Part shown: one piece after another, positions 1-64,000 of the stretch | Layout of the letters: each line of letters opens with the position of its first letter | Position numbering within the stretch: the first letter of the stretch is position 1 | Assembly (NCBI GenBank): GCA_963804645.1 | Contig: CAWDRG010000019.1 | Location: forward strand, 1 to 64,000 | DNA length: 64,000 bases | Direction of reading: 5' to 3' | DNA from: an uncultured Bacillota bacterium | GTDB lineage: Bacteria > Sysuimicrobiota > Sysuimicrobiia > Sysuimicrobiales > Segetimicrobiaceae | Made by a program: the position numbers and the translations under genes | The notes under the pieces: model-generated | Seen by the model: only the letters and a program-made list of their open reading frames with translations | Database searches by the model: none | What the model was told of the DNA's origin: nothing

Positions 1-35
1 AGGCGAACGCGATCGTGAGAACGCAGGGGGCGCCG

Positions 36-470
36 TTGAAGGCTTTTCTTGACACCTCCGTGTTGGTCGCAACGTTCTACGCCGATCACGAGCATCATGC
101 GCCTAGCATTGACCTGTTCCTACGATACGGGAAGGGCGATGCTGCGTGTGGCGTGCACAGCCTCGCCGAAGTCTACGCAACGCTCACCGGCATGCCAGGG
201 GCGCGGCGCGTGGGCGGTGACCACGCACTGTTGTTCCTTGGTGATATCCGCGATCATCTAACGCTCATTGCTCTTGATTCGCACGAGTATTTCCAGATGG
301 CGAATTCCTGTGCGGAGGCGGGCATCGTCGGGGGAGCGATCTACGACGCGATTCTGGGACACTGCGCGCTCAAGGCCAACGCTGAAGTAATCTACACATG
401 GAACACCAGGGATTTCATGCGACTGCCCGCAACCATCGCCAGTCGAGTGAGACGGCCCAACCAGCCGTAG
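36..470 (+). CDS. PIN-domain (VapC-like) toxin
   Basis: N-terminal FLDTSVLVA and later YDAIL...IYTWNTRDF PIN motifs; TTG start at 36 after a purine-rich RBS. Confidence 0.85.
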   Translation: MKAFLDTSVLVATFYADHEHHAPSIDLFLRYGKGDAACGVHSLAEVYATLTGMPGARRVGGDHALLFLGDIRDHLTLIALDSHEYFQMANSCAEAGIVGGAIYDAILGHCALKANAEVIYTWNTRDFMRLPATIASRVRRPNQP

Positions 471-581
471 AGACGGTTAGCCATTCGGGTGCGCACGTCG
501 ACCCGCCGGCCTTCGCATGACGGTCGTTGAACGCACCCTGCAGCGTTCGCCTTCGAGCGACGCTGAGCCGCCGTCGCAAAA

Positions 582-626
582 TTTGGGAGCAGACGGTCGT
601 CGGTTCAAGTCCGACCGCCCCGACCA
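582..626 (+). repeat. 3' half of tRNA-Pro(TGG), att-site relic, copy 1
   Basis: tttgggagcagacggtcgtcggttcaagtccgaccgccccgacca contains anticodon loop, T-arm and CCA with no 5' half; 44/45 identical to 12613-12657. Confidence 0.85.
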
Positions 627-629
627 AAA

Positions 630-1094
630 TTGACTAGGGGTTCGCGACGTCCACCTTGCGCGGTGTGTACGTCGGGTCCGGGCCGTGCGTGGTCCTTTGT
701 CGGGTTGATCGGCGCAGCAGGAATCGTCGCCCTCTTTTCTACTGTGGTCGCCGTGGAGATCGCGCTCAGCACCGTTGCCGAGCAGGCCTCCCCGACCGCC
801 GGTGCGGTCCAGACGTTGTGGGTCTCGCACAACTCGGTTTTCTCCATCCTCGACTTGTCTATCGCTGCCGCACTGCTGGGTTTGGGTTTGGCGTCGGTAT
901 CGGCAGGCGTTGCCCCTCGGGTATTTCGGTGGCTGGCGCCGACCGGTGCGGTTCTGCTCGGAATTGGCGCCTGGGCGTCGCCCGTGATCGTCGATGGCTC
1001 GGCCATGCCCGTTATGGGCTTGTCGCTGATTGGGTTCCTCATCTGGCTGGCGTTCGTCGCAGCAACCGGGGCGCGTCTCATCCGGGCGGACTGA
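630..1094 (+). pseudogene. Membrane protein fragment (DUF4386-like C-terminal helices)
   Basis: Several hydrophobic helices; no convincing start; begins right after the att relic. Confidence 0.4.
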
Positions 1095-1220
1095 GCGTCT
1101 CCGAAAGGCAGCCAAAACTAATCTGAGGTTAAGACAGTCTCCGACCGGCTACGGATCCCGGTACGGCAGCTCATCAAGCGCGCGCGAGAGCGCGCGACGA
1201 GTGGCGCCATCGCGGCCGCA

Positions 1221-1466
1221 TCAAACGCAAAGCGCATCAAGTTGCAGCAGCTTTGTTTCTGTGAGTTCCTCACTAGCGATCACCGGTTCTAGGGTGCCCG
1301 TCCACTCGTTCGGCGAGCTGACCACGTTGAACTTTGGTGCAGACTCAGAGGCGCCAATGCGCCACAAATCGATTTCGACACCAAAGAAAGCCAGCGTGTC
1401 TCCAGTATGGTCCTTAAGCCAGTCAATTGGGCATTTGCAATTTACGCTCATGGCACTCCTGTGCAC
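1221..1466 (-). pseudogene. Fragment of DUF4268-type protein
   Basis: IDWL...FFGVEIDLWRIG.S..APKFNVVSSPNEW motif; truncated at both ends. Confidence 0.6.
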
Positions 1467-2011
1467 GACGCCGGCGAACCGGGCCAGTCATCTCCTCGGT
1501 ACTTACCCAGAACGCGACCGATGAGCAGAACTATCGGGAAAACGATCTTCTGAACGGCTCGTGGAGGCACCATGATGGTGTGTGTGTGCCGATGCCGCCA
1601 CAGCACGTGAGCAAGATAAAAGATGGATGGCCTACCCGAAGTGCTGGCGTTGAGAACGGCAACTAGTGCCTGCAGGAAACGATCCAAGTCACCCGCCGGA
1701 ACTACCCTGCCACCCAACTCCAAAACGTCATCCCCGGCGTTCCACCATTTATGCGCGACCCCGGCGGGAAGGACTGCCGCTCCCCCGGCTGGTACAACGA
1801 GCGTCTCTGTTCCGATTTGCGCTCCGAGCGAACCCGCTTTCACCACGATTTCTTCCCGTTCATGGAAATGCACATGAAGGGGCGGGCCGTTTCTCCGGGG
1901 CGGCAGCGATCCATCCATCGTGAAGATGGTTTGACCTTCGGCGTCACGTACGCGGCCGATCCGCAGGGTCTCTCCGGTGTTTCGGATCTCCAATTGTAGG
2001 AAGTTATTCAT
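1448..2011 (-). CDS. Cupin domain protein
   Basis: GPPLHVH..E.E and PAGVAHKWWN cupin motifs; start MNNFLQ. Confidence 0.8.
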   Translation of the reverse strand: MNNFLQLEIRNTGETLRIGRVRDAEGQTIFTMDGSLPPRRNGPPLHVHFHEREEIVVKAGSLGAQIGTETLVVPAGGAAVLPAGVAHKWWNAGDDVLELGGRVVPAGDLDRFLQALVAVLNASTSGRPSIFYLAHVLWRHRHTHTIMVPPRAVQKIVFPIVLLIGRVLGKYRGDDWPGSPASCTGVP

Positions 2012-2583
2012 TGGCCCCCCGATCCGGACAATCGGATGCGTACAACAGGCACGTCGCTCGGGAACTCTACGCCTGCATCGCCACCACCAGCGCCGCAATA
2101 ACGGGCCAAGCCTTGCGCCCTTCAACGGAGCGAAGCCACAGCATGCCGACCCGGGAACTCCTGGCTTAAGCATCGTTGGCCATTTTGACGACTTCTTCCC
2201 GTGGGATGCCCGCTTCATCTCCCCAGTAGTCGCCCAAACCTCGGACTGGCTCCTTGGTTCTGCTCTGTGTCATTCGGTTCGCGACATTTGGCACCTCACG
2301 CCGACGCCAGAAAAATCAAACAGAAATGTACAGCAATTTACTATCAGGAGTGGCGCATTCCTCCCGCCGCTCGAAGGATTTGGTCCTCCCTCCGAGTGGA
2401 TAATGCTTTCGGCCTGGCACGGGCGACTGGACCTACATCATTCGGCCGAGAGCGTCGCGATCGCGATCTTGATATCTTTAATTGAGGTCGACTTCTGCAA
2501 CGTCCCCCAAGGCCGAGTTGGACGCCTCACGACCGGCTTGTGGATACACTCGGCAAGCGGCTGGCATGTGCGCGGACAAGTGA

Positions 2584-2871
<288 letters not shown>

Positions 2872-2922
2872 TGGTGTTCGTTCCGATAATGCCCGTCGGT
2901 GTTGACGTGGCCACTGTGTCAC

Positions 2923-3690
2923 TTATTTTCGATTCGCGCCAGTCGGTAGGGACTGGGATAGGCTGACAAGATTTTGAGGGGTGACGTGGATGAGGCCGCC
3001 CACCGGGCTGTCAATGTCCGCGATGAGCAGGAATGCGATGGAAACAACCAGCGGCAACACAAAAAGCAGACCGGCGTTTACTCTAGCGCTAAGCACACCA
3101 TAGCCGACCAACACGTTGCAGCAGATGGCAATCGCTATCAATAAACTCCATGCCGAAGCTGGGATGCGATTCCACCATGCCGCTTGGGTGTATCCCTGCG
3201 AGTTCAACACGTCGTTCATGCCCGAAACGGCGAGGGCCACCACGGGTGTCGGCTGCGCCAGAGCCGGACCCTGTACCGCCGACCACAGTTCCGCCTGTTG
3301 TCGAGCAGTATCCGCATTGATCTGCTGAAGCTCACCCTCATCGGCGGTAGTGTAGAACAGAATACGCAAATCGAGGTATTTTCTGATCAGGGCACGCACC
3401 CCCGCTGCATCCGCGGCGGGCAACAGTCCCGCCCGGACGTATTCCGTGCCGATCGCATTCGCCTCTGCTTCCTCGTAATTCTTGCGCAGATCATAGCGGT
3501 TGATGGCCATCGAGAAACTGAATCCGATGATGAGGGCGAGCAGTGTCAGCGCAGCCGTCTGCACAACGCCGAAATCTTGACGCTCGTCGTCCCCCAGGCC
3601 CCACCGATTACGCAAGGACGCCCCGATGTGTGCCGAGAGCCACAGTACGATCAACGAAACCAAGGAGAAAGCGACTGGATGGTTCAACAT
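2923..3690 (-). CDS. DUF4239/bestrophin-like membrane protein
   Basis: LLALIIGFSFSMA..RYD.R...EANAIGT.Y.RA and LIADIDSP..G.I motifs. Confidence 0.75.
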   Translation of the reverse strand: MLNHPVAFSLVSLIVLWLSAHIGASLRNRWGLGDDERQDFGVVQTAALTLLALIIGFSFSMAINRYDLRKNYEEAEANAIGTEYVRAGLLPAADAAGVRALIRKYLDLRILFYTTADEGELQQINADTARQQAELWSAVQGPALAQPTPVVALAVSGMNDVLNSQGYTQAAWWNRIPASAWSLLIAIAICCNVLVGYGVLSARVNAGLLFVLPLVVSIAFLLIADIDSPVGGLIHVTPQNLVSLSQSLPTGANRK

Positions 3691-3892
3691 GCGTTCTGTT
3701 CCCCCAATGAGTTCCAGCTCAACTCAACCTCAACCTCAACCTCAACCTGCCTCCGCTTATGCGGGACAGGCTCCGCCCCTTAGCGCTACAACGGTACCCG
3801 GAGGTGTTGCGCGCGCTGCGCGCCACGACCTGGCGCAGCTGGCAGCGCCCGTCCGCGACGCGTGCTGCGATGGCCGACGGTGTTGACGCTGT

Positions 3893-4741
3893 ATGGACAT
3901 CAGGAGAAAGCGCGCTTGGCTACCCGCAACGAGGCCGGCCATCGTACCTGGTCGCCGAGGGCGAGACCAGAGATGCTGGCGGGGAACCGCGCGGATGCCG
4001 CCGACGTCGGGGCGTCGGCGCCAACGCCCGGAAGCTGCCGCGACGGTGCGCAAACAGAGCCGCGCGGATGCCGGGTTCTACGATTACAAGATCGTCAGAA
4101 CGATCGAGGCGCACCGCGGCAAGTTCGTGATCGTCGCCCGGCTGACGCGTCCACTCCGCGCCGTGATCACCGGGTTGGCGTACACGGAAGTGTACCGGGG
4201 CTTGGCCGTTGCCGAGTGTCAGTACCACCCCCATCGCTGGCCTCGTCCCTATCGCTTCGTCGTCGTCCGCAAAGCGCTGCCCGAAGAGGAGAGTGCCCAG
4301 ACGACGCTGTTCACCGTCGGTCGGTACACCTACCATGCCTATGTCACCAACTCCGCCTCCGGCCCCGCGCTGTCTACCACTGTACAATGCCAGAGCCGCG
4401 ATGGAGAACATTATCAAGGAGCTCAAGGCCGATTACCCTCTCGCCAAGATTCCTACCAATCAGTTCGCGGCGAACGAGGCGTACTTCCACCTCTTGCTGT
4501 TCGCCTACAACGCAATGAACTGGTTCAAGCGCCTCTGCCTACCACCCGAGGACCATTCGTTGACCCTCGGTACGCTACGTCGGCGGCTCCTCTTGATCCC
4601 GGGAGACTTGTGCACACTCCGCAGGGACCGGTACTCCGGCTACCTCCTTCGCCGTCACGGCGAGAGGTGATCGAACATGCGCGCAGTCGCATCGCCCGCA
4701 ATGAAAGGGATTCAACCCAAGATCACCGCCAGGGTGATTGA
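3893..4741 (+). pseudogene. IS1380-family transposase remnant (frameshifted)
   Basis: RADAGFY, YHAYVTN and YNARAAMENIIKELK...FAANEAYF motifs spread over different frames. Confidence 0.75.
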
Positions 4742-4988
4742 TTTCCATCCGGACAAACTGTGCATTTCTCCTTATATGCGGCCACTTGGGTGTGTGTTTC
4801 GCCATACCGAACGGCCGTGCCTGTGTCGTATTGCCGGATAGAGCGGAGACCGAGGACTGCCGTACCACATTACGAAGTCTGTGTGGGCGACCCCGAAGAT
4901 AGCGGCCTGCTGCTCGCTGCCATGGCGGAAGATCGGCAGAGCGATCCGCGACTCCGCGCGCCGCGCTTAGAACGCGGGAAGGGCGGCG

Positions 4989-5342
4989 CTACGCCGGGTG
5001 CGCCGAGGCGTCGGCCTTCGCGTGCCTCTTCTGCGCCCAGCGCCGGTACGGGATCCCCAGAAGCACGCTGACGAGCAGGTAGAGCAGGATCGCCGCGCCC
5101 GCGTTCACGTCCGGAAAACTGGCCTTGGCGATGGCGAGCGCGATCCCGGGGTGCCGTGTCGCGGACGCCAGCGCCAGGGTACTCCGCTCGTCGGGCTCCG
5201 GTCCACCGAGCAGGTGGCTGGCCATCAGCGCGAGTGCCGAGACGACCGCGATCGCCAGCAGGCTGCCGTTTCCGACGAGCGCGACCATCTCGGGCCACGA
5301 GGCGACCAGGATCGGCACGAGGGCCAGGAGCAACGCCAAGGT
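4989..5342 (-). pseudogene. Bile acid:Na+ symporter (BASS) family gene, 3' part, interrupted by IS110
   Basis: LGGP...RSTLALASATRHPGIALAIA; rejoins 7159-7663 in frame as ...GQVGTLALLL... Confidence 0.8.
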
Positions 5343-5403
5343 ACATTTCCTAATTCATGTCAACAACCCCTTCGATCAAATTTAGATAGTTCACGTCAGG
5401 CAA

Positions 5404-6879
5404 TCAGTGCGCGATCGTCACCGGTCCGGTTCGATCCATCTTTTGGGACCGAGTAGAATGCGCACAGGAGGAAGTGGGCGCTCTCCGGGAGAGGCGCTCT
5501 GCGCTGCCTCGATGAGCAACCGTCGAACCGTTTCGCTTCCGTCCTCTGCTTGCCCGCCGCGCGGCCCGGATTTCCTCAGGCACCTGGTACTGCGTCAGGA
5601 CGATGGTCCGCGCTTCGCGCACACTGATCTCACGCCGGTCGACATCCTGTAAAACGTAGTCGCGCTGTTCAGTGAGCACTGCGTGAATGCGCGAAGCGAG
5701 ATGGCTCATCACGGCACCGACCGCCTTGTAATGCGGGTTGCCCTTGTGAACCATCTGATCGTAGTAGACCTTGGCTAGTTGCGGGTCCCATTGCCGCGCA
5801 ATCTCGGCGGCTTGATAGAGTGCGAGCTTCACGCGCTTCGGTCCGGCCTTGGTCATCGGGAGGCCCTTCGCGTCGCTATCGGCAGATTGCGACGCATGGG
5901 CCACGACGCCGGTCCAACCTCGGAAAGCCGCTTGACTGTGGAAGCGCTGCGGAGTGCCCACGGCGGCGAGAATCGTAGGCGCGGTGACATCGCCAAGGCC
6001 AGGCATTGTTCTCAGATGGTCTTGGGGTGCGACCTCTTGGTACCGACGGGCGATAGCGGCCTCGAGATCTTTCAGCTCGCGCTGTTCCACATCAATCAGG
6101 CGCAACTCTCGTGCCACTTCGTCTCGGACGTCGTCGAAGAAGGTCTCGGTTAGCAGCCCCACCTCCATGCAGGGACGGTAAAGTCGCGTGAGCTGCTCGC
6201 AGGCCGTGCGTACCCGCGGGACGAGTTCTTCAGCAGGCGCCTTGCGCAAAGGCCTGTCATGCAAGGCTTTCAGCAGCGCGGGTTCGTCCGTGTTGCTCAA
6301 AGTGTCAGGATTTAGCGACACAGTCAGGATCGCGCGAAACGTGGGTTCCCAGGGCTTGCCTGTCACCGCCATCAGTCCGGGCAGGTATCCGCCGACTACC
6401 GCTTGGAGACGGTTCTTTCGTGCAGTGATGCTCTCGACCAGGTGTGCGCGCTGGCGCGTCATACGATCTAATCCCTGAAGCGCCGCCGGAGGGAGGTCCA
6501 CGGCGTAGAGTTTCTCTGGATCCACCAACGGCATCTTGGCCAACGTGAGCGAATCGATGCGATCGGATTTCGCGTCCTGTTTCAGATACTGGCGCAAGGC
6601 GGCCACCTTGCTTGTTTTGATGCGCACGACTTTGACGTCGGGCAGCTGCGCGCGCAGGTACAGGCAGGGAAGAAGCCACGCCAACCCGGTGGGTTCCATG
6701 ACCACCGTGGAAGCGCCGGGCGATGGATCGAGTGTGCGGATCCGCTGCTCGAGCTTCTGCAATCCCACCGAGGACGAGTCAAACGTGAAGTGCTGCGTCA
6801 CTTGGCCCGTTGCGTCGAGAATGGTGCAATCATGAGCACCGTTGATGCTGAGATCGATGCCGATGCTGTGTCCGACCAT
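5404..6879 (-). CDS. IS110 DEDD recombinase/transposase
   Basis: GIDLS, MEPTG, KSDRIDS, TMPGLG, QSAD motifs. Confidence 0.9.
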   Translation of the reverse strand: MVGHSIGIDLSINGAHDCTILDATGQVTQHFTFDSSSVGLQKLEQRIRTLDPSPGASTVVMEPTGLAWLLPCLYLRAQLPDVKVVRIKTSKVAALRQYLKQDAKSDRIDSLTLAKMPLVDPEKLYAVDLPPAALQGLDRMTRQRAHLVESITARKNRLQAVVGGYLPGLMAVTGKPWEPTFRAILTVSLNPDTLSNTDEPALLKALHDRPLRKAPAEELVPRVRTACEQLTRLYRPCMEVGLLTETFFDDVRDEVARELRLIDVEQRELKDLEAAIARRYQEVAPQDHLRTMPGLGDVTAPTILAAVGTPQRFHSQAAFRGWTGVVAHASQSADSDAKGLPMTKAGPKRVKLALYQAAEIARQWDPQLAKVYYDQMVHKGNPHYKAVGAVMSHLASRIHAVLTEQRDYVLQDVDRREISVREARTIVLTQYQVPEEIRAARRASRGRKRNGSTVAHRGSAERLSRRAPTSSCAHSTRSQKMDRTGPVTIAH

Positions 6880-7156
6880 ACCGTCCCCTCCCGTCGCAGT
6901 GTCGAGCCAGCGACTGCCATCACTTCACCATCCCCGGTCCCCAGCGTTGCGTTTGGCATCCGGGGCCGTGGTCCACATTCCACGCCCCACTTTCCCTAAT
7001 CGGGTCCTCCCCGGGGACATCGCACTGTACCTTACGAGGCAGCCCGTAGGCTCCTCACTACGTGTCGCGCCATCCCTGGCCCGCGGGGAAGACCCTTCCT
7101 TGATTTCACTCGGTCCCCTTCCGTCCTCAATGGTGAGGCGGCGCGCTCAATATACA
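6880..7156 (-). ncRNA. Putative IS110 bridge RNA (upstream non-coding end)
   Basis: About 277-nt non-coding end; hairpin 7036-7056 flanked by segments matching the insertion target. Confidence 0.6.
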
Positions 7157-7158
7157 AC

Positions 7159-7663
7159 CTACCTGTCCGAGCCCGGGCGCGGCTCGCTTCGCGAACGCCG
7201 GCGCGGTGCGTCCTATCGCGATGCCAACCACAAGGGGCAGCAGCACCGTGACGAGCACCAACCGCGCGACCTTCGCGGCGGGAAGATATGCGTTCACGGG
7301 AAGGACGCGGCTCAACAGGATCAGGGCGAGCGGGACCAGGACGATTGCCAGCACGGACACCGTCACCAGCAGGCCGAAGACGTAGCCTGGGTGCCCCCCC
7401 ACTTTACGCTGCGCCACGGGGAGAATCGGCGGGATCGGCGACACCGACATCAGCACGATCGCGAGCGCGACAAGGGGGTTCAGCCGAAACCCCAGTACCG
7501 CGAGCGCCGCGACCACCGGAACGACGACATACATCGATGCGACTGAGCGGAGCAGGAGGCCGGGCCGGCGGAACAGATACATCGCGTGCTCGATCGTCGC
7601 GTCGAGACCGAGCGCCACCACGACCATCACGATGCTGATCAGCACGAGCACCTGCAGCCACAT
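7159..7663 (-). pseudogene. BASS family symporter, 5' part
   Basis: ALGL......LFRRPGLLLRS...MYVVVP...SPIPPILP. Confidence 0.8.
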
Positions 7664-7952
7664 CGCGAGCGTCCCCTTCTGCGTCCCTATCTTGCCCGAG
7701 ACTCGGTCGTCCGACGAGCGCGCGGCCGCGCTCTGAACGAACTGCGTCCTTGGCCGCTACCCTACACCTGGCCCAGCGGCGCCCCGCCTGCGGGAACCGT
7801 GGCCAACTGCGCCGGATTGGACCCGCCGCAGTTCTCTGCCCTGTGCAGCTCCGTCCGGCTGCACGCGCTCGCGGGGGCGATAATGCTTTTCTCTCCTCTT
7901 TCAAACTGATGTTCGGCCGGCGCGATGCGGGTAGCTGGTCTCGACCCGAACT

Positions 7953-9234
7953 CTTAGGATTTGAAATTACTTGACTATTTGCGAGCCGGACCTGGCAGGA
8001 TGCTATAGTTCCAGTCGCCATGGAATGCGTGGGGCTTCAAGTTGATGATGTTCATCTGTGCCGCCGTAGGTGTTTGATTCTTTGGGATATTTGCGGGTGT
8101 CGAGCACGCATCGGACCTTCAAGCCCGTCTTCGTTTTGGTCGCCGCAATGAGATTGACGACCGCCGCATGCGTGAGCAGAGGACGGCCTCGCCACGTGTG
8201 CGAGATGAAGGCGAACAGACGATGCTCGATCTTGTTCCATTTACTGGTCCCCGGGGGGAGATGACTCACGGAGACGACCAAGCCGGTGTCCCGTGCGAAC
8301 TTGTAGAGTTCCCATTTCCAGAGGCGCAGGCGTGCGCCATTACTGCCGCCGCTGTCGGCGGTAATGAGGAGCGACGTGGCGCGTGGGTACTGCTTCCGCC
8401 CCAGTTCGCGCCACCACCGGCGGATGGTGGCCACGGCAAACGTCGCGGTGTCGTGGTCCACGCCCACACTGACCCACCCGAGGTTCCGCCCCAGATCGTA
8501 CACGCCATAGGGAATCGCCTTGCCCCGCGCGGCAGCGAGGAAGTCATGGACGTTCACCGGTTCCGGGTGGCCTCGCGGGCGCCACGCCCGCCCGCCGTTC
8601 TTGAAGCGGCCGACCAGTTCTTTCTTCTTGGTGTCCACGGAAATGGCCGGCTGCCCGCGCGCCATCTGCGCGGTGACGGCGGCATTGATCTGCTCAAACT
8701 GCGCATTGCGATCGGGATGGCGGGCGCCCTCCAGCGTTTTCCGGTTGGCTTGCAGACTATAGTCCAAGTCATGGAGCAAACTGGTCACCAACGTGTGGCT
8801 GATCACATACCCGTGCGTCGTCAACTCCGCCGCCAAGCGCCGTGTACTCTTACAGGTCCAGCGCAACGGGGACGCTGGATCTCCCCGCGTGACCGGTTCC
8901 ACCAACCCCTCCAAAGCCGCGGTCAGGCCGGGCACCAGTACCGTCATCCGCTTCCGTCCGCCGCCCGCACGTCTCACCCGTCCGGGGGCGACCCCGTGCT
9001 TCTGCCGGAGCCCGCGAGTCCGCGCACGATCGTATTGCGGGCTAACCCGGTGGCCCGACCGACCACCGCGATCCCGCCGCGGCCCATCGCCCGCGCCTCC
9101 GTCCCCGCCCACCAGCGTCGGTGCCGCTCGTCCATCGCCGGCACCAACGCGCGGTATTTTGTCCTGATCGCACGTTCAGCGTCCACATCCTCAATATCGG
9201 GGATCCAACGCAATTTAGGTCGGTTCTTCCTAAG
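7953..9234 (-). mobile_element. ISAzo13-family element, transposase frameshifted
   Basis: DERHRRWWAG.EA, RGDPASPLRWTCKS, ISVDTKKKELVG, TADSGGSN, PPGTSKWNKIEHRLF; short terminal IR cttagga/tcctaag; boundaries approximate. Confidence 0.8.
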
Positions 9235-10468
9235 GGCCGCCGAACCACTTGTCATAGACTTGCCGATATGTGCCGTTCTCACGAAGCGCGACCAAGGCGC
9301 CGTCAATCTGCTTGCGCAGGGGGCTGTTCAGTTGCATGAGGATCGCGACCTGACTATGGTCAAATTCTGGACCGACCACCGTTACCCGTCCCTTTCCGTC
9401 ATGCGCCGCATAATAGAGGAGGATCGGTGTGGGCGCGACCACGGCGTCCACTTTCTGGTCCAGGAGAGCACGAAACATTGGATCAGGAGTCGGGAACTCC
9501 TGTACCTGTGCTCTCTGGTTCCGAAGATAATCAACTGCAGGAGAGTCTGCTAACGTGGCGACCTGTTTACCGGGCAAATCGCTCGGCCCTTCGATAGTTC
9601 CGCGAATCTGCTCCACTGTCAAGCTGGTCGTGAGTTGGGCAGTATAGGACGCAATGAACACCACGGCGGCGAACATCCAGAAAATTGCCAGGGTGCGGGC
9701 CACCCATTGACGAGGCATCTCCTCCACCTGTTGCGCCAGAGTCGCGAGCCCCCAATAATATGCTTGAAAGATACCCGGGAAGTAGTGCAGGTTCGAAATG
9801 ATGCCGTTTTGGTGCCGCCGCTCGAGAAAATAGACGAGATGGGCCGGGATCAAGACTAGCACCAGGGCCACGCCGAACCATTCGATGGTCGTGTACGAAA
9901 ACAGGAGACGCAACATGTCCACTATCGGCGTTGTGGTCCCTCCCGTTGCACCGGTACCTCGCACCATGATCTGTAGGCCTGTCTCCACTATTGGATACGA
10001 AAAATCGAAAGCCGCATCACGTGCCGACGTGATAATGATCCCGGGGCTGAGGTCGGCGCTTTTCGATTGCAGCGCCTTGTCCAAAAGGCTTATATTAGGC
10101 ATGATTTGATAATTCGTCTTTACCCCTAGCCGCGCGGCAATCGCATTCCAAAGATCGATGACGAATCCGGTCAGCGACCCGTTTTGTTCCATAACAGCCG
10201 GTGGAGCAATGAGAACGGCTACGCGGAGTGGGACCTTGCCCTGTGCCGAGGCGGCCGAGGAACTGGGGGTTTGCGAAGAAACGGGCGCCGACGTGGCGGC
10301 GCCGATCAGCAAGACCAACGCGGTCGCGGTGAGTGCCGATACCGGCACCTTGCTCCAACGATTCAACTGGATGCGCGCATCCACCGTGCACGTCATTCGA
10401 CCGTGGTTGCAAGCCCCCCTGCTATTTGACCAATGGTCTGCGGACGGAAGAGCGGTCCCAGATCGCAA
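9230..10468 (-). CDS. Ligand-binding domain plus 2-TM ion channel (GluR0-like); start uncertain
   Basis: SBP family 3 S1/S2 halves flanking M1-pore-M2 (ASYTAQLTTSLT, IEGPSDLPGK). Confidence 0.8.
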   Translation of the reverse strand: MRSGTALPSADHWSNSRGACNHGRMTCTVDARIQLNRWSKVPVSALTATALVLLIGAATSAPVSSQTPSSSAASAQGKVPLRVAVLIAPPAVMEQNGSLTGFVIDLWNAIAARLGVKTNYQIMPNISLLDKALQSKSADLSPGIIITSARDAAFDFSYPIVETGLQIMVRGTGATGGTTTPIVDMLRLLFSYTTIEWFGVALVLVLIPAHLVYFLERRHQNGIISNLHYFPGIFQAYYWGLATLAQQVEEMPRQWVARTLAIFWMFAAVVFIASYTAQLTTSLTVEQIRGTIEGPSDLPGKQVATLADSPAVDYLRNQRAQVQEFPTPDPMFRALLDQKVDAVVAPTPILLYYAAHDGKGRVTVVGPEFDHSQVAILMQLNSPLRKQIDGALVALRENGTYRQVYDKWFGGP

Positions 10469-10632
10469 TGGCTTTTTAGTAACGTCGGGTGCGCATGAAG
10501 TTCAATTACGATGTTGGGGCAGGGCATCCCGGGGACAGCGGCACGACGACCACCATCGATGGCCCGGGCATCTGAGGTGCTTCCCCCACGCGCGAAGGCC
10601 CGTGGGGGAAGCACCTCCAATACTTCCAGTGA

Positions 10633-10890
10633 TCAGATTTGCGACTCTGGTGCAAGTGTACCGAGCAACAGGCCGGCCCCGCTTAGATCCTCGTCGAGTT
10701 GCGGCCCGCGAATGCCCTCTCCGTCGCCGAGGAGTTCCCACTCGCGCCGCTGGTCCGGTGTCGCATGCAGGAGGCGAGGGAGCCAAGCCAGCGGTGTACT
10801 GACCTTCCGGCCGTCCCGCAGGTGCACGATCAACTCGTCGTCAGTGACCTCCACCTGCTGAGCCCGGGGGTTCGGTTCAACCGCCAAAGA
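10633..10890 (-). CDS. DUF2442 domain protein (5' end uncertain)
   Basis: VTDDELIVHLRDGR.VS.PLAW.PRLLHATP.QR..WEL.G.GEGI...LDEDLS. Confidence 0.75.
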   Translation of the reverse strand, partial: SLAVEPNPRAQQVEVTDDELIVHLRDGRKVSTPLAWLPRLLHATPDQRREWELLGDGEGIRGPQLDEDLSGAGLLLGTLAPESQI

Positions 10891-11189
10891 ACGCTTGCCA
10901 CGCCTCCAGGAATCGATCGCGGCCTCGGCGACCGTCCGCACCAGAACGCTAAGTCCATGAGCGGCGAATTCGGTCGAGGACACAGGCCCCACCGGATCGA
11001 GCGAAAACGTAGCCAACCGCCGCTCACGCCGTACGACGTGCGATTACATTTGACTAACCTCATCAGACCCTCGGATGCCACACCGGGTGATCGTCGAACA
11101 TTGTCATGGTGCTTGACAAACATACCGTCGCGTTGTGGGCCGCCCAATCGCCGCCCGTCGGGGAGCAGGTGCTCAAGTCGTCAGCAATC

Positions 11190-11345
11190 CTCGGAGAAGG
11201 CCAAGAAGCGGCAGCAGATCCTCAGTCACCGTCTGCCATACAAATTGCCGCATCGATCGTCAGGTATTCGTGAACGATGTGGTGGCGCATGCCGCGCATA
11301 TCAGCCCAGGAGATGGTGGAAGCCCGCGACTGAACGTCAGTGGGA
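11190..11345 (-). pseudogene. HepT/DUF86 (HEPN RNase) fragment
   Basis: Reverse strand reads ISWADMRGMRHHIVHEYLTID (Rx4H), then a frameshift into VWQTVTEDL. Confidence 0.65.
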
Positions 11346-11491
11346 ATGTGCCAAGGCGGCGGACACGGCTGCGGCTGCGTTGACGACGGCTTTTGCCGCG
11401 GAAGCGATGGGTCGCTTTCGCGTGTCCGCTCAGGGGCCGACGCCGAATCAGGCCCGCGTGTCAGCGGTGGGGCTAACGCTCGTCGCAGTAC

Positions 11492-11824
11492 CTACTCGAA
11501 AATCGTGACGAGCTTGGCCAGTACGTCGTCCATGATCGTGTCGGGGACGCGTTCCAACTTTCTCCCATTGCGTGCAGCGAGATCCAGGGCACGGGGCTGG
11601 TCACACCGTACAACACCTACGGTCTTCGTACCGGCGTCCGTCAGCGGTACGGCAAATCCAGCGGTCCGCGCGAACCTGCCCCCGCTGGTAATGGGAAGAA
11701 CCACAGGGACCCGCGTCACCCGATTGAAGGCGTCTGGCGACACGATCAGGACTGGGCGGCGTCCCTTCTGTTCGTGTCCTTCCGCGGGGTCAAGCCCCAC
11801 TAGCCAGATGTCGCCTCGCTGCAT
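11492..11824 (-). CDS. PemK/MazF family toxin
   Basis: MQRGDIWLVGLDP.EGHEQKG.RPVLIVS...FN. Confidence 0.92.
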   Translation of the reverse strand: MQRGDIWLVGLDPAEGHEQKGRRPVLIVSPDAFNRVTRVPVVLPITSGGRFARTAGFAVPLTDAGTKTVGVVRCDQPRALDLAARNGRKLERVPDTIMDDVLAKLVTIFE

Positions 11825-12081
11825 CAGATCAACTCATTGCCCGCAGGCGTGCTCTCGAGCCATTGACGCTCTTCCTTGGTGCGCGCGGCCTTGGGGTGAC
11901 ACTGGGCGAGGAGTTCCTCCAACGTATAGCGTGGCTGTTTCCGGACCTCCACGATCAGTCGCCCACGTTCGATCCCCATGCCGACCTTGGCTCCCGGCCG
12001 CAGGCCGAGGATGTCGAGCAGCGCGGGCGGAACAGCCATCATGACGGAGCCGCCGACTTTGCGCAGGTTGGTGGTGTGCAC
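11824..12081 (-). CDS. PemI/MazE (AbrB-fold) antitoxin
   Basis: MHTTNLRKVGGSVM...RYTLEELLAQC; stop overlaps toxin start. Confidence 0.9.
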   Translation of the reverse strand: MHTTNLRKVGGSVMMAVPPALLDILGLRPGAKVGMGIERGRLIVEVRKQPRYTLEELLAQCHPKAARTKEERQWLESTPAGNELI

Positions 12082-12612
12082 GGCCGAACCTCCGACGGGT
12101 GCGTGACGTCAAATGAATTATATCAAAATATAACATAAGTTGCCGCGCATCGCAAGCCATGTCATCGCGAGCGAACGTCCTCGATACGCATGTGACACGA
12201 CAGCCTCGTCAGCCCACAACGCTCGAACATTCGGCGCTTCTTGACTACGGGCCCGCTTCATTCCGTGCTGTGGGCCGCAGAACGTGGGACTTAACTCACA
12301 AGGCAAGCATCTTCTTACACCCCCGACGCACCAATTGCCTGCACATACGCGGAGATCGTATTGCGACTGCATGATTCGATGTTGGGTAGATGGCGTAAGG
12401 CCGGAACGCGACGGGTGTGCGCGTGTTGAGTTTCGCGCACCCAACAACGCTTCCGGTGCCCCCGGGGGGCCGGGTCAACCAGTCAATTACGGCCGTCTTG
12501 CGTGATCCGCTAGGGATGTCCTACCAGTGTGTCGGCCGGAGAAGGGGCCGAAAAATCAGGTGTTCTCCGCTAAACAATATGCACCAAGGCTGAGCGAAGA
12601 CCGGTGATTGGC

Positions 12613-12657
12613 TTTGGGAGCAGAAGGTCGTCGGTTCAAGTCCGACCGCCCCGACCA
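12613..12657 (+). repeat. 3' half of tRNA-Pro(TGG), att-site relic, copy 2
   Basis: Direct repeat of 582-626; no tRNA 5' half upstream. Confidence 0.85.
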
Positions 12658-12700
12658 TATCGATCAGGTCCAACCCGGAGACATAGGTGACAGTTCGTAC

Positions 12701-13867
12701 CTAAGACATGGGTAACACTTTCGGGCCGAACGGATTTTCGAGCGGTTCGAGCACGCGTGTCTCCAGATCAAAGTACCCCAAGTCATAATCCATAAAGCTG
12801 ACCAGCCAGATGTCATCATACACTTCTTTGATGCCGACGGCTTGTCCCGCGAAGACTTGGCTGAAGTTGATCTTATGGTTGCCCAGACAGATGCGACCGC
12901 ACTGCGTGACCACGACGGTCTTGTCGTGCAGCGGATAATCGATCTCCGGCAAGCCCGTGTAGGGACGTGGGGAAGGGCGGTAGACTTGCGCCGGACACTG
13001 CATGTCCAGGGCTTCGTGCGGGCGTTCGTTGTTGAAGATGTCGATAAATTTGTCAAACCGGGCCTGCTGCTGCAGGAAATTGGCCGCGGCGGGCTTGGTG
13101 GCTTCTTTCTTCAACGTGAGGTGCATCCGTTCATGACGGCCGTTCTGCTGGGGATGGCCGGGCTGGATGCGTTCGATGCCAATGCCGAGGCGTACCCACC
13201 AGACCGCCAGTCGGCTCAAGTTGAAGAGGGCGTGCGCGGACGCGAACGGGACGCCGTTGTCGCTGCGGATGTTGGCCGGGAGGCCGCGCTCCTTAGACAA
13301 CCGCTCAAACCCTGTAAAGGCATAGGTTTCTTTGGTGGAGGAGAGCGCGTCACAGGCCAGCAGAAACCGGCTGGCGTGGTCGGTGACCGTGAGCGGATAG
13401 CAGTAGCGGTGATTGCCCAGCAGGAACTCGCCTTTGTAATCGGTGCACCATACTTCGTTCGGACGGTGCCCAAGCGACAAGGGGGTGCCCTGCGCCCGAC
13501 GCCGCAGGCGCCCACGACGCTCCACCAGGCCGTGGCGATCCAGCACCGCATGGATCGTGCTCTTCGCGGGGATGGGAATCCCTGCGAACCGGCGCGTCAA
13601 GCGCTCGCGGATCTTCCGCGCCCCCCAGCTGGCGTGTTCGCGCTTCACAGTGAGGATGTAGTTCTCGACTTGAACGGGCAGTTGGTTGGCGTAGCGATAC
13701 GGACGCCGGCTGCGGTCCGTGAGCCCGTGGATGCCGCATTCCTGATACCGATCGAAGAGCTTGTAACCGGTCTTGCGGGAAATCCCAAACTCTCGGCACA
13801 GTTCCGCCATCGACTCACCGGCGAGTCGCCGCGCGACAAACTGCATGCGTTCGTCCATCACCGAACA
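12701..13867 (-). pseudogene. IS481-family DDE transposase, first codons (15244-15266) separated by IS256
   Basis: HTH, WCTDYKG, IRSDNG, PQQNGRHER.H; intact version at 54714-55895. Confidence 0.9.
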
Positions 13868-15243
13868 GAGGTACCCTCAAAGGGTGTGTAAATGCTGAAG
13901 GCGGTGTATCCTCCTGAGAGAGAGACCAACAACCAGGCCTTGTCAGAGGCCCAGGGAGGAAACACACCGCCATGGACAAGCAGAACACGGATCACGACAC
14001 GTCGTCAAGTCCCAGCTGGGACAAGTTGGAGGCCTGGGCTCGGATGCAGATCCAGACGTGGTTCCAGGATCTCCTCGAGGCGGAAGTCACGGAGCTGCTC
14101 GGGCGCCGCAAGGCGCAACGCCGACCGGCCGTGGACGCGCCGGCGGGCTATCGCAACGGCTATGGCAAGCCGCGGCGGCTGACGCTGAGCGCCGGGACGA
14201 TTACGGTGCGACGTCCGCGCACCCGCGGGCTGGAGGACCGGTTCGAGAGTCGGCTCTTGCCGTTGTTCGTCCGCCGGACGCGCGAAGTGAACGCCCTGCT
14301 GCCGGAGTTGTATCTGCATGGCCTGGCCCAGGGGGATTTGGCGCTGGCGCTGCGCGGGCTCCTGGGCGAGGCCGCGCCGCTGTCCGCGAGCACGGTGGCC
14401 CGGCTCACAGAGAAGTGGCAGGGGGAGTACGAGGCGTGGAACCAGCGCCGGGTGGACGAGCTGGAAGTGGTCTACCTCTGGGTCGATGGGGTCTATGTCA
14501 AGGCCGGTCTGGAGAAGGACAAGGCCGCGCTCCTGGTCGCGCTGGCGGGCTTGAGTGATGGCCGCAAGGTGCTCCTCGCCGTCGCGAGCGGGCCCCGGGA
14601 ATCCACGGAGGCCTGGGGCACGTTCCTGCGGGCGCTGCGCGCGCGGGGGCTCTGCGCGCCGAAGCTGGTGATCGGGGATGGCCATCTGGGGATCTGGGGC
14701 GCGCTGCGCGACGTGTATCCGGAGGCGGCGGAGCAGCGGTGTTGGAATCACCGCATCGTCAACGTGCTGGACACGCTCCCCAAGCGCGCGCAACCGCAGG
14801 CCAAGCCCCTCCTGACCGCGATCGCGTACGCGGAGACGCGGGAGGAGGCCGAGCGGCGGAAGGCCGCCTTCCAGCGCTGGGCCACCGGCCGGGGGCACGA
14901 GGACGCCGTGCGCGTACTGGATCGCGACTGGGACCGGTTCGTCACCTTCTACCAGTTCCCCCGGGAGCACTGGTCACATCTGCGGACGTCGAACCCGGTG
15001 GAGTCACCCTTTGCGGCCTTGCGGTTGCGCACGGATGCCGCGAAACGCTTCAAGAAGGTTGCCAACGCGCGCGCGATCATCTGGAAGCTGTTGCTGGTCG
15101 CGGAGCGCCGCTCCGACGGCTCACCGCCCCGGAGCGTGCCACTGAGGTCTACCTAGGCGTGAAGTTCGTGAATGGCGTGAAAGTCACGACCAACGGTCAG
15201 GAGGTCGCCGCCTGAAGATTTACACACCTATTGACGGAACCTC
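13868..15243 (+). mobile_element. IS256-family element
   Basis: 26-bp imperfect IRs gaggtaccctcaaagggtgtgtaaat; 8-bp TSD accgaaca at 13860-13867 and 15244-15251. Confidence 0.92.
13972..15215 (+). CDS. IS256 (Mutator) transposase, apparent frameshift near C-terminus
   Basis: YRNGY, YLWVDGVY, IGDG..G.W.A, QRCWNH, LRTSNPVES; ORF stops at 15156 while the natural tail continues in another frame to 15215. Confidence 0.88.
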
Positions 15244-15330
15244 ACCGAACACTCCCTCCAGGGCATCCGCGTCCCCCCCTTTAGGGGAGGAAGTGTTACC
15301 CATGTGTCCGGTACAACCTGTTACCTATGT

Positions 15331-16141
15331 GTGCAGCCCGTAAAGCCATACACTCAGTCGGTGAGAGTCCGACCCGCGGAGTCGCCCAACTTGCCGCGGT
15401 AGTGTTGTCCGGCGTCTCGAAGGAGGTGACTCGCGAGACGGAAGCCCGGACGTACAAGTCTCGGCGGCCCGGCAGAGATATAAAGGCCGCGGTCGGTGGC
15501 CCAGGAGACGAGCGATGGATGGGGCCGCAACATGAAGTGAACACTGCAGCGTCGTTATTCAGGCCCACTCAGAGCTCCGGTAACGGAGTGCTCAGCGCCA
15601 CAGTGGGAATGAGGGTGCCAAGTTTCTACATAGGGGACGAAGGCCAGTGTGGTTGCGGAAGAAGCTGGGCGTGTGCACGCAACCAGCCCTCCGGCGTAGG
15701 GGTGGCGGCAACATCCAAAGGGTGGATGGTCAAAGCGGGGAAGGGCTCTCACCCGTGAGGCCAGTGATATAACCGACTTCACTCGGGAAGTTCACTGGTG
15801 GGGGAGAGTCTGGCGCATGAGGCCGTAGGAGCGATGATCGCTCCGATAACAAGGAGCGGGAGCAAAGGGCCTCTGGGAGCAGGCCAGCGTTGGAGAAGGA
15901 GAGGGTGCGGGTGCTGATAACGCGCTCGGGCTACCGCCAAGATCCGGACCGACGCTGTAGGCTGCAGCAAACCAATCGCTCCCCAGGTACAGGCTGGGAA
16001 GGATCGGGAACGCTGCAACTGAGCGCGTGCTCTTCCAGCCGGATTGGGGAAAACCCGCTATCCGGTTGATAGGGGGCGGGGTGGAACCGTGGTCAGGCTC
16101 CTTAACGGTAACCTGACCGGCGCGCCACCCTGCTACCCGAC
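15331..16141 (+). ncRNA. ORF-less group II intron, copy 1
   Basis: Domain V cagccggat...gaaa...atccggttg (16036-16068) with AGC triad; domain VI with bulged A16135 seven nt from the 3' AC; EBS1 acatag (15628-15633) complementary to the 5' exon end ctatgt; excision restores the IS IR. Confidence 0.88.
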
Positions 16142-16216
16142 CTCAGGCTGGAGGTCAAGGGGTTACGATGATCGCCGATTCTGCGAGCCGCATTTTCGTG
16201 AACACGCCTAGACCTG

Positions 16217-17086
16217 CTAGAGGTTCCGAACCTCGGGGATCACGTCCCTGGCGAGCCGCTCAACCGGCGCGATCGTCTCGACCTCGGCGACATTGAAAAT
16301 CATGTGCTGAATCCCGAGCGCGGCGCCGCGCCGGCAGCGAGCGACGATCTCCGCACTGGTTGTGGTGGGCAGGATCGAGCCCAGTGTCGTTTTCTCGATC
16401 GCCTCGTACGGACGCCCGATGCGTTCGCAGTGGCGCTTGAGCACGTCCAATTTGTCACCGAGCGCGTCCCAGCCGATCCGATCGAACAGGTTACACGCGT
16501 CGCCGTACTGCGCAACAAGGCGAAGCGTCTTCCGTTCGCCGAGGCCGCCGATCAGAATCGGCGGGTGCGGGGTCGTCACCGGCTGGGGACGGCACAGCGT
16601 TTCGGCAAGCTGATAGTGTCTGCCGTGGTACGGACCGTTGTTCGCTGACCACATTTGCTCGACGATCTGGAGCGCTTCCTCCAGCCGCTCGAACCGCTCC
16701 CGCACGGGCGGGAACGGCACGCCGAGCCCCTTCGCCTCGCGTTCGAACCACGCCGCTCCGATGCCCAGGTACGCGCGCCCCCCGGATACCACGTCGAGGG
16801 TCGTCACGGTCTTGGCCAGGATCCCGGGGGCGCGGTAAACGACCCCAGTCACGAGCGCCCCCAGTTTCACCCTGCGGGTGAGCCCCGCGAAGTAGCCGAG
16901 GGTCGCATACGCTTCCAGCATCTCGTGGTCCGGCGGGCCGACATATTGGATCTGGAAGAAGTGGTCCATGACCCATAGGCTGTCGAACCCGCCGGCGTCC
17001 GCGGCTTGCACGATCTCCCGGAGCGCATCGCGCAGAGGGGGGGAGCCGGGAAACGTAAAGTTCGGGATCTGCAGCCCGATGCGCAC
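16217..17086 (-). CDS. LLM-class F420-dependent oxidoreductase
   Basis: GFDSLWVMDHFFQI, TTLDVVSGGRAYLGIGAAW, PPILIGG.GE.KTL. Confidence 0.9.
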   Translation of the reverse strand: MRIGLQIPNFTFPGSPPLRDALREIVQAADAGGFDSLWVMDHFFQIQYVGPPDHEMLEAYATLGYFAGLTRRVKLGALVTGVVYRAPGILAKTVTTLDVVSGGRAYLGIGAAWFEREAKGLGVPFPPVRERFERLEEALQIVEQMWSANNGPYHGRHYQLAETLCRPQPVTTPHPPILIGGLGERKTLRLVAQYGDACNLFDRIGWDALGDKLDVLKRHCERIGRPYEAIEKTTLGSILPTTTSAEIVARCRRGAALGIQHMIFNVAEVETIAPVERLARDVIPEVRNL

Positions 17087-17311
17087 GGGAGGCGCCTCCG
17101 CGAACGGTATGCATTCGAGGTTCCTATCCCTCCGCGCCTTCTCCTGCCGTGGCGTGTGCCGTGCTATCCGGTCATCTCGTTCAAGGGGCACGATGGAGGT
17201 AAGTGTGCAGATCGCCGGTCGCTGAATCCGGAGCGTGCTGCGGCGGGTCTATACATTCCCCGACGGATGGACGTCTCACCCTGAACGGCATCCAATAGAG
17301 GTAGAGGCATT

Positions 17312-17701
17312 GTGGTTACCAGCGGCGACACTCGCGGACGGGTTGGTGCGGACATGACGCACGTCCAGAAGACTGTGGGGAGTCTCAGTCCGGAAGAGCG
17401 ACTCGCGTTGGAGCGAGTCGTGACGGGTGCGGAGGGAGCGCACGGTGGGGCAGAGCCGGGGGCAGGTGACCAGACCATACGTACGTCCGGGGGCCTCGTG
17501 TTCCGCGCCGCAACGCTGCGGCCGATGGAAATCGCGTGCGAGGTGTGCGGCGTCGGCAGCACCGGCGCGGACCCGGATGCGGCCTGGCGAGCACACGCGC
17601 TCCACATGTACACGGCACACGGGCGCACGGTGTCGCGCGCGGAGGCGCGTGCGCTGGCACGGCCGGTCGGCCGCCGCACGTGTGCCGGTCGGGGATCGTG
17701 A
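17312..17701 (+). CDS. Hypothetical protein (CxxC...H motif)
   Basis: RBS-preceded ORF containing CEVCG...HALH; no family recognised. Confidence 0.4.
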   Translation: MVTSGDTRGRVGADMTHVQKTVGSLSPEERLALERVVTGAEGAHGGAEPGAGDQTIRTSGGLVFRAATLRPMEIACEVCGVGSTGADPDAAWRAHALHMYTAHGRTVSRAEARALARPVGRRTCAGRGS

Positions 17702-17719
17702 ATGGGCATCTCATGGAGG

Positions 17720-18161
17720 CGTGAGCCCGCGAGACCGTGCTCGTCCCGCCGATGCCTCGAGCATCTCGGTGCCAGCGATTCGGACGCAGGGTCTCGTGCG
17801 GCGCTTTGGCATGCTGACGGCCGTGGATGGCGTCTCGATCGAGGTCCGGCCGGGCGAGATTTTTGGACTGATCGGCGCGAACGGCGCTGGCAAGAGCACG
17901 GTCATCAAGATCCTCACGACGCTGCTCCCGCCGACCTCCGGCCAGGCATGGGTCGCCGGCTTCGACGTCGTGACGCAGGCGCCCCTGGTGCGGCGCCGCA
18001 TCGGGTACGTGCCGCAACTGTTGTCCGCCGACGGGACGCTAACCGCGTATGAGAACCTTTTGCTGGCGGCACCCGCGCATGGCCGCGTACGGCGATCCGA
18101 CCGCGCCGCCCCACGGGTGCGGTGCGCCGCGTGGGGCGGGGGACGGCGGCGTGGCAGGTAG
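17720..18161 (+). pseudogene. Truncated ABC-2/multidrug ATPase (N-terminal part)
   Basis: GEIFGLIGANGAGKST...IGYVPQ...LTAYENL, then similarity is lost; no signature or Walker B. Confidence 0.7.
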
Positions 18162-18212
18162 GCGAAGAGACGGGTGACGGGCCCCTTGGTCCGTCGGCGG
18201 AGGTGCGAACCT

Positions 18213-19313
18213 ATGTCCAGGCTGCGGTTGGACAACGAACTCGTGGACGCTGCGGTGACCGGCGGCGGCGTCCTGGGCGGCGGCGGCGGGGGCTCTGAGA
18301 TCGAGGGGCGCCGGAACGGGCTGTTGGCGGTCGAGTTGGGTGCGGTGGAGCTGGTCGATCTCGCGGACATACCCGCCGATGCGATGGTGGCCACGGCGGC
18401 GATCGTCGGAGCCTCCGCCGCCAGGGACATCCACGTGCCCCCGGTTCATCACATTCGTGCCGCGGAGCTGCTGATGAAGAACGGCGGCGTCCAGCTCCAG
18501 GGGATGATCGGGAACGAGATGGGCGGAATCGGCGTGACCAATGGGTGGATCCAGGCGGCCGCCCTCGGAATCCCCATGGTGGACGCTCCGTGCAACGGGC
18601 GGGCGCATCCCCTCAGCATCCACGGCGCCATGGGGCTGCACCGGGTGGAGGGCTACGTGTCGCTGCAGGCCGCGGTCGGAGGCGATCCCGCCCAGCACCG
18701 CGATTTGGAGATCGTCCTCCGAGGCAAGCTCTCGGCCCTCTCCCCGCTGATGCCGCACATTGCGACGCAGGCCGGAGGCATGGTGGCGGTGGTGCGGAAC
18801 CCGGTGCCAATCTCCTACCTCGGCGAGCACGCCGCGGTCGGGGCCGTCAAGGAGAGCATCCGCGTCGGCCGGGCGATGCTGCGGAAGCGGGGCACCAGCC
18901 CCATCGAGGTCGTGGAGGCTGCCAGCGGCGCGCTGGGTGGGGAGATCGCGGGCCGCGGGCGGGTGACCCACGTCCAACTCGAGACGAGGGCCGGGCTGAA
19001 CGTCGGGACGCTCCGGGTCCAGGCGGCCGAGAGCGCGGTGTTGGAGCTCACCTTCTGGAACGAGTACATGACGCTGGATGCGCTGCACGCCGGTCACTCC
19101 CGCCGGCTGGCCACGTTCCCGGACCTGATCGTCACCTTCGACCTTGCTACCGGCGTGCCGCTGTCGTCGGCGGTCATGACGGTCGGACAGGACGTTGCCG
19201 TCGTGAGGGTGCCGCAGCGCAAACTGAACCTCGGGGCGGGTGTCAAGGATCCCGACCTTCTGCTGCCCATCGAGGCGGCCGTCGATCGGAAGGTCCTCGA
19301 GTATTTCATCTGA
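18213..19313 (+). CDS. DUF917 family protein
   Basis: GGGVLGGGGGG, NEMGG...NGW, VDAPCNGRAHP, FWNEY, ATFPDLI. Confidence 0.8.
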   Translation: MSRLRLDNELVDAAVTGGGVLGGGGGGSEIEGRRNGLLAVELGAVELVDLADIPADAMVATAAIVGASAARDIHVPPVHHIRAAELLMKNGGVQLQGMIGNEMGGIGVTNGWIQAAALGIPMVDAPCNGRAHPLSIHGAMGLHRVEGYVSLQAAVGGDPAQHRDLEIVLRGKLSALSPLMPHIATQAGGMVAVVRNPVPISYLGEHAAVGAVKESIRVGRAMLRKRGTSPIEVVEAASGALGGEIAGRGRVTHVQLETRAGLNVGTLRVQAAESAVLELTFWNEYMTLDALHAGHSRRLATFPDLIVTFDLATGVPLSSAVMTVGQDVAVVRVPQRKLNLGAGVKDPDLLLPIEAAVDRKVLEYFI

Positions 19314-19359
19314 CGTTGGTGGTCGACCGTGGTTCGGCACGCCGCGGTCGGAATGCAGG

Positions 19360-19794
19360 CTACACGCGCATTCCCGTGTAGAGGAGGTATCCTGCCAGCA
19401 GCAGCCCGAACAGCGCCCTCAACATGGCCACGATGTCGACGGCGTACCCCGCCCGTTGGAACGTGCCCGACTCCAGCTGGGCGCGGGTTCCTCGGTAGTG
19501 AAGGAGGCCGGCGAGCACCAGCGCCACTCCCGCGACGACAGCGACGATGCCGAACCAGACGGAAAACGCCGAGGCCGGGAACGCGCCCGCTCGGCTCCCG
19601 GCGAGCTGTCGGATGGCGATGGCGAATCTGGCGATCGCAAAGCCGAATTCGACGATCGCAATTCCGGTGCGCAGCCACGCGAGCACGGTGCATTCGTTCG
19701 CGAGATGCTCGCGCGCGCGGTTGGCGTCTGGGCTGGCGGCCGCGGTGCGATCATCGCCCGCGGGGGTTGACGGCGCATGGTCTCTGGACGGCAA
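19360..19794 (-). CDS. YidH/DUF202 membrane protein
   Basis: REHLANE.T.LAWLRT.IA...FGF. Confidence 0.8.
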   Translation of the reverse strand: MPSRDHAPSTPAGDDRTAAASPDANRAREHLANECTVLAWLRTGIAIVEFGFAIARFAIAIRQLAGSRAGAFPASAFSVWFGIVAVVAGVALVLAGLLHYRGTRAQLESGTFQRAGYAVDIVAMLRALFGLLLAGYLLYTGMRV

Positions 19795-19926
19795 CGGCGA
19801 TTCCGCCGACCGTCTATTCCGTGCCCCGGCGGAGTTACACGTAAATGATCCGAGTCCCTGCGCGGACCTCGCGCGCCGTGAGCGCGCGCGGCGCAGGGAC
19901 TCGTCGAGCCTATGCGATGCGAACCG

Positions 19927-21312
19927 TTAGAACTGCTTGCCGACGGTCAGATAGGGACCCTGCCACGTCACCGAGCACGGGCACACGCCGACGCCGTTCA
20001 CCGACGCAGGGCCGAGGTTGTCCTGGCTCCACCAGTACCCCAGCGTGAAGACCCACTGGCTCGGGGTGGTGTACGAGACGCTCGCCAGGTAATCCCAGCC
20101 CTGCCCCGTGGCGGAGACCGACCCGTTGGCGCCGGCCCCGAACGCGTTGAACAGGCTGCCCACCAGGGTGTCGGACGGCTCGTACGCTACGCTGGCGTTG
20201 ATCGCCCAGCCGTCTGTGATCTGGAACGCGCCTTCCAGCCCGAACCGGATGCCGTTGCTGCTGCCGCTGACGGAACCGAGCCCCAGCGCGTTCGTATTGA
20301 GGTTGATGCTGCGGCCCCCGTAGCCCGTAAACAGCCCGAACATGTAGGTTTTGTCGACGGTCGGGTCGACGAAGTACCAGCGGTAGAACAGATCCGCGCT
20401 CCACAGCGCATCGTTGCCGCTCAGCGGCAGCGACGCCAGGCTCGTGCCGTTGAGGGTGTAGCCGTTCTCGTTGCCGGTGACCCCGACGAGGTGAATGCCC
20501 CAATGGCTCTGAGCTTCCAGGCGGTAATCGAGGCCGAACAGATTGTCGCTCCAGCCCGAGCTGCCCTGCACGACCGACGCGGTCACGCTGGGCATCCAGT
20601 AAATGGCCTGGACCGTGTTGGTGAAGGTCATCGCCGGCGTCGCTGTGGCGGTTCCCGAGGACTGAGCCTGCTGCGGCGTCGTGGGCGTTTGGGCCTGCAT
20701 TGGCGTCCCAACGGGCAGCGACTGTGCCTCGAGCGGGCTCGCGGTCGGGGACCACTCGGCTTCGAGCGACGCGCTGTCGGGGGAACCGACCGTGCCGAGC
20801 GGTCCGATCGTCGACTCGTCCGCGCCGACGCCGGCCAATGGGGCGGTCGCGTCGACGGCCCCGGGCTCGATCGGGCGGAGCGCCGGATTGACCGCGTACG
20901 CCCGATCGGCGGCCGCGCCCATCCCGTTCGTGCCGGCGCTGAGCCCGGATAGACTCGATCCCGTCGTCTGGGTTTGACGATTATCCGTCCAGACCGTGCC
21001 CGCGAATCCCCACCCGGACACGGAATCGTACCCGAACTCCAAGCCGGGTACGGGGACGGCTGCCGCGGTCGACCCCGACGACGCGCTCACCGTCACGGTG
21101 CCGGCGGTTGTTCCGCGCGCTTCCCGAACGACGACCGGCGATGGCGTGGGGGAGGATGGCGTCTGCGCGGGCGTCGGGACGACCTCGAACCCACCCAGCA
21201 CCGCCGAGGCGACCGCCGATGATCCCGGAGATGATTGAGCGTGCGCCGGAGTCTGAATGATACCGGACGCGCCAAGCGCCACCGCAGTGACCGCGAGAGC
21301 CCACCGTTTCAC
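19927..21312 (-). CDS. Secreted protein with C-terminal outer-membrane beta-barrel-like domain
   Basis: Signal peptide (AHA), S/T/P-rich linker, alternating aromatic strands, ends YLTVGKQF. Confidence 0.6.
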   Translation of the reverse strand: MKRWALAVTAVALGASGIIQTPAHAQSSPGSSAVASAVLGGFEVVPTPAQTPSSPTPSPVVVREARGTTAGTVTVSASSGSTAAAVPVPGLEFGYDSVSGWGFAGTVWTDNRQTQTTGSSLSGLSAGTNGMGAAADRAYAVNPALRPIEPGAVDATAPLAGVGADESTIGPLGTVGSPDSASLEAEWSPTASPLEAQSLPVGTPMQAQTPTTPQQAQSSGTATATPAMTFTNTVQAIYWMPSVTASVVQGSSGWSDNLFGLDYRLEAQSHWGIHLVGVTGNENGYTLNGTSLASLPLSGNDALWSADLFYRWYFVDPTVDKTYMFGLFTGYGGRSINLNTNALGLGSVSGSSNGIRFGLEGAFQITDGWAINASVAYEPSDTLVGSLFNAFGAGANGSVSATGQGWDYLASVSYTTPSQWVFTLGYWWSQDNLGPASVNGVGVCPCSVTWQGPYLTVGKQF

Positions 21313-21416
21313 GTGACGTCCCCCCCCGTGTGCGTCAGTTACTGCATGCGCAAGCGCGTGCGCGCTGCTGAAGGTTCCTGGCCACGGGCCTGACACACCC
21401 CTGGCCCCATCCCCGC

Positions 21417-21863
21417 CTACAACTCGGGTGTGGCCACGTGCCAAATACCCGTTTGGGGTCCTTTGAGCCCTTCGCCGGTCGCGTCACCCATCCTCTGGTC
21501 ACCGGTGAACCGGTAGAGAAAGTGGCCGTCGTACGTGACCTGCGACCCGTTGGCGTTCTGCGCGACCCCGAGGAATCCCACCTGCGGGGCGGACGACGGC
21601 GTCGGTGGGACCGTGTCGCTCAGCACCGGCGGCCGGTCGGTCAGGCACGACCCCGTGCAGGCGCTTGCCGACGCCGTGTCGGAGGTCAAATAGTACAGGG
21701 CAAGGCCGTTGACATCCACGAGAATCGCCTGGGATCGACCGCTGACGTTTGCCGCGCCCACATTGACCGGCAAATTCATGCTCTGGGCCGGACGGTTCAG
21801 GGGCCCGGTAACCCCGCTGCACAGCAACACCACGACCAACGCCGTTATCCAACGCGGTGTCAT
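21417..21863 (-). CDS. Secreted repeat protein with Yx4D motifs (COG4315-like)
   Basis: GLALYYLTSD...CTGSC...PP and QVTYDGH.LYRFTGD...G.ATGEG...WH. Confidence 0.85.
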   Translation of the reverse strand: MTPRWITALVVVLLCSGVTGPLNRPAQSMNLPVNVGAANVSGRSQAILVDVNGLALYYLTSDTASASACTGSCLTDRPPVLSDTVPPTPSSAPQVGFLGVAQNANGSQVTYDGHFLYRFTGDQRMGDATGEGLKGPQTGIWHVATPEL

Positions 21864-22149
21864 CTACTGCTCCCTCCAGTGCGCAACATTCACGAGCGGC
21901 ACCACTCTGAGACTATACCCAGGCAGGCGTTCGCCAAGACACCGATAGCACCCTGCCGAGCGGCCCGCACAGCAGCGCGGTCCGTGCCGCTGGGAGTTTC
22001 CCCCGACAGGGGATATACGGGAGGTCCGCCAACCATTGAAGGGGTGACCGGAAGAAGTCCGATGAGGGAGGCCGCGCACGTCCGCACAATCTGAGCCGGC
22101 GCGCGACGTCGCATCGGGCTGGGACCGCTGGGGACTCGCGGGGGCGCTC

Positions 22150-23730
22150 GTGCTTGCCGCGGCGCTCCGGCTGCACTGGATCGGGTTCGGTTCGCTCGAC
22201 ATCGATGAGGCGTTCACCGTCTGGGTCGCACAGCACCCGCTGCGCGACCTGTGGGGGCTTCTGGGACGCCTCGACGACCACCCGCCGCTCTACTACCTCG
22301 CACTGCACGCGTGGATCGCGCTCGTTGGAGACGGGGCGGTCGCCGTCCGGACGCTGTCCGTGGCGTGCGGGGTGCTGACGGTCGGCAGTGCCTACGCCCT
22401 CGGGCGCATCGTCGGCGGGCACCGGCTGGGGGTCCTCACGGCGCTGTTCGTCGCCTGCGCGCCCGACCTGGTGCAGTGGAGCCAGGAAGCCCGCATGTAC
22501 GCGCTCGAGACGCTCGCGCTGGCGATCGCGATGGTCGCGCTCGCGCGGGCGCTGGCGGGAGACCGGCCGCCGGGCTCCGTCTGGGCGGCGTACGCGGTCG
22601 GGACCGCGGCGGCGGTGTGGACCGAGTACACGGCCGTATTGTTTCCGGTCGCCGTCATCGCGGTGCTCGTGGGCGCGTGGCCCGCCGTCCCGCCGTCGGC
22701 CCGGCGCCAGTTCGTCGCCGACTGGCTCCGCGCCCACGCGGCCGTGGCGCTGCTGTGCGTGCCGCTGCTCTGGCTCGTGGTCCACCAGATCGCGCGGGGG
22801 ACGGTCGTGACCTGGTACGCCCTGAACCCGACCGCACCGCTGGCCACGCTCGTGGTCGGGATCGGTCTCGTCCTCCTGGGACGCGCGATCTGGCGCGCGC
22901 ATCCGCAGTGGACGGCGCTGACCGTCGGACTGTGGGTGGTGCCGATCGCCTGCCTGATCGTGATCTCGTTGCGCGCCCCGATTTTTATCAAGCGCGCGTA
23001 CCTGTGGACCGACGTGCCGCTGTTTCTGGCGGTCGCGGCCGGACTGCTCGCCATTCCCCGGCCCGCGGCGCGCTCCGCGCTGATCGGCGCGGTCGCCGTC
23101 GTAAACCTGCTCGGCGTGTCGGCGCACTACCACAACGACCTGGCGGCGGACGTGCTGCGTCGGTGGGACCAAGCGGCTGCGTACGTGGACGCCCGCGCGC
23201 GGCCGGGAGATCTCATTCTCATCTACGTCCCGTACGTGCAGCCGGCGTTCGACTACTACTTCGGTCCCGCGCACCCCGGCGTCGAGGAGCGTGCCATCCC
23301 CGCCGACATCGTCTCGAGCGGCGTGCTGTTTCCTCCGCTGGCGGCGGGAGACGCGGCCACCGTCCGCGCGCTGGCGTCCGGGCATCCGCGCGTCTGGTTC
23401 GTGCACGGGATGTACCCGAGCGCGCAGGTAATCCTATCTGCGCTCGCCGAGCGCGGGCGCCTCACCGACAGCCGGACAGTGACCGATGCGCTGCACATCT
23501 ACCTGTACCAGATGGGGCAGGCGGATGTGCCCGCGCGGGTCCTCCGGGCCCACGCGCGCGGGGACGGCGGCCCGTCCCGGCGGCGGGCGGGTGTTGCCGC
23601 GATTCGATCCGAATACTCGGACACCGGGGACGCTGAGAGGCGTCGACCAGCCTGTGTGCATGGGGGTGGGGGATGGCGCTGCGAGTTGGCATCCTGGGCG
23701 CGGGGTTCATCGGACGGATTCACGCGCTGA
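22150..23730 (+). CDS. Membrane glycosyltransferase (GT39/PMT-like); boundaries uncertain
   Basis: DE motif (LDIDEA), HPPLYY, SQEARMYAL; many TM helices. Confidence 0.8.
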   Translation: MLAAALRLHWIGFGSLDIDEAFTVWVAQHPLRDLWGLLGRLDDHPPLYYLALHAWIALVGDGAVAVRTLSVACGVLTVGSAYALGRIVGGHRLGVLTALFVACAPDLVQWSQEARMYALETLALAIAMVALARALAGDRPPGSVWAAYAVGTAAAVWTEYTAVLFPVAVIAVLVGAWPAVPPSARRQFVADWLRAHAAVALLCVPLLWLVVHQIARGTVVTWYALNPTAPLATLVVGIGLVLLGRAIWRAHPQWTALTVGLWVVPIACLIVISLRAPIFIKRAYLWTDVPLFLAVAAGLLAIPRPAARSALIGAVAVVNLLGVSAHYHNDLAADVLRRWDQAAAYVDARARPGDLILIYVPYVQPAFDYYFGPAHPGVEERAIPADIVSSGVLFPPLAAGDAATVRALASGHPRVWFVHGMYPSAQVILSALAERGRLTDSRTVTDALHIYLYQMGQADVPARVLRAHARGDGGPSRRRAGVAAIRSEYSDTGDAERRRPACVHGGGGWRCELASWARGSSDGFTR

Positions 23731-24668
23731 ACCTCCGCCGCGATGAGCGGGTGAGCCTGATCGGAATCGCCGATGCGGTGCCGGAGGCCGCGGCGCGCCT
23801 CGCGGGCGAGGTTGGGACGCGGCCGCTGGAAAGCCTCGAGGCGCTGCTCGACGCGGGCGCCGAGGCGGTGTACGTCACGACCCCCAACACGCATCACGTC
23901 GAACCGGTCGTGCGCGCCTTGAAGCACGGCGTCCACGTGTTCTCGGAGAAGCCCATGGCGACGTCGCTGCGCGAGGCCGGGACGATCCGAGATGCGGCGC
24001 GGCACGCGAAGGGCATCTATCAGATCGGGTTCAACCGCCGCTTCGCCAACGTGTACCGCTTCGCGAAGCGCCTGATCGACGACGGGCGCCTCGCGCCGAT
24101 CGCCGCCCAGCTGAAGCACAATCGCGGGGAACTGCAGCAGCCGGTCTGGACGGCCGATCCGCGGGTCACCGGCGGCTATCTGTACGAGACCCCGGTGCAC
24201 CTCTTCGATATGGCCCGGTTCCTGTTCGGTGACGCCGAGGTGATCCAGGGGTGGGCGCGCCAGAGCGTGTACCGGGAGCTCGACGGATTCACGATGCTGC
24301 TGCGGTTCCGAAGCGGGGTCATCGCGTCGCTGACGAGCGTGGCCCACGCCACCTGGCTGTTCCCCTCGGAGCGCATCGAGGTGTACGGCGCCCACGCGTC
24401 GGTGGTGACCGAAGAGCTCGAGCGCGCCTCGTTCAGCGGCGGACCCCGCGTGCAGGCGGATGCCATCGACTGCGCCGCGATGCCGTTCGAGCAGAAGTGG
24501 GGATACGTCGTCGAGGACGGGCTATTCGTCGACGCGGCGCTGGGCGAGCGACCGTCGCCGGTGACCGCGGAGGACGGATACCGCGCGACCGAGCTCGTCG
24601 AGGCCTGCTATCGTGCCGCGCGCGGCGCGGAACCGGTTTCTCTGCCCCTGCCCGACGCGACCGCGTAA
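23673..24668 (+). CDS. Gfo/Idh/MocA oxidoreductase
   Basis: GILGAGFIG, HVFSEKPMA, GFNRRF. Confidence 0.9.
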   Translation: MALRVGILGAGFIGRIHALNLRRDERVSLIGIADAVPEAAARLAGEVGTRPLESLEALLDAGAEAVYVTTPNTHHVEPVVRALKHGVHVFSEKPMATSLREAGTIRDAARHAKGIYQIGFNRRFANVYRFAKRLIDDGRLAPIAAQLKHNRGELQQPVWTADPRVTGGYLYETPVHLFDMARFLFGDAEVIQGWARQSVYRELDGFTMLLRFRSGVIASLTSVAHATWLFPSERIEVYGAHASVVTEELERASFSGGPRVQADAIDCAAMPFEQKWGYVVEDGLFVDAALGERPSPVTAEDGYRATELVEACYRAARGAEPVSLPLPDATA

Positions 24669-25654
24669 CCCCACGTGGCGGACGCCGCGTGCGGCCCGAC
24701 CCGCGGCACGCGCCCGTACCGTACCGCCCAGTACGAGCCGAGCACCAGCGCGGCGGCGGCCGCTTGGGCCGCGAGTCCCTCCGCATTCGGGTACACCGAG
24801 AACCAGACGCCCGCCCACGCCGGGACCGGCAGATGGAGGGGGCTCGCGGGGATCCAGCCCGCCGCCTGCATCTGCTCGACAGTCTCGCCGACCATGAGCA
24901 CGAGCACGCCGCCGAGCATGACGCCGGTCGCGACCAGCATCCGGCGGTACGGGAGTCGGTGCTGCGCGAAGAACGTCAACGCGGCGGTGATCAGCGTCAG
25001 GCCGACGCCGATTCCCGCGCCGATGAGCGTCGCCTGATGGCCAACTTGGAGCCGGATATTCTGGAGCAGGACGACCGTTTCGAACCCCTCGCGGTACGTC
25101 GCCGTGAAGCCGAGCAGCGCGAGGCCCCGCCACAGGAGGGCGGGCGCGCGGCCGGAGGCGCCCAGCAGCGCGCGGGACGTCCGCGCGTGGCGACTGATCC
25201 ACCCGGTCCAGTAGACGCGGTGCACGAACCAGTTCATGACGACGAGGAGCACCGCGACGGCGACCACACCGGTGGCCGCCAGGACGTCGAGCGCGGGCGC
25301 GTCCACCGCGGCGAGCGCCGCGAGCAGCATGTACCAGGTCACCACGGTCGCGGCGAGCGCGGCGCCGACGCCCCAGAAGACGGCACGCCCGTCGAGCGGT
25401 CCGCTCTGGCCGAGGCTCGCGCAGATTGCGGCCAGGACGAGCGTCGCTTCGAGGCCTTGGCGAAACACCAGAATTCCGGTATCGACGACGGCGGCGGCCA
25501 GCGTGAGGTGGTGATTCGTCGGGTCGGGGCTGCCGTGCTGCGTGACGCTCTGCCAGATGAGAACCCCCGCGAGAAGAAGCACCGCGGCGGAGGCTGAGGC
25601 GGCGGTCGGAATGCGCACCGGGGCCCTGCGACCGTGGGGCGCCATGCCGAACAT
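24608..25654 (-). CDS. FTR1-family iron permease
   Basis: RQGLE and YREGFE motifs, MQAAGW. Confidence 0.85.
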   Translation of the reverse strand: MFGMAPHGRRAPVRIPTAASASAAVLLLAGVLIWQSVTQHGSPDPTNHHLTLAAAVVDTGILVFRQGLEATLVLAAICASLGQSGPLDGRAVFWGVGAALAATVVTWYMLLAALAAVDAPALDVLAATGVVAVAVLLVVMNWFVHRVYWTGWISRHARTSRALLGASGRAPALLWRGLALLGFTATYREGFETVVLLQNIRLQVGHQATLIGAGIGVGLTLITAALTFFAQHRLPYRRMLVATGVMLGGVLVLMVGETVEQMQAAGWIPASPLHLPVPAWAGVWFSVYPNAEGLAAQAAAAALVLGSYWAVRYGRVPRVGPHAASATWGYAVASGRGRETGSAPRAAR

Positions 25655-25956
25655 TTCTTCGGCATCTCCTCGGTGGCCTGCGGCGAGACGGGACCGTGAA
25701 CCGGCGAATTCGGCGGGTTTTGACGAAAATTCCGCAGCACACCTGTGCGCATGGGCCGATTTTCCTATGCGGACTGGGCCGATATAGGCCGAAGATCCTA
25801 TGCGATCGCGCGCGCTCTAGATAGGAAGCTGGGTACAGGGACAGAATAACGCGCGGTGCGCATTTTCGTGCAGCAGGAGGTCGTTCGCCACGCGCCCCGG
25901 CCCGCCGAGCATCCGGGCGATGGGGGCTGCGCGTGCCGGGCTGGGGCGGCGCCGCG

Positions 25957-26769
25957 GTGAACCCGTTACGGGACCGATCGGTCTCGCTGCCCCGCGTGGA
26001 CGGCACACCGTGGCTGCTGGGCATCCTGGCGGCGAGCCTTGTCTCCCACCTGGCGTCGCCATTTCTGCTCTCCCTCGTCGAGCTCACCCCCGCGACCGCG
26101 GCCGCGGCCGCTCGGCATGCGCTGACGCCCGTCGCGCTCGGGAACTCCTTGCTGACCGCGACGATCGCCACCGCGATCGTGATGCTCGTGGGGACGCCGT
26201 TCGCGTACCTGCTGGCGCGGCGCACGTTCACTGGGAAGCGCGCGCTCATGGTGCTCGCCTACGCGTTGCTGCTGCTGCCGCCGCTGGTGGGCGGCGTGGT
26301 GCTGCTCGGCGTGTTCGGGGCCCACACCCTCATCGGAGACTGGCTGGTGACCCGGGGCGTGCGGGTCACCGCCTGGTGGATCGTGGTGGCCTCGCAGGCC
26401 TGCGTGTCCGCCCCGTACCTCGTGATTACGGGGCGCGTGGCGTTTGGGGCGCTCGACCCATCGCTCGAGCACGTCTCGCTCACGCTCGGGAAGACTCCCC
26501 TCGTCACGTTTCTTCGCGTGTCGCTCCCGCTCGCGCGTCCGTGGATTCTCGCGGCGGTGCCGCTCGTGTGGCTGCGGGCGCTCAGCGAGTCGGGCACGAT
26601 CTCTGCGGCCGCGGCCCAGCGGCCGGCCGGGTTCGTGATCTCGGGCGTGCGGGCGCTGGGCGACGTACTGCCGACCGCCGCCACGGTCGTGCTCTTGTTC
26701 CTGGCGATCTTCGCGCTCACCCAGGTGTTCGGGCCTCGGCGAGCCGGGCAGGTCGGTCCTGATGCTTGA
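25957..26769 (+). CDS. ModB-like ABC permease (divergent)
   Basis: GTPFAYLLAR, LPPLVGG, EAA-like LEHVSLTLG...FLRVSLPLA. Confidence 0.75.
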   Translation: MNPLRDRSVSLPRVDGTPWLLGILAASLVSHLASPFLLSLVELTPATAAAAARHALTPVALGNSLLTATIATAIVMLVGTPFAYLLARRTFTGKRALMVLAYALLLLPPLVGGVVLLGVFGAHTLIGDWLVTRGVRVTAWWIVVASQACVSAPYLVITGRVAFGALDPSLEHVSLTLGKTPLVTFLRVSLPLARPWILAAVPLVWLRALSESGTISAAAAQRPAGFVISGVRALGDVLPTAATVVLLFLAIFALTQVFGPRRAGQVGPDA

Positions 26770-27847
26770 CGTGGCGCTGACCGTTCGGCGCGACGGATTC
26801 GTCTTGGATGCGGGGTTTGCGTCGCGGCACCAGCGCGTGGCGATCGTGGGACCGTCCCGGGCCGGCAAGACACTCGCGCTGCGGTGCATCGCCGGCGTCG
26901 CGCCGCTCGACCGCGGGCACGTCGTGATCGGCGACACCGCCCTCTACGATTCCCGGAGGCGGATCGACGTCCGCCCGTGGCGCCGCCGCATCGCGCTGGT
27001 GCCGTCATGGTACGGGCTGCTGCCCCATTTGTCGGTCGCCGCGAACATCGCCTACGGGCTCGCGAAGGTGTGGCGCGGGCGCGAGCGCACCCGGGTCGAT
27101 ACGCTGCTGGCGGTCGTGGGACTCGACGGGGTCGGCGACCGCCGCCCGGCCGACCTCTCGCCGGCCGAGCAGCAGCGGGTCGCGCTGGCACAGGCGCTGG
27201 CGGGCGACCCGAGCCTGCTGCTGCTGGACGACCCGTTTGCGTCAGCCGACGTGCTGGCGCGCGAGCAGCTGCGCGTGGACCTGCTGACCCTGCTCGACGC
27301 GTTCGAGACCCCAATGATCTACGTCACCCGCGACTTCGATGAGGCGTACCTGCTCGGGGAAACCGTGGTGGTGCTCACCGCCGGCCGGGTGGCCCAAGTG
27401 GGAATGCCGGCCGAGATCTCGGCCCGGCCCCGGACCGCGACCGTCGCGCGGCTGGTTGGGGCGACGAACGTGGTCACCGGGAGGGTCATCGGCCGGTCCG
27501 ACGATGAGGTCGAGGTCGAGGCGGGCCTCCTGCGCATCTGGGCGGCCGCGAAGCAGTATCCAGTCGGTTCGAGCGCGACGTTTGCGGTGCGGTGCGGAGA
27601 CATCCGGGTCGTCGACCCGGGGCCGGGCCGGCCGAACGTCACCGTTTCGCGGGTGCTGCGGCGCAACGGCGGCACCACCGTGATCCTGGCCGCCGGTGAC
27701 ACGATGCTTGAAGCCGCGGTGTCGGGCCCCGCGCCAACGCCCGGGACGGTCGTCGGCATCGAGATCGCGCCGGGCGCCGCGCACGTCGTGGTGCCCGACG
27801 AGGCCGCCACCGGCGCGTTGGGCGCCGGGTTCGCCGACGTCGAGTAG
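26762..27847 (+). CDS. ModC-like ABC ATP-binding protein with degenerate catalytic motifs and TOBE-like tail
   Basis: GPSRAGKT, LSPAEQQRVALA, LLLLDDPF, YVTRD. Confidence 0.8.
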   Translation: MLDVALTVRRDGFVLDAGFASRHQRVAIVGPSRAGKTLALRCIAGVAPLDRGHVVIGDTALYDSRRRIDVRPWRRRIALVPSWYGLLPHLSVAANIAYGLAKVWRGRERTRVDTLLAVVGLDGVGDRRPADLSPAEQQRVALAQALAGDPSLLLLDDPFASADVLAREQLRVDLLTLLDAFETPMIYVTRDFDEAYLLGETVVVLTAGRVAQVGMPAEISARPRTATVARLVGATNVVTGRVIGRSDDEVEVEAGLLRIWAAAKQYPVGSSATFAVRCGDIRVVDPGPGRPNVTVSRVLRRNGGTTVILAAGDTMLEAAVSGPAPTPGTVVGIEIAPGAAHVVVPDEAATGALGAGFADVE

Positions 27848-28213
27848 CGCAGGCGCGGCCCGGGCACCCCACCCGGCGCGCGGCCGCCCCTCCGCGCCGC
27901 GCGGCCGCCCCTCCGCGCCGCGCGGCTCCAACAGCCGCACGCGCACTTGCCACACCCGGTGAGGTCCGCTCGGGCCCGGATCGGCGTCCCCACCGCATCG
28001 CTCCGCCACCCTTTACGACCGGAACAGCATCGACTGCGGCCGAACGGCCGGGCTCAGACGTCCGGCGCGGCGTCGTTTCCGCGTCCGGGCTGACGCTCGA
28101 TGCACCTATCTGGTTGCTCGCACGGAGACTATACTACAGAGTAGGTAACGACTCCGTGAACGCGGTAGGAGTCAGGTAGGTCGGCCGATAAGTACACGAG
28201 ACTGTCGATCGAG

Positions 28214-29293
28214 GTGATGGCGTTGTCCAAGGAACTGCCCCCGGCTCGGATGCGCGTCCTTCGGTACCCGCTTGAGACGTTTTCAGAGGCCGCTGCGACC
28301 ATGCGCAACGTCCTCTACGAGATCAAGAAGGTCATCGTCGGCCAGGACCTGATGCTCGAGCGGATTCTCGTGGCCCTCTTGTCCCGCGGCCACATCCTCA
28401 TCGAGGGCGTGCCGGGACTCGCCAAGACGCTCGCGATCAAGACCTCGGCACAGGTGCTCGACTGCCAGTTCCGGCGGATCCAGTTCACGCCGGACCTGGT
28501 CCCGGCGGACCTGATCGGGACGCGGATCTACAATCAGCAGTCCGGGACGTTCGAGGTCGAGCTCGGCCCGACGTTCTCGAACCTGGTGCTCGCCGACGAG
28601 ATCAACCGGGCGCCGGCGAAGGTGCAGTCGGCGCTGCTCGAGGCGATGCAGGAGCGTCAGGTCACGATCGGCAAGCAGACGTTTGCGCTGCCGGATCCGT
28701 TCTTGGTGCTCGCCACGCAGAACCCGATCGAGAGTGAGGGGACGTACCCGCTCCCCGAAGCGCAGGTCGACCGGTTCATGTTCAAGGTCGTGATCTCCTA
28801 TCCGTCGTTCCACGAGGAGCTGACCGTCGTCGAGCGCGTGACCGAGCACACCCCGGCGGTGAAGACGGTGATCACCGGGGCCCAGCTGCTGGAGCTGCAG
28901 AAGATCGCGGAAGCCGTGTACGTCGACCCGAAGCTGCACGAGTACGCCGTGAACCTCGTCAATGCGACCCGGCGGCCGCAGGATTACGGCCTCGGCGGGT
29001 TCGAGCGGTTCGTGTCCTACGGCGCGAGCCCCCGCGGGTCGCTCAATCTGATCATCGGGGCCAAGGCGATCGCGCTGATGCGCGGTCGCGAGTACGCGAT
29101 GCCGGAGGACGTGCGCGACCTCGCGCCGGAGGTGCTGCGGCACCGGATCCTGCTGTCGTACGAGGCGCTCGCACAAGACGTCACGCCCGATCAGCTGCTG
29201 CGCCGCGTGATGGACGCGGTGCCCGCACCCAGAGTGCATATCGGAGACCCCTATGGAGACTCCCGAACGGGTATTGAAGCGCCTCGAGTTTAA
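28214..29293 (+). CDS. moxR: MoxR-family AAA+ ATPase
   Basis: EGVPGLAKT, RIQFTPDL.P.D, LADEINRAPAKVQSALLEAM.E. Confidence 0.95.
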   Translation: MMALSKELPPARMRVLRYPLETFSEAAATMRNVLYEIKKVIVGQDLMLERILVALLSRGHILIEGVPGLAKTLAIKTSAQVLDCQFRRIQFTPDLVPADLIGTRIYNQQSGTFEVELGPTFSNLVLADEINRAPAKVQSALLEAMQERQVTIGKQTFALPDPFLVLATQNPIESEGTYPLPEAQVDRFMFKVVISYPSFHEELTVVERVTEHTPAVKTVITGAQLLELQKIAEAVYVDPKLHEYAVNLVNATRRPQDYGLGGFERFVSYGASPRGSLNLIIGAKAIALMRGREYAMPEDVRDLAPEVLRHRILLSYEALAQDVTPDQLLRRVMDAVPAPRVHIGDPYGDSRTGIEAPRV

Positions 29294-30152
29294 GGTCGTT
29301 CGCCGGCTCGACGGCTATCTCTTCGGCGACTACCGCGGGGTGTTCTACGGCCCGAGCCTCGACCTGGCCGAGGTGCGCGAGTACCAGCCCGGGGATGAGG
29401 TGCGCCGGATCGATTGGAACGTCACGGCGCGGATGAATCGCCTCTACGTCCGGCAGTACCTCGAGGAGAAGGAGCTGACGGCGTGGCTGCTGGTCGACCT
29501 CACGCCGTCGATGTCCTTCGGCACCATCCGCCAGTTCAAGCGACAGCTCGCGATCGAGTTCGCGGGGGTGGCGTCGTATATTGTGACGCGGCACGGCGAC
29601 AAGGTCGGGGCGCTGGTCTTTCCGTCGGAGCGGGGGCTCGGCTACATCCCGCCGCGGGCCGGCCGGCTCCAGGCGCTGCGGATCATCCACGACCTCTCGG
29701 TGCTCCCGGAAACGGTCGGCGGCGGGCGCACGGATTTGACCGCGATGCTCCACCAGCTGGGCCGGGTGGTGAAGCGGCGGTCGCTCATATTTCTCATTTC
29801 GGACTTCCACGCGCCCGAGGGATGGGAGAGCGGCCTCGCCGAGCTGCAGCACCGCCACGAGGTCATTGCCGTGCGGATCGAAGATCCCCGTGAGCGTGAG
29901 CTGCCGGATGTGGGCGGCGTGCATCTGCACGACCCCGAGACCGGGCAGCAGCTGTGGGTCGATACCTCAGACCGGCGCGTCCGGCAGACGTACCGCGACC
30001 TCGTCGCGGCCCGTGACGCACGCCTGACAGAGATCATGCGGCGCTCCGGCGTGGATCTGCTCACGCTGTCCACCGAGGCGTCGGTCGTGGAACCGCTCCT
30101 GAAATTCATCTTGTTCCGGAGGCGGCGGCGGTGGAATTTACCTGGCCGGTAA
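29253..30152 (+). CDS. DUF58 protein
   Basis: REYQPGDEVRRIDWNVTAR, ISDF. Confidence 0.92.
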   Translation: METPERVLKRLEFKVVRRLDGYLFGDYRGVFYGPSLDLAEVREYQPGDEVRRIDWNVTARMNRLYVRQYLEEKELTAWLLVDLTPSMSFGTIRQFKRQLAIEFAGVASYIVTRHGDKVGALVFPSERGLGYIPPRAGRLQALRIIHDLSVLPETVGGGRTDLTAMLHQLGRVVKRRSLIFLISDFHAPEGWESGLAELQHRHEVIAVRIEDPRERELPDVGGVHLHDPETGQQLWVDTSDRRVRQTYRDLVAARDARLTEIMRRSGVDLLTLSTEASVVEPLLKFILFRRRRRWNLPGR

Positions 30153-31186
30153 TGCTCTGGGGCTTGTTCCTGCTGCCGGTGTTCGTGGCGTGGTACGTGT
30201 TCGGCGTGCGCCGCGTGCGGGGCCGGGCGGCCCAGCGCTTCGCGGAGGCCCCGCTGTTTTCACAGCTTGCGATCCGGCTGCCGGCGGTGCGGCGCCACAT
30301 CGCGATGGCGCTGTACTTCGTCGCGCTCGCCCTGTGCCTCGTGGCCGCCGCGCGGCCGGTGATGGCGATTCCGCTGCCGGTGGACAAGGCCGTCGTGATC
30401 CTGCTGATCGACACGAGCGGCAGCATGCAGGCGCCCGATGTGGCCCCGTCGCGCCTCGAAGCGGCGAAGGCGGCGGCCAAGACGTTCGTGGACAACTTCC
30501 CGCAGGGGCCGCGGATCGGGCTCATGACGTTCAGCACGTATCCGACCCTCAACGTGCCGCCGACGCCGGACCATCAGGCGATCAAGGATGCGATCGACGC
30601 GATCAAGCCCCAAGAGGCGACGGCGATCGGTGAAGGGATCGCGGCGGCGATGAAGGCGATCCCGGGCCGCACGGTCCCGACGGAGGAGCCGCAGCCGGGT
30701 CCGTTCGGGGGCAGCCCCTTTGGGCAGCAGCCGCAGCCGCCGGTGCAGCCCACGCCGGCGCCCCAGCCGCAGCCGGGGGAGACGATCGACGACGTGCCGG
30801 CGGCGATCATCATGGCGAGCGACGGCGGCCAGAACGCCGGACGTGCGGACCCCCTCCGGATGGCGATTCTCGCGAAAACGGAGAAGGTCAAGATCTACAC
30901 GATCGGGCTCGGCACGCCCGGGGGCGGCGTGTTCCAGTATCAGGGCCAGATGGTCATGGTCCCCTTCGACCCGTCGCTGCTGCAGCAGATCGCCGCGATC
31001 ACCGACGGGAAGTTCTTTTTCACGCCGACGGCGAACGACCTGCGCCAGATCTACCGCGATCTCGGACGGTCGATCGGCTGGGAGAAGCGGAAGACCGAGG
31101 TCTCCGCGCTGATGGTCGGCGGTGCCGGGGTGCTCATGCTCGGCGGGGGGCTGGTGTCGATGCTGTGGATGGGGCGGCTGCCGTGA
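30131..31186 (+). CDS. Membrane-anchored vWA (BatA-like) protein
   Basis: MIDAS DTSGSM, TAIGEG, SDG; TM helices at both ends; P/Q-rich insert. Confidence 0.9.
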   Translation: MEFTWPVMLWGLFLLPVFVAWYVFGVRRVRGRAAQRFAEAPLFSQLAIRLPAVRRHIAMALYFVALALCLVAAARPVMAIPLPVDKAVVILLIDTSGSMQAPDVAPSRLEAAKAAAKTFVDNFPQGPRIGLMTFSTYPTLNVPPTPDHQAIKDAIDAIKPQEATAIGEGIAAAMKAIPGRTVPTEEPQPGPFGGSPFGQQPQPPVQPTPAPQPQPGETIDDVPAAIIMASDGGQNAGRADPLRMAILAKTEKVKIYTIGLGTPGGGVFQYQGQMVMVPFDPSLLQQIAAITDGKFFFTPTANDLRQIYRDLGRSIGWEKRKTEVSALMVGGAGVLMLGGGLVSMLWMGRLP

Positions 31187-32187
31187 CCTTCCTCTGGCCG
31201 TGGGCGCTCCTCCTGTATCTGCTCGTGCCGCTGCTGGTGTGGGCGTACGTCTGGATCCTGCGGCGACCTCCCCGCGAGCGGATGACGTACTCGACGCTCG
31301 ACCTCGTCGCGAAGGCGGCCGAGGCGGGCGGACGCTGGCGGCGGCACGTGCCCGCGGCGTTCTATCTCGCGACGCTGTGCGCGGTGATCTTCACGGTGGC
31401 GCGCCCGCAGGCGCCGGTGCCGATCCCGGACAACCGCACCGTCGTCATGATGAGCATCGACGTGAGCCGCAGCATGATGGCCACCGATGTCCCGCCGGAC
31501 CGGCTCGACGCGGCGAAGGCCGCGGCCGTAAAGTTCGTCCAGGCGCTGCCCGCGGACACGAAGGTGGGGGTCGTCTCGTTCAGCAGTTACGCCACGCTGG
31601 TGACCCCGCCGACGGCGGACCACGATCGGGTGATCGCGGCGATCAACAACCTCGATTTGGAGTTCGCGACCGCGATCGGGGACGGCCTGCTTGAGGCGGT
31701 GTACGCCCTCCCGGGCCGCCCGCGCCTCACGAACTCGTTTGACCGCTACGGGTCGCCCACGCTGCCGACCGTGCCGCCGGTGGACACCGACCAGCTGCCT
31801 CCCGCCACGGTCGTGCTCCTGAGCGACGGACAATCAAACCGCGGGGTGCCGCCCGAGCAGGCGTCGGCGGTCGCGAAGCAGTACAAGGTGAAGGTGTACA
31901 CGATCGGCCTCGGGCGCCCCGAGGGCACGTTCCTGGAGCTCGGGGGCCACAGCATCTTCGTCCGCCTCGACGAGGAGACGCTGAAGGGCATCGCCGATGA
32001 AACCGGCGGCACCTACCAGCGCGTCACGACGGCCGGCGACCTGAACCGGGTCTACACCCATCTCGGCCGCGTCATCGGCTGGGAGTTCCGGCCGGTCGAA
32101 GTGAGCGGGCTGGCCGCGGTCGGGGTCGCCGCGCTGTTCGTCGGCACCATGGCCGTGTCGCTGTTCTGGATGCACCGGCTCGGCTGA
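31183..32187 (+). CDS. Membrane-anchored vWA protein (paralog)
   Basis: DVSRSM, TAIGDG, LLSDG. Confidence 0.9.
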   Translation: MTFLWPWALLLYLLVPLLVWAYVWILRRPPRERMTYSTLDLVAKAAEAGGRWRRHVPAAFYLATLCAVIFTVARPQAPVPIPDNRTVVMMSIDVSRSMMATDVPPDRLDAAKAAAVKFVQALPADTKVGVVSFSSYATLVTPPTADHDRVIAAINNLDLEFATAIGDGLLEAVYALPGRPRLTNSFDRYGSPTLPTVPPVDTDQLPPATVVLLSDGQSNRGVPPEQASAVAKQYKVKVYTIGLGRPEGTFLELGGHSIFVRLDEETLKGIADETGGTYQRVTTAGDLNRVYTHLGRVIGWEFRPVEVSGLAAVGVAALFVGTMAVSLFWMHRLG

Positions 32188-32259
32188 CCGGGCCGGCGCG
32201 CGCCCACGCGACCCGCCTCACGCCCGCTCGTGATCGCTGCGCCGCTCGGGGGGAGTAGT

Positions 32260-33957
32260 GTGCCCGACCGCATCACCGTCTCTGTGGTTCAGCACCGGTG
32301 CGTGGCGATCGTCGCGGAGATGGGCGAAGCCATGCTCCGCACGGCGTACTCCCAGATCTTGAACAGCAGCCGGGATTTTTCCACGGCGCTGTGCGACGGG
32401 GCGGGCCGGCTTGTGGCTCAGGCCGAGCACGTCCCGATCCACGTCGGCGCGCTCCCGTGGGCGGTCCGGTCCGTGCTCGACGCGTTCGCGGGCCGCATCG
32501 GCCCCGGCGATGTCTACGTGTTGAACGATCCGTATTTCGGCGGCAACCACCTGCCCGATCTTACCGCGCTGGTGCCGGTGTTCGCCGGCGACCGCCTCGC
32601 GTTCTGGTCGATCAACCGCGCGCACCACAGCGACATCGGCGGCTCGACGCACGGCGGCTACAACCCCGCGGCCACGGAGATCTGGCAGGAAGGGCTCCGC
32701 GTGCCGCCGCTCTTGCTGTACGACCGCGGCGCGCCGCGCGACGACGTGCTCCGGATGATCGCGACAAACGTGCGGCACCCGCGCGAGTTCCTGGGCGATC
32801 TCCGGGCGTCGATCGGGTCGGCGCATTTGGGCGCGCGGCGCCTCGGCCGTCTGCTCGACGAGTACGGCGCGGGCGTCATCGCCGAGTGCGTCGACGGGTT
32901 TCTCGACGGGACGGAGCGGCAGGCGCGGGCGTGCCTCCGCACCTGGGCCGACGGCGTCTACCGCGGCGAGGCGGTGCTCGACGACGATGGACACGGTACC
33001 GTCGATATCGCGATCCGCGCGACGGTGACGAAGCGCGGCGACGCGCTGCTCGTCGACCTGACCGAGAGCGACCCCCAGGTGACCGGATTCGTGAACTCGT
33101 CGCTCCCGAACACGATGTCCGCGGTGTTCATGGCGCTCGCGTATCTGCTCGATCCGGAGATCCCGAAGAACGACGGGACGTTCCGGCCGGTCGAGGTCCG
33201 GACGAAGGAGGGGACCGTCGTCCGTCCGCGCCCTCCGGCCCCCGTCACGCTGGCGACGAACCACTGCGGCCAGGAGATCGCCGAGGCCGTGCTCAAGGCG
33301 CTCGCCGGCGCGTGCCCGGACCGCGTCCCGGCCGGGTGGTCGCGGCGCTTCCGCATCGCCCTCCGCGGCGTGGATCCCCGGTCGGCGAAGCCGTTCATCT
33401 GGCACCTGTTTCACGCGCGGGGCGGGGGTGGCGCCTCGTCCGCGGGCGACGGGTGGCCCACCGCGGGCGAAGGACAGGCGGCGGGCGGCATCAAGTTCGG
33501 CAGCGTGGAGGTGACCGAGGTGCGCTTCCCGCTCGTCCTCGCGCGGCACGAGTTTCGGCCCGACTCCGGCGGCGACGGGCGGTTTCGCGGCGGGGTGGGC
33601 TCCGTGCTCGAGCTGCGCGTCGGGATCGCGGCGCCCGCCGTTGCCAACACCGCGGGGGACGGGGTGCGCCACGCGCCGTACGGGCTGTTCGGCGGCCGCG
33701 ACGGCGCGACGCACCGGTACCGCCTCGTCTCATCGGGGCGGACGCGCGTGCTCAAGACGAAAGAGGTCGGCGTGCCCGTGGGTCCGGGGGACGTCTTTCT
33801 GATTGAATCGAGCGGCGGGGGCGGGTACGGAGAGCCGCGGGCGCGCGACCGGGCCAGCCGTGAGGCGGATCTGGCCGACGGGTTCGTGACCGCGGCCCGA
33901 GGTCCGGCGCGCCCGCGCACGGCACGGCGGAGGACGCGTGTACCGCGTCGGCGTTGA
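32260..33957 (+). CDS. Hydantoinase B/oxoprolinase subunit
   Basis: RTAYS...DFS, NDPY.GG.HLPD, HHSDIGG, QEGL, GGGGYG. Confidence 0.92.
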   Translation: MPDRITVSVVQHRCVAIVAEMGEAMLRTAYSQILNSSRDFSTALCDGAGRLVAQAEHVPIHVGALPWAVRSVLDAFAGRIGPGDVYVLNDPYFGGNHLPDLTALVPVFAGDRLAFWSINRAHHSDIGGSTHGGYNPAATEIWQEGLRVPPLLLYDRGAPRDDVLRMIATNVRHPREFLGDLRASIGSAHLGARRLGRLLDEYGAGVIAECVDGFLDGTERQARACLRTWADGVYRGEAVLDDDGHGTVDIAIRATVTKRGDALLVDLTESDPQVTGFVNSSLPNTMSAVFMALAYLLDPEIPKNDGTFRPVEVRTKEGTVVRPRPPAPVTLATNHCGQEIAEAVLKALAGACPDRVPAGWSRRFRIALRGVDPRSAKPFIWHLFHARGGGGASSAGDGWPTAGEGQAAGGIKFGSVEVTEVRFPLVLARHEFRPDSGGDGRFRGGVGSVLELRVGIAAPAVANTAGDGVRHAPYGLFGGRDGATHRYRLVSSGRTRVLKTKEVGVPVGPGDVFLIESSGGGGYGEPRARDRASREADLADGFVTAARGPARPRTARRRTRVPRRR

Positions 33958-36001
33958 CGTCGGAGGGACGTTCACCGATCTCGTCGCCGTGGACGACCAG
34001 GGCCGCGTGACCTTTGCCAAGACGGCCTCGACCCCGGCGGACCCGTCGCTCGGCATTCTCGACGGGCTGCGCCTCTTGGCCCGCGCGCTGGGGGTGGACC
34101 TCCGGGCGCTGCTCGCGGACACCGATCGGGTGGTGCACGGGACGACGGTCGCGACGAACGCGCTCGTGGAGCGGAAGGGCGCCCGCGTCGGCCTCCTGAC
34201 GACCGAAGGGCACCGCGATATTTTAGAGATGCGCGAGGGGCTTAAGGCGGACCGGTACAACCTCCGGATGCCGCCGCCGGTGCCGCTGGTGCCGCGCCGG
34301 CATCGGCTCGGAGTCCGCGAGCGCATCGCCGCGGATGGGACGGTCGCGGTTCCCCTCAGCCGCGGCTCGCTCGCCGGCGCGATCCGATCGCTCGCACGCG
34401 CGCAGCTCGACGCGGTCGCGATCTGCTACCTGCACGCGTACCGGAATCCCCGGCACGAGCGCGAGACCCGCCGCGCGGTCGCGCGGGGGCTTCCGGGGGC
34501 GTACGTCTCGGTGTCGTCCGAGGTGCTGCCGCAGATCAAGGAGTACGAGCGGATCTGCACGACCGTCGTGAACGCGTACGTCGGGCCGGCGCTCGCGCGC
34601 TACCTGCGCACCCTCGCGGCGCGGCTGCGGGCGAGCGGGTACTCCCGCCGCGTGCTGGTGATGCAGTCCCACGGCGGCGTCGCGACGATCCCCGATTCCG
34701 TGCGCCTCGCGGCCGGCGCGATACTGTCCGGCCCGGCCGGCGGGATCGCGGGGAGCCGCTACGCGGCACGCCTGCTCGGCGCGCGCGACCTCATCACGTT
34801 CGACATGGGGGGGACGAGCACCGACATCGCCCTGCTCGAGGGCGGCGAACCGCCGCTGTCGGGCGACAAGACAATCGACGGGCATAAGGTGGCCTTGCCG
34901 AGCCTGGACATCCACACGCTCGGCGCCGGCGGGGGATCGGTGGCGACGGTGGACGCCGCCGGGCTGCTCCACGTCGGCCCCGAGAGCGCCGGCGCCCGGC
35001 CCGGGCCCGCGTGCTACGGGTTGGGGGGCACGGCGGCGACCGTGACCGACGCGAACGTCGTCCTCGGCTACCTCGACCCGGCGAACTTTCTCGGCGGGCG
35101 CACGCGGCTGGACGCGCGGGCGGCGGAACGCGCGGTCGGGCGGATCGGCGCCCAACTCGGGTGTGAGACGATCGTCGCGGCCGAGGGGATTCAGACCCTC
35201 GTCAACACCGCCATGGCGGAGGGGATCCGCATCGTGTCGGTACGGCGTGGGGTGGACCCGCGCCGCTTCGCGGTGCTGGGGTTCGGGGGCGCGGCGGGAC
35301 TGCACGCCACGCAGGTCGCCCGCATGCTCGAGATCACGCGGGTCGTCGTGCCCCGCGCCGCCGCGGTGCTGTCGGCATGGGGCATGCTCGCGACGGATCT
35401 TCGCTACGAGCTCGTCCAGACGCACGTCGGCGAGATTCAGCACATCGGCGCGGCGGGAATCCGGCGGCTGTTTGCCCGGATGGAGGCGGACGGCCGAGCC
35501 CGCCTCGGGCGGGCGGCCGACGGCCCGCTGGCGGTGCGCCGGTCGCTCGACATGCGGTACGGGGAGCAGATCTTCGAAATCGGGGTCTCCCTCGACGGAC
35601 TCGACCTGGCCGCGTCCGACCTCGTGGCGCAGATCGTGCAGCGATTCCAGCGGCGGCACGAGGCGCTCTACACGTACAGCGCCCCAGACCAGGACGTGGT
35701 CCTCGTCAACGCGCGCGTCGCGGTCGTCGGCGTGCTGCCGGTCGCCCCCGCCGAGCCGGAGACGCCCGCGGCCGGAGACCGCCCGCCCGCGCCGCGGCGG
35801 CGGCGCGTCTACCTCGGCGGCTGGCTCGACGTGCCGGTGTACCGCTGGGAGGCGCTCACGGCGGGGTTCGAGGCGGCGGGGCCGGCGATCTTCGAAGCGC
35901 CCACGACGACGGTGCTCGCGCGGCCGGGCGATCGGGTGCGGGTCACGCCGCACGGCTGGCTCGACGTGGACACCTCGGGATCGCCGGGGAGCCCCGCGTG
36001 A
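33938..36001 (+). CDS. Hydantoinase A/oxoprolinase subunit
   Basis: GVDVGGTFTD, HGTTVATN, SGPAGG, DMGGTSTD, GPESAGA.PGPACYG. Confidence 0.93.
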   Translation: MYRVGVDVGGTFTDLVAVDDQGRVTFAKTASTPADPSLGILDGLRLLARALGVDLRALLADTDRVVHGTTVATNALVERKGARVGLLTTEGHRDILEMREGLKADRYNLRMPPPVPLVPRRHRLGVRERIAADGTVAVPLSRGSLAGAIRSLARAQLDAVAICYLHAYRNPRHERETRRAVARGLPGAYVSVSSEVLPQIKEYERICTTVVNAYVGPALARYLRTLAARLRASGYSRRVLVMQSHGGVATIPDSVRLAAGAILSGPAGGIAGSRYAARLLGARDLITFDMGGTSTDIALLEGGEPPLSGDKTIDGHKVALPSLDIHTLGAGGGSVATVDAAGLLHVGPESAGARPGPACYGLGGTAATVTDANVVLGYLDPANFLGGRTRLDARAAERAVGRIGAQLGCETIVAAEGIQTLVNTAMAEGIRIVSVRRGVDPRRFAVLGFGGAAGLHATQVARMLEITRVVVPRAAAVLSAWGMLATDLRYELVQTHVGEIQHIGAAGIRRLFARMEADGRARLGRAADGPLAVRRSLDMRYGEQIFEIGVSLDGLDLAASDLVAQIVQRFQRRHEALYTYSAPDQDVVLVNARVAVVGVLPVAPAEPETPAAGDRPPAPRRRRVYLGGWLDVPVYRWEALTAGFEAAGPAIFEAPTTTVLARPGDRVRVTPHGWLDVDTSGSPGSPA

Positions 36002-37173
36002 CGCGCACCGCCGAGGTGGTCGTCATCGGCGCCGGCGTGATGGGCGCGAGCGTGGCCTATCATCTCGCCGCGCGCGGCTGCCGCGACGTGCTCGTGCTCG
36101 AGCGGAGCGACCGGGCCGGCCTCGGCAGCACCGGGCGGGCGATGGGCGGGTTCCGGGGGCAGTTTGCGACCGACGTGTGCGTGCGGCTGTCGCTCCTCGC
36201 GCGCGAGAAGCTCCTCCGGTTCCGGGACGAGCTTGGGGTCGATCCCGGGTACCGGCCGGTGGGCTACTTGTTCATGGCGCGGACCGCCGCGCAGCTCGAC
36301 ACGCTCCGGGCGGCGCACGCGGTCCAGCGGCGAGCGGGCCTGCACCAGGTGCGGGAGGTCGGGTCCGACGAGATCCCGCGGCTCTCGACGGCGGTGCGCG
36401 CGGACCGGTATGTGGGCGGCAGCTTCTGTCCCACCGACGGCTACATTGTGCCGCTCGACATCCTGCGGGGGTATCTCGGCGGCGCGCAGCGCCTCGGCGT
36501 GACGATCGAGTACGGGGTCGGGGACGTCGCCTGCCTCGCGGAGGACTCCGGCGACGGGACGCGGCGCGTGCGCGGGGTCAGGACGCGGCGGGGCGAGGTC
36601 GCGGCGCGGCACGTCGTGAACGCCGCGGGTCCGTGGGCGGCCGCCGTCGGACGCACGGCCGGGATTGAGGTGCCCGTGGTCCCGGCGCGCCGCCAGGTCG
36701 CGATCACCGCGCCGTGTGCGCTGTCAGCCGACACGCCGATGACGATCGACGTCGACGACGGCGTCCACTACCGCGTGCGGGACGGCCGCGTGGTGTTGAT
36801 GTGGCCGGTCGATACGCCGGCGGACGATCCGTTCGATACGACCTTCGATCCGCGGTGGCTCGACGCGCTGCTGCCCCGGGCGTACGCGATGGCGCCCGCG
36901 CTGCGCGATGCGGGGATCGACCCGGACGCATGCCTCTGCGGCCTCTACGAGATGAGCCCCGACAAGCACGCGATCCTGGGGCCCGCGCCCGGCGTGCGCG
37001 GCCTGTACCTCATCAACGGCTCGTCCGGACACGGGGTGATGCACTCGACGGCGCTCGGCCAGCTCCTGGCGGAGATCATCGTCGACGGGCGCGCCCACAG
37101 TCTCGACGTCCATGCGCTGCGCCCGAGCCGGTTTGCCGAGGGCGAGCCCAACCTCGAGACGGGCGTGCTCTAG
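35998..37173 (+). CDS. FAD-dependent oxidoreductase (sarcosine oxidase beta/DAO family)
   Basis: VIGAGVMG, VNAAGPWA, GLYEMSPD, SGHGVM. Confidence 0.9.
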   Translation: MTRTAEVVVIGAGVMGASVAYHLAARGCRDVLVLERSDRAGLGSTGRAMGGFRGQFATDVCVRLSLLAREKLLRFRDELGVDPGYRPVGYLFMARTAAQLDTLRAAHAVQRRAGLHQVREVGSDEIPRLSTAVRADRYVGGSFCPTDGYIVPLDILRGYLGGAQRLGVTIEYGVGDVACLAEDSGDGTRRVRGVRTRRGEVAARHVVNAAGPWAAAVGRTAGIEVPVVPARRQVAITAPCALSADTPMTIDVDDGVHYRVRDGRVVLMWPVDTPADDPFDTTFDPRWLDALLPRAYAMAPALRDAGIDPDACLCGLYEMSPDKHAILGPAPGVRGLYLINGSSGHGVMHSTALGQLLAEIIVDGRAHSLDVHALRPSRFAEGEPNLETGVL

Positions 37174-37188
37174 CGATCCGGGCGGCGG

Positions 37189-37962
37189 TCAGGCGATCGT
37201 CATGCCGCCGTCGATCGCGATGCTCGCCCCCGTCATGAGCCCCGCGTCGGTCGAGGCCAGGAACAGCACGGCGCCGACGATGTCGTCGGGCGCGCCGACC
37301 CGTCGGAGCGGGATCCGGTCGAGGCGCATCTCGCGCCACGCCGGATCCGCCAAGTCGCGCCGGTTCATGTCGGTCTCAATCAGCCCGGGGTTGACCTCGT
37401 TCACGCGGATGCCGTGCGCCGCCAGTTCGTAGGCCATCGACCGCGTCAGCATCGTGGCGCCGCCTTTGCTGGCCGCGTAGTGGGAGAGATTGAGCGACGC
37501 GTAGCGCGAACTGCTGGATGCGACGTTGACGATGCATCCCTGAATCCCGTGCCGCACCATGCGCCGGGCGACCGCCTGGCCGACGACGAAGAAGCCCCGG
37601 AGGTTCGTGCGAAGAATCCGGTCCCACTCGTCGATCGGGATCTCGAGGAACGGCGTGCGGGTGAGCACGCCCGCGTTGTTGACGAGGATGTCGACCGGTC
37701 CGAGCGCCGCCTCCACCCGCCCCATCATCTGCTCGACCGCGCCTGGATCGGCCACGTCGGCCTGGACCGCCATCGCCCAGCCGCCGTGCGACTCGATCTC
37801 CGCGACCGCGGTCCGGGCGGCCTCGGCGTCGCGGTGATAGTTGATCGCGACGCGCGCCCCGCAGCGCGCCAGGCCGAGCGCGATCGCGCGCCCGATGCTG
37901 CGGCTGCCGCCCGTGACGAGCGCGCGCTGTCCGGCGAGCGTATAGCGGGTGGCTGCTGCCAT
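37189..37962 (-). CDS. SDR oxidoreductase
   Basis: TGGSRSIG, NNAG, YAASK. Confidence 0.9.
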   Translation of the reverse strand: MAAATRYTLAGQRALVTGGSRSIGRAIALGLARCGARVAINYHRDAEAARTAVAEIESHGGWAMAVQADVADPGAVEQMMGRVEAALGPVDILVNNAGVLTRTPFLEIPIDEWDRILRTNLRGFFVVGQAVARRMVRHGIQGCIVNVASSSSRYASLNLSHYAASKGGATMLTRSMAYELAAHGIRVNEVNPGLIETDMNRRDLADPAWREMRLDRIPLRRVGAPDDIVGAVLFLASTDAGLMTGASIAIDGGMTIA

Positions 37963-38141
37963 GGGGCCTCCTCGACCGACACCGAGGTTCGGGACGATGG
38001 CCTTCGCGTCTGGGCGGCCGAGGTCCTTGAGGGTCGTTCGCGCTCCACAGGAACGGGATCGGCGGCCACCGAAACGGGCCGATGCGCAGGACGTCGGGAT
38101 CGCGGACGGGGTTGCGTCCGGACATCGAAGGAGGCAGGGCC

Positions 38142-38924
38142 GTGCCCACGCTGGAGGGGAAGGCGGCAATCGTCACAGGGGCGGCATCCGGGCTCGGCCT
38201 CGCGATCGTGCGGGCGCTCGCGGCCGAGGGCGCGAGCGTCTGCGTCGCCGATCTCAACGAGCAGGCCGGGCGGGCCGTGGTCGAGGCGCTGACGCGCCAG
38301 GGGCGGCGCGCGGTCTTCAGCCGCGTGGACGTGGCAGACGCGACCTCCGCCCGCGAGATGGTGGCCGCCGCCGTGGCGGCATTCGGCCGGCTCGACGTGC
38401 TCGTCAACAACGCGGGGCTGCAGCACGTCGCGCCGATCGTCGAGTTTCCTGAGGAGCGCTGGAACTATCTCCTCGCGGTGCTGCTCACCGGGACGTTCCT
38501 GTGCACGAAGTACGCGCTGCCGCACATGATCCGCGGCCGGTGGGGACGGGTGATCAACATGGCCTCCGCGCACGGCCTGATCGCGTCCCCGTTCAAGTCC
38601 GCGTACGTCGCGGCGAAGCACGGCGTCGTCGGATTTACCAAGGCGGCGGCGTGGGAGGTCGCCGAGCACGGGATCACGGTCAACGCGATCTGCCCCGGGT
38701 ACGTCCGGACACCGCTGGTGGAGCGGCAGATCGCGAGCTTGGCGGCGACGCACCGGATTCCGGAGTCCGAGGTCGTGAGCCGGATCATGCTGGAGGGGCA
38801 GGCGATCAAGCGCCTGCTCGAGCCCGAGGAAGTCGCCGCGCTTGCGCTGTACCTCTGCTCGGACGCCGCGGCGGTGCTGACCGGCGCGGCCCTGCCGATC
38901 GACGGCGGCTGGACCGCGCACTGA
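38142..38924 (+). CDS. 3-hydroxybutyrate dehydrogenase (SDR)
   Basis: NNAGLQHVAPI.EFP, SAHGL.ASPFKSAYVAAKHG, ICPGYVRTPLV. Confidence 0.88.
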   Translation: MPTLEGKAAIVTGAASGLGLAIVRALAAEGASVCVADLNEQAGRAVVEALTRQGRRAVFSRVDVADATSAREMVAAAVAAFGRLDVLVNNAGLQHVAPIVEFPEERWNYLLAVLLTGTFLCTKYALPHMIRGRWGRVINMASAHGLIASPFKSAYVAAKHGVVGFTKAAAWEVAEHGITVNAICPGYVRTPLVERQIASLAATHRIPESEVVSRIMLEGQAIKRLLEPEEVAALALYLCSDAAAVLTGAALPIDGGWTAH

Positions 38925-38986
38925 GTCCGCGCCGCGGCGGGCGGCGCGCAGCCACAACACGCCGGGGAAGGGAGCGGGAAGCGGTC

Positions 38987-39328
38987 ATGGTGACGGGGCC
39001 GGGGGGACAGGACGACGATCTGCATCTCTCCCACGAGACGCGGGCGCTGCTCGACGCGATCGGCGAGACGACCCGCAAGACGGTCGACATCCTGAACCAC
39101 CCCGCCGCTGCGCACGTGGCCGGTCATCTCACGGCGAGCATGGAGCGCCTGACCGCGGCGGCGACGGCGGTGCTGGCCGGGGCCGGCACGAAGTGTCTCC
39201 TGTGGAGCCCGTCTGCGACCATCATCTCGACGATCGACTCACGAACGGGAAACCTCCGTCTGGAGTGCCTGCACCCCCAGCCGCATCAGCACTGCTGGGA
39301 TCTCACCGGGACCCGGATCACGTGTTAG
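38987..39328 (+). CDS. Hypothetical protein with Cys/His-rich C-terminus
   Basis: RBS-preceded ORF ending ECLHPQPHQHCWDLTG...C. Confidence 0.55.
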   Translation: MVTGPGGQDDDLHLSHETRALLDAIGETTRKTVDILNHPAAAHVAGHLTASMERLTAAATAVLAGAGTKCLLWSPSATIISTIDSRTGNLRLECLHPQPHQHCWDLTGTRITC

Positions 39329-39332
39329 CGCC

Positions 39333-39995
39333 GTGGAGCTGATCGCCACGGCGCTCGGGCTCAGCATGTTCGTCGTCGGACATCTGACGCAGGTCCACAC
39401 CGTCTTGGTCGCGGTCATCGGCGCGGCGGCCGTCGGCGTGGTGATGACCGTGCTGGGGTGGGCCGGGATACGGTGGACCAGGCTGCGCTCTCCTGAGGCG
39501 ACCCTCGACCTGGTGTGGGGGTGGCTCCTGTTCTGTCTCGCCGTCGGCGGACTCGGCACGTGGCTCGTCATTGGGCTCACGTTTTTAGCGAAACAGCGCC
39601 TCGGGGACAAACCCACCGCGTTCGAAGACGCGACCGCGGGCGCCATGATTGCCTTGGTGACGGCCGCGATCGCGTCACGCCAGCAGTTCTTTGCCCAGTA
39701 CGGTCCCGGTCCGTTGGCGCAGCGCTTCATCCAGCGGACGTTTCGGCGCCCGGTGGGGCCGCTTCTGGTCGGGCGGGACAACATGGACCCGCAGGTGCTG
39801 GCCTGCCGGGCGGTCGAGGAGGACGAGTTCGCGGTGCCCAACGGTGCCGTATCCGGGTGGGGTTTTCGCGCCGATTGTGCGCGCCTCCGGTTGATTCGTG
39901 ACTACTTGGTCCGCACCCCGCAGCCAGCCTTGGGACCGTGGCGTGCCCCGCGCGTGGAGAAGCAGCCCGCGGTGATTTCTGGCGATCCCCCCTAG
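39333..39995 (+). CDS. Hypothetical membrane protein
   Basis: Three to four hydrophobic helices; starts 4 nt after the previous ORF. Confidence 0.5.
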   Translation: MELIATALGLSMFVVGHLTQVHTVLVAVIGAAAVGVVMTVLGWAGIRWTRLRSPEATLDLVWGWLLFCLAVGGLGTWLVIGLTFLAKQRLGDKPTAFEDATAGAMIALVTAAIASRQQFFAQYGPGPLAQRFIQRTFRRPVGPLLVGRDNMDPQVLACRAVEEDEFAVPNGAVSGWGFRADCARLRLIRDYLVRTPQPALGPWRAPRVEKQPAVISGDPP

Positions 39996-40142
39996 CGACA
40001 GCACCGTCCCACGTCGTTCGTCACGCATCGAGCCCGCGTACCTCGCTGAATTGGAAAACGCCGCCCCCACGGTCGGCATCCGGCTCCGTGCGCGTCAGGG
40101 AGGCCGCTGTACGACGAGGCGCGCGTTGAAGTGCCACTCAGC

Positions 40143-41000
40143 CTAGCGCTGGTACAGGCGGGGGTCCAGCGCGTCGCGGAGGCCGTCGCCGAGAAAGTTG
40201 AATCCGAGGACCGTGACGAAGATCGCGAGGATCGGAAACAGGGCGGTGTGCGGCGCAAGGCCCAGGTAGTTTTTTGCCACGAAGACCATCGCGCCCCATT
40301 CGGGCGTGGGTGGTTGCGCCCCGAGCCCCAGAAACGACAGGACCGACGCGGCCAGAATCGTGTTCGCCATGCTGAGCGTGGTCGTGACGATGATCTCTGG
40401 CGAGATGTTCGGCAGCACGTGGCGGATGAGGATGCGGCCGTCCCGGACGCCGAGCGCCCGGCTGGCTTCGACGTATTCTTGGGACCGCACGCGAAGGACG
40501 GCGCTGCGCGTGATCCGGACGAACGACGGCACGGTCGTGATGCCGACGGCGATCATCGCGTTGGTGAGGCTCGGGCCGAGCGCGCCGAGGATCGCGATCG
40601 CCAGTAAGAGGCCCGGAAACGCGAGCAGGACGTCGATCGTGCGCATGATCGGGTTGTCGAGCCGCCGGTAGAAGCCGGCCAGCAGACCGAGCGAGACGCC
40701 GGCGGCGAACGCGATGCCGACCGCGATCACCCCGATCCGCAGCGACACGCGGCTCCCATAGACGATCCGGCTCAGGATGTCTCGCCCGAGGTCGTCCGTC
40801 CCAAACCAATGCGCGCGCGACGGCCCCTGAAACCGATCGAGGACGCTGGGGTGCAGCGGGTCATAGGGTGCGAGTGTCGGGGCCAACAGCACGATCAGCA
40901 CGAGCCCCACCACGATCGTCCCGCCGATGCGGGCCTGCCATGACCGCCACAGCCGTCGTGCGAGCGTGGGGCCGCCCGGCGTGCGCGTCCGTGCCGGCAT
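40143..41000 (-). CDS. Peptide/nickel ABC permease (DppC-like)
   Basis: HWFGTDDLGRDILSRI.YG, YVEASRALG, LSFLGLG.QPPTPEWG. Confidence 0.92.
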   Translation of the reverse strand: MPARTRTPGGPTLARRLWRSWQARIGGTIVVGLVLIVLLAPTLAPYDPLHPSVLDRFQGPSRAHWFGTDDLGRDILSRIVYGSRVSLRIGVIAVGIAFAAGVSLGLLAGFYRRLDNPIMRTIDVLLAFPGLLLAIAILGALGPSLTNAMIAVGITTVPSFVRITRSAVLRVRSQEYVEASRALGVRDGRILIRHVLPNISPEIIVTTTLSMANTILAASVLSFLGLGAQPPTPEWGAMVFVAKNYLGLAPHTALFPILAIFVTVLGFNFLGDGLRDALDPRLYQR

Positions 41001-41008
41001 GCCGTCCA

Positions 41009-41947
41009 CTATTGATACCGGACCCGCGGATCGACGACCGCGTACACGACGTCGACGAGGAGGTTTGTGAGCACGAACGTCACCGCCAGGAACAGCACGG
41101 CCCCCTGCACGATCGGAAAGTCTCGGCTGAGGATCGCGTCCACGAGCAGCCGTCCCATGCCGGGGAGTGAGAAAATCGTTTCGGTCACGACCGCGCCGCT
41201 CAGGAGGAACCCGAACTGGAGGCCGACGATCGTGATCACTGGGAGGAGCGCGTTCCTGAAGGCGTGGCGGACGACGACGCGCAGCTCGTGCATGCCCTTC
41301 GCCCGCGCGGTGCGGACGTACTCCTGGTTCAAGCTCTCCAGCATTGACGACCGGGTCAGGCGGGCGAGCAGCGCCATGGTGCCGCTGCCGACCGTGATCG
41401 CCGGGAGCGCGATGTCCCGCCAGCCATCGACGGTGGCGAGGGACGCGTAGCCGCCGAGCGGCAGCCACCGCAAGAGGATGGCGAAGATCCACAGCAGGAT
41501 GAGCCCGACCGCGAACACCGGGACCGCGGAGCCCGTGAGGACCACGACGATCGAGGCGAGGTCGACGACCGAGTTGCGGCGGTAGGCCGCGACGATGCCC
41601 ATTGGCACGCTCACGACGATCGTCCAGACCACGCCGACGACCGCCAGCGTCAGCGTGACCGGAAACGTGGCGAGGAGCCGGTCGACGACGGGCTCGCGCG
41701 ACTGGATCGATCGTCCGAAATCGCCCCGCACGATCCGGGCGAGGTAGCGGCCGTACTGGATGTAGAGCGGCTGGTCGAGTCCGAGCGAGCGCTCGACGTC
41801 CCGCACCACATTCGGCGGCGCGTCCGGCCCCGCGATGACGAGGGCCGGGTTGCCGGGCGTCAGGTGGAGGATGAGGAACACGAGCACGGACACGCCGAAC
41901 AGCACCGGCACGGCAAGGAGGAGCCGGCGCGCGATGTACGAGCCCAT
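41009..41947 (-). CDS. Peptide/nickel ABC permease (DppB-like)
   Basis: LGLDQP...QY, YVRTARAKG, ETIFSLPGMG. Confidence 0.92.
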   Translation of the reverse strand: MGSYIARRLLLAVPVLFGVSVLVFLILHLTPGNPALVIAGPDAPPNVVRDVERSLGLDQPLYIQYGRYLARIVRGDFGRSIQSREPVVDRLLATFPVTLTLAVVGVVWTIVVSVPMGIVAAYRRNSVVDLASIVVVLTGSAVPVFAVGLILLWIFAILLRWLPLGGYASLATVDGWRDIALPAITVGSGTMALLARLTRSSMLESLNQEYVRTARAKGMHELRVVVRHAFRNALLPVITIVGLQFGFLLSGAVVTETIFSLPGMGRLLVDAILSRDFPIVQGAVLFLAVTFVLTNLLVDVVYAVVDPRVRYQ

Positions 41948-41959
41948 GCCGACCCTAGG

Positions 41960-43552
41960 CTACGGCTTGAGTCCCAGATCGAGCATCTTGTAGAGCACGT
42001 TCGCGTGCATCTGGGGCACGACGAGCTTCGGCGAGGCGATCACGACCCGCTTCTCGTGCACCAGCGGCACCCAGATGGCGTTGCTGACGACGATCTGCTG
42101 CAGCTTCTGGTACGCCTGCATCCGCTCGGGGTCGCTTGTGCTCGCGCGGCTAAGATCCAAGAGACGGTCCGTCTCCGGGTCGGCCCAGTTGAAGCGGTTC
42201 GGCGCCGGGCGCTGCGTGCTGTAGAAATAAAAGTAGAGGACGTCCGGCGTCACGTACCGGACGTTGATGAAGAACAGATCGTGCTGGCCCGCGCGGAGGG
42301 CAGCGAGGAACGCGGTCCATTCCATGCTCTGGGGGCGAAGCTGGACGCCGACGCCGGCGAGTTCGGACTGCGCGAGGGTCACGAGCTGCTCGACGCCGGG
42401 ACCGGGTGAGTACAGGAACAGCAGCGATAGGGGCTGGCCGTTCTTCTGGCGCACCGCGCCGGGGCCCGACTGGGTCCAGCCGTCCTCGTCGAGGATGCGC
42501 TTGGCGCGGCTGGGATCGTAGTGGTACCCGATCTTCTGGACGCCGGACCACCAGCCCGGCGTGCCCGGCGCCAGCGGTCCGAACGCCTCCGTGGCCAGCC
42601 CGTAGTAGGCCCCGGCGATGATCTCTTGTTTGTCGATACCGTAATTGACCGCCTGGCGGACTTTGAGGTCGTCGAGCGGTTTGTGGCCCAGATTGAGTCC
42701 AATAAACGCGGTGTTCAGGTCCCCGTACCGGATCACCTGGACCCGCTTGTCCTTGTCGAGCAGCGGGACCTGTTCGCCAGGGATCGACTCCGCGAACTGG
42801 GCGTCACCGATCTGGACCGCAGCGACGCGCGGCGTGTCCTCGACGATCGTGTGGAACACGACCGTCCCGAACGGGGCCGGGCCGTGGTTCTTGTAGAACG
42901 GCGGTCCCCAGGTGTAGGCCGGGTTGCGGGTCACCACCAGGCGGTCGTTCCGCACCCACTCGCGCAGGACGAACGGCCCGGTGCCGTCCACCTTGCCGAC
43001 GCCCGTGCCGTAGTCGTCACCCGCCCGGGTGACCGCGTCCTGGTTGATGATGCTGGCCGAGTAGCCGGCCAAGTTGACGAGGAGGATCGACAGCGGCGTC
43101 TTGAGATGCATGACGACGGTCGTGGGATTCGGGGCGTCGACGCTCTCGACGGGGCTGATGTTGTAGGCGGTCGGGGAGCCTTTGAGGGCCTGCCAGCGGT
43201 CCATCGTGTACTTGACGTCCGCCGAGGTCAGCGGTTTCCCCGACGCGAATCGCACGCCGGATCGCAGGGTAAAGGTGTATGTCTTGCCGTCCGGCGAGAT
43301 CGTCCACTTCTCCGCCAGCCCGGGCTGGACCGTGTTGGCGTAGTCCTGTGTCACGAGGGTGTCGTAGAGCAGATAGTCCACCTCGGCGGACGACACTGCG
43401 GTCGTGCGCTGCGGATCCAGCGTCTCGGTCTCCTGGGGGCGGGCAAACGTAAACGTGGATCCGGCGGACGGCGCGCCGGTCGCAAACTGGGGCAGGACGA
43501 CGAGCGAAAGCACCACGAGTCCGAGCACGCACCACCGCGCAGGTCGACGCAT
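41960..43552 (-). CDS. Peptide ABC substrate-binding protein (family 5)
   Basis: Signal peptide, PGLAEKW.IS.DG.TYTF.LR.GV.F, GTGPF. Confidence 0.92.
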   Translation of the reverse strand: MRRPARWCVLGLVVLSLVVLPQFATGAPSAGSTFTFARPQETETLDPQRTTAVSSAEVDYLLYDTLVTQDYANTVQPGLAEKWTISPDGKTYTFTLRSGVRFASGKPLTSADVKYTMDRWQALKGSPTAYNISPVESVDAPNPTTVVMHLKTPLSILLVNLAGYSASIINQDAVTRAGDDYGTGVGKVDGTGPFVLREWVRNDRLVVTRNPAYTWGPPFYKNHGPAPFGTVVFHTIVEDTPRVAAVQIGDAQFAESIPGEQVPLLDKDKRVQVIRYGDLNTAFIGLNLGHKPLDDLKVRQAVNYGIDKQEIIAGAYYGLATEAFGPLAPGTPGWWSGVQKIGYHYDPSRAKRILDEDGWTQSGPGAVRQKNGQPLSLLFLYSPGPGVEQLVTLAQSELAGVGVQLRPQSMEWTAFLAALRAGQHDLFFINVRYVTPDVLYFYFYSTQRPAPNRFNWADPETDRLLDLSRASTSDPERMQAYQKLQQIVVSNAIWVPLVHEKRVVIASPKLVVPQMHANVLYKMLDLGLKP

Positions 43553-43676
43553 TCCACGTCTCCTCGGGGAGCCCGACGGACCGGAAGCAGTTGGGCTTTA
43601 AGTAGCCGCCTATTCGAGCGGCCGGCGGACACCTCCTGCCGCACGGGCGTCGGGCCCGGCCGCGGGCCGAGTCCGG

Positions 43677-44246
43677 TTACGCGGGACGCCGCGCGATGAG
43701 GCGCGCCGTGTCGATCTCCCGATCGCCTTCCTGACGGACGCCTTCCTCGTACTCGACGACGTGCCACCCGTCGAAGAGCGCCCGGAGTTCTCCAGGGTCG
43801 AGCGCGTAGCGGCTCTTGGAGGGCGCCGTCGGAGTCCGCCGGTGCGTCTCGACGTACACGTGGCCGCCCGGCCGCACCCATCGGGCCAGCCGTTCGATGA
43901 GCGCCCGGTCCAGGAAGAACGTCTGCACCGCCAGGTCGTACGACGCCGGCCGGCACTCGAAGGTGTCGAGGTCGGCCACGACGAGGTTCACGCGAAGCGC
44001 CGCCTCGGCCGCCCGCTGCTCGACGATCTGGAGGGCTTCGAGGGAGATGTCGACCGCGTCCACGGTCCAACCCTGGCGCGCGAGCAGCAGCGCGTGACGC
44101 CCGAGTCCCGCGGCGAGATCGAGGGCCCGCCCGGGCGGCAGCGCCCGCCCCAGCGCGGCGAGGCGCGGGGCCGGCTCAACGTCGTGGCGGCGGTCGCCCG
44201 CGGCGTACCGGGCGTCCCAGCGCTGGCGGTCGGTCTGCATGGGCAA
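43677..44246 (-). CDS. SAM-dependent methyltransferase (TehB-like)
   Basis: RALDLAAGLGRHA, AVDIS. Confidence 0.85.
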   Translation of the reverse strand: MPMQTDRQRWDARYAAGDRRHDVEPAPRLAALGRALPPGRALDLAAGLGRHALLLARQGWTVDAVDISLEALQIVEQRAAEAALRVNLVVADLDTFECRPASYDLAVQTFFLDRALIERLARWVRPGGHVYVETHRRTPTAPSKSRYALDPGELRALFDGWHVVEYEEGVRQEGDREIDTARLIARRPA

Positions 44247-44262
44247 GGTCCCGGCGGCGTTC

Positions 44263-45561
44263 CTAGAAGAACGTCGCGATCCCGCCGGTCACGGCATAGG
44301 CGTCGTCCACGAGCGGGACCAGGCGCCACTTGTCGAACGTCGTGCACGGATGCGACACGTCGAAGCCGACGACGTCCCCGACGCGAAGGTCGGCACCCGG
44401 CGGCAGCTGGACGAAGGCGTGTTGGTCGTTGAGCGCGCGGACCGCCGCCCCGTCCCCGAACGGGCGCGCGGCTCCGTCCCGCCACACCCACGTCGGGACC
44501 GGAAGCCGCACGTCGTATGGGGCGTCCCGCTTGCCGAAGCCGACGATCGCGAGCCCGGGTTCGGGGCGCGACAGCACCACCGCGAGCAACTCCAGCGCCG
44601 GCCGCATGCGATCGGGGCCAATGGCGCGCCCGGCGAACGGCGACAGACGCTCGTACTGATCGACGTCGTGGGTGACGTACGCGCCGGAGCGGACGACGAT
44701 CCGCACGGGCGTGGCCGTCGGCCAAGGCGGACTCAGCAGGTCGGCCGCCCGGTCGACGAACAGGCTGCTGCCGGCGCTCACGAGGATCTCCTCACGGCCG
44801 GCGAAGGCGTGCTGCGTCATCAGCGACGCGGCGACCGCGCGCACCCCCGCGAGGAAGTCGGTGACCGCGTCCACCCGACGCTCCGGGGCAAGGGCCGGGA
44901 CCGCCCCTTCGTAGGCCTCGACGCCGGCCAGCTCAAGGACGGCGCTCGCGCGGACGGCACGCGCCACGGCAGCCGCCTCCGCCTCGCTCCGGCAGCCCGC
45001 CCGTCCTCCCGGCGCTCCGATTTCCACGAGGACCGGCAGGGAGCGGGAGGGGGCGCCCCGGTCCAGCGCGCGCGTCAGCGCGGCGACGCCGGCCTCCGAG
45101 TCGACCAGCACGTAGCACTCGAACCGGGGATCCCGGGCCAGCTCGGCGGCCAGCCACCGCGCGGCGACAGGTTCGACGACCTCGTTCGCGATGAAGATGC
45201 GCTCCGCGCCGACTGCGCGAAACACCCGCGCCTGCTGGACGGTGGCGACCGTCACACCCCAGGCGCCGGCGCGGAGCTGCCGGTCGACGATCTGCGGCGC
45301 CATCGGCGTTTTGCCGTGCGGGGCGAGCGACACACCGCGGGCCCGGCAGTACTGCGCCATGACCTCGATGTTGTGGGCGAGGGCGGCCTCCTTGAGCACG
45401 ACGAGCGGCAGCAGCAGATCCCCCGTGCGGGCGTTCCACCCCTGCGCCCCGATCGTGCCCACGGTGACGCGCGCGTCGGTGGGAGGAAAGCCTTTGTACC
45501 GAGCGTCCACGACCTCGTCGAGGATGCGCGAGAGATCCAGTCCGCCGACCGCTCGTGCCAT
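44263..45561 (-). CDS. D-serine deaminase-like PLP protein (alanine racemase fold)
   Basis: APHGKTPMAP, RSGAY.THD, LNDQH, SHPCTTFDKW. Confidence 0.88.
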   Translation of the reverse strand: MARAVGGLDLSRILDEVVDARYKGFPPTDARVTVGTIGAQGWNARTGDLLLPLVVLKEAALAHNIEVMAQYCRARGVSLAPHGKTPMAPQIVDRQLRAGAWGVTVATVQQARVFRAVGAERIFIANEVVEPVAARWLAAELARDPRFECYVLVDSEAGVAALTRALDRGAPSRSLPVLVEIGAPGGRAGCRSEAEAAAVARAVRASAVLELAGVEAYEGAVPALAPERRVDAVTDFLAGVRAVAASLMTQHAFAGREEILVSAGSSLFVDRAADLLSPPWPTATPVRIVVRSGAYVTHDVDQYERLSPFAGRAIGPDRMRPALELLAVVLSRPEPGLAIVGFGKRDAPYDVRLPVPTWVWRDGAARPFGDGAAVRALNDQHAFVQLPPGADLRVGDVVGFDVSHPCTTFDKWRLVPLVDDAYAVTGGIATFF

Positions 45562-45605
45562 CGTGCTGCCCCCTTCGGATCGCGTCGCGTGCACCCGCCG
45601 GCGAG

Positions 45606-47177
45606 TCACTGCCGGGCGATCGCCGAGCGCTGCCCGCGCAGCACGTACTTCTGAATCTTGCCCGTCGCGGTCCGGGGCAGATCGTCCACGAACTTGACCG
45701 CCTTCGGCACTTTGAAATGGGCGAGATGGTCGCGCGCGAACTGGATCAACTCCGCTTCGGTGACGACCGCGTTGGCTTGGCGCACCACGAACGCGTGGGG
45801 CGCCTCGCCCCACCGTTCGTCGGGGAGCCCCACGACGGCGACCTCCCGGACGCCCGAGTGGCGGAGCAGCAGGCCTTCGACTTCCACGGACGAGATGTTC
45901 TCGCCGCCGCTGATGATCACGTCTTTGAGGCGGTCTCGGACCTCGAGGTACCCGTCCGGGTGCACGACGGCCGCGTCGCCCGTATGGAACCAGCCGTTGC
46001 GGATGACGGCGTCGGTCGCGGCCTGGTCGTTGAAGTAGCCCTTCATCACGACGTTCCCGCGGACGGCGATCTCGCCGAGCGTCTGCCCGTCGTGCGGCAC
46101 CTCGCGGTCCTGGTCGTCCACGACCCGCAGGTCCCCGGAGGTGATGAGTTCCACCCCCTGGCGCGCCTTCACCACCGCGCGCTGGTCCGCCGAGAGCTGC
46201 GCGTGCTCGGGGCGGGGCTCGCAGATCGAAATGAACGGGGACGTCTCCGTCAGCCCGTACACGTGGGTGATCTCCCAGCCGAGCTCGCCCTCGATGCGCG
46301 CGATCGTCGCAGCCGCGGGCGGGGCGCCCGCCGTGAACACCCGCACACCTCGCGGCGCCGCCCGGCGCGCGTCGTCCGGGGCGTTGGCCAGCATGATCAG
46401 TACCGTGGGCGCGGCGCAGAGCAGGTTGACTTCGAGATCCCGGCATAGGGTGAAGACACGCTCGGGCTCCACTCGACGGAGGCAGATGTGCGTGCCGCCC
46501 ACGGCGGTGATCCTCCACACAAACGTCCAGCCGTTGGCGTGGAACATCGGCAGCGTCCACAGGTACCGGGTCGCCGGGCTCATCGGGACATGGACGAGCG
46601 CGCCGATCACGTCGGTGTACGCGTTCCGGTGGGTGATCATGACGCCCTTCGGACGCGCCGTGGTGCCGCTCGTGTAGTTGACCGTCAGGAGGTCGGTCTC
46701 AGCGATCGGTGCCGGCCGGAACTCGGCGGTCGACCCCTTGAGCAGCCCTTCGTAGTCGAGCCAGCCGGCGCGGGCACCGCCGAGCGCGACGAAATGCTCC
46801 ACGGAGGGCAGCGAGGCCCTGATACCGTCGACGGCGTCCAGGTGGTCCGGATCCGCGCACACCACGCGCGCGCCGCTGTGGGTGATGATGTACGCGAAGT
46901 CGTCCGGGGTCAGCCGGTAGTTGATTGGGACCAGGACCGCGCCGGTCTGCGGCACGGCGTAGAACGACTCCAGCTGCTGGTGGGTGTTCGGCGCGATGTA
47001 CGCCACACGGTCGCCGGGCCGCACGCCGAGGCGCTGCAACTCGGCGGACCATCGGTCGCAGCGGGCGAAGAACTGTTCGTACGTGAACCGCTCGTCGCCG
47101 TCGATCACCGCCTGGCGGCCTCCGTACAGCCGTCGCGAGCGGCGGGCGAATTCGAGCGGTGTCAGCGGCGTCTCCAT
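45606..47177 (-). CDS. Acyl-CoA synthetase (AMP-binding)
   Basis: YTSGTT.RPKG, YGLTE, GWFHTGD, IISGGENISS, TGKIQK. Confidence 0.93.
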   Translation of the reverse strand: METPLTPLEFARRSRRLYGGRQAVIDGDERFTYEQFFARCDRWSAELQRLGVRPGDRVAYIAPNTHQQLESFYAVPQTGAVLVPINYRLTPDDFAYIITHSGARVVCADPDHLDAVDGIRASLPSVEHFVALGGARAGWLDYEGLLKGSTAEFRPAPIAETDLLTVNYTSGTTARPKGVMITHRNAYTDVIGALVHVPMSPATRYLWTLPMFHANGWTFVWRITAVGGTHICLRRVEPERVFTLCRDLEVNLLCAAPTVLIMLANAPDDARRAAPRGVRVFTAGAPPAAATIARIEGELGWEITHVYGLTETSPFISICEPRPEHAQLSADQRAVVKARQGVELITSGDLRVVDDQDREVPHDGQTLGEIAVRGNVVMKGYFNDQAATDAVIRNGWFHTGDAAVVHPDGYLEVRDRLKDVIISGGENISSVEVEGLLLRHSGVREVAVVGLPDERWGEAPHAFVVRQANAVVTEAELIQFARDHLAHFKVPKAVKFVDDLPRTATGKIQKYVLRGQRSAIARQ

Positions 47178-47585
47178 GGTCGCGGACCTCCTCCACGTTC
47201 CTGACGTGTCGGCGGGCATCCCGCCGGCGGTGAGCGGCTGCCCCGCGCGGAGCGCCGTCCGCACCGCGTGCGCTCCGCCGGTGTGAACCTAGTTCGCCTG
47301 CGGACCGCGCGTCGCCTGCGGCGCCGCCGCGCCCGGGGCGGGGCGGCCGTACGCGGCGGCCCGCGGGCGCCGACTTGTGGAGATGGCGTCTCGCGACTAC
47401 GATTGGTGGCGTGGAGGTGAGTCCGGTCGAGCATCGGCGAGACGGGAGACGCGGACCGCGGGCGGGGGCATCGATCACATACGGCAGGAGGGGACGATGA
47501 CGACCGCGTTGTTTACGAAGTTGTGTCGAGGTGCAACGTTGGACGCGGTGGGCGCAGCCACGCGGCAGCCGGGATTTGCGTCGTG

Positions 47586-48317
47586 ATGCCGTCGATCGAT
47601 CTCATCTCGCGTGCCGTCTTGGTCGCGGGCGCCAGCAGCGGGATCGGACGCGCCATCGCGCTCGGTGCGGCGGAGGCGGGAGCGCGGGTGTGTTTGTTCG
47701 CGCGCGACCGCGCGCGCCTCCAGGCGGTCGAGCGCGCCATCCTCGCGTCGGGTGGGGACGCCGTTGCGGTGGCCGGTGATGCCGCGAGCCCGGACGCGGC
47801 CGCCCTCGCGGTCCGCACGGCGGCCGACCGCTTCGGCCGGCTGGACGTGCTGGTGAACTCGGTGGGGATTAACGTCAAGAACCGGGCGCTTACGGCGCTG
47901 ACCTTGGAGACCTGGCACGAGCTGATCGCAGCCAACCTGACCGCGGCCTACGTGCTGACCCAGGCCGTGCTGCCGCTGTTCCGCGAGCGCTCAGACGGGC
48001 TGCTCATGCATATTGGCTCGATGGCCGCCAAGCGGCCGGACGTCTCCGGGGTCGGCTACCAGGCCGCCAAGCGCGGGCTGGTCGGGCTGGCCCACGGCAC
48101 GATGGAGGAAGAGCGCCAGCACGGGATCAGGGTGACCGTGGTGTTCCCGGGGTTGACCGACACGCCGCTGCTCGACCGGCGCCCCACGCCGCCGACCCCC
48201 GAGGCGCGCGCGAAGGCGCTCCAACCGGCGGACGTCGCGTTCCTGTGCCTGGCGGTGATGGCGCTTCCGCCGCGCGCCCACGTGCCGGAGATCCTGGTGT
48301 ATCCGAGTCGGTTCTGA
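47586..48317 (+). CDS. SDR oxidoreductase
   Basis: GASSGIG, YQAAK. Confidence 0.88.
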   Translation: MPSIDLISRAVLVAGASSGIGRAIALGAAEAGARVCLFARDRARLQAVERAILASGGDAVAVAGDAASPDAAALAVRTAADRFGRLDVLVNSVGINVKNRALTALTLETWHELIAANLTAAYVLTQAVLPLFRERSDGLLMHIGSMAAKRPDVSGVGYQAAKRGLVGLAHGTMEEERQHGIRVTVVFPGLTDTPLLDRRPTPPTPEARAKALQPADVAFLCLAVMALPPRAHVPEILVYPSRF

Positions 48318-49223
48318 CGGAAGATTGATGGGAGCGGGCGGTCCTAAGGCGCGTGCCTACGCCGATCCGAGCAAGATCCGCATCGACCTCCGGGCCTGTC
48401 GTAGGTCAGTGATCCTGTCACCCCAACTGATCAATGAAAATGTCATCCCGGGGTCCTCATCTGCAGGCGGGTTTGGTCAGCCCCGCTTCCACGGATGATC
48501 GGGTGGCTGTGGGGGCGGCGTGCGTGGCGCGCGCGGCGGGGGAGCCACGGGCACACACCGCGGGGCTGGTTGCGGCGCCTGCGATAGGCGTCGGCACGAG
48601 AGTGACTGCCCGCGGTAAGAGACGCCTAGGGTGCCATCGAGGAACGCGTGGACGTCGACCCGCGTGTTGGCATAGCTGCGCCCGCTGGGACCCGGCAGCA
48701 GTTGGACCCACTGCCCGGCCAGGCGGATGGTGTTGTCTTGGCCGACGGTGCGGCGGTAGCGGAAGCAGCAGATGCGCTCCAGGTCACGGCGCTCGGGCGC
48801 GGGGCGCCACGCAGGCGTCTTCTGAGCCGCCGACACCGCGAAGCGGGCATTGTAGCGAGGCAGGAACCGATCCAGGACGCGTTGCGCCTGTCCGCCAAGG
48901 TGCCCGCCTTCGCGAGACGCAGTTCGATGACGAGGCGATCCTGGAAGGTGCCAAAGAGCCGCTCGACCCGACCCTTATCTGGTATGAAATTATCGGATGC
49001 GCCCTCCTCCTACGAGTTGCCGGCAGTCGGCAGCGACGTGCTATGGTGAGACCATCCGGGCGAGGGGCATCTGGGAGCACGCAGGACGGGTAGGCCGACG
49101 TCAAGCGATGGGCTGCGAGCCCGAACCTTTATTTGGCCGCCCCTGCGACTAGCCTGGTTGCGCTGAGAGCGCGAATCCGTTCGTGTCGCGTGACCCGCCT
49201 GCCTCCCATTCAGCAAAGGGGGG

Positions 49224-50465
49224 ATGCATACGCGGTTCTTCGGGTTTGACGTTCATCAGGAATTCACGCAGATCGCGATGCTGGAGGGAGACCAGCTCAC
49301 TCAGCTCGGTCGTATTCCGACCACCCCCGCAGCCTTGCGGGAGTTTGCCGAAACCCTTAGCACTCAGGATCAGGTCGTATTGGAAGCCACCACCAATACC
49401 TATGCGATTGTGCAACTGCTCCAACAGCATGCGGGCCGAGTCGTCGTTTCCAATCCGCTCCAAACACGCGCGATCGCCGATGCCAAGATCAAGACGGATA
49501 AGGTCGATGCCGAAACCTTGGTGCGGTTGCTGGCAGGTGGGTGGCTCCCAGAGGTGTGGGTGCCAGATGCAGACACGCAAGCGCTCCGTCAGCAGGTTGC
49601 GTATCGGATCGGGTTAGTCCGCCAGCGCACGCGAGTCAAGTGTCGTGTGCACAGCATCCTGTCGCGCAATTTGATCGCGAGTTGCCCCCGGAGCGATCTG
49701 TTTGGTAAGGGCGGGCGGCAATGGTTGCTGGAGCAGGCGCTGCCGCAATTGCCCATCCATGAGCAGGCCGTCGTCACGGCCAGTCTGCGCGAGTTCGATA
49801 CCGTGAGCGCGGAGCTGGCTACGATCGAGCGCACGCTCGCCGGAGGAGCATTGCCCAGGCCTGAGGTGCGCCGGCTCATGACGATTCCCGGGATTGATGT
49901 TATCGCCGCCCTAGCGATTATGGCGGCGGTCGGAAATGTTCAGCGTTTTCGTACGCCGTCAAAGCTGGTGGCGTATCTCGGATTAGATCCGCGGGTGCGA
50001 CAATCGGGGTCAGGTCCCGTCAAATACGGACGCATCAGCAAACGCGGCCCGGGGCATGCGCGTGCCGCACTCGTTGAGGCAGCATGGGCGGCGGTGAAGA
50101 GTCCGGGGCCCTTGCGTGTCTTCTACCACCGGGTCCGGAATCGGCGCGGCGGACAGATCGCCGTCGTGGCGACGGCTCGAAAGCTCGTGGTATTAGCGTG
50201 GCACTTGCTCGCCAGGGAGCAGGACTACGCGTTCGTGCGCCCGTCTCTCGTCGCAAAGAAGTGGCGCGCCCTCGAGCTCCAGGCCGGGCATCCCCCGCGG
50301 CGGGGCGAGCGTGGCGCCGCGTACGCGTACTACCTCAAACCGCTGCGTGATCAAGAGCGTGAAATTGGAGTGCAGGCCGAGCGAGCGTATACCTTGCTCA
50401 CCCAGCACTGGCAGCCGCGCCGAGCAACACAGGACGCGGGCGCCGCAAATGGGAAGCGACTCTAA
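49224..50465 (+). CDS. IS110 recombinase/transposase
   Basis: GFDVH, LEAT, KTDKVDA, TIPGI, GLDPRVRQSG. Confidence 0.92.
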   Translation: MHTRFFGFDVHQEFTQIAMLEGDQLTQLGRIPTTPAALREFAETLSTQDQVVLEATTNTYAIVQLLQQHAGRVVVSNPLQTRAIADAKIKTDKVDAETLVRLLAGGWLPEVWVPDADTQALRQQVAYRIGLVRQRTRVKCRVHSILSRNLIASCPRSDLFGKGGRQWLLEQALPQLPIHEQAVVTASLREFDTVSAELATIERTLAGGALPRPEVRRLMTIPGIDVIAALAIMAAVGNVQRFRTPSKLVAYLGLDPRVRQSGSGPVKYGRISKRGPGHARAALVEAAWAAVKSPGPLRVFYHRVRNRRGGQIAVVATARKLVVLAWHLLAREQDYAFVRPSLVAKKWRALELQAGHPPRRGERGAAYAYYLKPLRDQEREIGVQAERAYTLLTQHWQPRRATQDAGAANGKRL

Positions 50466-50850
50466 GGCGCAGCGCCACTAAGATAATTTGACATGGACGT
50501 CGAATAGGCCCCTCGCACGGGTTCGATCGCAGCCATCGTCGCAGCAACAATCGCAGCAGCGAGGTGAGCTTCCATGGCCGCAGCGTCCGCCACGCCGCCC
50601 GCCGTGCCCTCGGTCAATCTGGCTCAAATCATCAAGCTCCTGCACACGCATCTCACGGCAGCCTTATGTAACACGGTGTTCCAGCGGGTCCGGAATCGGG
50701 AACGCCAACGCCGCTGGTCTTTGGCCGCCCTGGCTCAGTTTTGGCTCACCGTGCTCCTCACGGGCCCCCGTTCGCTGACCCAGGCGTTGCGAGAAACGGG
50801 CATCATGTTCCCCCACCTGGGGCCGGCGGCGCGCACCTCTCCGGAGGCCT

Positions 50851-52448
50851 TATCTGTTGAGGGACCCCGCCGTCAAGAGGGACCGTGTAACGATTTAGAA
50901 GCTATTCCCCCACCGATCGCGACCGCGGCAAAATGTGCAGCGTCCGACGGGACGATCAAAGCCGTGTCCCGAGAAGCGTTGGCAATTTCTCGCAGCCGAG
51001 TTTCGATGTCGAGATTCTGTGGAGGAATTAGGCCCGGACAATCACCTCCCGGAAAGACCGCGGAGATAGGAAGTCTGCGCCAGGGTGCCCAGCCTTATCT
51101 GGGTGCGCGGAGGTATAGCCTCCGGCGACATGATGAGTGATAGGTGCAACCCTGGAGCGGGCTGCGGCCGCATCCATCTTTTCGGGATGTCCACGGACAA
51201 GCCGTGGCGACATGGGCTTACTGGGAGCTGGCCGCATCCCATCTGGTGATCTCGGGCAGAAGCGCAGTAATCCCATCTTCAGGCGATCTCTGAGGCCGGC
51301 TGTTCGAACGACGGAAGGACGTTCACATCGACGGGCGCGAAGGCGCTTTCTCCCAAATTGCGAAGGATGTGGTGTGCACGGCGACAGATCTTGCGCGCGA
51401 CCGACAGACATGCCCGCTTGTGGTTGAGGCGTTCTTTGACCTTCTGGTAGTAGCTACGATCAGGGGCTGTACGCCAAGCGGCGCATTGTGCGGCTTCGTA
51501 CAGCGCCCATCGAAGCGCTTCGGGCCCCTGGCGAGAGAGATGGCCTGGAGGACGCTTGTCGTCCGATTCGTAGACGGTGATGTCCAGCCCCGCATACCGC
51601 ACTGCATCATCCGAGGACGAGAATCTGATACAGTTTCCGAGCTCAGCCCAGATGAAAACGGCGGTAATGTCGCCGACCCCGAACAGGCGCTGCTTGAGGG
51701 CGCGGCAACCTGGCTGCAGCTTTGCAAAGCGCACGAGGTAGGCATCAAGGGGCATGAGCTGGCGGTCGAGATGCTCCATCACCTCAAGCCCCGTCGTCAC
51801 AACTCGCCGCCCGGCGGCTGAAAGGTCAGCTGCGGCGAGCTGCTCCCGTCCTTGTGTCGTGGTGAGTCGGATGCTTGGTATTCCCTGATGGAACAGTTGC
51901 GCTTGGATCCGCTGCTGCCACTCTCGACGTTCATCGGCCACTGACTTGCGAAGCCGGACTAGGGTGCGAATCTCCAGCGCGTGCTCCGGAGGGAACCACG
52001 ATTCCGGGAGACGTCCAGTGAGAAGCAGCTCCACCATGTGGTCGCAATCACGGCGGTCGGTCTTGGCCCGCCGCTTCTTTCCCCTGAGAGCCGCAGTGTC
52101 TGCCGGCTCAGCAAGATGGGCAGTCAAGCCTGCCCGTGAGATTTCCTCCGCGATGAAGCGCCATCCCGTGGTGGCCTCGAGCGCAAAGTGCGCATCGCGG
52201 CCCTTGAAGGGCACGAGGAATTCTCGTACCGTTTCCCTCAGTCCAGGAGCGATGCGACCCCGTTTGATCTCGCCGGTCTCGGTGTTCAACCACTTGAATG
52301 TGATCTGCTTCCTATGCACGTCGAATGCACCTATAATTTCCATTGGGACCTCCTCGATAGCTCCGCCCGTATCCTGGGCTTCAGCACGTGCTTTGTGCTT
52401 GAGCCGAGGGGGCCCCTCTCTCTCAGGGAGTCCCTCTACATGTCATCT
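50851..52448 (-). mobile_element. IS110-family element (innermost layer)
   Basis: CT core at both junctions; removal restores EAFFQR; subterminal IR gagggacccc/ggagtccctc. Confidence 0.85.
51279..52343 (-). CDS. IS110 recombinase/transposase
   Basis: AFDVH, LEATTGW, KTDRRD, GLDITVYESD. Confidence 0.92.
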   Translation of the reverse strand: MEIIGAFDVHRKQITFKWLNTETGEIKRGRIAPGLRETVREFLVPFKGRDAHFALEATTGWRFIAEEISRAGLTAHLAEPADTAALRGKKRRAKTDRRDCDHMVELLLTGRLPESWFPPEHALEIRTLVRLRKSVADERREWQQRIQAQLFHQGIPSIRLTTTQGREQLAAADLSAAGRRVVTTGLEVMEHLDRQLMPLDAYLVRFAKLQPGCRALKQRLFGVGDITAVFIWAELGNCIRFSSSDDAVRYAGLDITVYESDDKRPPGHLSRQGPEALRWALYEAAQCAAWRTAPDRSYYQKVKERLNHKRACLSVARKICRRAHHILRNLGESAFAPVDVNVLPSFEQPASEIA

Positions 52449-54554
52449 TTTTCCAACGCGCCGAGCGGCTGCGGCCCGACTTCTTCCGCGTCCTTTACGA
52501 CGAGTATGTCGCGCACCTGGTGCCGGAGGCCCGCACGACCTACGCCGCCGCCGTGGCGGGGGTGCGCGAGCGCTTCTCCGAGGTCTGGATCCTGGACGGC
52601 ACGCGCCTGGATGCGGTGGCCCATCGGCTCAAGCTCACCTGGGATGTCCGCTCGCCGTTGTTGCCGGGGTGCCTGCTGGTGTGCTACGACCTGTTCCGCG
52701 GCTTCCCCCGGCGCCTCTCGTTCTGCGCCGATGCCGGCCGGAGCGAACTGCAACACGCGCTCGAGCAGCTCCCCACCATTCCCCAAGAGACGCTGCTCAT
52801 TGCGGATCGACTGTTTGCCTCGGTCAAGCTGGTGGCGGCACTCACGCACGGGAAGGGATGGCTCCTCTGCCGCCGGAATCGTCGGCTCACCCTGCGCCAT
52901 CAGCGCTGGCTGCGCCGCGGCCAGTTCAAGGGCGGCACGCTGATGGAGCGCCTCGTCCTCGTCGGGTCGGGGCAAGGCACCCCGCCCCAGCTGATGCGGC
53001 AGATCCGCTATACCCAACATCGACTGACCATTGATCTCTTGACGTCGGTGCTGGACCCTCGGCGCCTCCCCGCAAAAGACGCGCTGGCATGTTACCGATT
53101 GCGCTGGCAAGTGGAACGGCTGTTTTCGGATCTCAAGGGCGTGCTGGATCTCCATCACTTCTACCTCGCCAGCCCGCGCGGGGTGGCCCAACAAGTCTAT
53201 GTCGCGGCCATGGTGTATGCCGCGATGCGCGTGGCGCAAGCCCGCATTGCCGGGGAGCATGACCTGACGCCGGAGGAGTTGTCGCCCACCAAGCTCTTCC
53301 CGCGCCTTGCCCGGGCCTCGCTCACCTTCGTGCTCGGGGACCTGCATTTTGAGGCGACGCAACAGGTGAATCCCCGCGTGCGTTTAATCAAGCCGGATTG
53401 GTCGGAGCTCCCTCCCATGCAGGTCGCGCTGCCGGATCTCCTCGTCGAACCTCGTCGCGGCAAACGCCGCAAGCGTCGGTTCTGCGCGAGCCGGCACCGG
53501 TGGAAATCGTTCGCGCATGTGCGCGGCGCACGTAAGTTCGAATTATGTTAGCGGCGATGACTCTAAGGCGCCGAAGCGCCAACCAGCGCGGCGGAGTTTG
53601 CATTCCCGGACTCCGCTCTTCGGTCCGGCGGTCACCCGCGTCCGCCATTATCCTACCGCGCATGCGCCTCCCGTGCCAAGCGAGGGACTTGACAATTTCA
53701 TCCGTGGCCTGCGGCGACGAGGCGGGGATCCACTTGATGCCCAGTTGGTGGAGCGCCCGGCCGACTTGCGTCGCGGGTACGGCGCCGGTGAGCTGCTCCG
53801 GCAGCGGCAGGCGCGCCTTGGAATCGGCCTGGAATAGGCCTGCGCGGTCGGTGTAGACGGCGGCGGGCACGCCATACCGTTGAATCAGCCGGCGGATGAG
53901 GAGGAAGTAGCCATGGGCATCTTCCTCAGGGCGAAACACCGTGGCGAGGACGGTGCCGGTCGCATCGTCGATCGCGGCATGGAGGACGAGACGAGGGCCG
54001 CGGTCTTCGAGCCACGGATGGTGGCTGCCGTCCATCTGGACGAGGAGGCCGGCCTGGGGCATGCGCTCGCGACGGCGACGATGCCGGGGCGGCCGCCGGG
54101 TGCGGGGACTACTGATCCCGGCCTTGCGGAGCAGGCGGCGGACGGTGGGGCGCGAGAGCTGGATGGCTTCGCGTTAGTCCAGGAGCTCGGTGAAGTGGGA
54201 GTCATTGCTACCGGCATAGCGGCCTTGGGCCAGTGCCAGGACCCGGGCGCGGATCTTCTCGGCGGTCCGACGCGGTGACGCACGTCCCCGATTGCCATGG
54301 GCGAGGGCGGCCGGGTCGTGCTTGCGCACGCGGGCGAGCAAGCGCCGGACATGCCGGATGGAATGGCCGAGCAGGCGTGCGGCGTCAGGCACCGGCAGTC
54401 GGCCCTCGAGGATCTGTGTGATCACTTGTCCCCGTTGCTGCTCTTTGCTGCTCAACGTCACCATCTCCCTGGTCATGGTGCCAGGGTGACAGAATCACTG
54501 ACCAGTTAGGGGGTGACCAAATCATTGAACAATTACAGCATCGACCTCCGGGCC

Positions 54555-54583
54555 TTGTCTTGCTTGGCGTTTCGCGTTACCAT
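54555..54583 (+). promoter_or_regulatory. Putative sigma70 promoter of tRNA-Arg
   Basis: TTGTCT-N17-TACCAT ending 11 nt before the tRNA. Confidence 0.6.
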
Positions 54584-54594
54584 GACCACGGCGC

Positions 54595-54670
54595 GCGCCC
54601 GTAGCTCAGAGGAGAGAGCGGCTGCCTTCTAAGCAGCGGGTCGGGGGTTCGAATCCCTCCGGGCGCGCCA
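54595..54670 (+). tRNA. tRNA-Arg(TCT)
   Basis: 76-nt cloverleaf: acceptor gcgcccg/cgggcgc, anticodon arm gctgc-ctTCTaa-gcagc, GTTCGAA T-loop, encoded CCA. Confidence 0.97.
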
Positions 54671-54713
54671 AGCTCAGATGGTCCAACCCGGAGACATAGG
54701 TGACAGTTCGTAC

Positions 54714-55895
54714 CTAAGACATGGGTAACACTTTCGGGCCGAACGGATTTTCGAGCGGTTCGAGCACGCGTGTCTCCAGATCAAAGTACCCCAAGTCATC
54801 ATCCATAAAGCTGACCAGCCAGATGTCATCATACACTTCTTTGATGCCGACGGCTTGTCCCACGAAGACTTGGCTGAAGTTGATCTTATGGTTGCCTAGA
54901 CAGATGCGACCGCACTGCGTGACCACGACGGTCTTGTCGTGGAGCGGATAATCGATCTCCGGCAAGCCCGTGTAGGGACGTGGGGAAGGGCGGTAGACTT
55001 GCGCCGGACACTGCATGTCCAGGGCTTCGTGCGGGCGTTCGTTGTTGAAGGTGTCGATAAATTTGTCAAACCGGGCCTGCTGCTGCAGGAGATTGGCCGC
55101 GGCGGGCTTGGTGGCTTCTTTCTTCAACGTGAGGTGCATCCGTTCATGACGGCCGTTCTGCTGGGGATGGCCGGGCTGGATGCGTTCGATGCCAATGCCG
55201 AGGCGTACCCACCAGACCGCCAGTCGGCTCAAGTTGAAGAGGGCGTGCGCGGACGCGAACGGGACGCCGTTGTCGCTGCGGATGTTGGCCGGGAGGCCGC
55301 GCTCCTTAGACAACCGCTCAAACCCTGTAAAGGCATAGGGTTCTTTGGTGGAGGAGAGCGCGTCACAGGCCAGCAGAAACCGGCTGGCGTGGTCGGTGAC
55401 CGTGAGCGGATAGCAGTAGCGGTGATTGCCCAGCAGGAACTCGCCTTTGTAATCGGTGCACCATACTTCGTTCGGACGGTGCCCAAGCGACAAGGGGGTG
55501 CCCTGCGCCCGACGCCGCAGGCGCCCACGACGCTCCACCAGGCCGTGGCGATCCAGCACCGCATGGATCGTGCTCTTCGCGGGGATGGGAATCCCTGCGA
55601 ACCGGCGCGTCAAGCGCTCGCGGATCTTCCGCGCCCCCCAGCTGGCGTGTTCGCGCTTCACAGTGAGGATGTAGTTCTCGACTTGAACGGGCAGTTGGTT
55701 GGCGTAGCGATACGGACGCCGGCTGCGGTCCGTGAGCCCGTGGATGCCGCATTCCTGATACCGATCGAAGAGCTTGTAACCGGTCTTGCGGGAAATCCCA
55801 AACTCTCGGCACAGTTCCGCCATCGACTCACCGGCGAGTCGCCGCGCGACAAACTGCATGCGTTCGTCCATCACCGAACACTCCCTCCAGGGCAT
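54714..55895 (-). CDS. IS481-family DDE transposase
   Basis: MPWRECSVMDER, HTH, rve core (WCTDYKG, SDNG, NGRHER). Confidence 0.93.
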   Translation of the reverse strand: MPWRECSVMDERMQFVARRLAGESMAELCREFGISRKTGYKLFDRYQECGIHGLTDRSRRPYRYANQLPVQVENYILTVKREHASWGARKIRERLTRRFAGIPIPAKSTIHAVLDRHGLVERRGRLRRRAQGTPLSLGHRPNEVWCTDYKGEFLLGNHRYCYPLTVTDHASRFLLACDALSSTKEPYAFTGFERLSKERGLPANIRSDNGVPFASAHALFNLSRLAVWWVRLGIGIERIQPGHPQQNGRHERMHLTLKKEATKPAAANLLQQQARFDKFIDTFNNERPHEALDMQCPAQVYRPSPRPYTGLPEIDYPLHDKTVVVTQCGRICLGNHKINFSQVFVGQAVGIKEVYDDIWLVSFMDDDLGYFDLETRVLEPLENPFGPKVLPMS

Positions 55896-55959
55896 CCGCG
55901 TCCCCCCCTTTAGGGGAGGAAGTGTTACCCATGTGTCCGGTACAACCTGTTACCTATGT

Positions 55960-56770
55960 GTGCAGCCCGTAAAGCCATACACTCAGTCGGTGAGAGTCCG
56001 ACCCGCGGAGTCGCCCAACTTGCCGCGGTAGTGTTGTCCGGCGTCTCGAAGGAGGTGACTCGCGAGACGGAAGCCCGGACGTACAAGTCTCGGCGGCCCG
56101 GCAGAGATATAAAGGCCGCGGTCGGTGGCCCAGGAGACGAGCGATGGATGGGGCCGCAACATGAAGTGAACACTGCAGCGTCGTTATTCAGGCCCACTCA
56201 GAGCTCCGGGAACGGAGTGCTCAGCGCCACAGTGGGAATGAGGGTGCCAAGTTTCTACATAGGGGACGAAGGCCAGTGTGGTTGCGGAAGAAGCTGGGCG
56301 TGTGCACGCAACCAGCCCTCCGGCGTAGGGGTGGCGGCAACATCCAAAGGGTGGATGGTCAAAGCGGGGAAGGGCTCTCACCCGTGAGGCCAGTGATATA
56401 ACCGACTTCACTCGGGAAGTTCACTGGTGGGGGAGAGTCTGGCGCATGAGGCCGTAGGAGCGATGATCGCTCCGATAACAAGGAGCGGGAGCAAAGGGCC
56501 TCTGGGAGCAGGCCAGCGTTGGAGAAGGAGAGGGTGCGGGTGCTGATAACGCGCTCGGGCTACCGCCAAGATCCGGACCGACGCTGTAGGCTGCAGCAAA
56601 CCAATCGCTCCCCAGGTACAGGCTGGGAAGGATCGGGAACGCTGCAACTGAGCGCGTGCTCTTCCAGCCGGATTGGGGAAAACCCGCTATCCGGATGATA
56701 GGGGGCGGGGTGGAACCGTGGTCAGGCTCCTTAACGGTAACCTGACCGGCGCGCCACCCTGCTACCCGAC
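55960..56770 (+). ncRNA. ORF-less group II intron, copy 2
   Basis: Same sequence and same insertion point as 15331-16141 (offset 40629); differences seen at 56210 and 56695. Confidence 0.88.
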
Positions 56771-56972
56771 CTCAGGTTGGAGGGATATAAACAAGGCGTA
56801 CCGCGCGGTCAGCACCCTTCGGAGGGCGCAAAAAAGCAGCGGGCGACGCGGCCTTTGGCTGATCGCATGCAGTTCGCCCAAGTGCATGTCGTTCTCGTGT
56901 GGTTCGCTAACGTCGGTCTGCGTGGTCGGTGCCGGCACCATACTGAACGCCTCTGCCAGTTTGCCCGCATTG

Positions 56973-57097
56973 ATTATGCTAAGCGGGTAGCATATTGTCA
57001 AGAATCAATGCTAGGCGGGTAGCACACTCAGTGGTGGAAAGAGGTCCACTGGGTTCACTGACAGTGGTTGACACTGATGCTAGGCGGGTAGTACGAT
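56973..57097. promoter_or_regulatory. Divergent promoters with three 18-bp operator-like palindromes
   Basis: ATGCTA-N6-TAGYAY at 56976, 57008 and 57077; minus-strand TTGACA-N17-CATAAT; plus-strand TTGACA-N18-TACGAT. Confidence 0.7.
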
Positions 57098-57103
57098 CCT
57101 GCC

Positions 57104-57304
57104 ATGGCGAGGAAGCGAACGGTCTTAAAGGAGAAACGCAAGAAAGACCCTCTCGCTGTGGCCCTGGGTAAACGGGGAGGGCGGGCTCGGGCCAGGAGTC
57201 TGACGAAGGAAGAGCACGTTGCCCTGGCGCGGAAGGCGGCGCTCGCACGCTGGTCCCGCGCGCGTGCCGCCGACAAGCTCTCTCGCGGGGAGCGGGCACA
57301 ATAG
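57104..57304 (+). CDS. Small basic protein (AVALG.RGG.ARA...ARKAA.ARW type)
   Basis: Leaderless ORF directly after the promoter; motif I recall from mobile regions. Confidence 0.7.
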   Translation: MARKRTVLKEKRKKDPLAVALGKRGGRARARSLTKEEHVALARKAALARWSRARAADKLSRGERAQ

Positions 57305-57437
57305 GGCCTTTGAGCAGGGAATCCTGGAGGGTCAGCCGAGGACCAAACGAGAGAGCCAATGGGCTGGCCTGGCATGTCCGGATACGCCGACGAGGTTGAA
57401 GGCGGTCGCGCGAGCGGACCGGAAAGGGCGTCGATCC

Positions 57438-57716
57438 ATGGCGAAGACTTTTCGTGCGAAGTTTACTAAAGGACGAATCGAACCCCGGGAGGCGCTGCAA
57501 TTCCCAGACGACGCTGAATTGATCGTGACAGCTGAGGAGGTCGAGGCGAGCCGCGGCGAGGCTATCGAAGACATCTGGGCCGGATACGACCCAAAGGCCG
57601 TTGATACGGCGATCCGTGAAACCGCCGGAAGTTGGGCCGATGTCGACGCGGCCGCAGTAATCGCAGCGATTTATCGTGCTCGTGAAGAAGGAACTCGACC
57701 ACCGTCGAGGCCATGA
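57438..57716 (+). CDS. DUF104/AF2212-like antitoxin
   Basis: FRAKFTKGRIEP.E.L.FP; tail IYRAREEG.RP. Confidence 0.65.
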   Translation: MAKTFRAKFTKGRIEPREALQFPDDAELIVTAEEVEASRGEAIEDIWAGYDPKAVDTAIRETAGSWADVDAAAVIAAIYRAREEGTRPPSRP

Positions 57717-57790
57717 TTGCCGTGTATTCTCGATGCGGACTGGGTCATTGAGTCCCTTGCCGGTCGCCCGCTCCGTGTCGACACCGTTGT
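57717..57790 (+). pseudogene. PIN toxin N-terminal stub
   Basis: ILDADWVI..L.G, then runs in frame into the nucleotidyltransferase. Confidence 0.5.
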
Positions 57791-57815
57791 GGCGCTTGGA
57801 ACCGGAGGGTCTCGG

Positions 57816-58172
57816 ATGACCGACGAAAGCGTGCAGAGATACCATGGGGACGGTGAACCCGACGACGCGGCCATCGAGGAAATTGTGCGCCGCATCCGCG
57901 CCGTCAGCCGACCCGACCGGATAATTCTCTTCGGCTCGGCCGCGACCGGCCGGATGAGCCGGGACAGCGACGTGGATCTCCTCGTGCTTGAGCGTGAGGT
58001 TGAGGATGCTCGTAGAGATATCATACGTATCCGGGAGGCACTTACCGGGCTTCCATTCCCGTTCGATGTCGTCGTGATGAGCAAAGATCGCTTCGAGGAA
58101 ACTCGCAATGTCATTGGGGGAATCGCCTGGCCGGCGGCCCGGTACGGGCGAGTTATCTATGAGGCCGCCTGA
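57816..58172 (+). CDS. Minimal nucleotidyltransferase (MNT antitoxin)
   Basis: IILFGS.A.G....DSDVDLLV. Confidence 0.88.
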   Translation: MTDESVQRYHGDGEPDDAAIEEIVRRIRAVSRPDRIILFGSAATGRMSRDSDVDLLVLEREVEDARRDIIRIREALTGLPFPFDVVVMSKDRFEETRNVIGGIAWPAARYGRVIYEAA

Positions 58173-58590
58173 GGGAGTTAAGCGCGAGTTCGTTGTCCAA
58201 TGGATCCAGAGCGCCGACGGTGATATGGCGGCCGCAGAACACTTGCTCGGTGGAGGAGCTGAACTTACTCGCGGCGCGACGTTTCATACACAGCAGGCCG
58301 CCGAGAAATTCTTGAAGGCAGCATTGGTCTGGCATCAGGTGGAGTTTCCCAAGAGCCACGACATCGGCCGCCTGACGGATCTGCTGGAGACCGTGGATAC
58401 GCACCTCGCCGATCGCGTTCGCGAGGCGTCTGTTCTGACCCCCTACGCTGTCGAGGCACGCTACCCGAGTGACCTTCCGAGACCGACCCTTGCCCAGGGA
58501 CGAGAGGCCCTTGCGATCGCTAAGCGCGTTCGCGATACTGTGCTCCAGCACCTTGCACCCGTGCTTGGATCAGACAAGAGCCAGCAGTAG
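58159..58590 (+). CDS. HEPN domain protein
   Basis: FH.QQAAEK.LKA, PKSHDI..L, YAVEARYP. Confidence 0.88.
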   Translation: MRPPEGVKREFVVQWIQSADGDMAAAEHLLGGGAELTRGATFHTQQAAEKFLKAALVWHQVEFPKSHDIGRLTDLLETVDTHLADRVREASVLTPYAVEARYPSDLPRPTLAQGREALAIAKRVRDTVLQHLAPVLGSDKSQQ

Positions 58591-58699
58591 TATCCCTACC
58601 ATAAAAAGGTTTCATTGCTCGATCCTGTTGGACAGCGCCGGGTCGGGCCGCGGTCGGCACGGAACTGCTTGCAGCAGATGGGGTGTTATTCGGTCGTGG

Positions 58700-58865
58700 T
58701 GGTACTCGAAGTGGTACTGACTTGGGGGGCGGGTGCGCTGGCCAGCAGTCGTTGCAGCGAAATGGATTGTATCTGAACCCGCCGGAGAGGGTCTTGTTCT
58801 TGTGCGTGGATGAGAAAGCCAGATCCACGCGCTGGACCGCACGCAGCCCTCGGTTGCCGATGGCA
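58700..58865 (+). pseudogene. IS630 transposase fragment
   Basis: GLYLNPPE....LCVDEK. Confidence 0.6.
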
Positions 58866-58866
58866 C

Positions 58867-60048
58867 TCAAAACTCTGGAAGAGCGTCTAGATTGTTTGGC
58901 ACGAAATCATCAGCCACGGTTTGCAAGTACCACTGCACGACGGCCACGTTCGCGCGCCTACCATCGACCAATGTGTAGAATGTCGCAAGTGCACCGTTAA
59001 TCATCGCGACGACATCGAACTCCGGTAGCTCCCAGCGACCCTGGCTTCCCGATCCGGGGCCGCTGACGGCTTGAATGTAACGGCCATCAGCGACCTTTCT
59101 GACCGAATCGATCTGGTAATCACCGGGCGGCAAAGGAGCGGACGGCGGTGACGGGATCATGCACGCGCCCGCGGACGTCGAAAAATATGAGCTCACAGTA
59201 GTACCGTTGATGACCCCAGATGAACAGCAGACGTCACAGATCTCGTTCCAACTGCTGGAGTTTCTCGGATTCACCTGTACGGCGTCGCCATGAGGATCGG
59301 TCAACGACTCGACGAGTTCGTGCGAGAATATGAACGTCATCGTGCTCAGCGCAGCGGCATAGCTGACGTATCCATAGTTGACCTGATTGCCACCGCTGTC
59401 GGTGAAAAACGAATGCTCTCCTTGAGGCCCGCTTGGGTTGAAGCCTGGCGGCATGAAGATCATAAGGAGAGACCAGTAAACGTTATCCGGTCCAAGGTTC
59501 GGCGTATTGTAGATCGCGATCGCCTCGTTCGCGACGGTTTGAAGCGAAAACGGGTTGTTTGGCGGATTCGTTGGAATAACGAGTGGCGGTCCCACGATGT
59601 TAAATCCCCAGGTGATGTCATTGCCGCCTGAGTAGTCGGAAAGGCCGTCGAAATAGCTGTAGGTGCCAAACGTCGTTGTGGTCTTGTCTGAAAGCGCCGC
59701 GACTGAAGCGAAAATATTTCCGACCCCGGGCGATAGAGACGAGTTGGTCCACGCGCTGCCCCAGAAGACGCAGAGGACCTCGGCCCATCCGATCACATTG
59801 CCGCCGCCAACGGACACGGTGGTTCCGGCTGGGGCGTCGCAGCCACTGTGAAAGGTTGCCGCACCGCCTCGTTCGCTCGGCTGGATTGGAGCAGGATGGA
59901 GCCCCGATGCGGGTAATCGAGCGATGCCACTTGCAGATGGCAGCTGCGAGCCCCCAACTCCGGTTACGACCGCTGTCCGATAAGGTGGATGCGCCCAGGC
60001 TCTGAGTTGCCCCAGCCGCTTCTCGCGGGATGGCATGTTCGTAGGCAT
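58867..60048 (-). CDS. Hypothetical protein: HE..E..TDP domain plus C-terminal DUF3892-like domain
   Basis: SHELVESLTDP, EICDVC; tail YLQTVAD....NNLDALPEF. Confidence 0.65.
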   Translation of the reverse strand: MPTNMPSREKRLGQLRAWAHPPYRTAVVTGVGGSQLPSASGIARLPASGLHPAPIQPSERGGAATFHSGCDAPAGTTVSVGGGNVIGWAEVLCVFWGSAWTNSSLSPGVGNIFASVAALSDKTTTTFGTYSYFDGLSDYSGGNDITWGFNIVGPPLVIPTNPPNNPFSLQTVANEAIAIYNTPNLGPDNVYWSLLMIFMPPGFNPSGPQGEHSFFTDSGGNQVNYGYVSYAAALSTMTFIFSHELVESLTDPHGDAVQVNPRNSSSWNEICDVCCSSGVINGTTVSSYFSTSAGACMIPSPPSAPLPPGDYQIDSVRKVADGRYIQAVSGPGSGSQGRWELPEFDVVAMINGALATFYTLVDGRRANVAVVQWYLQTVADDFVPNNLDALPEF

Positions 60049-60297
60049 GAACGTTCCCCCTCGCTACTAGTGTGGGGTGCATCTCCTCGAAGAGGCTTCA
60101 GCAATGGGACGCTCCAAGCGCTTAGCTTTGCGCTTATTGTACAGCATCTCGCGAGAAAAATGCCCTGCAAATGCACGGTAGTTTGCGGGGGTCACCTCGA
60201 GTCGCCTTGAGTCGGACTGATTCGTCAGACATACACACTGAATCGTGCTGAACCTGGGCGGGTCGCCCGCAGTTCTCACCAACCACGCGCCTTCTCA

Positions 60298-60326
60298 CGG
60301 GGGTTCGAATCCCTCCCGGCGAGCCA
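60298..60326 (+). repeat. Degenerate tRNA-Arg 3'-end relic 1
   Basis: cgggggttcgaatccctcccggcgagcca, 27/29 to the tRNA 3' end. Confidence 0.75.
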
Positions 60327-60359
60327 GTCTGTTCAAAGATTTGCGAATCGATGGTTTGT

Positions 60360-62435
60360 TCAATTGCTGTTCTCGCGCACTACGCGGCAGATTTCCGTCC
60401 CGTATTTCTCCGCGGTGCTCATCCCAAATCCGGGGATGGCCAGTAACTCCTGGGATGTCCGCGGGCGCACGGTGGCCAGAGCCCTCAGTGTCCGGTCGTT
60501 GAAGATTCGGAATGCTGGTACGCCACGCCGGCGAGCCTCGTGCAATCGCCAGATGCGCAACGCTGCCTCAAGGCGAGAATCCGCACCGACTTCTGCCCGA
60601 ATCCCGAGACGGCTTGGCCTTGTTGTGGTCTCACACTTCATTGCCTGGTTCCGAACCGCAGTCACAGTGGCTTTGTTCTTCCGTTTGCGCTCTGCGGATG
60701 GGCGCGCCGTGTCTTTGATGAGGAACTCGATCGGTGTCCCCTCATCCACGGCGTAGCCGGTTCGCGTGAGACGGGCGTTACGGTACGGGATGTGTTTACC
60801 GTCCTTCTCGAAGACTGCGTCCGAGATATGCAGAAGTCCCGCACGCGCCATAGCACCGAGCACTTCTTCGAATGCGTCACGGCTGAAGTCGTGGGCGGGA
60901 TACAGGTCACTGTGCAGCTTGCCCGTTGACTTCGTACCACCCGTCCGCAGCGCGCCGACTACACGCAAGAACGCCGCGCGCTCCGCCTCCGTGGCGTGTC
61001 GGAACCGCTGCGCGGCGCACTTCCCCGGAGCGCAGAAGTCGCAGGTCCCACACGGCTTCTGTCCGTCAGCGAGGTCGCCGAAGTGAGACACGAGGGCACC
61101 CATGCGGCACTGGGTGCTCTCAGCGTAGCGCATCATCTGGTCGAGCTGTGCACGTTTCTGCTGACCCTGCGCGACATACGATTCGCGCCACCGATCGTGA
61201 CCCCGGCTCACGTTCTCGGCGAAGTCCACCAGAGCGCCGCCATGAGTCCAGAGCTTCTCGAGCGCTTTGTCGAAGATCTCCTCATCCATATGGAGCTGGC
61301 GCTGGAGCGCGACTTTTTCTTGAGCCTCGACCCGGAGCAGGGCAAAGATCTGCTCCAGGACCGTAAGGTCCGGATAGTCACGCTCGTGGAAGAAATCGTG
61401 GGTGTGGCGGTCCGCGTAGGAGTGCATCAGGATCGCGCGACTGGGGTTCCCGTCACGCCCGGCGCGTCCGATTTCCTGATAGTACGCTTCGAGACTGCCC
61501 GGCAAGGCCGTGTGGATCACGGTGCGAATGTCGGCTTTGTCAATTCCCATTCCGAAGGCAATTGTGGCCACCATGACCTCGATCCGTCCGCCGAGAAACT
61601 CCTCCTGGACGCGCTGGCGGTGCTGGGCGTCGAGTCCGGCGTGATAGGCCGCAGCGGGAAAGGAGGCGGCGAGTTCGGCTGCCAGTCCTTCCGCCAGCTT
61701 GCGCGTGGGAGCATAGACGATGGCCGGCCTGCGTTCCGCCTTCTGCAGTAATCGTCCGGTGAGTTCGGCCCGGTGGGAAGGCGCGATCTCGACGACCTCG
61801 ATGGCGATGTTGTCGCGCCGGAACCCGTGAACAAACCGGGCCGGCTCGGTCAGGCCCAACTGCTCGGCGATGTCATTCTGAACGAGTGGCGTAGCCGTCG
61901 CGGTCAGCGCCATCACGGGCGCCGGACGCAGGCGGGGCAAATACTGGCCCAGCAGGCGGTAGTCCGGCCGGAAGTCATGCCCCCACTGCGAGATGCAGTG
62001 TGCTTCGTCAATGGCGATCAGAGACAGCGGTCGTTTGGCCAGCATGTCCGGAAAGCCCGCCACGCGCAGGCGCTCCGGCGCAATGAACAGGAACTGCAGC
62101 TTCCCGCCGAGATAATCAAGGCACGCCTGGCGCGAGTCGGCGCGCGGGCGGCCGGAGTGGATGCGTTCGACCGCAAAGCCTCGCGCCCTGAGTTTGGCGA
62201 CCTGATCTTCCATCAAGGCAATGAGCGGGCTGATCACCAGCGTGGTCCCGCCGCGCGCGATGCCAGGTAATTGGTAGCACAGTGACTTGCCCGACCCAGT
62301 TGGCATGACCAGCAGCACGTCCCGGCCCGCAATGGCGGAGAGGCAGACGGCTTCCTGGTTCGGCCGGAAGGAGGAGAAGCCGAACGCATCTTGCAGGAGA
62401 CTCTTCAGGTCCTGCGTTGGCGAGCGCACGGTCAT
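60360..62435 (-). CDS. recQ: RecQ-family helicase with HRDC domain
   Basis: MPTGSGKSLCYQ, DEAHCISQWGHDFRP, ATIAFGMGIDK, QEIGRAGRDG, Zn motif, HRDC. Confidence 0.93.
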   Translation of the reverse strand: MTVRSPTQDLKSLLQDAFGFSSFRPNQEAVCLSAIAGRDVLLVMPTGSGKSLCYQLPGIARGGTTLVISPLIALMEDQVAKLRARGFAVERIHSGRPRADSRQACLDYLGGKLQFLFIAPERLRVAGFPDMLAKRPLSLIAIDEAHCISQWGHDFRPDYRLLGQYLPRLRPAPVMALTATATPLVQNDIAEQLGLTEPARFVHGFRRDNIAIEVVEIAPSHRAELTGRLLQKAERRPAIVYAPTRKLAEGLAAELAASFPAAAYHAGLDAQHRQRVQEEFLGGRIEVMVATIAFGMGIDKADIRTVIHTALPGSLEAYYQEIGRAGRDGNPSRAILMHSYADRHTHDFFHERDYPDLTVLEQIFALLRVEAQEKVALQRQLHMDEEIFDKALEKLWTHGGALVDFAENVSRGHDRWRESYVAQGQQKRAQLDQMMRYAESTQCRMGALVSHFGDLADGQKPCGTCDFCAPGKCAAQRFRHATEAERAAFLRVVGALRTGGTKSTGKLHSDLYPAHDFSRDAFEEVLGAMARAGLLHISDAVFEKDGKHIPYRNARLTRTGYAVDEGTPIEFLIKDTARPSAERKRKNKATVTAVRNQAMKCETTTRPSRLGIRAEVGADSRLEAALRIWRLHEARRRGVPAFRIFNDRTLRALATVRPRTSQELLAIPGFGMSTAEKYGTEICRVVRENSN

Positions 62436-62724
62436 GGGTGTTTCTGGCGGGGCGGGGATTCACCGCCGACTTGCGGCTGCCCCCGCCGCCGGGGCTGGCG
62501 GTGTCTGTCCCACATTGTCTGACACTTCCCTTACGTAATCGTCGATCCCTGGTTTGAGGTCCCGTCTGCGCATGGTGCCGGGTGCGGCGACCGTATTGAG
62601 TCCGACGCGGAGGTTGATTTCGGGCCCACTCGGTTCGGGATGGTGACACACCTTCCCGAATCGCGGCCAATTGTCGTGTGTCGCCTGGAGTGTCTCTGGA
62701 GTCTCTACTGAAGGTACGCCTGTC

Positions 62725-62761
62725 AGCAGGGGTCGGGGTTCGAATTCCTCCGGGTGCGCCA
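62725..62761 (+). repeat. Degenerate tRNA-Arg 3'-end relic 2
   Basis: agcaggggtcggggttcgaattcctccgggtgcgcca. Confidence 0.7.
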
Positions 62762-62850
62762 GGCCAAGTAACGCAGGGGGCGCTGAGGCATCGGAGCTGC
62801 CTGATCCCCCCAAGCAGGAAATAGTTCACGCTCCCTCACCGGAAGGGAAG

Positions 62851-62880
62851 AAGCCGCGTCCGACCGTCCGACGCGGCTTC
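62851..62880. terminator. Stem-loop downstream of the cupin gene
   Basis: aagccgcgtc...gacgcggctt perfect stem. Confidence 0.5.
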
Positions 62881-62944
62881 TCGGCGTTTCGGTAGACGAA
62901 CGCGCTACGCTAGCCCCATCCGCACAATCACTGGCCGCTTTTTC

Positions 62945-63304
62945 TTACTTGGGTTTGGCGTAGTCAGTCATGCCCGTAATGTCGATCATGACGACCGGCT
63001 CGTTACCAACCACCCACGCGTCGTGGCCGGGAGGAACCACGCCCACATCCCCCGGCCCAAACTCTAGTTCCGTCCCGTCGTCCATGCGCACGCGTAGCCG
63101 ACCGGAGACATGGTACGTCGTGTGCGGAGCCTGGCAACTGTCCGTCTTGGCGATTGGCTTCACCGACTCCGACCACTTCCAGCCCGGCTCAAACGTGGCT
63201 CGCCCAAATGTAATCGTTCCAATCTTGGCAAGTTCCATCTTCCCCTTCGGAAACGCACGCTTCTCGTCAGGCGTATGCAGACTCTTGCGCTCGATTCGTG
63301 CCAT
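62945..63304 (-). CDS. Cupin domain protein
   Basis: FEPGWKWSE.VKPIA.TDSC...H, PPGHDAWVVG.EP. Confidence 0.88.
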   Translation of the reverse strand: MARIERKSLHTPDEKRAFPKGKMELAKIGTITFGRATFEPGWKWSESVKPIAKTDSCQAPHTTYHVSGRLRVRMDDGTELEFGPGDVGVVPPGHDAWVVGNEPVVMIDITGMTDYAKPK

Positions 63305-63403
63305 AGCACACCTCCATGTTGTCTCACCTGGGGACGCTGCACGTCTGCATTTCCGCATATCGCATTGAGGTCCTCTACGCCGACCGTCTGGAGTCGTCAC
63401 CGA

Positions 63404-63455
63404 GGGCGCGCCTTCCGAGCAGCGCGTCGGGGTCCGAGTCCCTCCGGTCGCGCCA
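63404..63455 (+). repeat. Degenerate tRNA-Arg 3' relic 3
   Basis: gccttccgagcagcgcgtcggggtccgagtccctccggtcgcgcca aligns from the anticodon arm to the CCA. Confidence 0.65.
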
Positions 63456-63868
63456 ATTGCTTCACCGGTAGACGGGCTGTCCGTGTCGCCAATGACCCCT
63501 GGCCCGGTACACGTCTGCACGGAGATCGATCCCAGCAGCAGCGTTACCCGAATTTCCATAGTATGCTTCGCCGGCCCCACCTCAGACGGCCGAACATCAT
63601 TTCGACATCGATCTCAGTCATCGACGAGTCTGTTTACTCGTCGAGACAGAACTTGGATGTGTAAACCTGAAGTGGCAACCCCGCTGGGACGAAAGGCCCA
63701 TGCTCCTTTAAATAGCGCTGGGCTATAGTTTCGTTGGATCGGCGGGACGCGTAAGCCGCAGAGTCTTGTCGCCGGCGTGGTCATGTCATGCAACGACACC
63801 GCAGCGATCGTCGTCCCGCATTCAGAGCCGAGATCCATGGTGGGGGGAGGTTACAGGTGCCGCGCAGC

Positions 63869-64000
63869 ATGCCCCAGACGCTGGTCGACATCATTGCCGC
63901 GCAACCCAACGACGCGGTCGCGATCGTCGGTCCGGATGGAGAGACGCTCACCTACGAGATGCTGGGACGGCGTCTCGATGCGACCGGCGCGATGCTGCGA
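63869..64000 (+). CDS. Possible AMP-binding enzyme, N-terminus (runs off window)
   Basis: MPQTLVDII...DAVAIVGPDGETLTY. Confidence 0.45.
   Translation, partial: MPQTLVDIIAAQPNDAVAIVGPDGETLTYEMLGRRLDATGAMLR

Follow-up and report, generated by a model that had tools for sequence, protein, structure and literature searches.

What is the 811-nt stretch of DNA that splits one terminal inverted repeat of an insertion sequence (IS) in the 64-kb window (the whole stretch of DNA that was analysed), and how did it come to lie there? The original prediction read it as an ORF-less group II intron that is programmed to target transposon ends and that forms, together with the IS, a mobile composite. These two halves of the reading have fared differently, and they are taken up below in turn.

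An ORF-less group II intron at an exact site in an inverted repeat

The host element has 53-nt inverted repeats, 3-bp direct repeats and a transposase that scores slightly below the family cut-off, and we refer to it as IS481-like. Two copies are present in the window (Table 1). The transposase of copy 1 reaches 215.3 bits with NF033577 compared with a cut-off of 224, the best score among five families (NCBIfam), and its orthologue in copy 2 contains the domains rve, rve_3, HTH and LZ_Tnp_IS481. The direct repeats read TCA around copy 1 (12664-12666 and 16155-16157) and GAT around copy 2 (54677-54679 and 56784-56786), which begins 9 nt past the 3' end of a tRNA-Arg(tct) gene. Copy 1 additionally harbors a nested IS256-family element, located 8 nt upstream of the start of the transposase gene. 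The 53-nt inverted repeat on the transposase-start side of copy 1 is 77% complementary to its counterpart at 12681-12733, and it is this repeat that is interrupted by the insert. The intron and the tip of the repeat are separated by 13 nt. The site is upstream of the transposase gene, and intron and transposase are on opposite strands.

A scan of the whole window with Rfam at gathering thresholds returned three matches, namely one tRNA and two hits to RF02003 (group-II-D1D4-4). The first RF02003 match, at 15355-15535 (+), has 58.2 bits against a gathering score of 49 (E 3.4e-10) and covers model positions 1-138 of 138; the second, in intron copy 2 at 55984-56164 (+), has the identical score of 58.2 bits. 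The Rfam domain V/VI model, RF00029, gave no match on 15200-16300 up to E 10, and a search of the genome with this model matched no copy of the ORF-less intron. The anticipated recognition by covariance models was thus obtained over the cut-off with RF02003 and was not obtained with RF00029. Seven other Rfam matches listed for 15200-16300, to microRNA and similar families, were far under their own cut-offs and were rejected.

The ends of the intron were located from empty sites in related bacteria. When the body of the IS was compared with 60 related genomes, full or partial homologues were found in 19, and seven IS copies in six related genomes reach the relevant end, all of them without the insert. 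The relatives read '...cctgttacctatgt|ctcagg...' at this point, and in all seven copies '...gtacaacctgttacctatgt|ctcaggccgctca...', or near variants of it, is joined directly. Because these IS copies read through uninterrupted, the intron boundaries at 15331 and 16141 are exact; in addition, the two inverted repeats match again once the insert is deleted in silico. The 5' end, GUGCA(G), departs from the GUGYG consensus at position 5, where it has A for G, and the 3' end, AC, fits the AY consensus. In two metagenome contigs one member of the family is lodged within another as a twintron, and the domain V loop of the outer intron is re-formed when GUGCGG...CCCGAC is deleted; as far as the sequence of these contigs goes, the twintron agrees on the boundaries for the ORF-less family.

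The genome contains 12 matches to PF00078, none of which is on the contig of the window, in agreement with the claim that no reverse transcriptase (RT) is encoded in the window, and the insert itself has no RT. The 811-nt insert is, accordingly, a structurally complete group II intron without its RT/maturase gene, with the ends that had been proposed for it.

Table 1. Coordinates of the intron, its host elements and neighbouring features in the window.
Feature	Position	Strand	Remarks
IS481-like element, copy 1	12667..16154	-	carries intron and IS256-family insertion; from sequence and blastn
Transposase of IS copy 1, 385 aa	12701..13858	-	NF033577 IS481 family match
IS256-family element nested in IS copy 1	13868..15241	+	9-10 bp duplication (t)caccgaaca
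IS256-family transposase	13972-15156	+	NF033543 275 bits; Transposase_mut 190 bits
Inner inverted repeat, transposase-start side (5' exon)	15278..15330	+	IBS1 15325-15330; putative IBS2 15317-15320
ORF-less group II intron, copy 1, 811 nt	15331..16141	+	5' GUGCAG ... GAC 3'; RF02003 match
Domain I	15337..15739	+	consensus fold of 14 members
Candidate EBS2 CAGG	15560..15563	+	would pair with exon CCTG 15317-15320
EBS1 hairpin GTTTC-TACATAG-GGGAC	15622..15638	+	7-nt loop; EBS1 ACATAG at 15628-15633
Domain II	15740..15814	+	helices 20-22, 14 pairs with double changes
Domain III	15816..15876	+	consensus fold
Domain IV stub, 159 nt, no RT ORF	15877..16035	+	purine-rich GGAGAAGGAGAGGGTG tract
Domain V	16036..16068	+	AGC triad, G-U wobble with U16066, CU bulge, GAAAA loop
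Extended domain VI, ~67 nt	16072..16138	+	bulged branch-site A at 16135
Last 13 nt of transposase-side inverted repeat (3' exon), ctcaggctggagg	16142..16154	+	
tRNA-Arg(tct)	54595..54670	+	same strand as intron copy 2
IS481-like element, copy 2	54680..56783	-	transposase 54714-55871 (-)
Intron copy 2	55960..56770	+	2 changes relative to copy 1; A for triad U at 56695

Consensus fold and exon recognition in the ORF-less family

The intron of the window (A) has relatives both in its own genome and elsewhere. The same genome contains a paralogue (B, C4:158167-158962) that is 75% identical to A, plus one fragment, and a same-genus genome (G006) contains copy C, which is 73% identical; the mutual identity of A, B and C is 73-75%. 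A search of metagenomes with a 27-nt pattern conserved in these three retrieved 24 contigs, all of which match a profile made from A, B and C, and 19 of which provide full-length copies of 796-833 nt. An 18-mer scan of one genome per species gave 47 loci, where only the copy in G006 (L087) fits the family profile and the other 46, without a match to it, were dismissed as chance. No RT-encoding member of the family was found in the 24 metagenome loci or in the genomes searched, the search pattern itself being derived from ORF-less members. One locus (L111) whose match stops at profile position 540 was considered as a possible exception and rejected, as it is cut by an IS256-type transposase and not by an RT.

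A consensus fold was obtained from 14 family members, 13 of them distinct, and its domains were mapped to the coordinates of the window. The fold comprises six domains and 211 pairs. Paired cells amount to 96.9% in the family alignment compared with 87.2% in shuffles, and 97 of the 211 pairs show double changes compared with 47 in shuffles, a number that none of 500 shuffles reached. In slid controls, with the partners moved by 1-3 columns, only 14-23 double-change pairs were counted. Within the domain IV stub, the distal stem (15960-16020) co-varies. The purine tract of this domain looks like the Shine-Dalgarno/start region of RT introns, a resemblance that is weak and at most suggestive. The upper stem of domain V, which RF00029 leaves unmatched, co-varies in an alignment with relatives and RT introns, and the unusual 5-nt loop of this domain is common to the RT-encoding introns of the same genome. 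The bulged A at position -7 in domain VI is invariant in all 14 aligned members.

Other parts of the ribozyme core vary within the family. In two of the five genome copies of the intron the U of the catalytic triad pairing is changed to A opposite G. The first base and the 3' end correspond in 14 of 14 members, since those that start with U (UUGCAG) end in ...CCCGGU and those that start with G end in ...CCCGAC; the U-type members occupy two separate (starred) clades of the tree, implying at least two switches. The domain V triad is AAC, not AGC, in 8 of the 14 members, with a change on the opposite strand. As the inner intron of the twintron is one of these AAC forms, and another is a type found in several contigs with different flanks, introns with the AAC triad have moved.

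The loop proposed as EBS1 is complementary to the last six exon bases, CTATGT, and the equivalent loops of the relatives are complementary to exon ends of different sequence (TTAGAG with CTCTAA in B, GCAGAA with TTCTGC in C). Counting from a run anchored at the last exon base, seven or more contiguous EBS1-IBS1 pairs are formed in 10 of 12 members, which together have 10 different exon ends, and the mean run is 6.58 for cognate combinations compared with 3.56 for non-cognate ones. EBS1 and IBS1 co-vary in the aligned sequences across the family. A second contact is probable: the candidate EBS2 sits in a single-stranded segment (15555-15563 in A), and in most members this segment is complementary to the exon at about -14 to -9. 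The best run between the segment and exon positions -18..-7 averages 5.58 for cognate and 3.89 for non-cognate combinations (12 members), and in A the pairing would comprise four pairs only (CAGG/CCTG). Along with EBS1-IBS1, the GUGCAG 5' end, the short domain IV and, from the alignment and the consensus fold though not from RF00029, domain V and the bulged A of domain VI found support.

The two ends of the host IS differ at the putative second contact. The left-hand repeat retains IBS1 and the +1 base unchanged, but it has ACTG where the right-hand repeat has CCTG, so that the first base of IBS2 differs, and it faces the other strand. None of the left-hand repeats at C19:12667, C19:54680, C11:131905, C11:18047 and C19:295204 contains the intron.

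Relatives of the intron are often located at IS ends, four of the nine target types seen in the family being at or beside one. A occupies the inverted repeat of the IS481-like element. B is inserted in an IS110-family element, about 7 nt inward from its end, and homologous empty ends exist at C15:369713 and C15:464447. The L094/L103 type lies about 32 nt from a repeat tip, beside a Mutator/IS256-family transposase, and L102 is directly upstream of a DDE_5 transposase. C is found between two ordinary genes, and one target type is the domain V loop of another family member, as seen in the twintron.

Movement of the intron and the proposed source of its enzyme

Five copies of the 811-nt intron are present in the genome. 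They are 99.75-100% identical to one another, and all five are in the inverted repeat of the IS481-like element, exclusively in the transposase-proximal one. Two of two near-identical metagenome copies are at the same site in the same repeat, and the claim that the intron is aimed at a transposon end is upheld by these seven cases. Three of the genome copies are carried by nearly identical IS copies (C19:12667, C19:54680 and C11:131905), each with its own flank. A fourth, at C11:11634-12444, is 99.9% identical, yet it is housed in an IS variant with a body of 91% and a 51-nt repeat of 94% identity, and the fifth, at C15:243070-243880, is in a remnant of the repeat, immediately next to which an unrelated repeat element ends. 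The tip of the repeat reads 'ctcaggccgctca' in the C11:11634 and C15:243070 copies, in the two metagenome copies and in the empty sites of the relatives, and 'ctcaggctggagg' in the three IS copies of the window type. Only four positions in 811 nt vary among the five introns, compared with differences of up to 9% in the IS flanks, and these four positions group the copies across IS types. At the C11:11634 copy, an IS110-family gene and a 2.8-kb serine-recombinase element lie between the remnant of the transposase gene and the repeat.

Since the intron keeps 99.9% identity in an IS variant whose own identity is only 91%, it has moved independently of the IS. Judged from these sequence comparisons, at least some of the copies moved by themselves, and the intron is an independent retroelement nested in the IS.

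This bears directly on the composite of the original prediction, which would be an IStron-like unit of IS and intron that spreads by DNA transposition and whose repeat works despite an insert of 811 nt. The three nearly identical IS copies with separate flanks, including the TCA and GAT duplications of the window, all contain the intron, and the genome is without an empty right-hand repeat of the IS; the IS and the intron may therefore have co-transposed in these three cases. As an account of the locus, however, the composite is improbable. The intron is antisense to the transposase gene, so it cannot be spliced from the transposase mRNA and is of no use to the IS as a spliced insert. It recurs in the 91%-identical variant and also in a remnant of the repeat, its single-nucleotide differences cut across IS types, the same IS is intron-free in six relatives, and the targets of the family are quite different from one another, extending even to domain V of another intron. 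The composite half of the original prediction is consequently not supported.

The best explanation, and in our view a probable one, is that the insert is a non-autonomous group II intron that retrohomes by means of an RT-maturase supplied in trans. Transcription of the + strand would produce the intron RNA, perhaps because transcription of the tRNA gene, which ends 9 nt ahead of the IS, continues into it; a promoter and terminator scan of 54400-57100 gave nothing on the + strand from the tRNA up to the intron, where a promoter may nevertheless exist. The EBS2 and EBS1 loops would recognize the DNA sequence CCTG-N4-CTATGT|C in the transposase-proximal repeat, and the intron would reverse-splice 13 nt from the tip of the IS. 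Copying into DNA would be performed by an endonuclease-less RT-maturase acting in trans and encoded by an RF02003-type RT intron elsewhere in the genome, with the nascent lagging strand at the replication fork as the primer. By this route the intron would have filled every complete right-hand repeat of the IS in the genome. An occupied IS is probably crippled in transposition, because the intron splits the repeat and cannot leave the DNA.

Candidates for the helper protein are present. Of the 17 RF02003 matches in the genome that exceed the cut-off, six belong to the ORF-less family, and RT-maturase ORFs are present in those of the 11 others that were examined; the model had no match in any of 14 control genomes. 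The nearest RT introns, at C15:~386305, C15:~457135 and C5:~195001, match the family profile (nhmmer) at positions 3-538, that is, in domains I-III, with E about 1e-12, which makes them distant relatives. They appear to start with GAGCG, a boundary that is deduced from short EBS1/exon complementarity. The candidate helper protein, of 440 aa, combines RVT_1 with GIIM and lacks an endonuclease domain (two ORFs, one locus), and its best match in the PDB is the GsI-IIC RT (8.6e-56), a similarity that assigns no intron class. The same-genus genome with copy C, G006, also has RT-type RF02003 introns. In a review, bacterial ORF-less introns are described as nearly always accompanied by related introns in the genome, whose proteins may act in trans (PMC4424553). 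The search of the genome for a cognate RT intron, suggested in the original prediction, thus yielded RT introns of the RF02003 type, the nearest of which are only distantly similar.

The orientation of the copies is compatible with priming at the fork. The G-rich strand is the sense strand of the intron in each of the six family copies in the genome. Endonuclease-less introns such as RmInt1 prefer the lagging-strand template. The same point is made for endonuclease-less introns in the report on RmInt2 (PMC4615759). The G-rich-strand bias fits insertion into the lagging-strand template, although it is confounded by the IS, whose own orientation follows the tRNA genes that it targets, and kin copies are not independent.

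Several observations count against retrohoming with a helper in trans. The candidate helpers are distant, and no RT-encoding member of the ORF-less family was found in the loci and genomes searched; in addition, RF00029 misses the intron, the 5' end is GUGCA, EBS2 has four pairs, and A stands for the triad U in two of the five copies.

Some of the same facts could suggest inactive relics that owe their number to recombination among IS copies or to gene conversion. The catalytic triad has G-A in place of G-U in two of the five, there is no cognate RT nearby, and the contigs of four RNA libraries contain no spliced joint across the intron. Metatranscriptome contigs from these four runs, belonging to three studies, cover parts of the intron, and one contig crosses the 5' junction unspliced, where carry-over of DNA is possible. 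Loose contig ends at 55959 that run on as 'CTCGGGCCGCTCAC' were considered as proof of splicing and rejected; as these contigs are ~90% identical to the repeat, they represent intron-free IS variants of other organisms. We nevertheless regard a population of relics as quite unlikely. There are only four variable positions in 811 nt, against differences of up to 9% in the IS flanks, insertion took place at one exact phosphodiester bond in different IS variants, and selection for function is evident from the compensatory changes throughout the family and from EBS1 and EBS2, which have been retargeted repeatedly.

We know of no precedent for retromobility without an intron-type RT. Mobility without a group II maturase, by self-splicing and reverse-splicing followed by copying through an unrelated RT or repair, is thus very unlikely here, even though the family is apparently ORF-less throughout (24 of 24 metagenome loci lack an RT) and the bacterial ORF-less intron C.te.I1 is reported to self-splice without a related protein in its genome (PMC4424553), since both genomes known to have the family also have several RF02003-type RT introns. 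A 419-aa RT present in three copies would be the candidate for the unrelated enzyme.

Relation to known systems and meaning of the finding

Homing of a group II intron to IS ends was presented as new in the original prediction, and in this respect it was anticipated by RmInt2 of Sinorhizobium meliloti GR4, which uses the inverted repeats of ISRm17 as homing sites (Martinez-Rodriguez et al. 2014, PMC4615759; PMC5894124). As described in these reports, RmInt2 resembles our intron in its target within the terminal inverted repeats of an IS and in its multiple copies per genome. It also tolerates an EBS2/IBS2 pairing of four pairs, the number seen here, and its authors propose a control of the host IS (PMC4615759, PMC5894124). 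The two differ in that RmInt2 encodes its own protein whereas our intron has no ORF, in that RmInt2 is reported from left and right repeats whereas our intron is confined to the transposase-proximal repeat in five of five copies, and in the family of the host, which is IS481-like in our case, unlike the ISRm17 host of RmInt2.

Gene-less introns that depend on a relative also have a precedent. In Thermosynechococcus elongatus, ORF-less introns are reported to be spliced and mobilized by the protein of a related intron acting in trans (Mohr et al. 2010, PMC2882425; PMC4424553). The genome studied here is similar, going by those accounts, in that gene-less introns have multiplied beside RT-encoding relatives. 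The ORF-less copies of T. elongatus are said to be close derivatives of RT-encoding ones, whereas the family described here has only distant RT introns as its nearest relatives, is diverse in itself and is ORF-less in every member seen.

The original prediction had already distinguished the insert from IStrons, in which a group I intron is fused to IS200/IS605-type transposase genes (PMC4227781). The common trait is a ribozyme that is physically joined to an insertion sequence. An IStron, as portrayed in that source, is a single unit that moves by transposition and is spliced from host transcripts; the intron of the window is of group II, lies in an rve/IS481-like host, is antisense to the transposase and moves by itself, and it is not an IStron. 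More generally, mobile elements and transposases are said to be frequent locations of group II introns (PMC7306698). Intron homing into IS inverted repeats, as in RmInt2/ISRm17, and ORF-less bacterial introns have thus both been published, in the sources cited here; what is new is the IS481-like host, the restriction to one repeat, and the combination of ORF loss with repeat homing.

A wider reading of the family can be offered tentatively. The insert may belong to a long-lived and exclusively gene-less, 'SINE-like' lineage of group II introns that is still moving and has repeatedly been re-aimed, at the ends of IS481-, IS110- and IS256-type elements, at the side of a DDE_5 transposase gene, at intergenic sites and at domain V of another member, while tolerating changes in the core that were thought to be nearly forbidden, namely a first base U with a ...GGU 3' end and AAC at the triad. 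We consider this possible, though on the doubtful side of even. If such a gene-less lineage exists, ORF-less bacterial introns would be less rare than reviews state. Standard domain V searches with the Rfam domain V/VI model overlook the ORF-less family.

Members of the family vary in their first base, in their 3' end and in the catalytic triad, and this variation supplies covariation data on the ribozyme core. For annotation, IS copies of the type found in the window are best read as interrupted and probably immobilized. Above all, the locus provides a clean natural case of a retroelement that parasitizes a DNA transposon, which offers the landing site, and, if a helper indeed acts in trans, other introns, which would lend the enzyme.

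Spacing between the IS481-like element and tRNA-Arg genes
The IS481-like element that hosts the window intron lies exactly 9 nt past the 3' end of a tRNA-Arg gene in the source genome, G000 (2 copies), and in three other genomes (G004, G015 and G002), while the gap in a further genome (G010) is 10 nt. The neighbouring tRNA-Arg genes carry the anticodons tct, tcg and ccg, and the same IS end faces the tRNA in every case. Additionally, copy 1 of the IS in the window is found 9 nt past a 45-nt tRNA 3' fragment. The IS481-like element looks like a site-specific IS that targets tRNA flanks.

That fragment is one of a pair of 45-nt direct repeats enclosing ~12 kb, both of which look like the part of a tRNA from the anticodon stem to CCA. 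No full tRNA was called at either repeat by ARAGORN or Rfam. The repeats may be what is left of the attachment sites of an integrated element.

Coordinates of the features described (C numbers, contigs of G000; L numbers, single loci)
Feature	Position	Identity
Junctions of tRNA-Arg genes or the tRNA 3' fragment with the IS481-like element	window 54595-54679 and 12613-12666; loci L037, L117, L118, L119, L142	
45-nt direct repeats	window 582-626 and 12613-12657	98%
Intron paralogue B	C4:158167-158962 (L039:4168-4963)	75%
Piece related to the IS110-family host of B	window 5338-5925	86%
2.8-kb element, two copies	C11:12985-15805; C15:239299-242115	99.6%
Twintron	L093:105-1710; L112:151-1760	
Paired RT-encoding RF02003 introns	C15:384640-388650 (L041); C5:192650-196650 (L043)	
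Domain V triad variation	alignment columns 744-777; window 56695	

Introns near or within other elements
Paralogue B of the window intron is inserted in an IS110-family element, ~7 nt from the end of that element, and the window contains a related piece of the element. In C11, an IS110-family transposase gene is interrupted by the 2.8-kb element, which encodes a large serine recombinase and a DUF5372 protein.

Introns also adjoin or contain one another. In a twintron present at two loci, the domain V loop of one ORF-less family member holds another, and at L106 a second copy begins 1 nt past the end of the first. The G000 genome has 17 matches above cut-off to RF02003 (group-II-D1D4-4), the Rfam model matched by the window intron. 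Two loci present a tandem or nested pair of RT-encoding RF02003 introns; there, the stretch from the ORF to the terminal domain V contains an additional domain V-like element, which scores 30.8 bits against RF00029.

Ends and domain V of the ORF-less introns
U is a very unusual first base for group II introns. Based on an alignment of 14 family members (the window intron, L006, L031 and metagenome loci L092-L112), the 5' and 3' ends co-vary without exception (0/14), nine members having G...GAC and five U...GGU, and the U-start introns fall into two separate, well-supported clades. The domain V triad varies as well: in 8/14 members it reads AAC rather than AGC and the strand facing it is one base longer, and two others retain AGC with AA opposite. 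The G-U pair of the triad has A instead of U in two copies of the window intron, copy 2 in the window and C11:11634-12444. RF00029 (Intron_gpII, domains V/VI; window 15200-16300 searched) misses the whole ORF-less family, and surveys resting on domain V motifs or RT ORFs would overlook it.

What the first reader, a model, noticed from the sequence alone, without database searches (positions are those of the whole stretch)
54595..56783. IS481-like element inserted at a fixed 9 nt downstream of the CCA of different tRNAs
Seen: copy 2 begins (ggtccaacccggagac) 9 nt after the CCA of tRNA-Arg(TCT) (54670 to 54680). Copy 1 begins 9 nt after the CCA of a tRNA-Pro(TGG) 3' half (12657 to 12667). Orientation is the same, with the transposase pointing toward the tRNA. 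The 9-nt spacers are unrelated (agctcagat, tatcgatca). There is no canonical TG...CA end and no TSD apart from a GG at both ends. Known: DDE insertion sequences usually lack a targeting protein, and tRNA targeting is typical of tyrosine integrases or TnsD-guided Tn7. Inference: this single-ORF transposase recognises a generic tRNA 3' feature (T-arm/acceptor/CCA) and inserts at a measured distance, leaving the tRNA intact.
Basis: partly seen in the sequence, partly recalled or inferred. Interest (0 to 1): 0.88.

Follow-up and report, generated by a model that had tools for sequence, protein, structure and literature searches.

The report
Insertion sequence that homes behind tRNAs
A small jumping gene of the IS481 family sits nine bases behind an arginine tRNA gene, and its relatives in many bacterial phyla land at almost the same spot behind many different tRNA genes, a targeting habit I could not find described for this kind of element.

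Summary
In the window a 1.29-kb IS481-family element lies 9 nt past the CCA of tRNA-Arg(TCT). A second copy lies 9 nt past a tRNA-Pro(TGG) 3' fragment. A third copy elsewhere in the genome lies 9 nt past tRNA-Arg(TCG). Each copy has a 3-bp target duplication (GAT, TCA, ACG). Bases 55960-56770 are not IS sequence: they are an 811-nt group II intron-like insert inside the left inverted repeat. Orthologous tRNA-Arg loci in three related genomes are empty and carry a single GAT. Of 71 scorable homolog loci (64-91% identity, several phyla), 68 abut a tRNA 3' end, always at the transposase's 3' side, 8-11 nt past position 76 (9 nt in 41, 10 nt in 23). These cover 22 anticodons. IS481 relatives at 20-52% identity show none (0 of 90 loci). 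The element has no room for a guide RNA or a helper gene. The transposase itself most likely reads the conserved tRNA T-arm region as DNA, but this step is inferred. Eight literature searches found no description. This scan noted the same habit before on other DNA (e1-7580973, e1-4101950).

The parts
54595..54670 (+). tRNA-Arg(TCT) gene with encoded CCA. This is the target landmark and it is left intact.
   Evidence: ARAGORN; Rfam RF00005, 69.6 bits
54671..54679 (.). 9-nt spacer AGCTCAGAT. Its last 3 nt (GAT, 54677-54679) are one copy of the target-site duplication.
   Evidence: Sequence. Empty orthologous sites read CCA + 6 nt + GAT once.
54680..54731 (.). Right (tRNA-proximal) inverted repeat, 52 nt, with tip GGTCCAACCCGGAG followed by two ACATRGGTRACA repeats. 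It overlaps the transposase stop codon.
   Evidence: Shared boundary of 5 genome copies. The IR was compared by eye with the left end.
54714..55895 (-). Transposase, 393 aa, single ORF. It has two N-terminal HTH domains, an RNase H-like DDE core and a C-terminal beta-barrel.
   Evidence: ORF. Pfam rve, rve_3, HTH_32, LZ_Tnp_IS481. NCBIfam NF033577 scores 217.1 bits against a cut-off of 224. AlphaFold2 pLDDT 90.4.
55922..55959 (.). Inner 38 nt of the left inverted repeat.
   Evidence: Matches the right IR in inverted orientation. In relatives it is contiguous with the tip.
55960..56770 (+). 811-nt ORF-less group II intron-like insertion inside the left IR, 13 nt from the IS tip.
   Evidence: Rfam RF02003, 58.2 bits against gathering score 49. 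Absent from the same IR position in the homolog loci printed. Two further copies sit in solo IR remnants.
56771..56783 (.). Outer 13 nt (tip) of the left inverted repeat, CTCAGGTTGGAGG.
   Evidence: It corresponds to CTCAGGCCGCTCA of relatives.
56784..56786 (.). Second copy of the 3-bp target-site duplication (GAT).
12610..12657 (+). tRNA-Pro(TGG) 3' fragment, from about the anticodon stem to the CCA. This is the landmark of copy 1. The start coordinate is approximate.
   Evidence: Sequence. The last 31 nt are identical to the full tRNA-Pro(TGG) on C11. ARAGORN does not call it.
12667..13867 (-). Copy 1 of the IS: right IR plus transposase residues 6-393. The TSD copy TCA lies just before it at 12664-12666.
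   Evidence: 99.4% identical to 54680-55880; tblastn
13868..15241 (+). IS256-family element inserted into copy 1's transposase gene.
   Evidence: ORF 13972-15156. Pfam Transposase_mut, 190 bits. The flanking IS segments overlap by 10 nt.
15242..16154 (.). Remainder of copy 1: transposase 5' end, left IR inner part, intron-like insert (15331-16141) and IR tip (16142-16154). The TSD copy TCA follows at 16155-16157.
   Evidence: 99.7% identical to 55871-56783. Rfam RF02003 at 15355-15535. Flank.

Best explanation
The interval holds one copy of a roughly 1.29-kb IS481-family insertion sequence, carrying an 811-nt group II intron-like passenger in its left end. It inserted 9 nt behind tRNA-Arg(TCT) and duplicated 3 bp (GAT).

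The element belongs to a clade of IS481 elements (at least 63% transposase identity) found in Acidobacteriota, Pseudomonadota, Verrucomicrobiota and other phyla. This clade homes to the 3' flank of tRNA genes in general.

Shown: insertion is precise, always in one orientation, 8-11 nt past tRNA position 76, with a 3-bp duplication, behind tRNAs of at least 22 anticodons. The tRNA stays intact.

Inferred: the element encodes only the transposase and its two inverted repeats, so it has no room for a guide RNA or a helper gene. The transposase complex therefore most likely recognises the conserved 3' module of the tRNA gene as double-stranded DNA. The best candidate is the T-arm (GGTTCRAnTCC), the main block conserved across all the target tRNAs apart from the dispensable CCA. 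The two strands would then be joined about 30 bp (three helical turns) downstream.

The different outer 13-14 bp of the two inverted repeats probably set the orientation. Transposition itself is assumed to be copy-out-paste-in, as in the related IS3 family (recalled, not tested).
For: Own genome: 3 of 5 right-end junctions lie at CCA+9 behind three different tRNAs or fragments, with unrelated spacers and TSDs GAT, TCA and ACG.

Empty sites: tRNA-Arg(TCT) loci of relatives G075, G078 and G072 are colinear with the window's two flanks and carry GAT once. The trailer of the genome's full tRNA-Pro(TGG) matches the reconstructed empty site of copy 1.

Homologs: there are 79 loci. Of these, 5 lack the tip and 3 have less than 35 nt of flank. 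Of the 71 scorable loci, 68 abut a tRNA 3' end. The spacer is 8 nt in 1, 9 in 41, 10 in 23 and 11 in 3. All 68 flanks are distinct. 44 are full tRNAs with 22 anticodons and 24 are not called by ARAGORN; most of those 24 are 3' fragments. 25 of 63 scorable loci have a perfect 3-bp TSD, against about 1 expected by chance.

Orientation: among the 84 loci at 63% identity or more, 47 have an ARAGORN tRNA within 160 nt. All 47 are at the transposase's 3' side on the opposite strand, and none has any other geometry.

Cultured strains: S. meliloti 1021 and RRI128, R. leguminosarum and Peteryoungia carry copies 9-10 nt behind tRNA-Arg(CCG) or tRNA-Ser(CGA).

Controls by identity class: 0 of 71 loci at 38-52% and 0 of 19 loci below 38% have a tRNA within 160 nt on either side. 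The most distant ones show the classical CTAG target.

Compactness: the IS is 1292-1304 bp in most loci, of which 1182 bp is ORF.

CCA is dispensable: L022, L198 and L199 keep the T-loop spacing without a CCA. The logo of the 3' 41 nt shows the T-arm as the main invariant block besides the CCA.

Fold: the model resembles IstA, TnsB, MuA and retroviral integrases, with HTH domains, a DDE core and a beta-barrel.
Against: No experiment or DNA-protein model supports direct read-out, and it could not be tested here.

The tRNA usage is skewed. There is no Leu, Lys, Glu, Gln, Asp, His, Tyr, Trp or Cys among the 44 full tRNAs, although their T-arms in the own genome look the same as those of used tRNAs. 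T-arm recognition alone does not explain this.

Two sites with a mutated T-loop (L037, L038) still carry the element. This may be decay after insertion.

Residues specific to the clade against its sister groups are few: 9, of which 5 lie in the C-terminal domain (p = 0.04).

Three of 71 copies are not at a tRNA: L018, L029 (which abuts another IS copy) and L058. Two of 5 own-genome junctions are not at a tRNA either.

The three copies in this genome carry the intron in the left IR. Copy 1 and the C11 copy are also broken, so current activity here is not shown.
Confidence: 0.6

Rival explanations
1. Host-factor tethering. The transposase does not read the tRNA gene itself. It docks on a conserved host protein or complex that sits at tRNA gene ends, such as transcribing or terminating RNA polymerase or a tRNA-processing enzyme, much as yeast Ty3 uses the Pol III machinery (recalled).
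For: The tRNA-type bias could reflect expression level or gene context rather than sequence. No sequence rule separates used from unused tRNAs.
Against: The position is precise to about 1 nt in 64 of 68 events across several phyla. About a third of the copies lie behind 5'-truncated tRNA fragments that lack their own promoter context. Decayed fragments on plasmids keep the spacing from the T-loop. All this is indirect, because fragments may have formed after insertion.
Confidence: 0.15
2. Nucleic-acid structure or tRNA-guided capture. The transposase recognises a tRNA-like fold of the displaced DNA strand. Alternatively it binds mature tRNA, which pairs with its own gene and marks the site.
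For: This would explain why many unrelated tRNA species are hit by one protein and why 3' halves suffice. The element itself has no room for a guide.
Against: A 3-bp staggered joining needs duplex DNA at the site. The skew among tRNA types is not expected if any tRNA could guide. No precedent among DDE transposases is known to me (recalled). Nothing here tests it.
Confidence: 0.12
3. Random insertion followed by selective retention. Copies land anywhere, and only those in the harmless spot behind tRNA genes survive.
For: tRNA trailers are plausible safe sites. Some bias among tRNA types may come from selection.
Against: Selection cannot give a single orientation (47 of 47) and a 9-10-nt window (64 of 68). 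Sister lineages with the same architecture sit in ordinary intergenic DNA without this pattern (0 of 71).
Confidence: 0.03
4. The tRNA end belongs to the mobile unit, as an att-like repeat of an integrase-type element, rather than being its target.
For: 24 of 68 flanks are tRNA 3' fragments like those left at island borders.
Against: 44 of 68 are complete genes with 22 anticodons, and all flanks and spacers differ. The TSDs place the element's boundary 9-10 nt outside the tRNA. Empty orthologous sites keep the tRNA. No tyrosine or serine recombinase is encoded.
Confidence: 0.01

Closest known systems
IS481 family insertion sequences (IS481 of Bordetella; NCBIfam NF033577)
   Same: Single-ORF DDE transposase with N-terminal HTH and leucine-zipper region and an rve core. 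Terminal inverted repeats of about 50 bp. Best family match by far. A TSD of 3 bp lies within the 2-15 bp range reported for the family (PMC10045372, passages read).
   Different: Classical members give mostly 6-bp TSDs (PMC10045372) and use a CTAG-type target, which I saw in the 24-30%-identity controls. This clade gives 3-bp TSDs and homes behind tRNA genes. The word tRNA does not occur in that survey of the family. The score is 7 bits under NCBIfam's cut-off.
IS1202-family elements related to ISAjo2 that target dif/pdif sites
   Same: DDE insertion sequences found in one orientation at a fixed short distance (5 bp) from a conserved protein-binding site (PMC10132070, abstract start seen in the listing). 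The IS1202 group falls within IS481 in a published tree (PMC10045372, passage). This is the nearest known behaviour in a related family.
   Different: Their landmark is the XerC/XerD site, not a tRNA gene. TSD lengths differ. The proteins are not close: the ISNCY_2 model scores only 32 bits.
tRNA-gene-targeting retrotransposons of eukaryotes (yeast Ty3 and Ty1, Dictyostelium TRE5-A and TRE3)
   Same: A retroviral-integrase-type enzyme places the element at a set distance from tRNA genes of many kinds without harming them. This is a safe-haven strategy (recalled, not from a call).
   Different: Those elements use Pol III transcription factors as tethers and lie mostly upstream (recalled). Bacteria have no Pol III machinery. 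This is a DNA transposon placed downstream of the gene.
Tn7 (TnsD/attTn7) and type V-K CRISPR-associated transposons that home next to tRNA genes
   Same: A DDE transposase of the same structural class (TnsB is among the best fold matches). Insertion is downstream of a conserved gene, in one orientation (recalled; review PMC11406308 seen only in the listing).
   Different: They need separate targeting proteins or a guide RNA plus an AAA+ regulator. Here there is one ORF in 1.29 kb.
Genomic islands and prophages integrating into tRNA genes by tyrosine recombinases
   Same: They use tRNA 3' regions as landmarks and are the likely source of the tRNA 3' fragments next to a third of the copies.
   Different: They recombine inside the gene at a shared core sequence and leave direct repeats of the tRNA end. 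This element inserts outside the gene with a 3-bp duplication and encodes no recombinase.

Membership tests
IS481 family | Transposase matches the family profile (NF033577) above its curated cut-off | tested here: inconclusive
   217.1 bits against a cut-off of 224. The next family, IS3, scores 106 bits. Pfam LZ_Tnp_IS481 scores 30.8 against 22.2, and rve and rve_3 pass.
IS481 family | One uninterrupted transposase ORF, with no programmed frameshift as in IS3 | tested here: met
   393-aa ORF at 54714-55895. 44 full-length homologs have an intact frame over the whole tblastn match; 26 more end at a stop at about codon 391.
IS481 family | Terminal inverted repeats and a short target-site duplication (2-15 bp in the family) | tested here: met
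   Imperfect IRs of about 52 nt. 3-bp TSD in the own copies and in 25 of 63 homolog loci. The family range comes from PMC10045372.
IS481 family | RNase H-like DDE catalytic core flanked by DNA-binding domains | tested here: met
   AlphaFold2 model, pLDDT 90.4. Foldseek gives IstA, TnsB, MuA and retroviral integrases at E values down to 3e-15. The catalytic residues were not assigned one by one.
Tyrosine-recombinase integrative elements at tRNA genes | Encodes a tyrosine (or serine) recombinase and recombines within the tRNA gene, leaving att repeats | tested here: not met
   Only an rve-type transposase is encoded. Insertion lies 9-10 nt outside the gene with a 3-bp TSD.
Tn7-like / CRISPR-associated transposons | Several genes (TnsB with TnsC and a TniQ/TnsD target selector, or a Cas effector and guide) | tested here: not met
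   The element is 1292-1304 bp with a single ORF of 1182 bp.
Group II intron (for the 55960-56770 insert) | Domains I-IV and catalytic domains V/VI; usually an RT/maturase ORF in domain IV | tested here: inconclusive
   Domain I-IV model RF02003 matches at 58.2 bits against 49. No domain V/VI family matches at E up to 1. No RT ORF lies inside. 12 group II RT genes are found elsewhere in the genome.

The most novel reading that the evidence does not exclude
The transposase does not read DNA sequence at all. It binds a mature tRNA (or the tRNA-shaped fold of the gene's displaced strand) and uses it as a generic guide to that tRNA's own gene. One protein could then find dozens of different genes. 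This would make it a naturally RNA-guided DDE transposase that borrows host tRNAs as guides.
Probability: 0.06. Interest if true: 0.95.

Novelty: new variant of a known kind. Interest (0 to 1): 0.8.

Why it matters
Site-specific DDE transposition in bacteria is known mainly where a separate targeting protein or a guide RNA exists. Here one 393-residue protein with two 50-bp ends appears to find a single-base-precise, harmless spot behind many different tRNA genes, in hosts from several phyla. This is a bacterial counterpart of the tRNA-targeting retrotransposons of yeast and Dictyostelium.

The finding gives a simple system for asking how an integrase-type enzyme measures distance from a landmark. 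It explains a recurrent feature of tRNA neighbourhoods and island borders in soil bacteria. It also suggests a compact tool for safe-site insertion next to conserved genes.

The element includes copies behind the tRNA-Arg(CCG) gene on the S. meliloti second megaplasmid, so culturable hosts are available for tests.

Tried and rejected
1. Read-through of the transposase ORF into the tRNA in the 72% and 68% identity groups was an artefact. tblastn aligned across a stop codon at about codon 391.

2. Mimicry of the inverted repeat. I asked whether the tRNA flank read outwards mirrors the right IR read inwards, which would suggest capture of an IR-like site. Mean identity over 66 loci was 0.20-0.30 at every offset from -12 to +12 and 0.285 at offset 0, so there is no signal. 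A local resemblance in this window's own IR (TTCGTACC against the T-loop complement) is not conserved in other subfamilies.

3. My first automatic search for the left end locked onto the inner IR repeat. I corrected it by eye and by pattern.

4. No terminator-like or promoter-like site stands out in the IS (2 terminator-like sites against 1.9 expected, none in the right end). The tRNA plus IS-end transcript does not fold better than shuffles (z = -0.8).

5. No tmRNA gene lies next to any copy.

6. The search for homologous proteins returned only close relatives (8000 candidates capped, best 120 at 75-89% identity). It gave no context.

7. The IQ-TREE run did not finish in time. The tree used is FastTree only.

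8. Public runs are all short contigs from peat and soil metagenomes. They give no usable evidence on circles, empty sites or transposase expression. No RNA-library contig lay on the transposase gene, which proves nothing.

9. No sequence rule separating used from unused tRNA types was found in the own genome's 51 tRNAs.

10. Literature: searches found no description of tRNA-flank targeting by IS481-type or other single-gene DDE elements. Neither did passages of PMC9208149, PMC13274422, PMC10045372 and PMC9569102. ISfinder itself and subscription journals could not be searched.
Full report
**What is at the coordinates.**

ARAGORN and Rfam place tRNA-Arg(TCT) at 54595-54670 with an encoded CCA. 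Nine bases later (AGCTCAGAT), at 54680, starts a sequence that recurs in the genome.

The 393-aa ORF at 54714-55895 on the minus strand carries Pfam rve, rve_3, HTH_32 and LZ_Tnp_IS481. It matches NCBIfam's IS481 transposase model at 217 bits. That is 7 bits under the cut-off and twice the score of the next family.

The right end is a 52-nt inverted repeat (54680-54731). The left repeat is split. Its inner 38 nt end at 55959 and its outer 13 nt lie at 56771-56783. Between them is an 811-nt insert (55960-56770) that matches the group II intron domain I-IV model RF02003.

In the homolog loci printed (other genomes) the two halves of the left repeat are contiguous (...CCTATGT|CTCAGG...). Those elements are 1292-1304 bp long. 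The IS proper here is therefore about 1.29 kb and the intron-like element is a later passenger.

Directly outside the two tips the same three bases occur, GAT at 54677-54679 and at 56784-56786.

**Copies in the same genome.**

BLAST of the interval against the 22 contigs and inspection of the junctions give five right ends.
- Copy 1 (12667 onward) lies 9 nt (TATCGATCA) behind a tRNA-Pro(TGG) 3' fragment. The fragment's last 31 nt equal the full tRNA-Pro(TGG) on contig C11. Its TSD is TCA. An IS256-family element interrupts it at 13868-15241.
- A rearranged copy on C11 lies 9 nt (GTCCTTACG) behind a complete tRNA-Arg(TCG). Its TSD is ACG.
- A 91%-identical copy (C11:16809-18047) and a 159-nt remnant (C19:295204) are not next to a recognisable tRNA end.

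So 3 of 5 junctions are at CCA+9.

**Empty sites.**

The DNA to the right of the element was searched in 23 genomes of the same family. Three relatives (G075, G078, G072) have tRNA-Arg(TCT) followed directly by sequence colinear with the window's right flank. They read CCA, six bases, GAT, then A..AAGG... That is exactly the window's left flank joined to its right flank with one GAT.

The trailer of the genome's intact tRNA-Pro(TGG) (TATTTATCAAGGG...) likewise resembles the reconstructed empty site of copy 1 (TATCGATCAAGGGG...).

**Relatives elsewhere.**

A scan of one genome per species returned 79 loci encoding transposases 64-91% identical. Most are in Acidobacteriota MAGs. Others are in records titled Verrucomicrobiia, Rokubacteria, alpha-, beta- and gammaproteobacteria, Bdellovibrionales and others.

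Five loci end before the IS tip and three have less than 35 nt of flank. Of the 71 scorable loci, 68 have a tRNA 3' end next to the right tip.

| Bases between position 76 and the tip | Loci |
|---|---|
| 8 | 1 |
| 9 | 41 |
| 10 | 23 |
| 11 | 3 |

All 68 flanks differ.
- Forty-four are complete tRNAs with 22 different anticodons.
- Twenty-four are not called by ARAGORN. Most are 3' fragments that begin near the anticodon stem and lack the 5' acceptor strand. Two are cut by contig ends and one may be complete.
- The three exceptions are L018, L029 (which abuts another copy of the IS) and L058.

A perfect 3-bp duplication flanks 25 of 63 loci whose left tip I could place. About one would be expected by chance.

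Spacer and TSD positions carry almost no sequence information. L022 has no encoded CCA but keeps the spacing from the T-loop.

**Cultured strains.**

tblastn against plasmids found 61 records with 60-80% identity, mostly large rhizobial replicons. I inspected seven.

| Record | Neighbour of the right tip | Spacer |
|---|---|---|
| S. meliloti 1021 pSymB | tRNA-Arg(CCG) | 10 nt |
| S. meliloti RRI128 | tRNA-Arg(CCG) | 9 nt, different spacer and different IS lineage |
| R. leguminosarum pSK03 | tRNA-Arg(CCG) | 9 nt |
| Peteryoungia desertarenae | tRNA-Ser(CGA) | 9 nt |
| Methylocystis rosea plasmid | tRNA-like 3' fragment | about 10-11 nt |
| Ensifer adhaerens plasmid | decayed tRNA-like 3' fragment, no recognisable CCA | T-loop at the expected distance |
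| Rhizobium tumorigenes pTi932 | decayed tRNA-like 3' fragment, no recognisable CCA | T-loop at the expected distance |

**Controls and phylogeny.**

Thirty IS481-profile loci came from 94 genomes of the window's own phylum. Eighty metagenome loci were found with a 53%-identical representative. Both sets were scored the same way.

Counts of ARAGORN tRNAs within 160 nt of either end of the transposase gene, by identity to the window's protein:

| Identity class | Loci with a tRNA | Geometry |
|---|---|---|
| 63% or more | 47 of 84 | all at the 3' side, opposite strand |
| 53-59% | 4 of 12 | see the sister lineages below |
| 38-52% | 0 of 71 | none |
| below 38% | 0 of 19 | none |

The most distant ones sit in CTAG sites, as classical IS481 does. 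Two control loci (L091, L106) come from genomes flagged as unpublished. No claim depends on them.

In a FastTree tree of 183 transposases, all 75 rows scored as tRNA-adjacent fall in one clade of 84. Support is 97 and the minimum identity inside is 63%. Three of the 75 were rescued by hand after the pattern missed them. Two scorable rows inside the clade are not at a tRNA.

The clade was delimited by the trait, so this is a description, not a test. The identity-class counts above are independent of the trait.

**Two sister lineages.**

- The nearest sister group has 7 loci at 53-59% identity and similar tips. It shows a looser link. One copy lies 29 nt behind tRNA-Cys. One lies behind a tRNA-Pro fragment plus its terminator. 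One has a flank too short to judge and one (L145) has no recognisable tip or tRNA. Three have no tRNA.
- The next group (L140, L143, L148, L149; support 100) abuts tRNA-Ile, a tRNA fragment, tRNA-Pro and tRNA-Ser in 4 of 4 cases. Here the contact is at the other end of the element, upstream of the transposase gene, only 6-8 nt past the discriminator base.
- In that second group the tRNA-proximal tip (GGTATATACCGG in L143) is the same as the proximal tip of main-clade members L074 and L079. The end that faces the tRNA therefore seems to be specified by the outer bases of the repeat, not by the direction of the gene. This rests on few loci.

**The protein.**

An AlphaFold2 model built on 89 sequences is confident (pLDDT 90.4). 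It shows:
- two helical DNA-binding domains (8-54, 70-116);
- an RNase H-like core (144-300);
- a seven-strand C-terminal barrel (321-380).

The best structural matches are IstA of IS21, TnsB of Tn7-like elements, MuA and retroviral integrases. In those enzymes the barrel next to the catalytic core contacts target or flanking DNA (recalled).

Against all more distant representatives, 12 of 21 clade-specific residues lie in 320-385. Against the two sister groups plus outer relatives only 9 remain, 5 of them in the C-terminal part (p = 0.04). This is only a weak pointer to the barrel.

**How it most likely works.**

Shown:
- precise, oriented insertion 8-11 nt behind tRNA genes of many kinds;
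- a 3-bp duplication;
- the tRNA left intact;
- the trait confined to one lineage of a larger group with the same architecture.

Inferred:
- The element holds nothing but the transposase gene and its repeats, with 34 nt after the stop codon and about 77 nt before the start. The selector is therefore the transposase complex itself or something every host supplies.
- Apart from the CCA, which is dispensable, the main block conserved across all targets is the T-arm. It lies a fixed 22 nt before position 76. The duplicated bases are therefore about 30 bp, three turns of the helix, from the T-loop.
- I take direct read-out of that block on duplex DNA as the most likely mechanism (0.6).

Unexplained: no Leu, Lys, Glu, Gln, Asp, His, Tyr, Trp or Cys tRNA occurs among the 44 full targets. 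These make up 16 of the 51 tRNAs called in the own genome.

**The intron-like passenger.**

- It lies on the plus strand, 13 nt from the IS tip, in all three copies that retain the left end.
- Two further copies (C11:11628-12496, C15:243035-243886) sit in solitary left-repeat remnants of a related IS subtype. It therefore appears to home into this repeat.
- It has no reverse-transcriptase ORF. The genome has 12 such genes elsewhere.
- Contigs from two RNA libraries cover 55914-56678 and 55947-56506. That does not prove transcription.
- I cannot tell whether the composite still moves.

**Comparison with what is known.**

The element is an IS481-family member by protein and architecture. It differs in TSD length and target from the classical members.

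The nearest known behaviour is that of the IS1202-family ISAjo2 group. Those elements sit 5 bp from XerC sites in one orientation (PMC10132070, abstract start), and the group is reported to fall within IS481 in a tree (PMC10045372).

Eight full-text searches and four papers read in part gave no account of tRNA-flank homing by such elements. ISfinder and closed journals were out of reach.

Two earlier notes of this scan on other genomes report the same habit. My counts here are independent of them.

**Verdict.**

The finding is real, not a chance pattern, and it is general. I rate it a new variant of a known kind, with interest 0.8.

Noticed in passing
window 55960-56770 and 15331-16141; also G000 C11:11628-12496 and C15:243035-243886: An 811-nt ORF-less group II intron-like element (Rfam RF02003 only) sits 13 nt from the tip of the IS's left inverted repeat in every copy that retains that end. 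It also sits in two solitary repeat remnants, as if it homes into this repeat. Contigs of two RNA libraries cover most of it.
   Followed up: partly
loci L140, L143, L148, L149 (metagenome contigs): A sister lineage (53-55% identity) abuts tRNA 3' ends in 4 of 4 cases, but with the opposite end of the element (upstream of the transposase gene) and only 6-8 nt past the discriminator base. Its tRNA-proximal tip resembles the proximal tip of main-clade members.
   Followed up: partly
loci L138, L142, L140 (right end): In the nearest sister groups some copies lie just after terminator hairpins or 29-38 nt behind a tRNA or tRNA fragment. This hints at a looser ancestral preference for tRNA trailers or terminators.
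   Followed up: no
L080 (S. meliloti 1021 pSymB) and L200 (S. meliloti RRI128): The tRNA-Arg(CCG) gene of the second megaplasmid carries two different lineages of this IS in two strains, at +10 and +9 with unrelated spacers. The same gene has therefore been hit independently.
   Followed up: partly
homolog loci L001-L079: tRNA usage is skewed. Ser, Gly, Pro, Arg and Ala dominate, and no Leu, Lys, Glu, Gln, Asp, His, Tyr, Trp or Cys tRNA occurs among 44 full targets. No sequence rule explains it.
   Followed up: partly
G000 C18:27605, C11:26013, C9:1277384, C4:32579 (tRNA trailers): Several tRNA genes of this genome (Ile-GAT, Pro-TGG, Arg-CCG, Ala-GGC) are followed by a similar trailer of the form TATTTATCAA-G-TT... 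It is a recurring post-tRNA motif of unknown role.
   Followed up: no
window 13868-15241: An IS256-family element (Transposase_mut, 394-aa ORF at 13972-15156) is inserted into the transposase gene of copy 1. The flanking IS segments overlap by about 10 nt, which is probably its own target duplication.
   Followed up: partly
window 52520-54476: Just upstream of tRNA-Arg(TCT) lies a second, broken rve-type transposase on the minus strand (HTH ORF 54177-54476, rve ORF 53391-54062) next to an IS4-like DDE_Tnp_1 ORF (52520-53548). The tRNA is therefore flanked by insertion sequences on both sides.
   Followed up: partly
run X1 laid on window 54707/55923 (table 5c): One low-depth peat-metagenome contig joins the inner right repeat to the inner left repeat with 13 other letters between. 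This may be a miniature transposase-less derivative of the IS.
   Followed up: no
G000 C4:142033-142483: A 55-nt tRNA-Arg 3' fragment (96% identical to 54616-54670) is followed about 157 nt later by a segment 83% identical to the intron-like element.
   Followed up: no

Follow-up and report, generated by a model that had tools for sequence, protein, structure and literature searches.

The stretch of DNA analyzed (the window) measures 64,000 nt and corresponds to positions 1-64000 of contig C19, in a 5.3-Mb draft genome made of 22 contigs with an estimated contamination of 4.2%. Two copies of an insertion sequence (IS) reside in the window, both next to tRNA sequences, and both host a group II intron lacking an open reading frame (ORF). 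Copy 2 lies downstream of a tRNA-Arg(TCT) gene (54595..54670, plus strand; ARAGORN, and Rfam tRNA model at 69.6 bits), and begins 9 nt past its CCA. The composite (54680-56783) is made by a 1293-bp IS and an 811-nt insert, and is flanked by the 3-bp target duplication GAT (54677..54679 at the left, 56784-56786 at the right). The IS body extends to the intron site (54680..55959, minus strand), and encodes a transposase of 393 aa (55895..54714, minus strand), the sole uninterrupted copy found in the genome by tblastn. The protein matches the Pfam domains rve (1.3e-13), rve_3 (1.3e-15) and LZ_Tnp_IS481 (3.6e-07), plus an N-terminal HTH (HTH_32), and because of these domains the host element is assigned to the IS481 family. 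The terminal inverted repeats (IRs) measure 53 nt and are 77% complementary. The transposase-distal, tRNA-proximal IR is found at 54680..54746, the inner part of the transposase-proximal IR at 55907..55959. The latter is followed by the intron (55960..56770, plus strand, antisense to the transposase), and the intron by the last 13 nt of the IS (56771..56783), a tip of the form called type B (CTCAGGTTGGAGG).

Copy 1 is the same composite, further broken by a second IS. It begins 9 nt past the CCA of a Pro-like tRNA 3' fragment (12613..12657, plus strand). The left part (12667..13867, minus strand) matches 54680-55880 apart from 7 mismatches, and is followed by an IS256-family element (13868..15241, plus strand; Mutator-type transposase at 13972-15156), at whose junctions about 10 nt are duplicated. 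The right part, which includes the inner proximal IR (15242..15330, minus strand), was delimited by comparison with copy 2, as was, along with an Rfam match, the 811-nt intron copy 1 (15331..16141, plus strand). The 13-nt tip (16142..16154, CTCAGGCTGGAGG) comes next, and then the target duplication TCA. In a pairwise comparison, the 913 nt from 15242 to 16154 equal 55871-56783 save for mismatches at 15581/56210, 16066/56695 and 16148/56777, and the two composites differ at 10 positions in all.

In a draft of 22 contigs with some estimated contamination, near-identical stretches might reflect an assembly artefact, or pieces of a larger segmental duplication, a possibility raised in the first-pass annotation of the window. 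Identity drops to 18-40% per 50 nt beyond the composite limits (12667-16154 and 54680-56783), and an IS256-family insertion marks copy 1 only. Because of these unlike flanks and internal differences, the possibility can be practically dismissed; moreover, three additional copies with unique flanks are found on other long contigs, and the same junction occurs in independent metagenome contigs.

The vicinity to tRNAs is a general feature of the host IS. Of 25 transposase-distal ends inspected (five further left-end matches, either very short or located at the edge of a contig, were set aside), 22 have the tip close to the CCA of a tRNA or tRNA-like 3' end, 9 nt past it in 12 cases and 10 nt past it in the other 10, always in the same orientation. 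Whole tRNAs with nine different anticodons were recognized by ARAGORN at 16 of these ends, pieces resembling tRNA ends were recognized by eye at 6, and neither was seen at 3. Narrow phrase searches of the literature found no tRNA-targeting member of the IS481 family, so that one may be in print; the IS481EU paper has no mention of tRNA. As the IS follows the tRNA in a fixed orientation, transcripts running on from the tRNA in the adjacent copies would cross the IS in antisense and contain the intron in the sense direction. No terminator-like site was found on the plus strand between the tRNA and the intron in a promoter/terminator scan, a weak negative.

Insertion site and structure of the intron

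The introns of both window copies match RF02003, the Rfam model of group II domains D1-D4, with 58.2 bits (cut-off 49, E 3.4e-10). The model is also matched by two paralogues, one on contig C4 of the same genome (158167-158962), the other in the related genome G006, and by resident ORF-bearing introns. In both window copies the intron is preceded by CCTATGT and followed by CTCAGG, at a distance of 13 nt from the transposase-proximal tip, and is antisense to the transposase. The first-pass annotation had placed the intron at the same site in the two copies, with the outer 13 bp of the IR parted from the inner repeats by 811 bp. This picture of a split IR is right, because empty sites, intron-exon pairing and target duplications fix the boundaries.

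Intron-less copies, which the annotation proposed to look for in relatives, define the empty site precisely. Among 14 loci scanned in related genomes, seven transposase-proximal ends from six genomes read CCTGT(T or A)ACCTATGT^CTCAGGYCGSTCA straight through (the caret marks the insertion point), and two of the seven feature CCTATCT. Target duplications of 3 bp (GAT and TCA in the window, ACG in a third copy, C11b, on contig C11) bracket the whole composite outside the 13-nt tip in all three full copies, and are found outside the tip also in the intron-less IS copies of genomes G004 and G015. The 13 nt are therefore the true IS tip, as the relatives read CCTATGT^CTCAGGYCGSTCA with no interruption. 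The type B tip (CTCAGGYTGGAGG) is a derived form, common to three IS copies about 99.5% identical and present nowhere else in the genome, with a greater similarity to the left tip than is seen for CTCAGGYCGSTCA, the usual form. Type B tips devoid of the intron were not seen either in the genome or in the contigs of four public runs. The tRNA-proximal ends carry CCTATGT^C on the opposite strand, at 54694-54700 in copy 2 (with the junction on the minus strand between 54694 and 54693) and at 12681-12687 in copy 1; both sites are empty, as had been observed in the first reading of the sequence.

The sequence ACAUAGG (intron nt 298-304; 56257..56263, plus strand) pairs as EBS1 with all of the last seven exon bases, IBS1 CCUAUGU (CCTATGT, 55953-55959). 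The pairing co-varies in the two paralogues, which are about 75% identical to the intron and feature UUAGAGU/ACUCUAA (C4) and GCAGAAA/UUUCUGC (G006). A weak EBS2 candidate of about 4 bp is CAGG, at about intron nt 229-232, facing CCUG at -14 to -11 (candidate IBS2 CCTG, 55946-55949); it is suggested by an unpaired variable stretch of the consensus fold. A brute-force search for EBS2 complementarity in the three lineages was swamped by chance matches, and was discarded.

Group II introns start with the consensus GUGYG. The 5' end is GUGCA, a match at four of five positions, in the five copies of the genome and in the C4 paralogue, UUGCA in the G006 paralogue. The 3' end is AC, consistent with AY, and a bulged A, expected 7-8 nt ahead of the 3' splice site, is found; in copy 2 this is A56764, the seventh nucleotide from the intron 3' end (6 nt after it), in a predicted extended domain VI (56701..56767, plus strand). 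No remnant of an intron-encoded protein (IEP) was revealed by blastx against the five resident IEP types (best E 0.68), and the long frames inside the intron (143 aa on the plus, 90, 75 and 79 aa on the minus strand) have no IEP match. Loss of the ORF is old, because lineages 73-75% alike all lack it.

A consensus fold was derived from the two window copies and the C4 and G006 paralogues, representing three lineages. It includes 238 pairs, 48 of which show compensatory changes. The predicted domain V hairpin (56666..56696, plus strand; AGC triad, 2-nt bulge GC, GAAAA loop) is found both in single-sequence and in consensus folds, and has one compensatory pair; both paralogues feature AAC instead of AGC. 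RF00029, the Rfam domain V/VI model, gave no match at the gathering score.

The intron varies at just four positions among the five copies (nt 10, 160, 251 and 736), and two of them distinguish the window copies. Nucleotide 251 (G at 56210, T at 15581) lies in the tetraloop of a predicted domain I hairpin (56203..56218, plus strand), closed by CUCCG/CGGAG; the loop reads GGAA in one copy and GUAA in the other, GNRA either way. The annotation had taken this conservation as consistent with selection on RNA structure. The GNRA loop is indeed kept, but such selection is supported by the 48 compensatory pairs, not by this single change. Only window copy 2 has G at nt 251, T being found in the other four copies, in G006 and in contigs of all four public runs. 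Nucleotide 736 (A at 56695, T at 16066) stands opposite the G of the domain V triad in the fold, in agreement with the switch from U to A that had been noticed before; the pair is G.U in three of the five copies, G.A in the others. The latter are window copy 2 and a copy on contig C11 (C11a), that is, an IS of the 99.5% group and an IS only 91% identical. T is found at nt 736 in both public runs reaching the position (X1, which may be the sample of origin of the genome, and X8), and in the metagenome contigs L060 and L064, which span the whole intron. G at 56210 and A at 56695 are derived alleles. As the G.A form resides at two insertion sites, an intron with this pair must have been copied on at least one occasion, barring two independent origins of the change.

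Occupied and empty IS ends

Five intron copies, 99.5-100% identical, were identified by BLAST in the genome. Two are those of contig C19, two reside on contig C11 (11634-12444 and 128542-129352, in the ISs called C11a and C11b), one on contig C15 (243070-243880). A 75% paralogue and a 240-nt fragment, both on C4, were found in the same search. All five copies sit between GGTACAAYCTGTT(TT)ACCTATGT and CTCAGG. A fuzzy motif scan of the genome identified 11 sites: the five of the proximal type are all occupied, the five of the distal type (TAGGTACGAACTGTCACCTATGT^CTCCGGG) are all empty, and one, on contig C9, is unrelated. The exact empty junction CCTATGTCTCAGG has no match in the genome. The usable IS ends of the genome are thus saturated by the intron. 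The distal IR differs from the proximal at positions -9, -14, -16 and +4. It may stay empty either because of these differences or because its motif lies on the other strand; the two causes are confounded, since every distal site is on that strand.

The host ISs are in various states of preservation. Of the four copies which feature a transposase gene, the gene is intact, by tblastn, only in window copy 2; in the others it has been disrupted, whether through IS insertion, internal deletion or frameshift. C11a is itself split by a 4.3-kb insertion. The C15 intron is preceded by only about 32 nt of the IR, with the TT indel, and is followed by a type A tip.

The IS was found in 15 of 40 related genomes. 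In the same 40, traces of the intron are limited to G006, which has a 73% identical paralogue in a different location, and G010, which has a 53-nt tail; a 25-nt match in G039 is at chance level. A further search at family level, over the same 22 genomes as the search among relatives, brought no additional match. On this distribution, the IS is older and more widespread than its colonisation by the intron. Five metagenome contigs contain the same junction, and in all five the intron comes after the same IR motif. Two of them carry an IS 98.6-99.1% identical, one a divergent IS with the same TT variant, one about 24 nt of the IR. In contig L063, a tRNA-Arg(TCG) is followed by 9 nt, GGTCCAACC, TGTTACCTATGT and the intron, which starts 30 nt past the tRNA; the IS body is absent. 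Contigs from peat and soil runs include intron-filled ends as well as related IS ends which run straight into CTCAGGCCGCTCA. No contig joining 55959 to 56771, as expected for the exact empty site of this IS lineage or for ligated exons, was found in the four public runs, whose uncovered parts are uninformative, and a search for the junction pattern in a collection of genome contigs gave 0 matches.

Routes of intron spread

Identical insertion sites in near-identical ISs left two alternatives to the first-pass annotation, either an IS still moving with a split end and carrying the intron as cargo, or a reverse transcriptase (RT) acting in trans, driving homing into the IR in the tRNA direction. 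The comparison of IS and intron over all copies, also proposed there, separates the two at C11a. Compared with window copy 2, this copy shows 112 differences over 1280 IS positions and 1 over the 811 of the intron (Fisher p = 1e-23), and because ISs 91% identical carry introns differing at 1 position in 811, the intron has most probably spread by repeated retrohoming. For the window pair the figures are 7/1280 and 2/811 (p = 0.5), and the comparison has no power for these two copies alone. The C11a contrast, the C15 remnant, the variant and remnant IRs of the metagenome contigs and the intron-less ends together call for repeated insertion into pre-existing, diverged targets. An old ORF-less intron lineage therefore most probably homes into the transposase-proximal IR of a single IS481-family IS, and has spread by repeated retrohoming, a helper RT/maturase being presumably provided in trans. 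The second alternative of the annotation is favored by the same contrast, by the remnant IRs, the EBS1/IBS1 co-variation, the empty sites and the 11 maturase loci located outside of the intron; transport as IS cargo is not needed.

A single entry, followed by movement of the IS to new tRNA-adjacent sites with the intron on board, is accordingly unlikely, although for the three copies about 99.5% identical it has some appeal. The three share the derived, left-like type B tip, unique in the genome; clean 3-bp target duplications lie outside this tip in all of them; intron-less type B copies were not seen, and IS and intron divergence are statistically equal for the window pair. The same history leaves unexplained the intron in the 91% IS, the C15 remnant and the variant IRs of the metagenomes. 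It also requires a DDE transposase to join a tip located 811 bp away from its binding repeats, and an intact transposase was found in just one of the four ISs having the gene. Within the trio, five IS sites join C19b and C11b, intron nt 160 and two IS sites join C19a and C19b, and since these groupings conflict, a single recombination-free history is excluded. The mosaic patterns in turn imply that some recombination has occurred between IS copies, and the intron might have been transferred at the DNA level, with no RNA intermediate, the flanking IS sequence serving as substrate for homologous recombination or gene conversion; such exchanges fit with the fact that environmental contigs share the variants at intron nt 160 and IS position 1181. 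This route is disfavored because the homologous flanks are short: at C11a they measure 51 nt (94%) and about 8 nt, at C15 about 9 nt on one side and, on the other, about 32 nt interrupted by a 2-nt indel. In addition, the constant strand bias (6 of 6 copies, see below) and the co-variation of EBS1 and IBS1 at unrelated sites are what is expected from retrohoming, and conversion is overall very improbable. Under retrohoming, the insertion parts the outer 13 bp from the inner repeats, which probably disables that IS end, and immobilization of the IS is plausible.

Helper candidates and related systems

Being devoid of an ORF, the intron must be driven in trans. Eleven maturase (GIIM) loci, encoding five IEP types 35-48% alike, were identified in the genome, none within the intron. 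The nearest ribozyme is the intron of a 440-aa IEP present in 3 copies (nhmmer E 2e-12, model positions 3-542), which is about 60-65% alike. The 440-aa IEP features RVT_1 and GIIM domains only, and no endonuclease domain. Relaxed blastn of the intron against 6-kb regions surrounding each of the 11 IEP loci yielded only weak matches, with 59-67% identity for the IS-borne intron. The sense strand is the G-rich strand for all six ORF-less copies, all 11 IEP loci and 41 of 51 tRNA genes, with a skew of about +0.03 over ±50-100 kb; the direction of replication was thus read by proxy, from the GC skew of a 22-contig draft. Such an orientation agrees with entry of the RNA into the lagging-strand template, where a nascent lagging strand would prime cDNA synthesis.

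A route can be proposed on these grounds. The intron would be transcribed in the direction antisense to the transposase, probably by read-through from the tRNA where one is adjacent. Contigs with the intron from RNA libraries are no proof of transcription, because such libraries can contain DNA. Splicing and packaging would be carried out in trans by the RT/maturase of a resident endonuclease-less intron, the intron of the 440-aa IEP being the best candidate. The RNA would then reverse splice into CCTG..ACCTATGT^C, recognised through a 7-bp pairing of EBS1, a shorter one of EBS2 (about 4 bp) and contacts made by the protein, and would be copied into DNA at the replication fork, on the lagging-strand template, with the nascent lagging strand priming cDNA synthesis. 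Each IS copy would have been invaded separately, until all the usable ends of the genome were filled.

Intron, IS and tRNA gene may also form an association in three layers, in which the type B tip may let the split IS transpose with the intron as cargo, and contig L063 would represent the end state. The intron would gain both expression and priming from the target choice of the IS, since, in this orientation, the target belongs to the lagging-strand template and follows a strong tRNA promoter. This extension is speculative, and we regard it as rather doubtful.

RmInt1 lies inside the transposase gene of ISRm2011-2. Unlike RmInt1, the present intron resides in a non-coding terminal repeat and is antisense to the transposase, and for this reason transposase expression cannot depend on its splicing. 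Both the homing of introns into IS inverted repeats and the mobilisation in trans of ORF-less introns are principles already published. According to one report, RmInt2 of Sinorhizobium meliloti GR4 homes into the inverted repeats of ISRm17, RmInt1 targets ISRm2011-2, and a bias towards the lagging-strand template is found for the endonuclease-less class D introns RmInt1, RmInt2 and Sr.md.I1 (PMC4615759). Leaving aside the intron class, RmInt2, as described there, and the present intron are alike in targeting the terminal IRs of one IS, in lacking an endonuclease, in their lagging-strand bias, and in being present as near-identical, recently spread copies. A 4-bp EBS2/IBS2 pairing, the approximate length of the candidate found here, is given as sufficient for RmInt2, which has its own IEP and for which both IRs of the IS count as targets in the same text (PMC4615759). 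In contrast, the present intron is ORF-less and, 13 nt inside the tip, occupies the transposase-proximal IR only (5 of 5, against 0 of 5 distal). In Thermosynechococcus elongatus, ORF-less TeI3 introns are mobilised by "driver" IEPs of TeI4 introns, and twintrons occur too; TeI3 introns keep recognisable ORF remnants, have close ORF-bearing relatives and reside at diverse target sites (PMC2882425). The present intron differs in all these respects, as no remnant was found by the searches described above, its closest match among ORF-bearing ribozymes is distant, lineages about 75% alike all lack the ORF, and one IS end is targeted. IS-targeting introns (E.c.I1, E.c.I3, E.c.I4, E.c.I9 and c-Ha.de.I1) are reported also in Enterobacteriales, with site saturation and, in some genomes, absence of intron-free IS copies (PMC3522654). 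What sets the present case apart is the joint occurrence of several traits: the lineage is old and ORF-less, only one of the two IRs is used, the site lies 13 nt inside the tip, and saturation is complete.

The intron would be a non-autonomous retroelement leaning on two other mobile elements, a foreign intron-encoded RT and an IS serving as landing site. The contrast between 9% divergence of the ISs and 0.1% of the introns is useful for dating the spread. The derived G.A form of domain V, found at two separate sites, is a natural experiment on whether the change from G.U is compatible with mobility, and the composites offer a simple system for asking if an 811-bp split of an IS end stops transposition. 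The targeting of tRNA flanks by the host IS may be a more original lead than the intron itself.

tRNA genes as neighbours of the IS

The 3' flank of tRNA genes appears to be the target of the IS481-family element. In 22 of the 25 IS ends examined, in 11 genomes, the transposase-distal tip lies 9–10 nt 3' of the tRNA CCA, and the orientation of the IS relative to the tRNA is identical in all these tRNA-adjacent cases. Junctions are at 54671–54693 and 12658–12680 of the window, in the extracted loci L040–L059, and at position 131905 of contig C11 of the same draft genome (G000). The adjoining tRNAs include those for Arg (4 anticodons), Ala, Ile, Val, Phe and Lys, and target duplications measure 3 bp. 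No description of tRNA-flank targeting by an IS481-family IS was found in narrow searches of the literature.

The right, transposase-proximal tip (window 56771–56783 and 16142–16154; C11:128529–128541) occurs in two forms, type A (CTCAGGYCGSTCA) and type B (CTCAGGYTGGAGG). Type B, which resembles the left tip more closely, is restricted to the three intron-bearing IS copies of G000 that are ~99.5% identical; type A is found in all relatives, in the other two G000 copies and in metagenome contigs.

Intron sequences outside complete IS copies

Metagenome contig L063 (1403–1614) carries, in this order, a tRNA-Arg(TCG), 9 nt, GGTCCAACC fused to TGTTACCTATGT, and the intron. It lacks the 1.26-kb IS body, and the intron therefore begins 30 nt downstream of the tRNA. 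In the related genome G010 (contig C46; L011:1503–1555) the intron is represented by its last 53 nt alone, with 94% identity; the frame located directly after this remnant, read by eye, resembles an IS256-type transposase. A 240 nt fragment with 83% identity to intron nt 72–318 is found in G000 at C4:142244–142483, 16 kb from the complete paralogue on that contig.

Nested insertions and a putative island

A 4.3-kb insertion (G000 C11:12496–16808) splits the IS copy of 91% identity within its proximal IR. A 716-aa frame in this insertion has, as judged by eye, a serine-recombinase-like N-terminus; a second frame ends in ...RLERLGYKVTVEAA, which we take to be typical of IS110-type transposases. 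The resident intron encoding a 440-aa IEP forms twintrons at two G000 loci (C15:385159–388148 and C5, about 193–196 kb; L005 and L007), where it interrupts the IEP gene (383-aa; 406-aa open frame) of another intron in its maturase-coding part. A third copy has ~59 nt of upstream flank in common with these loci.

Two tRNA-Pro-like 3' ends of 45 nt each, 98% alike, lie 12 kb apart in the window (582–626 and 12613–12657). A whole tRNA was called at neither; the pair resembles an integrated-island footprint.
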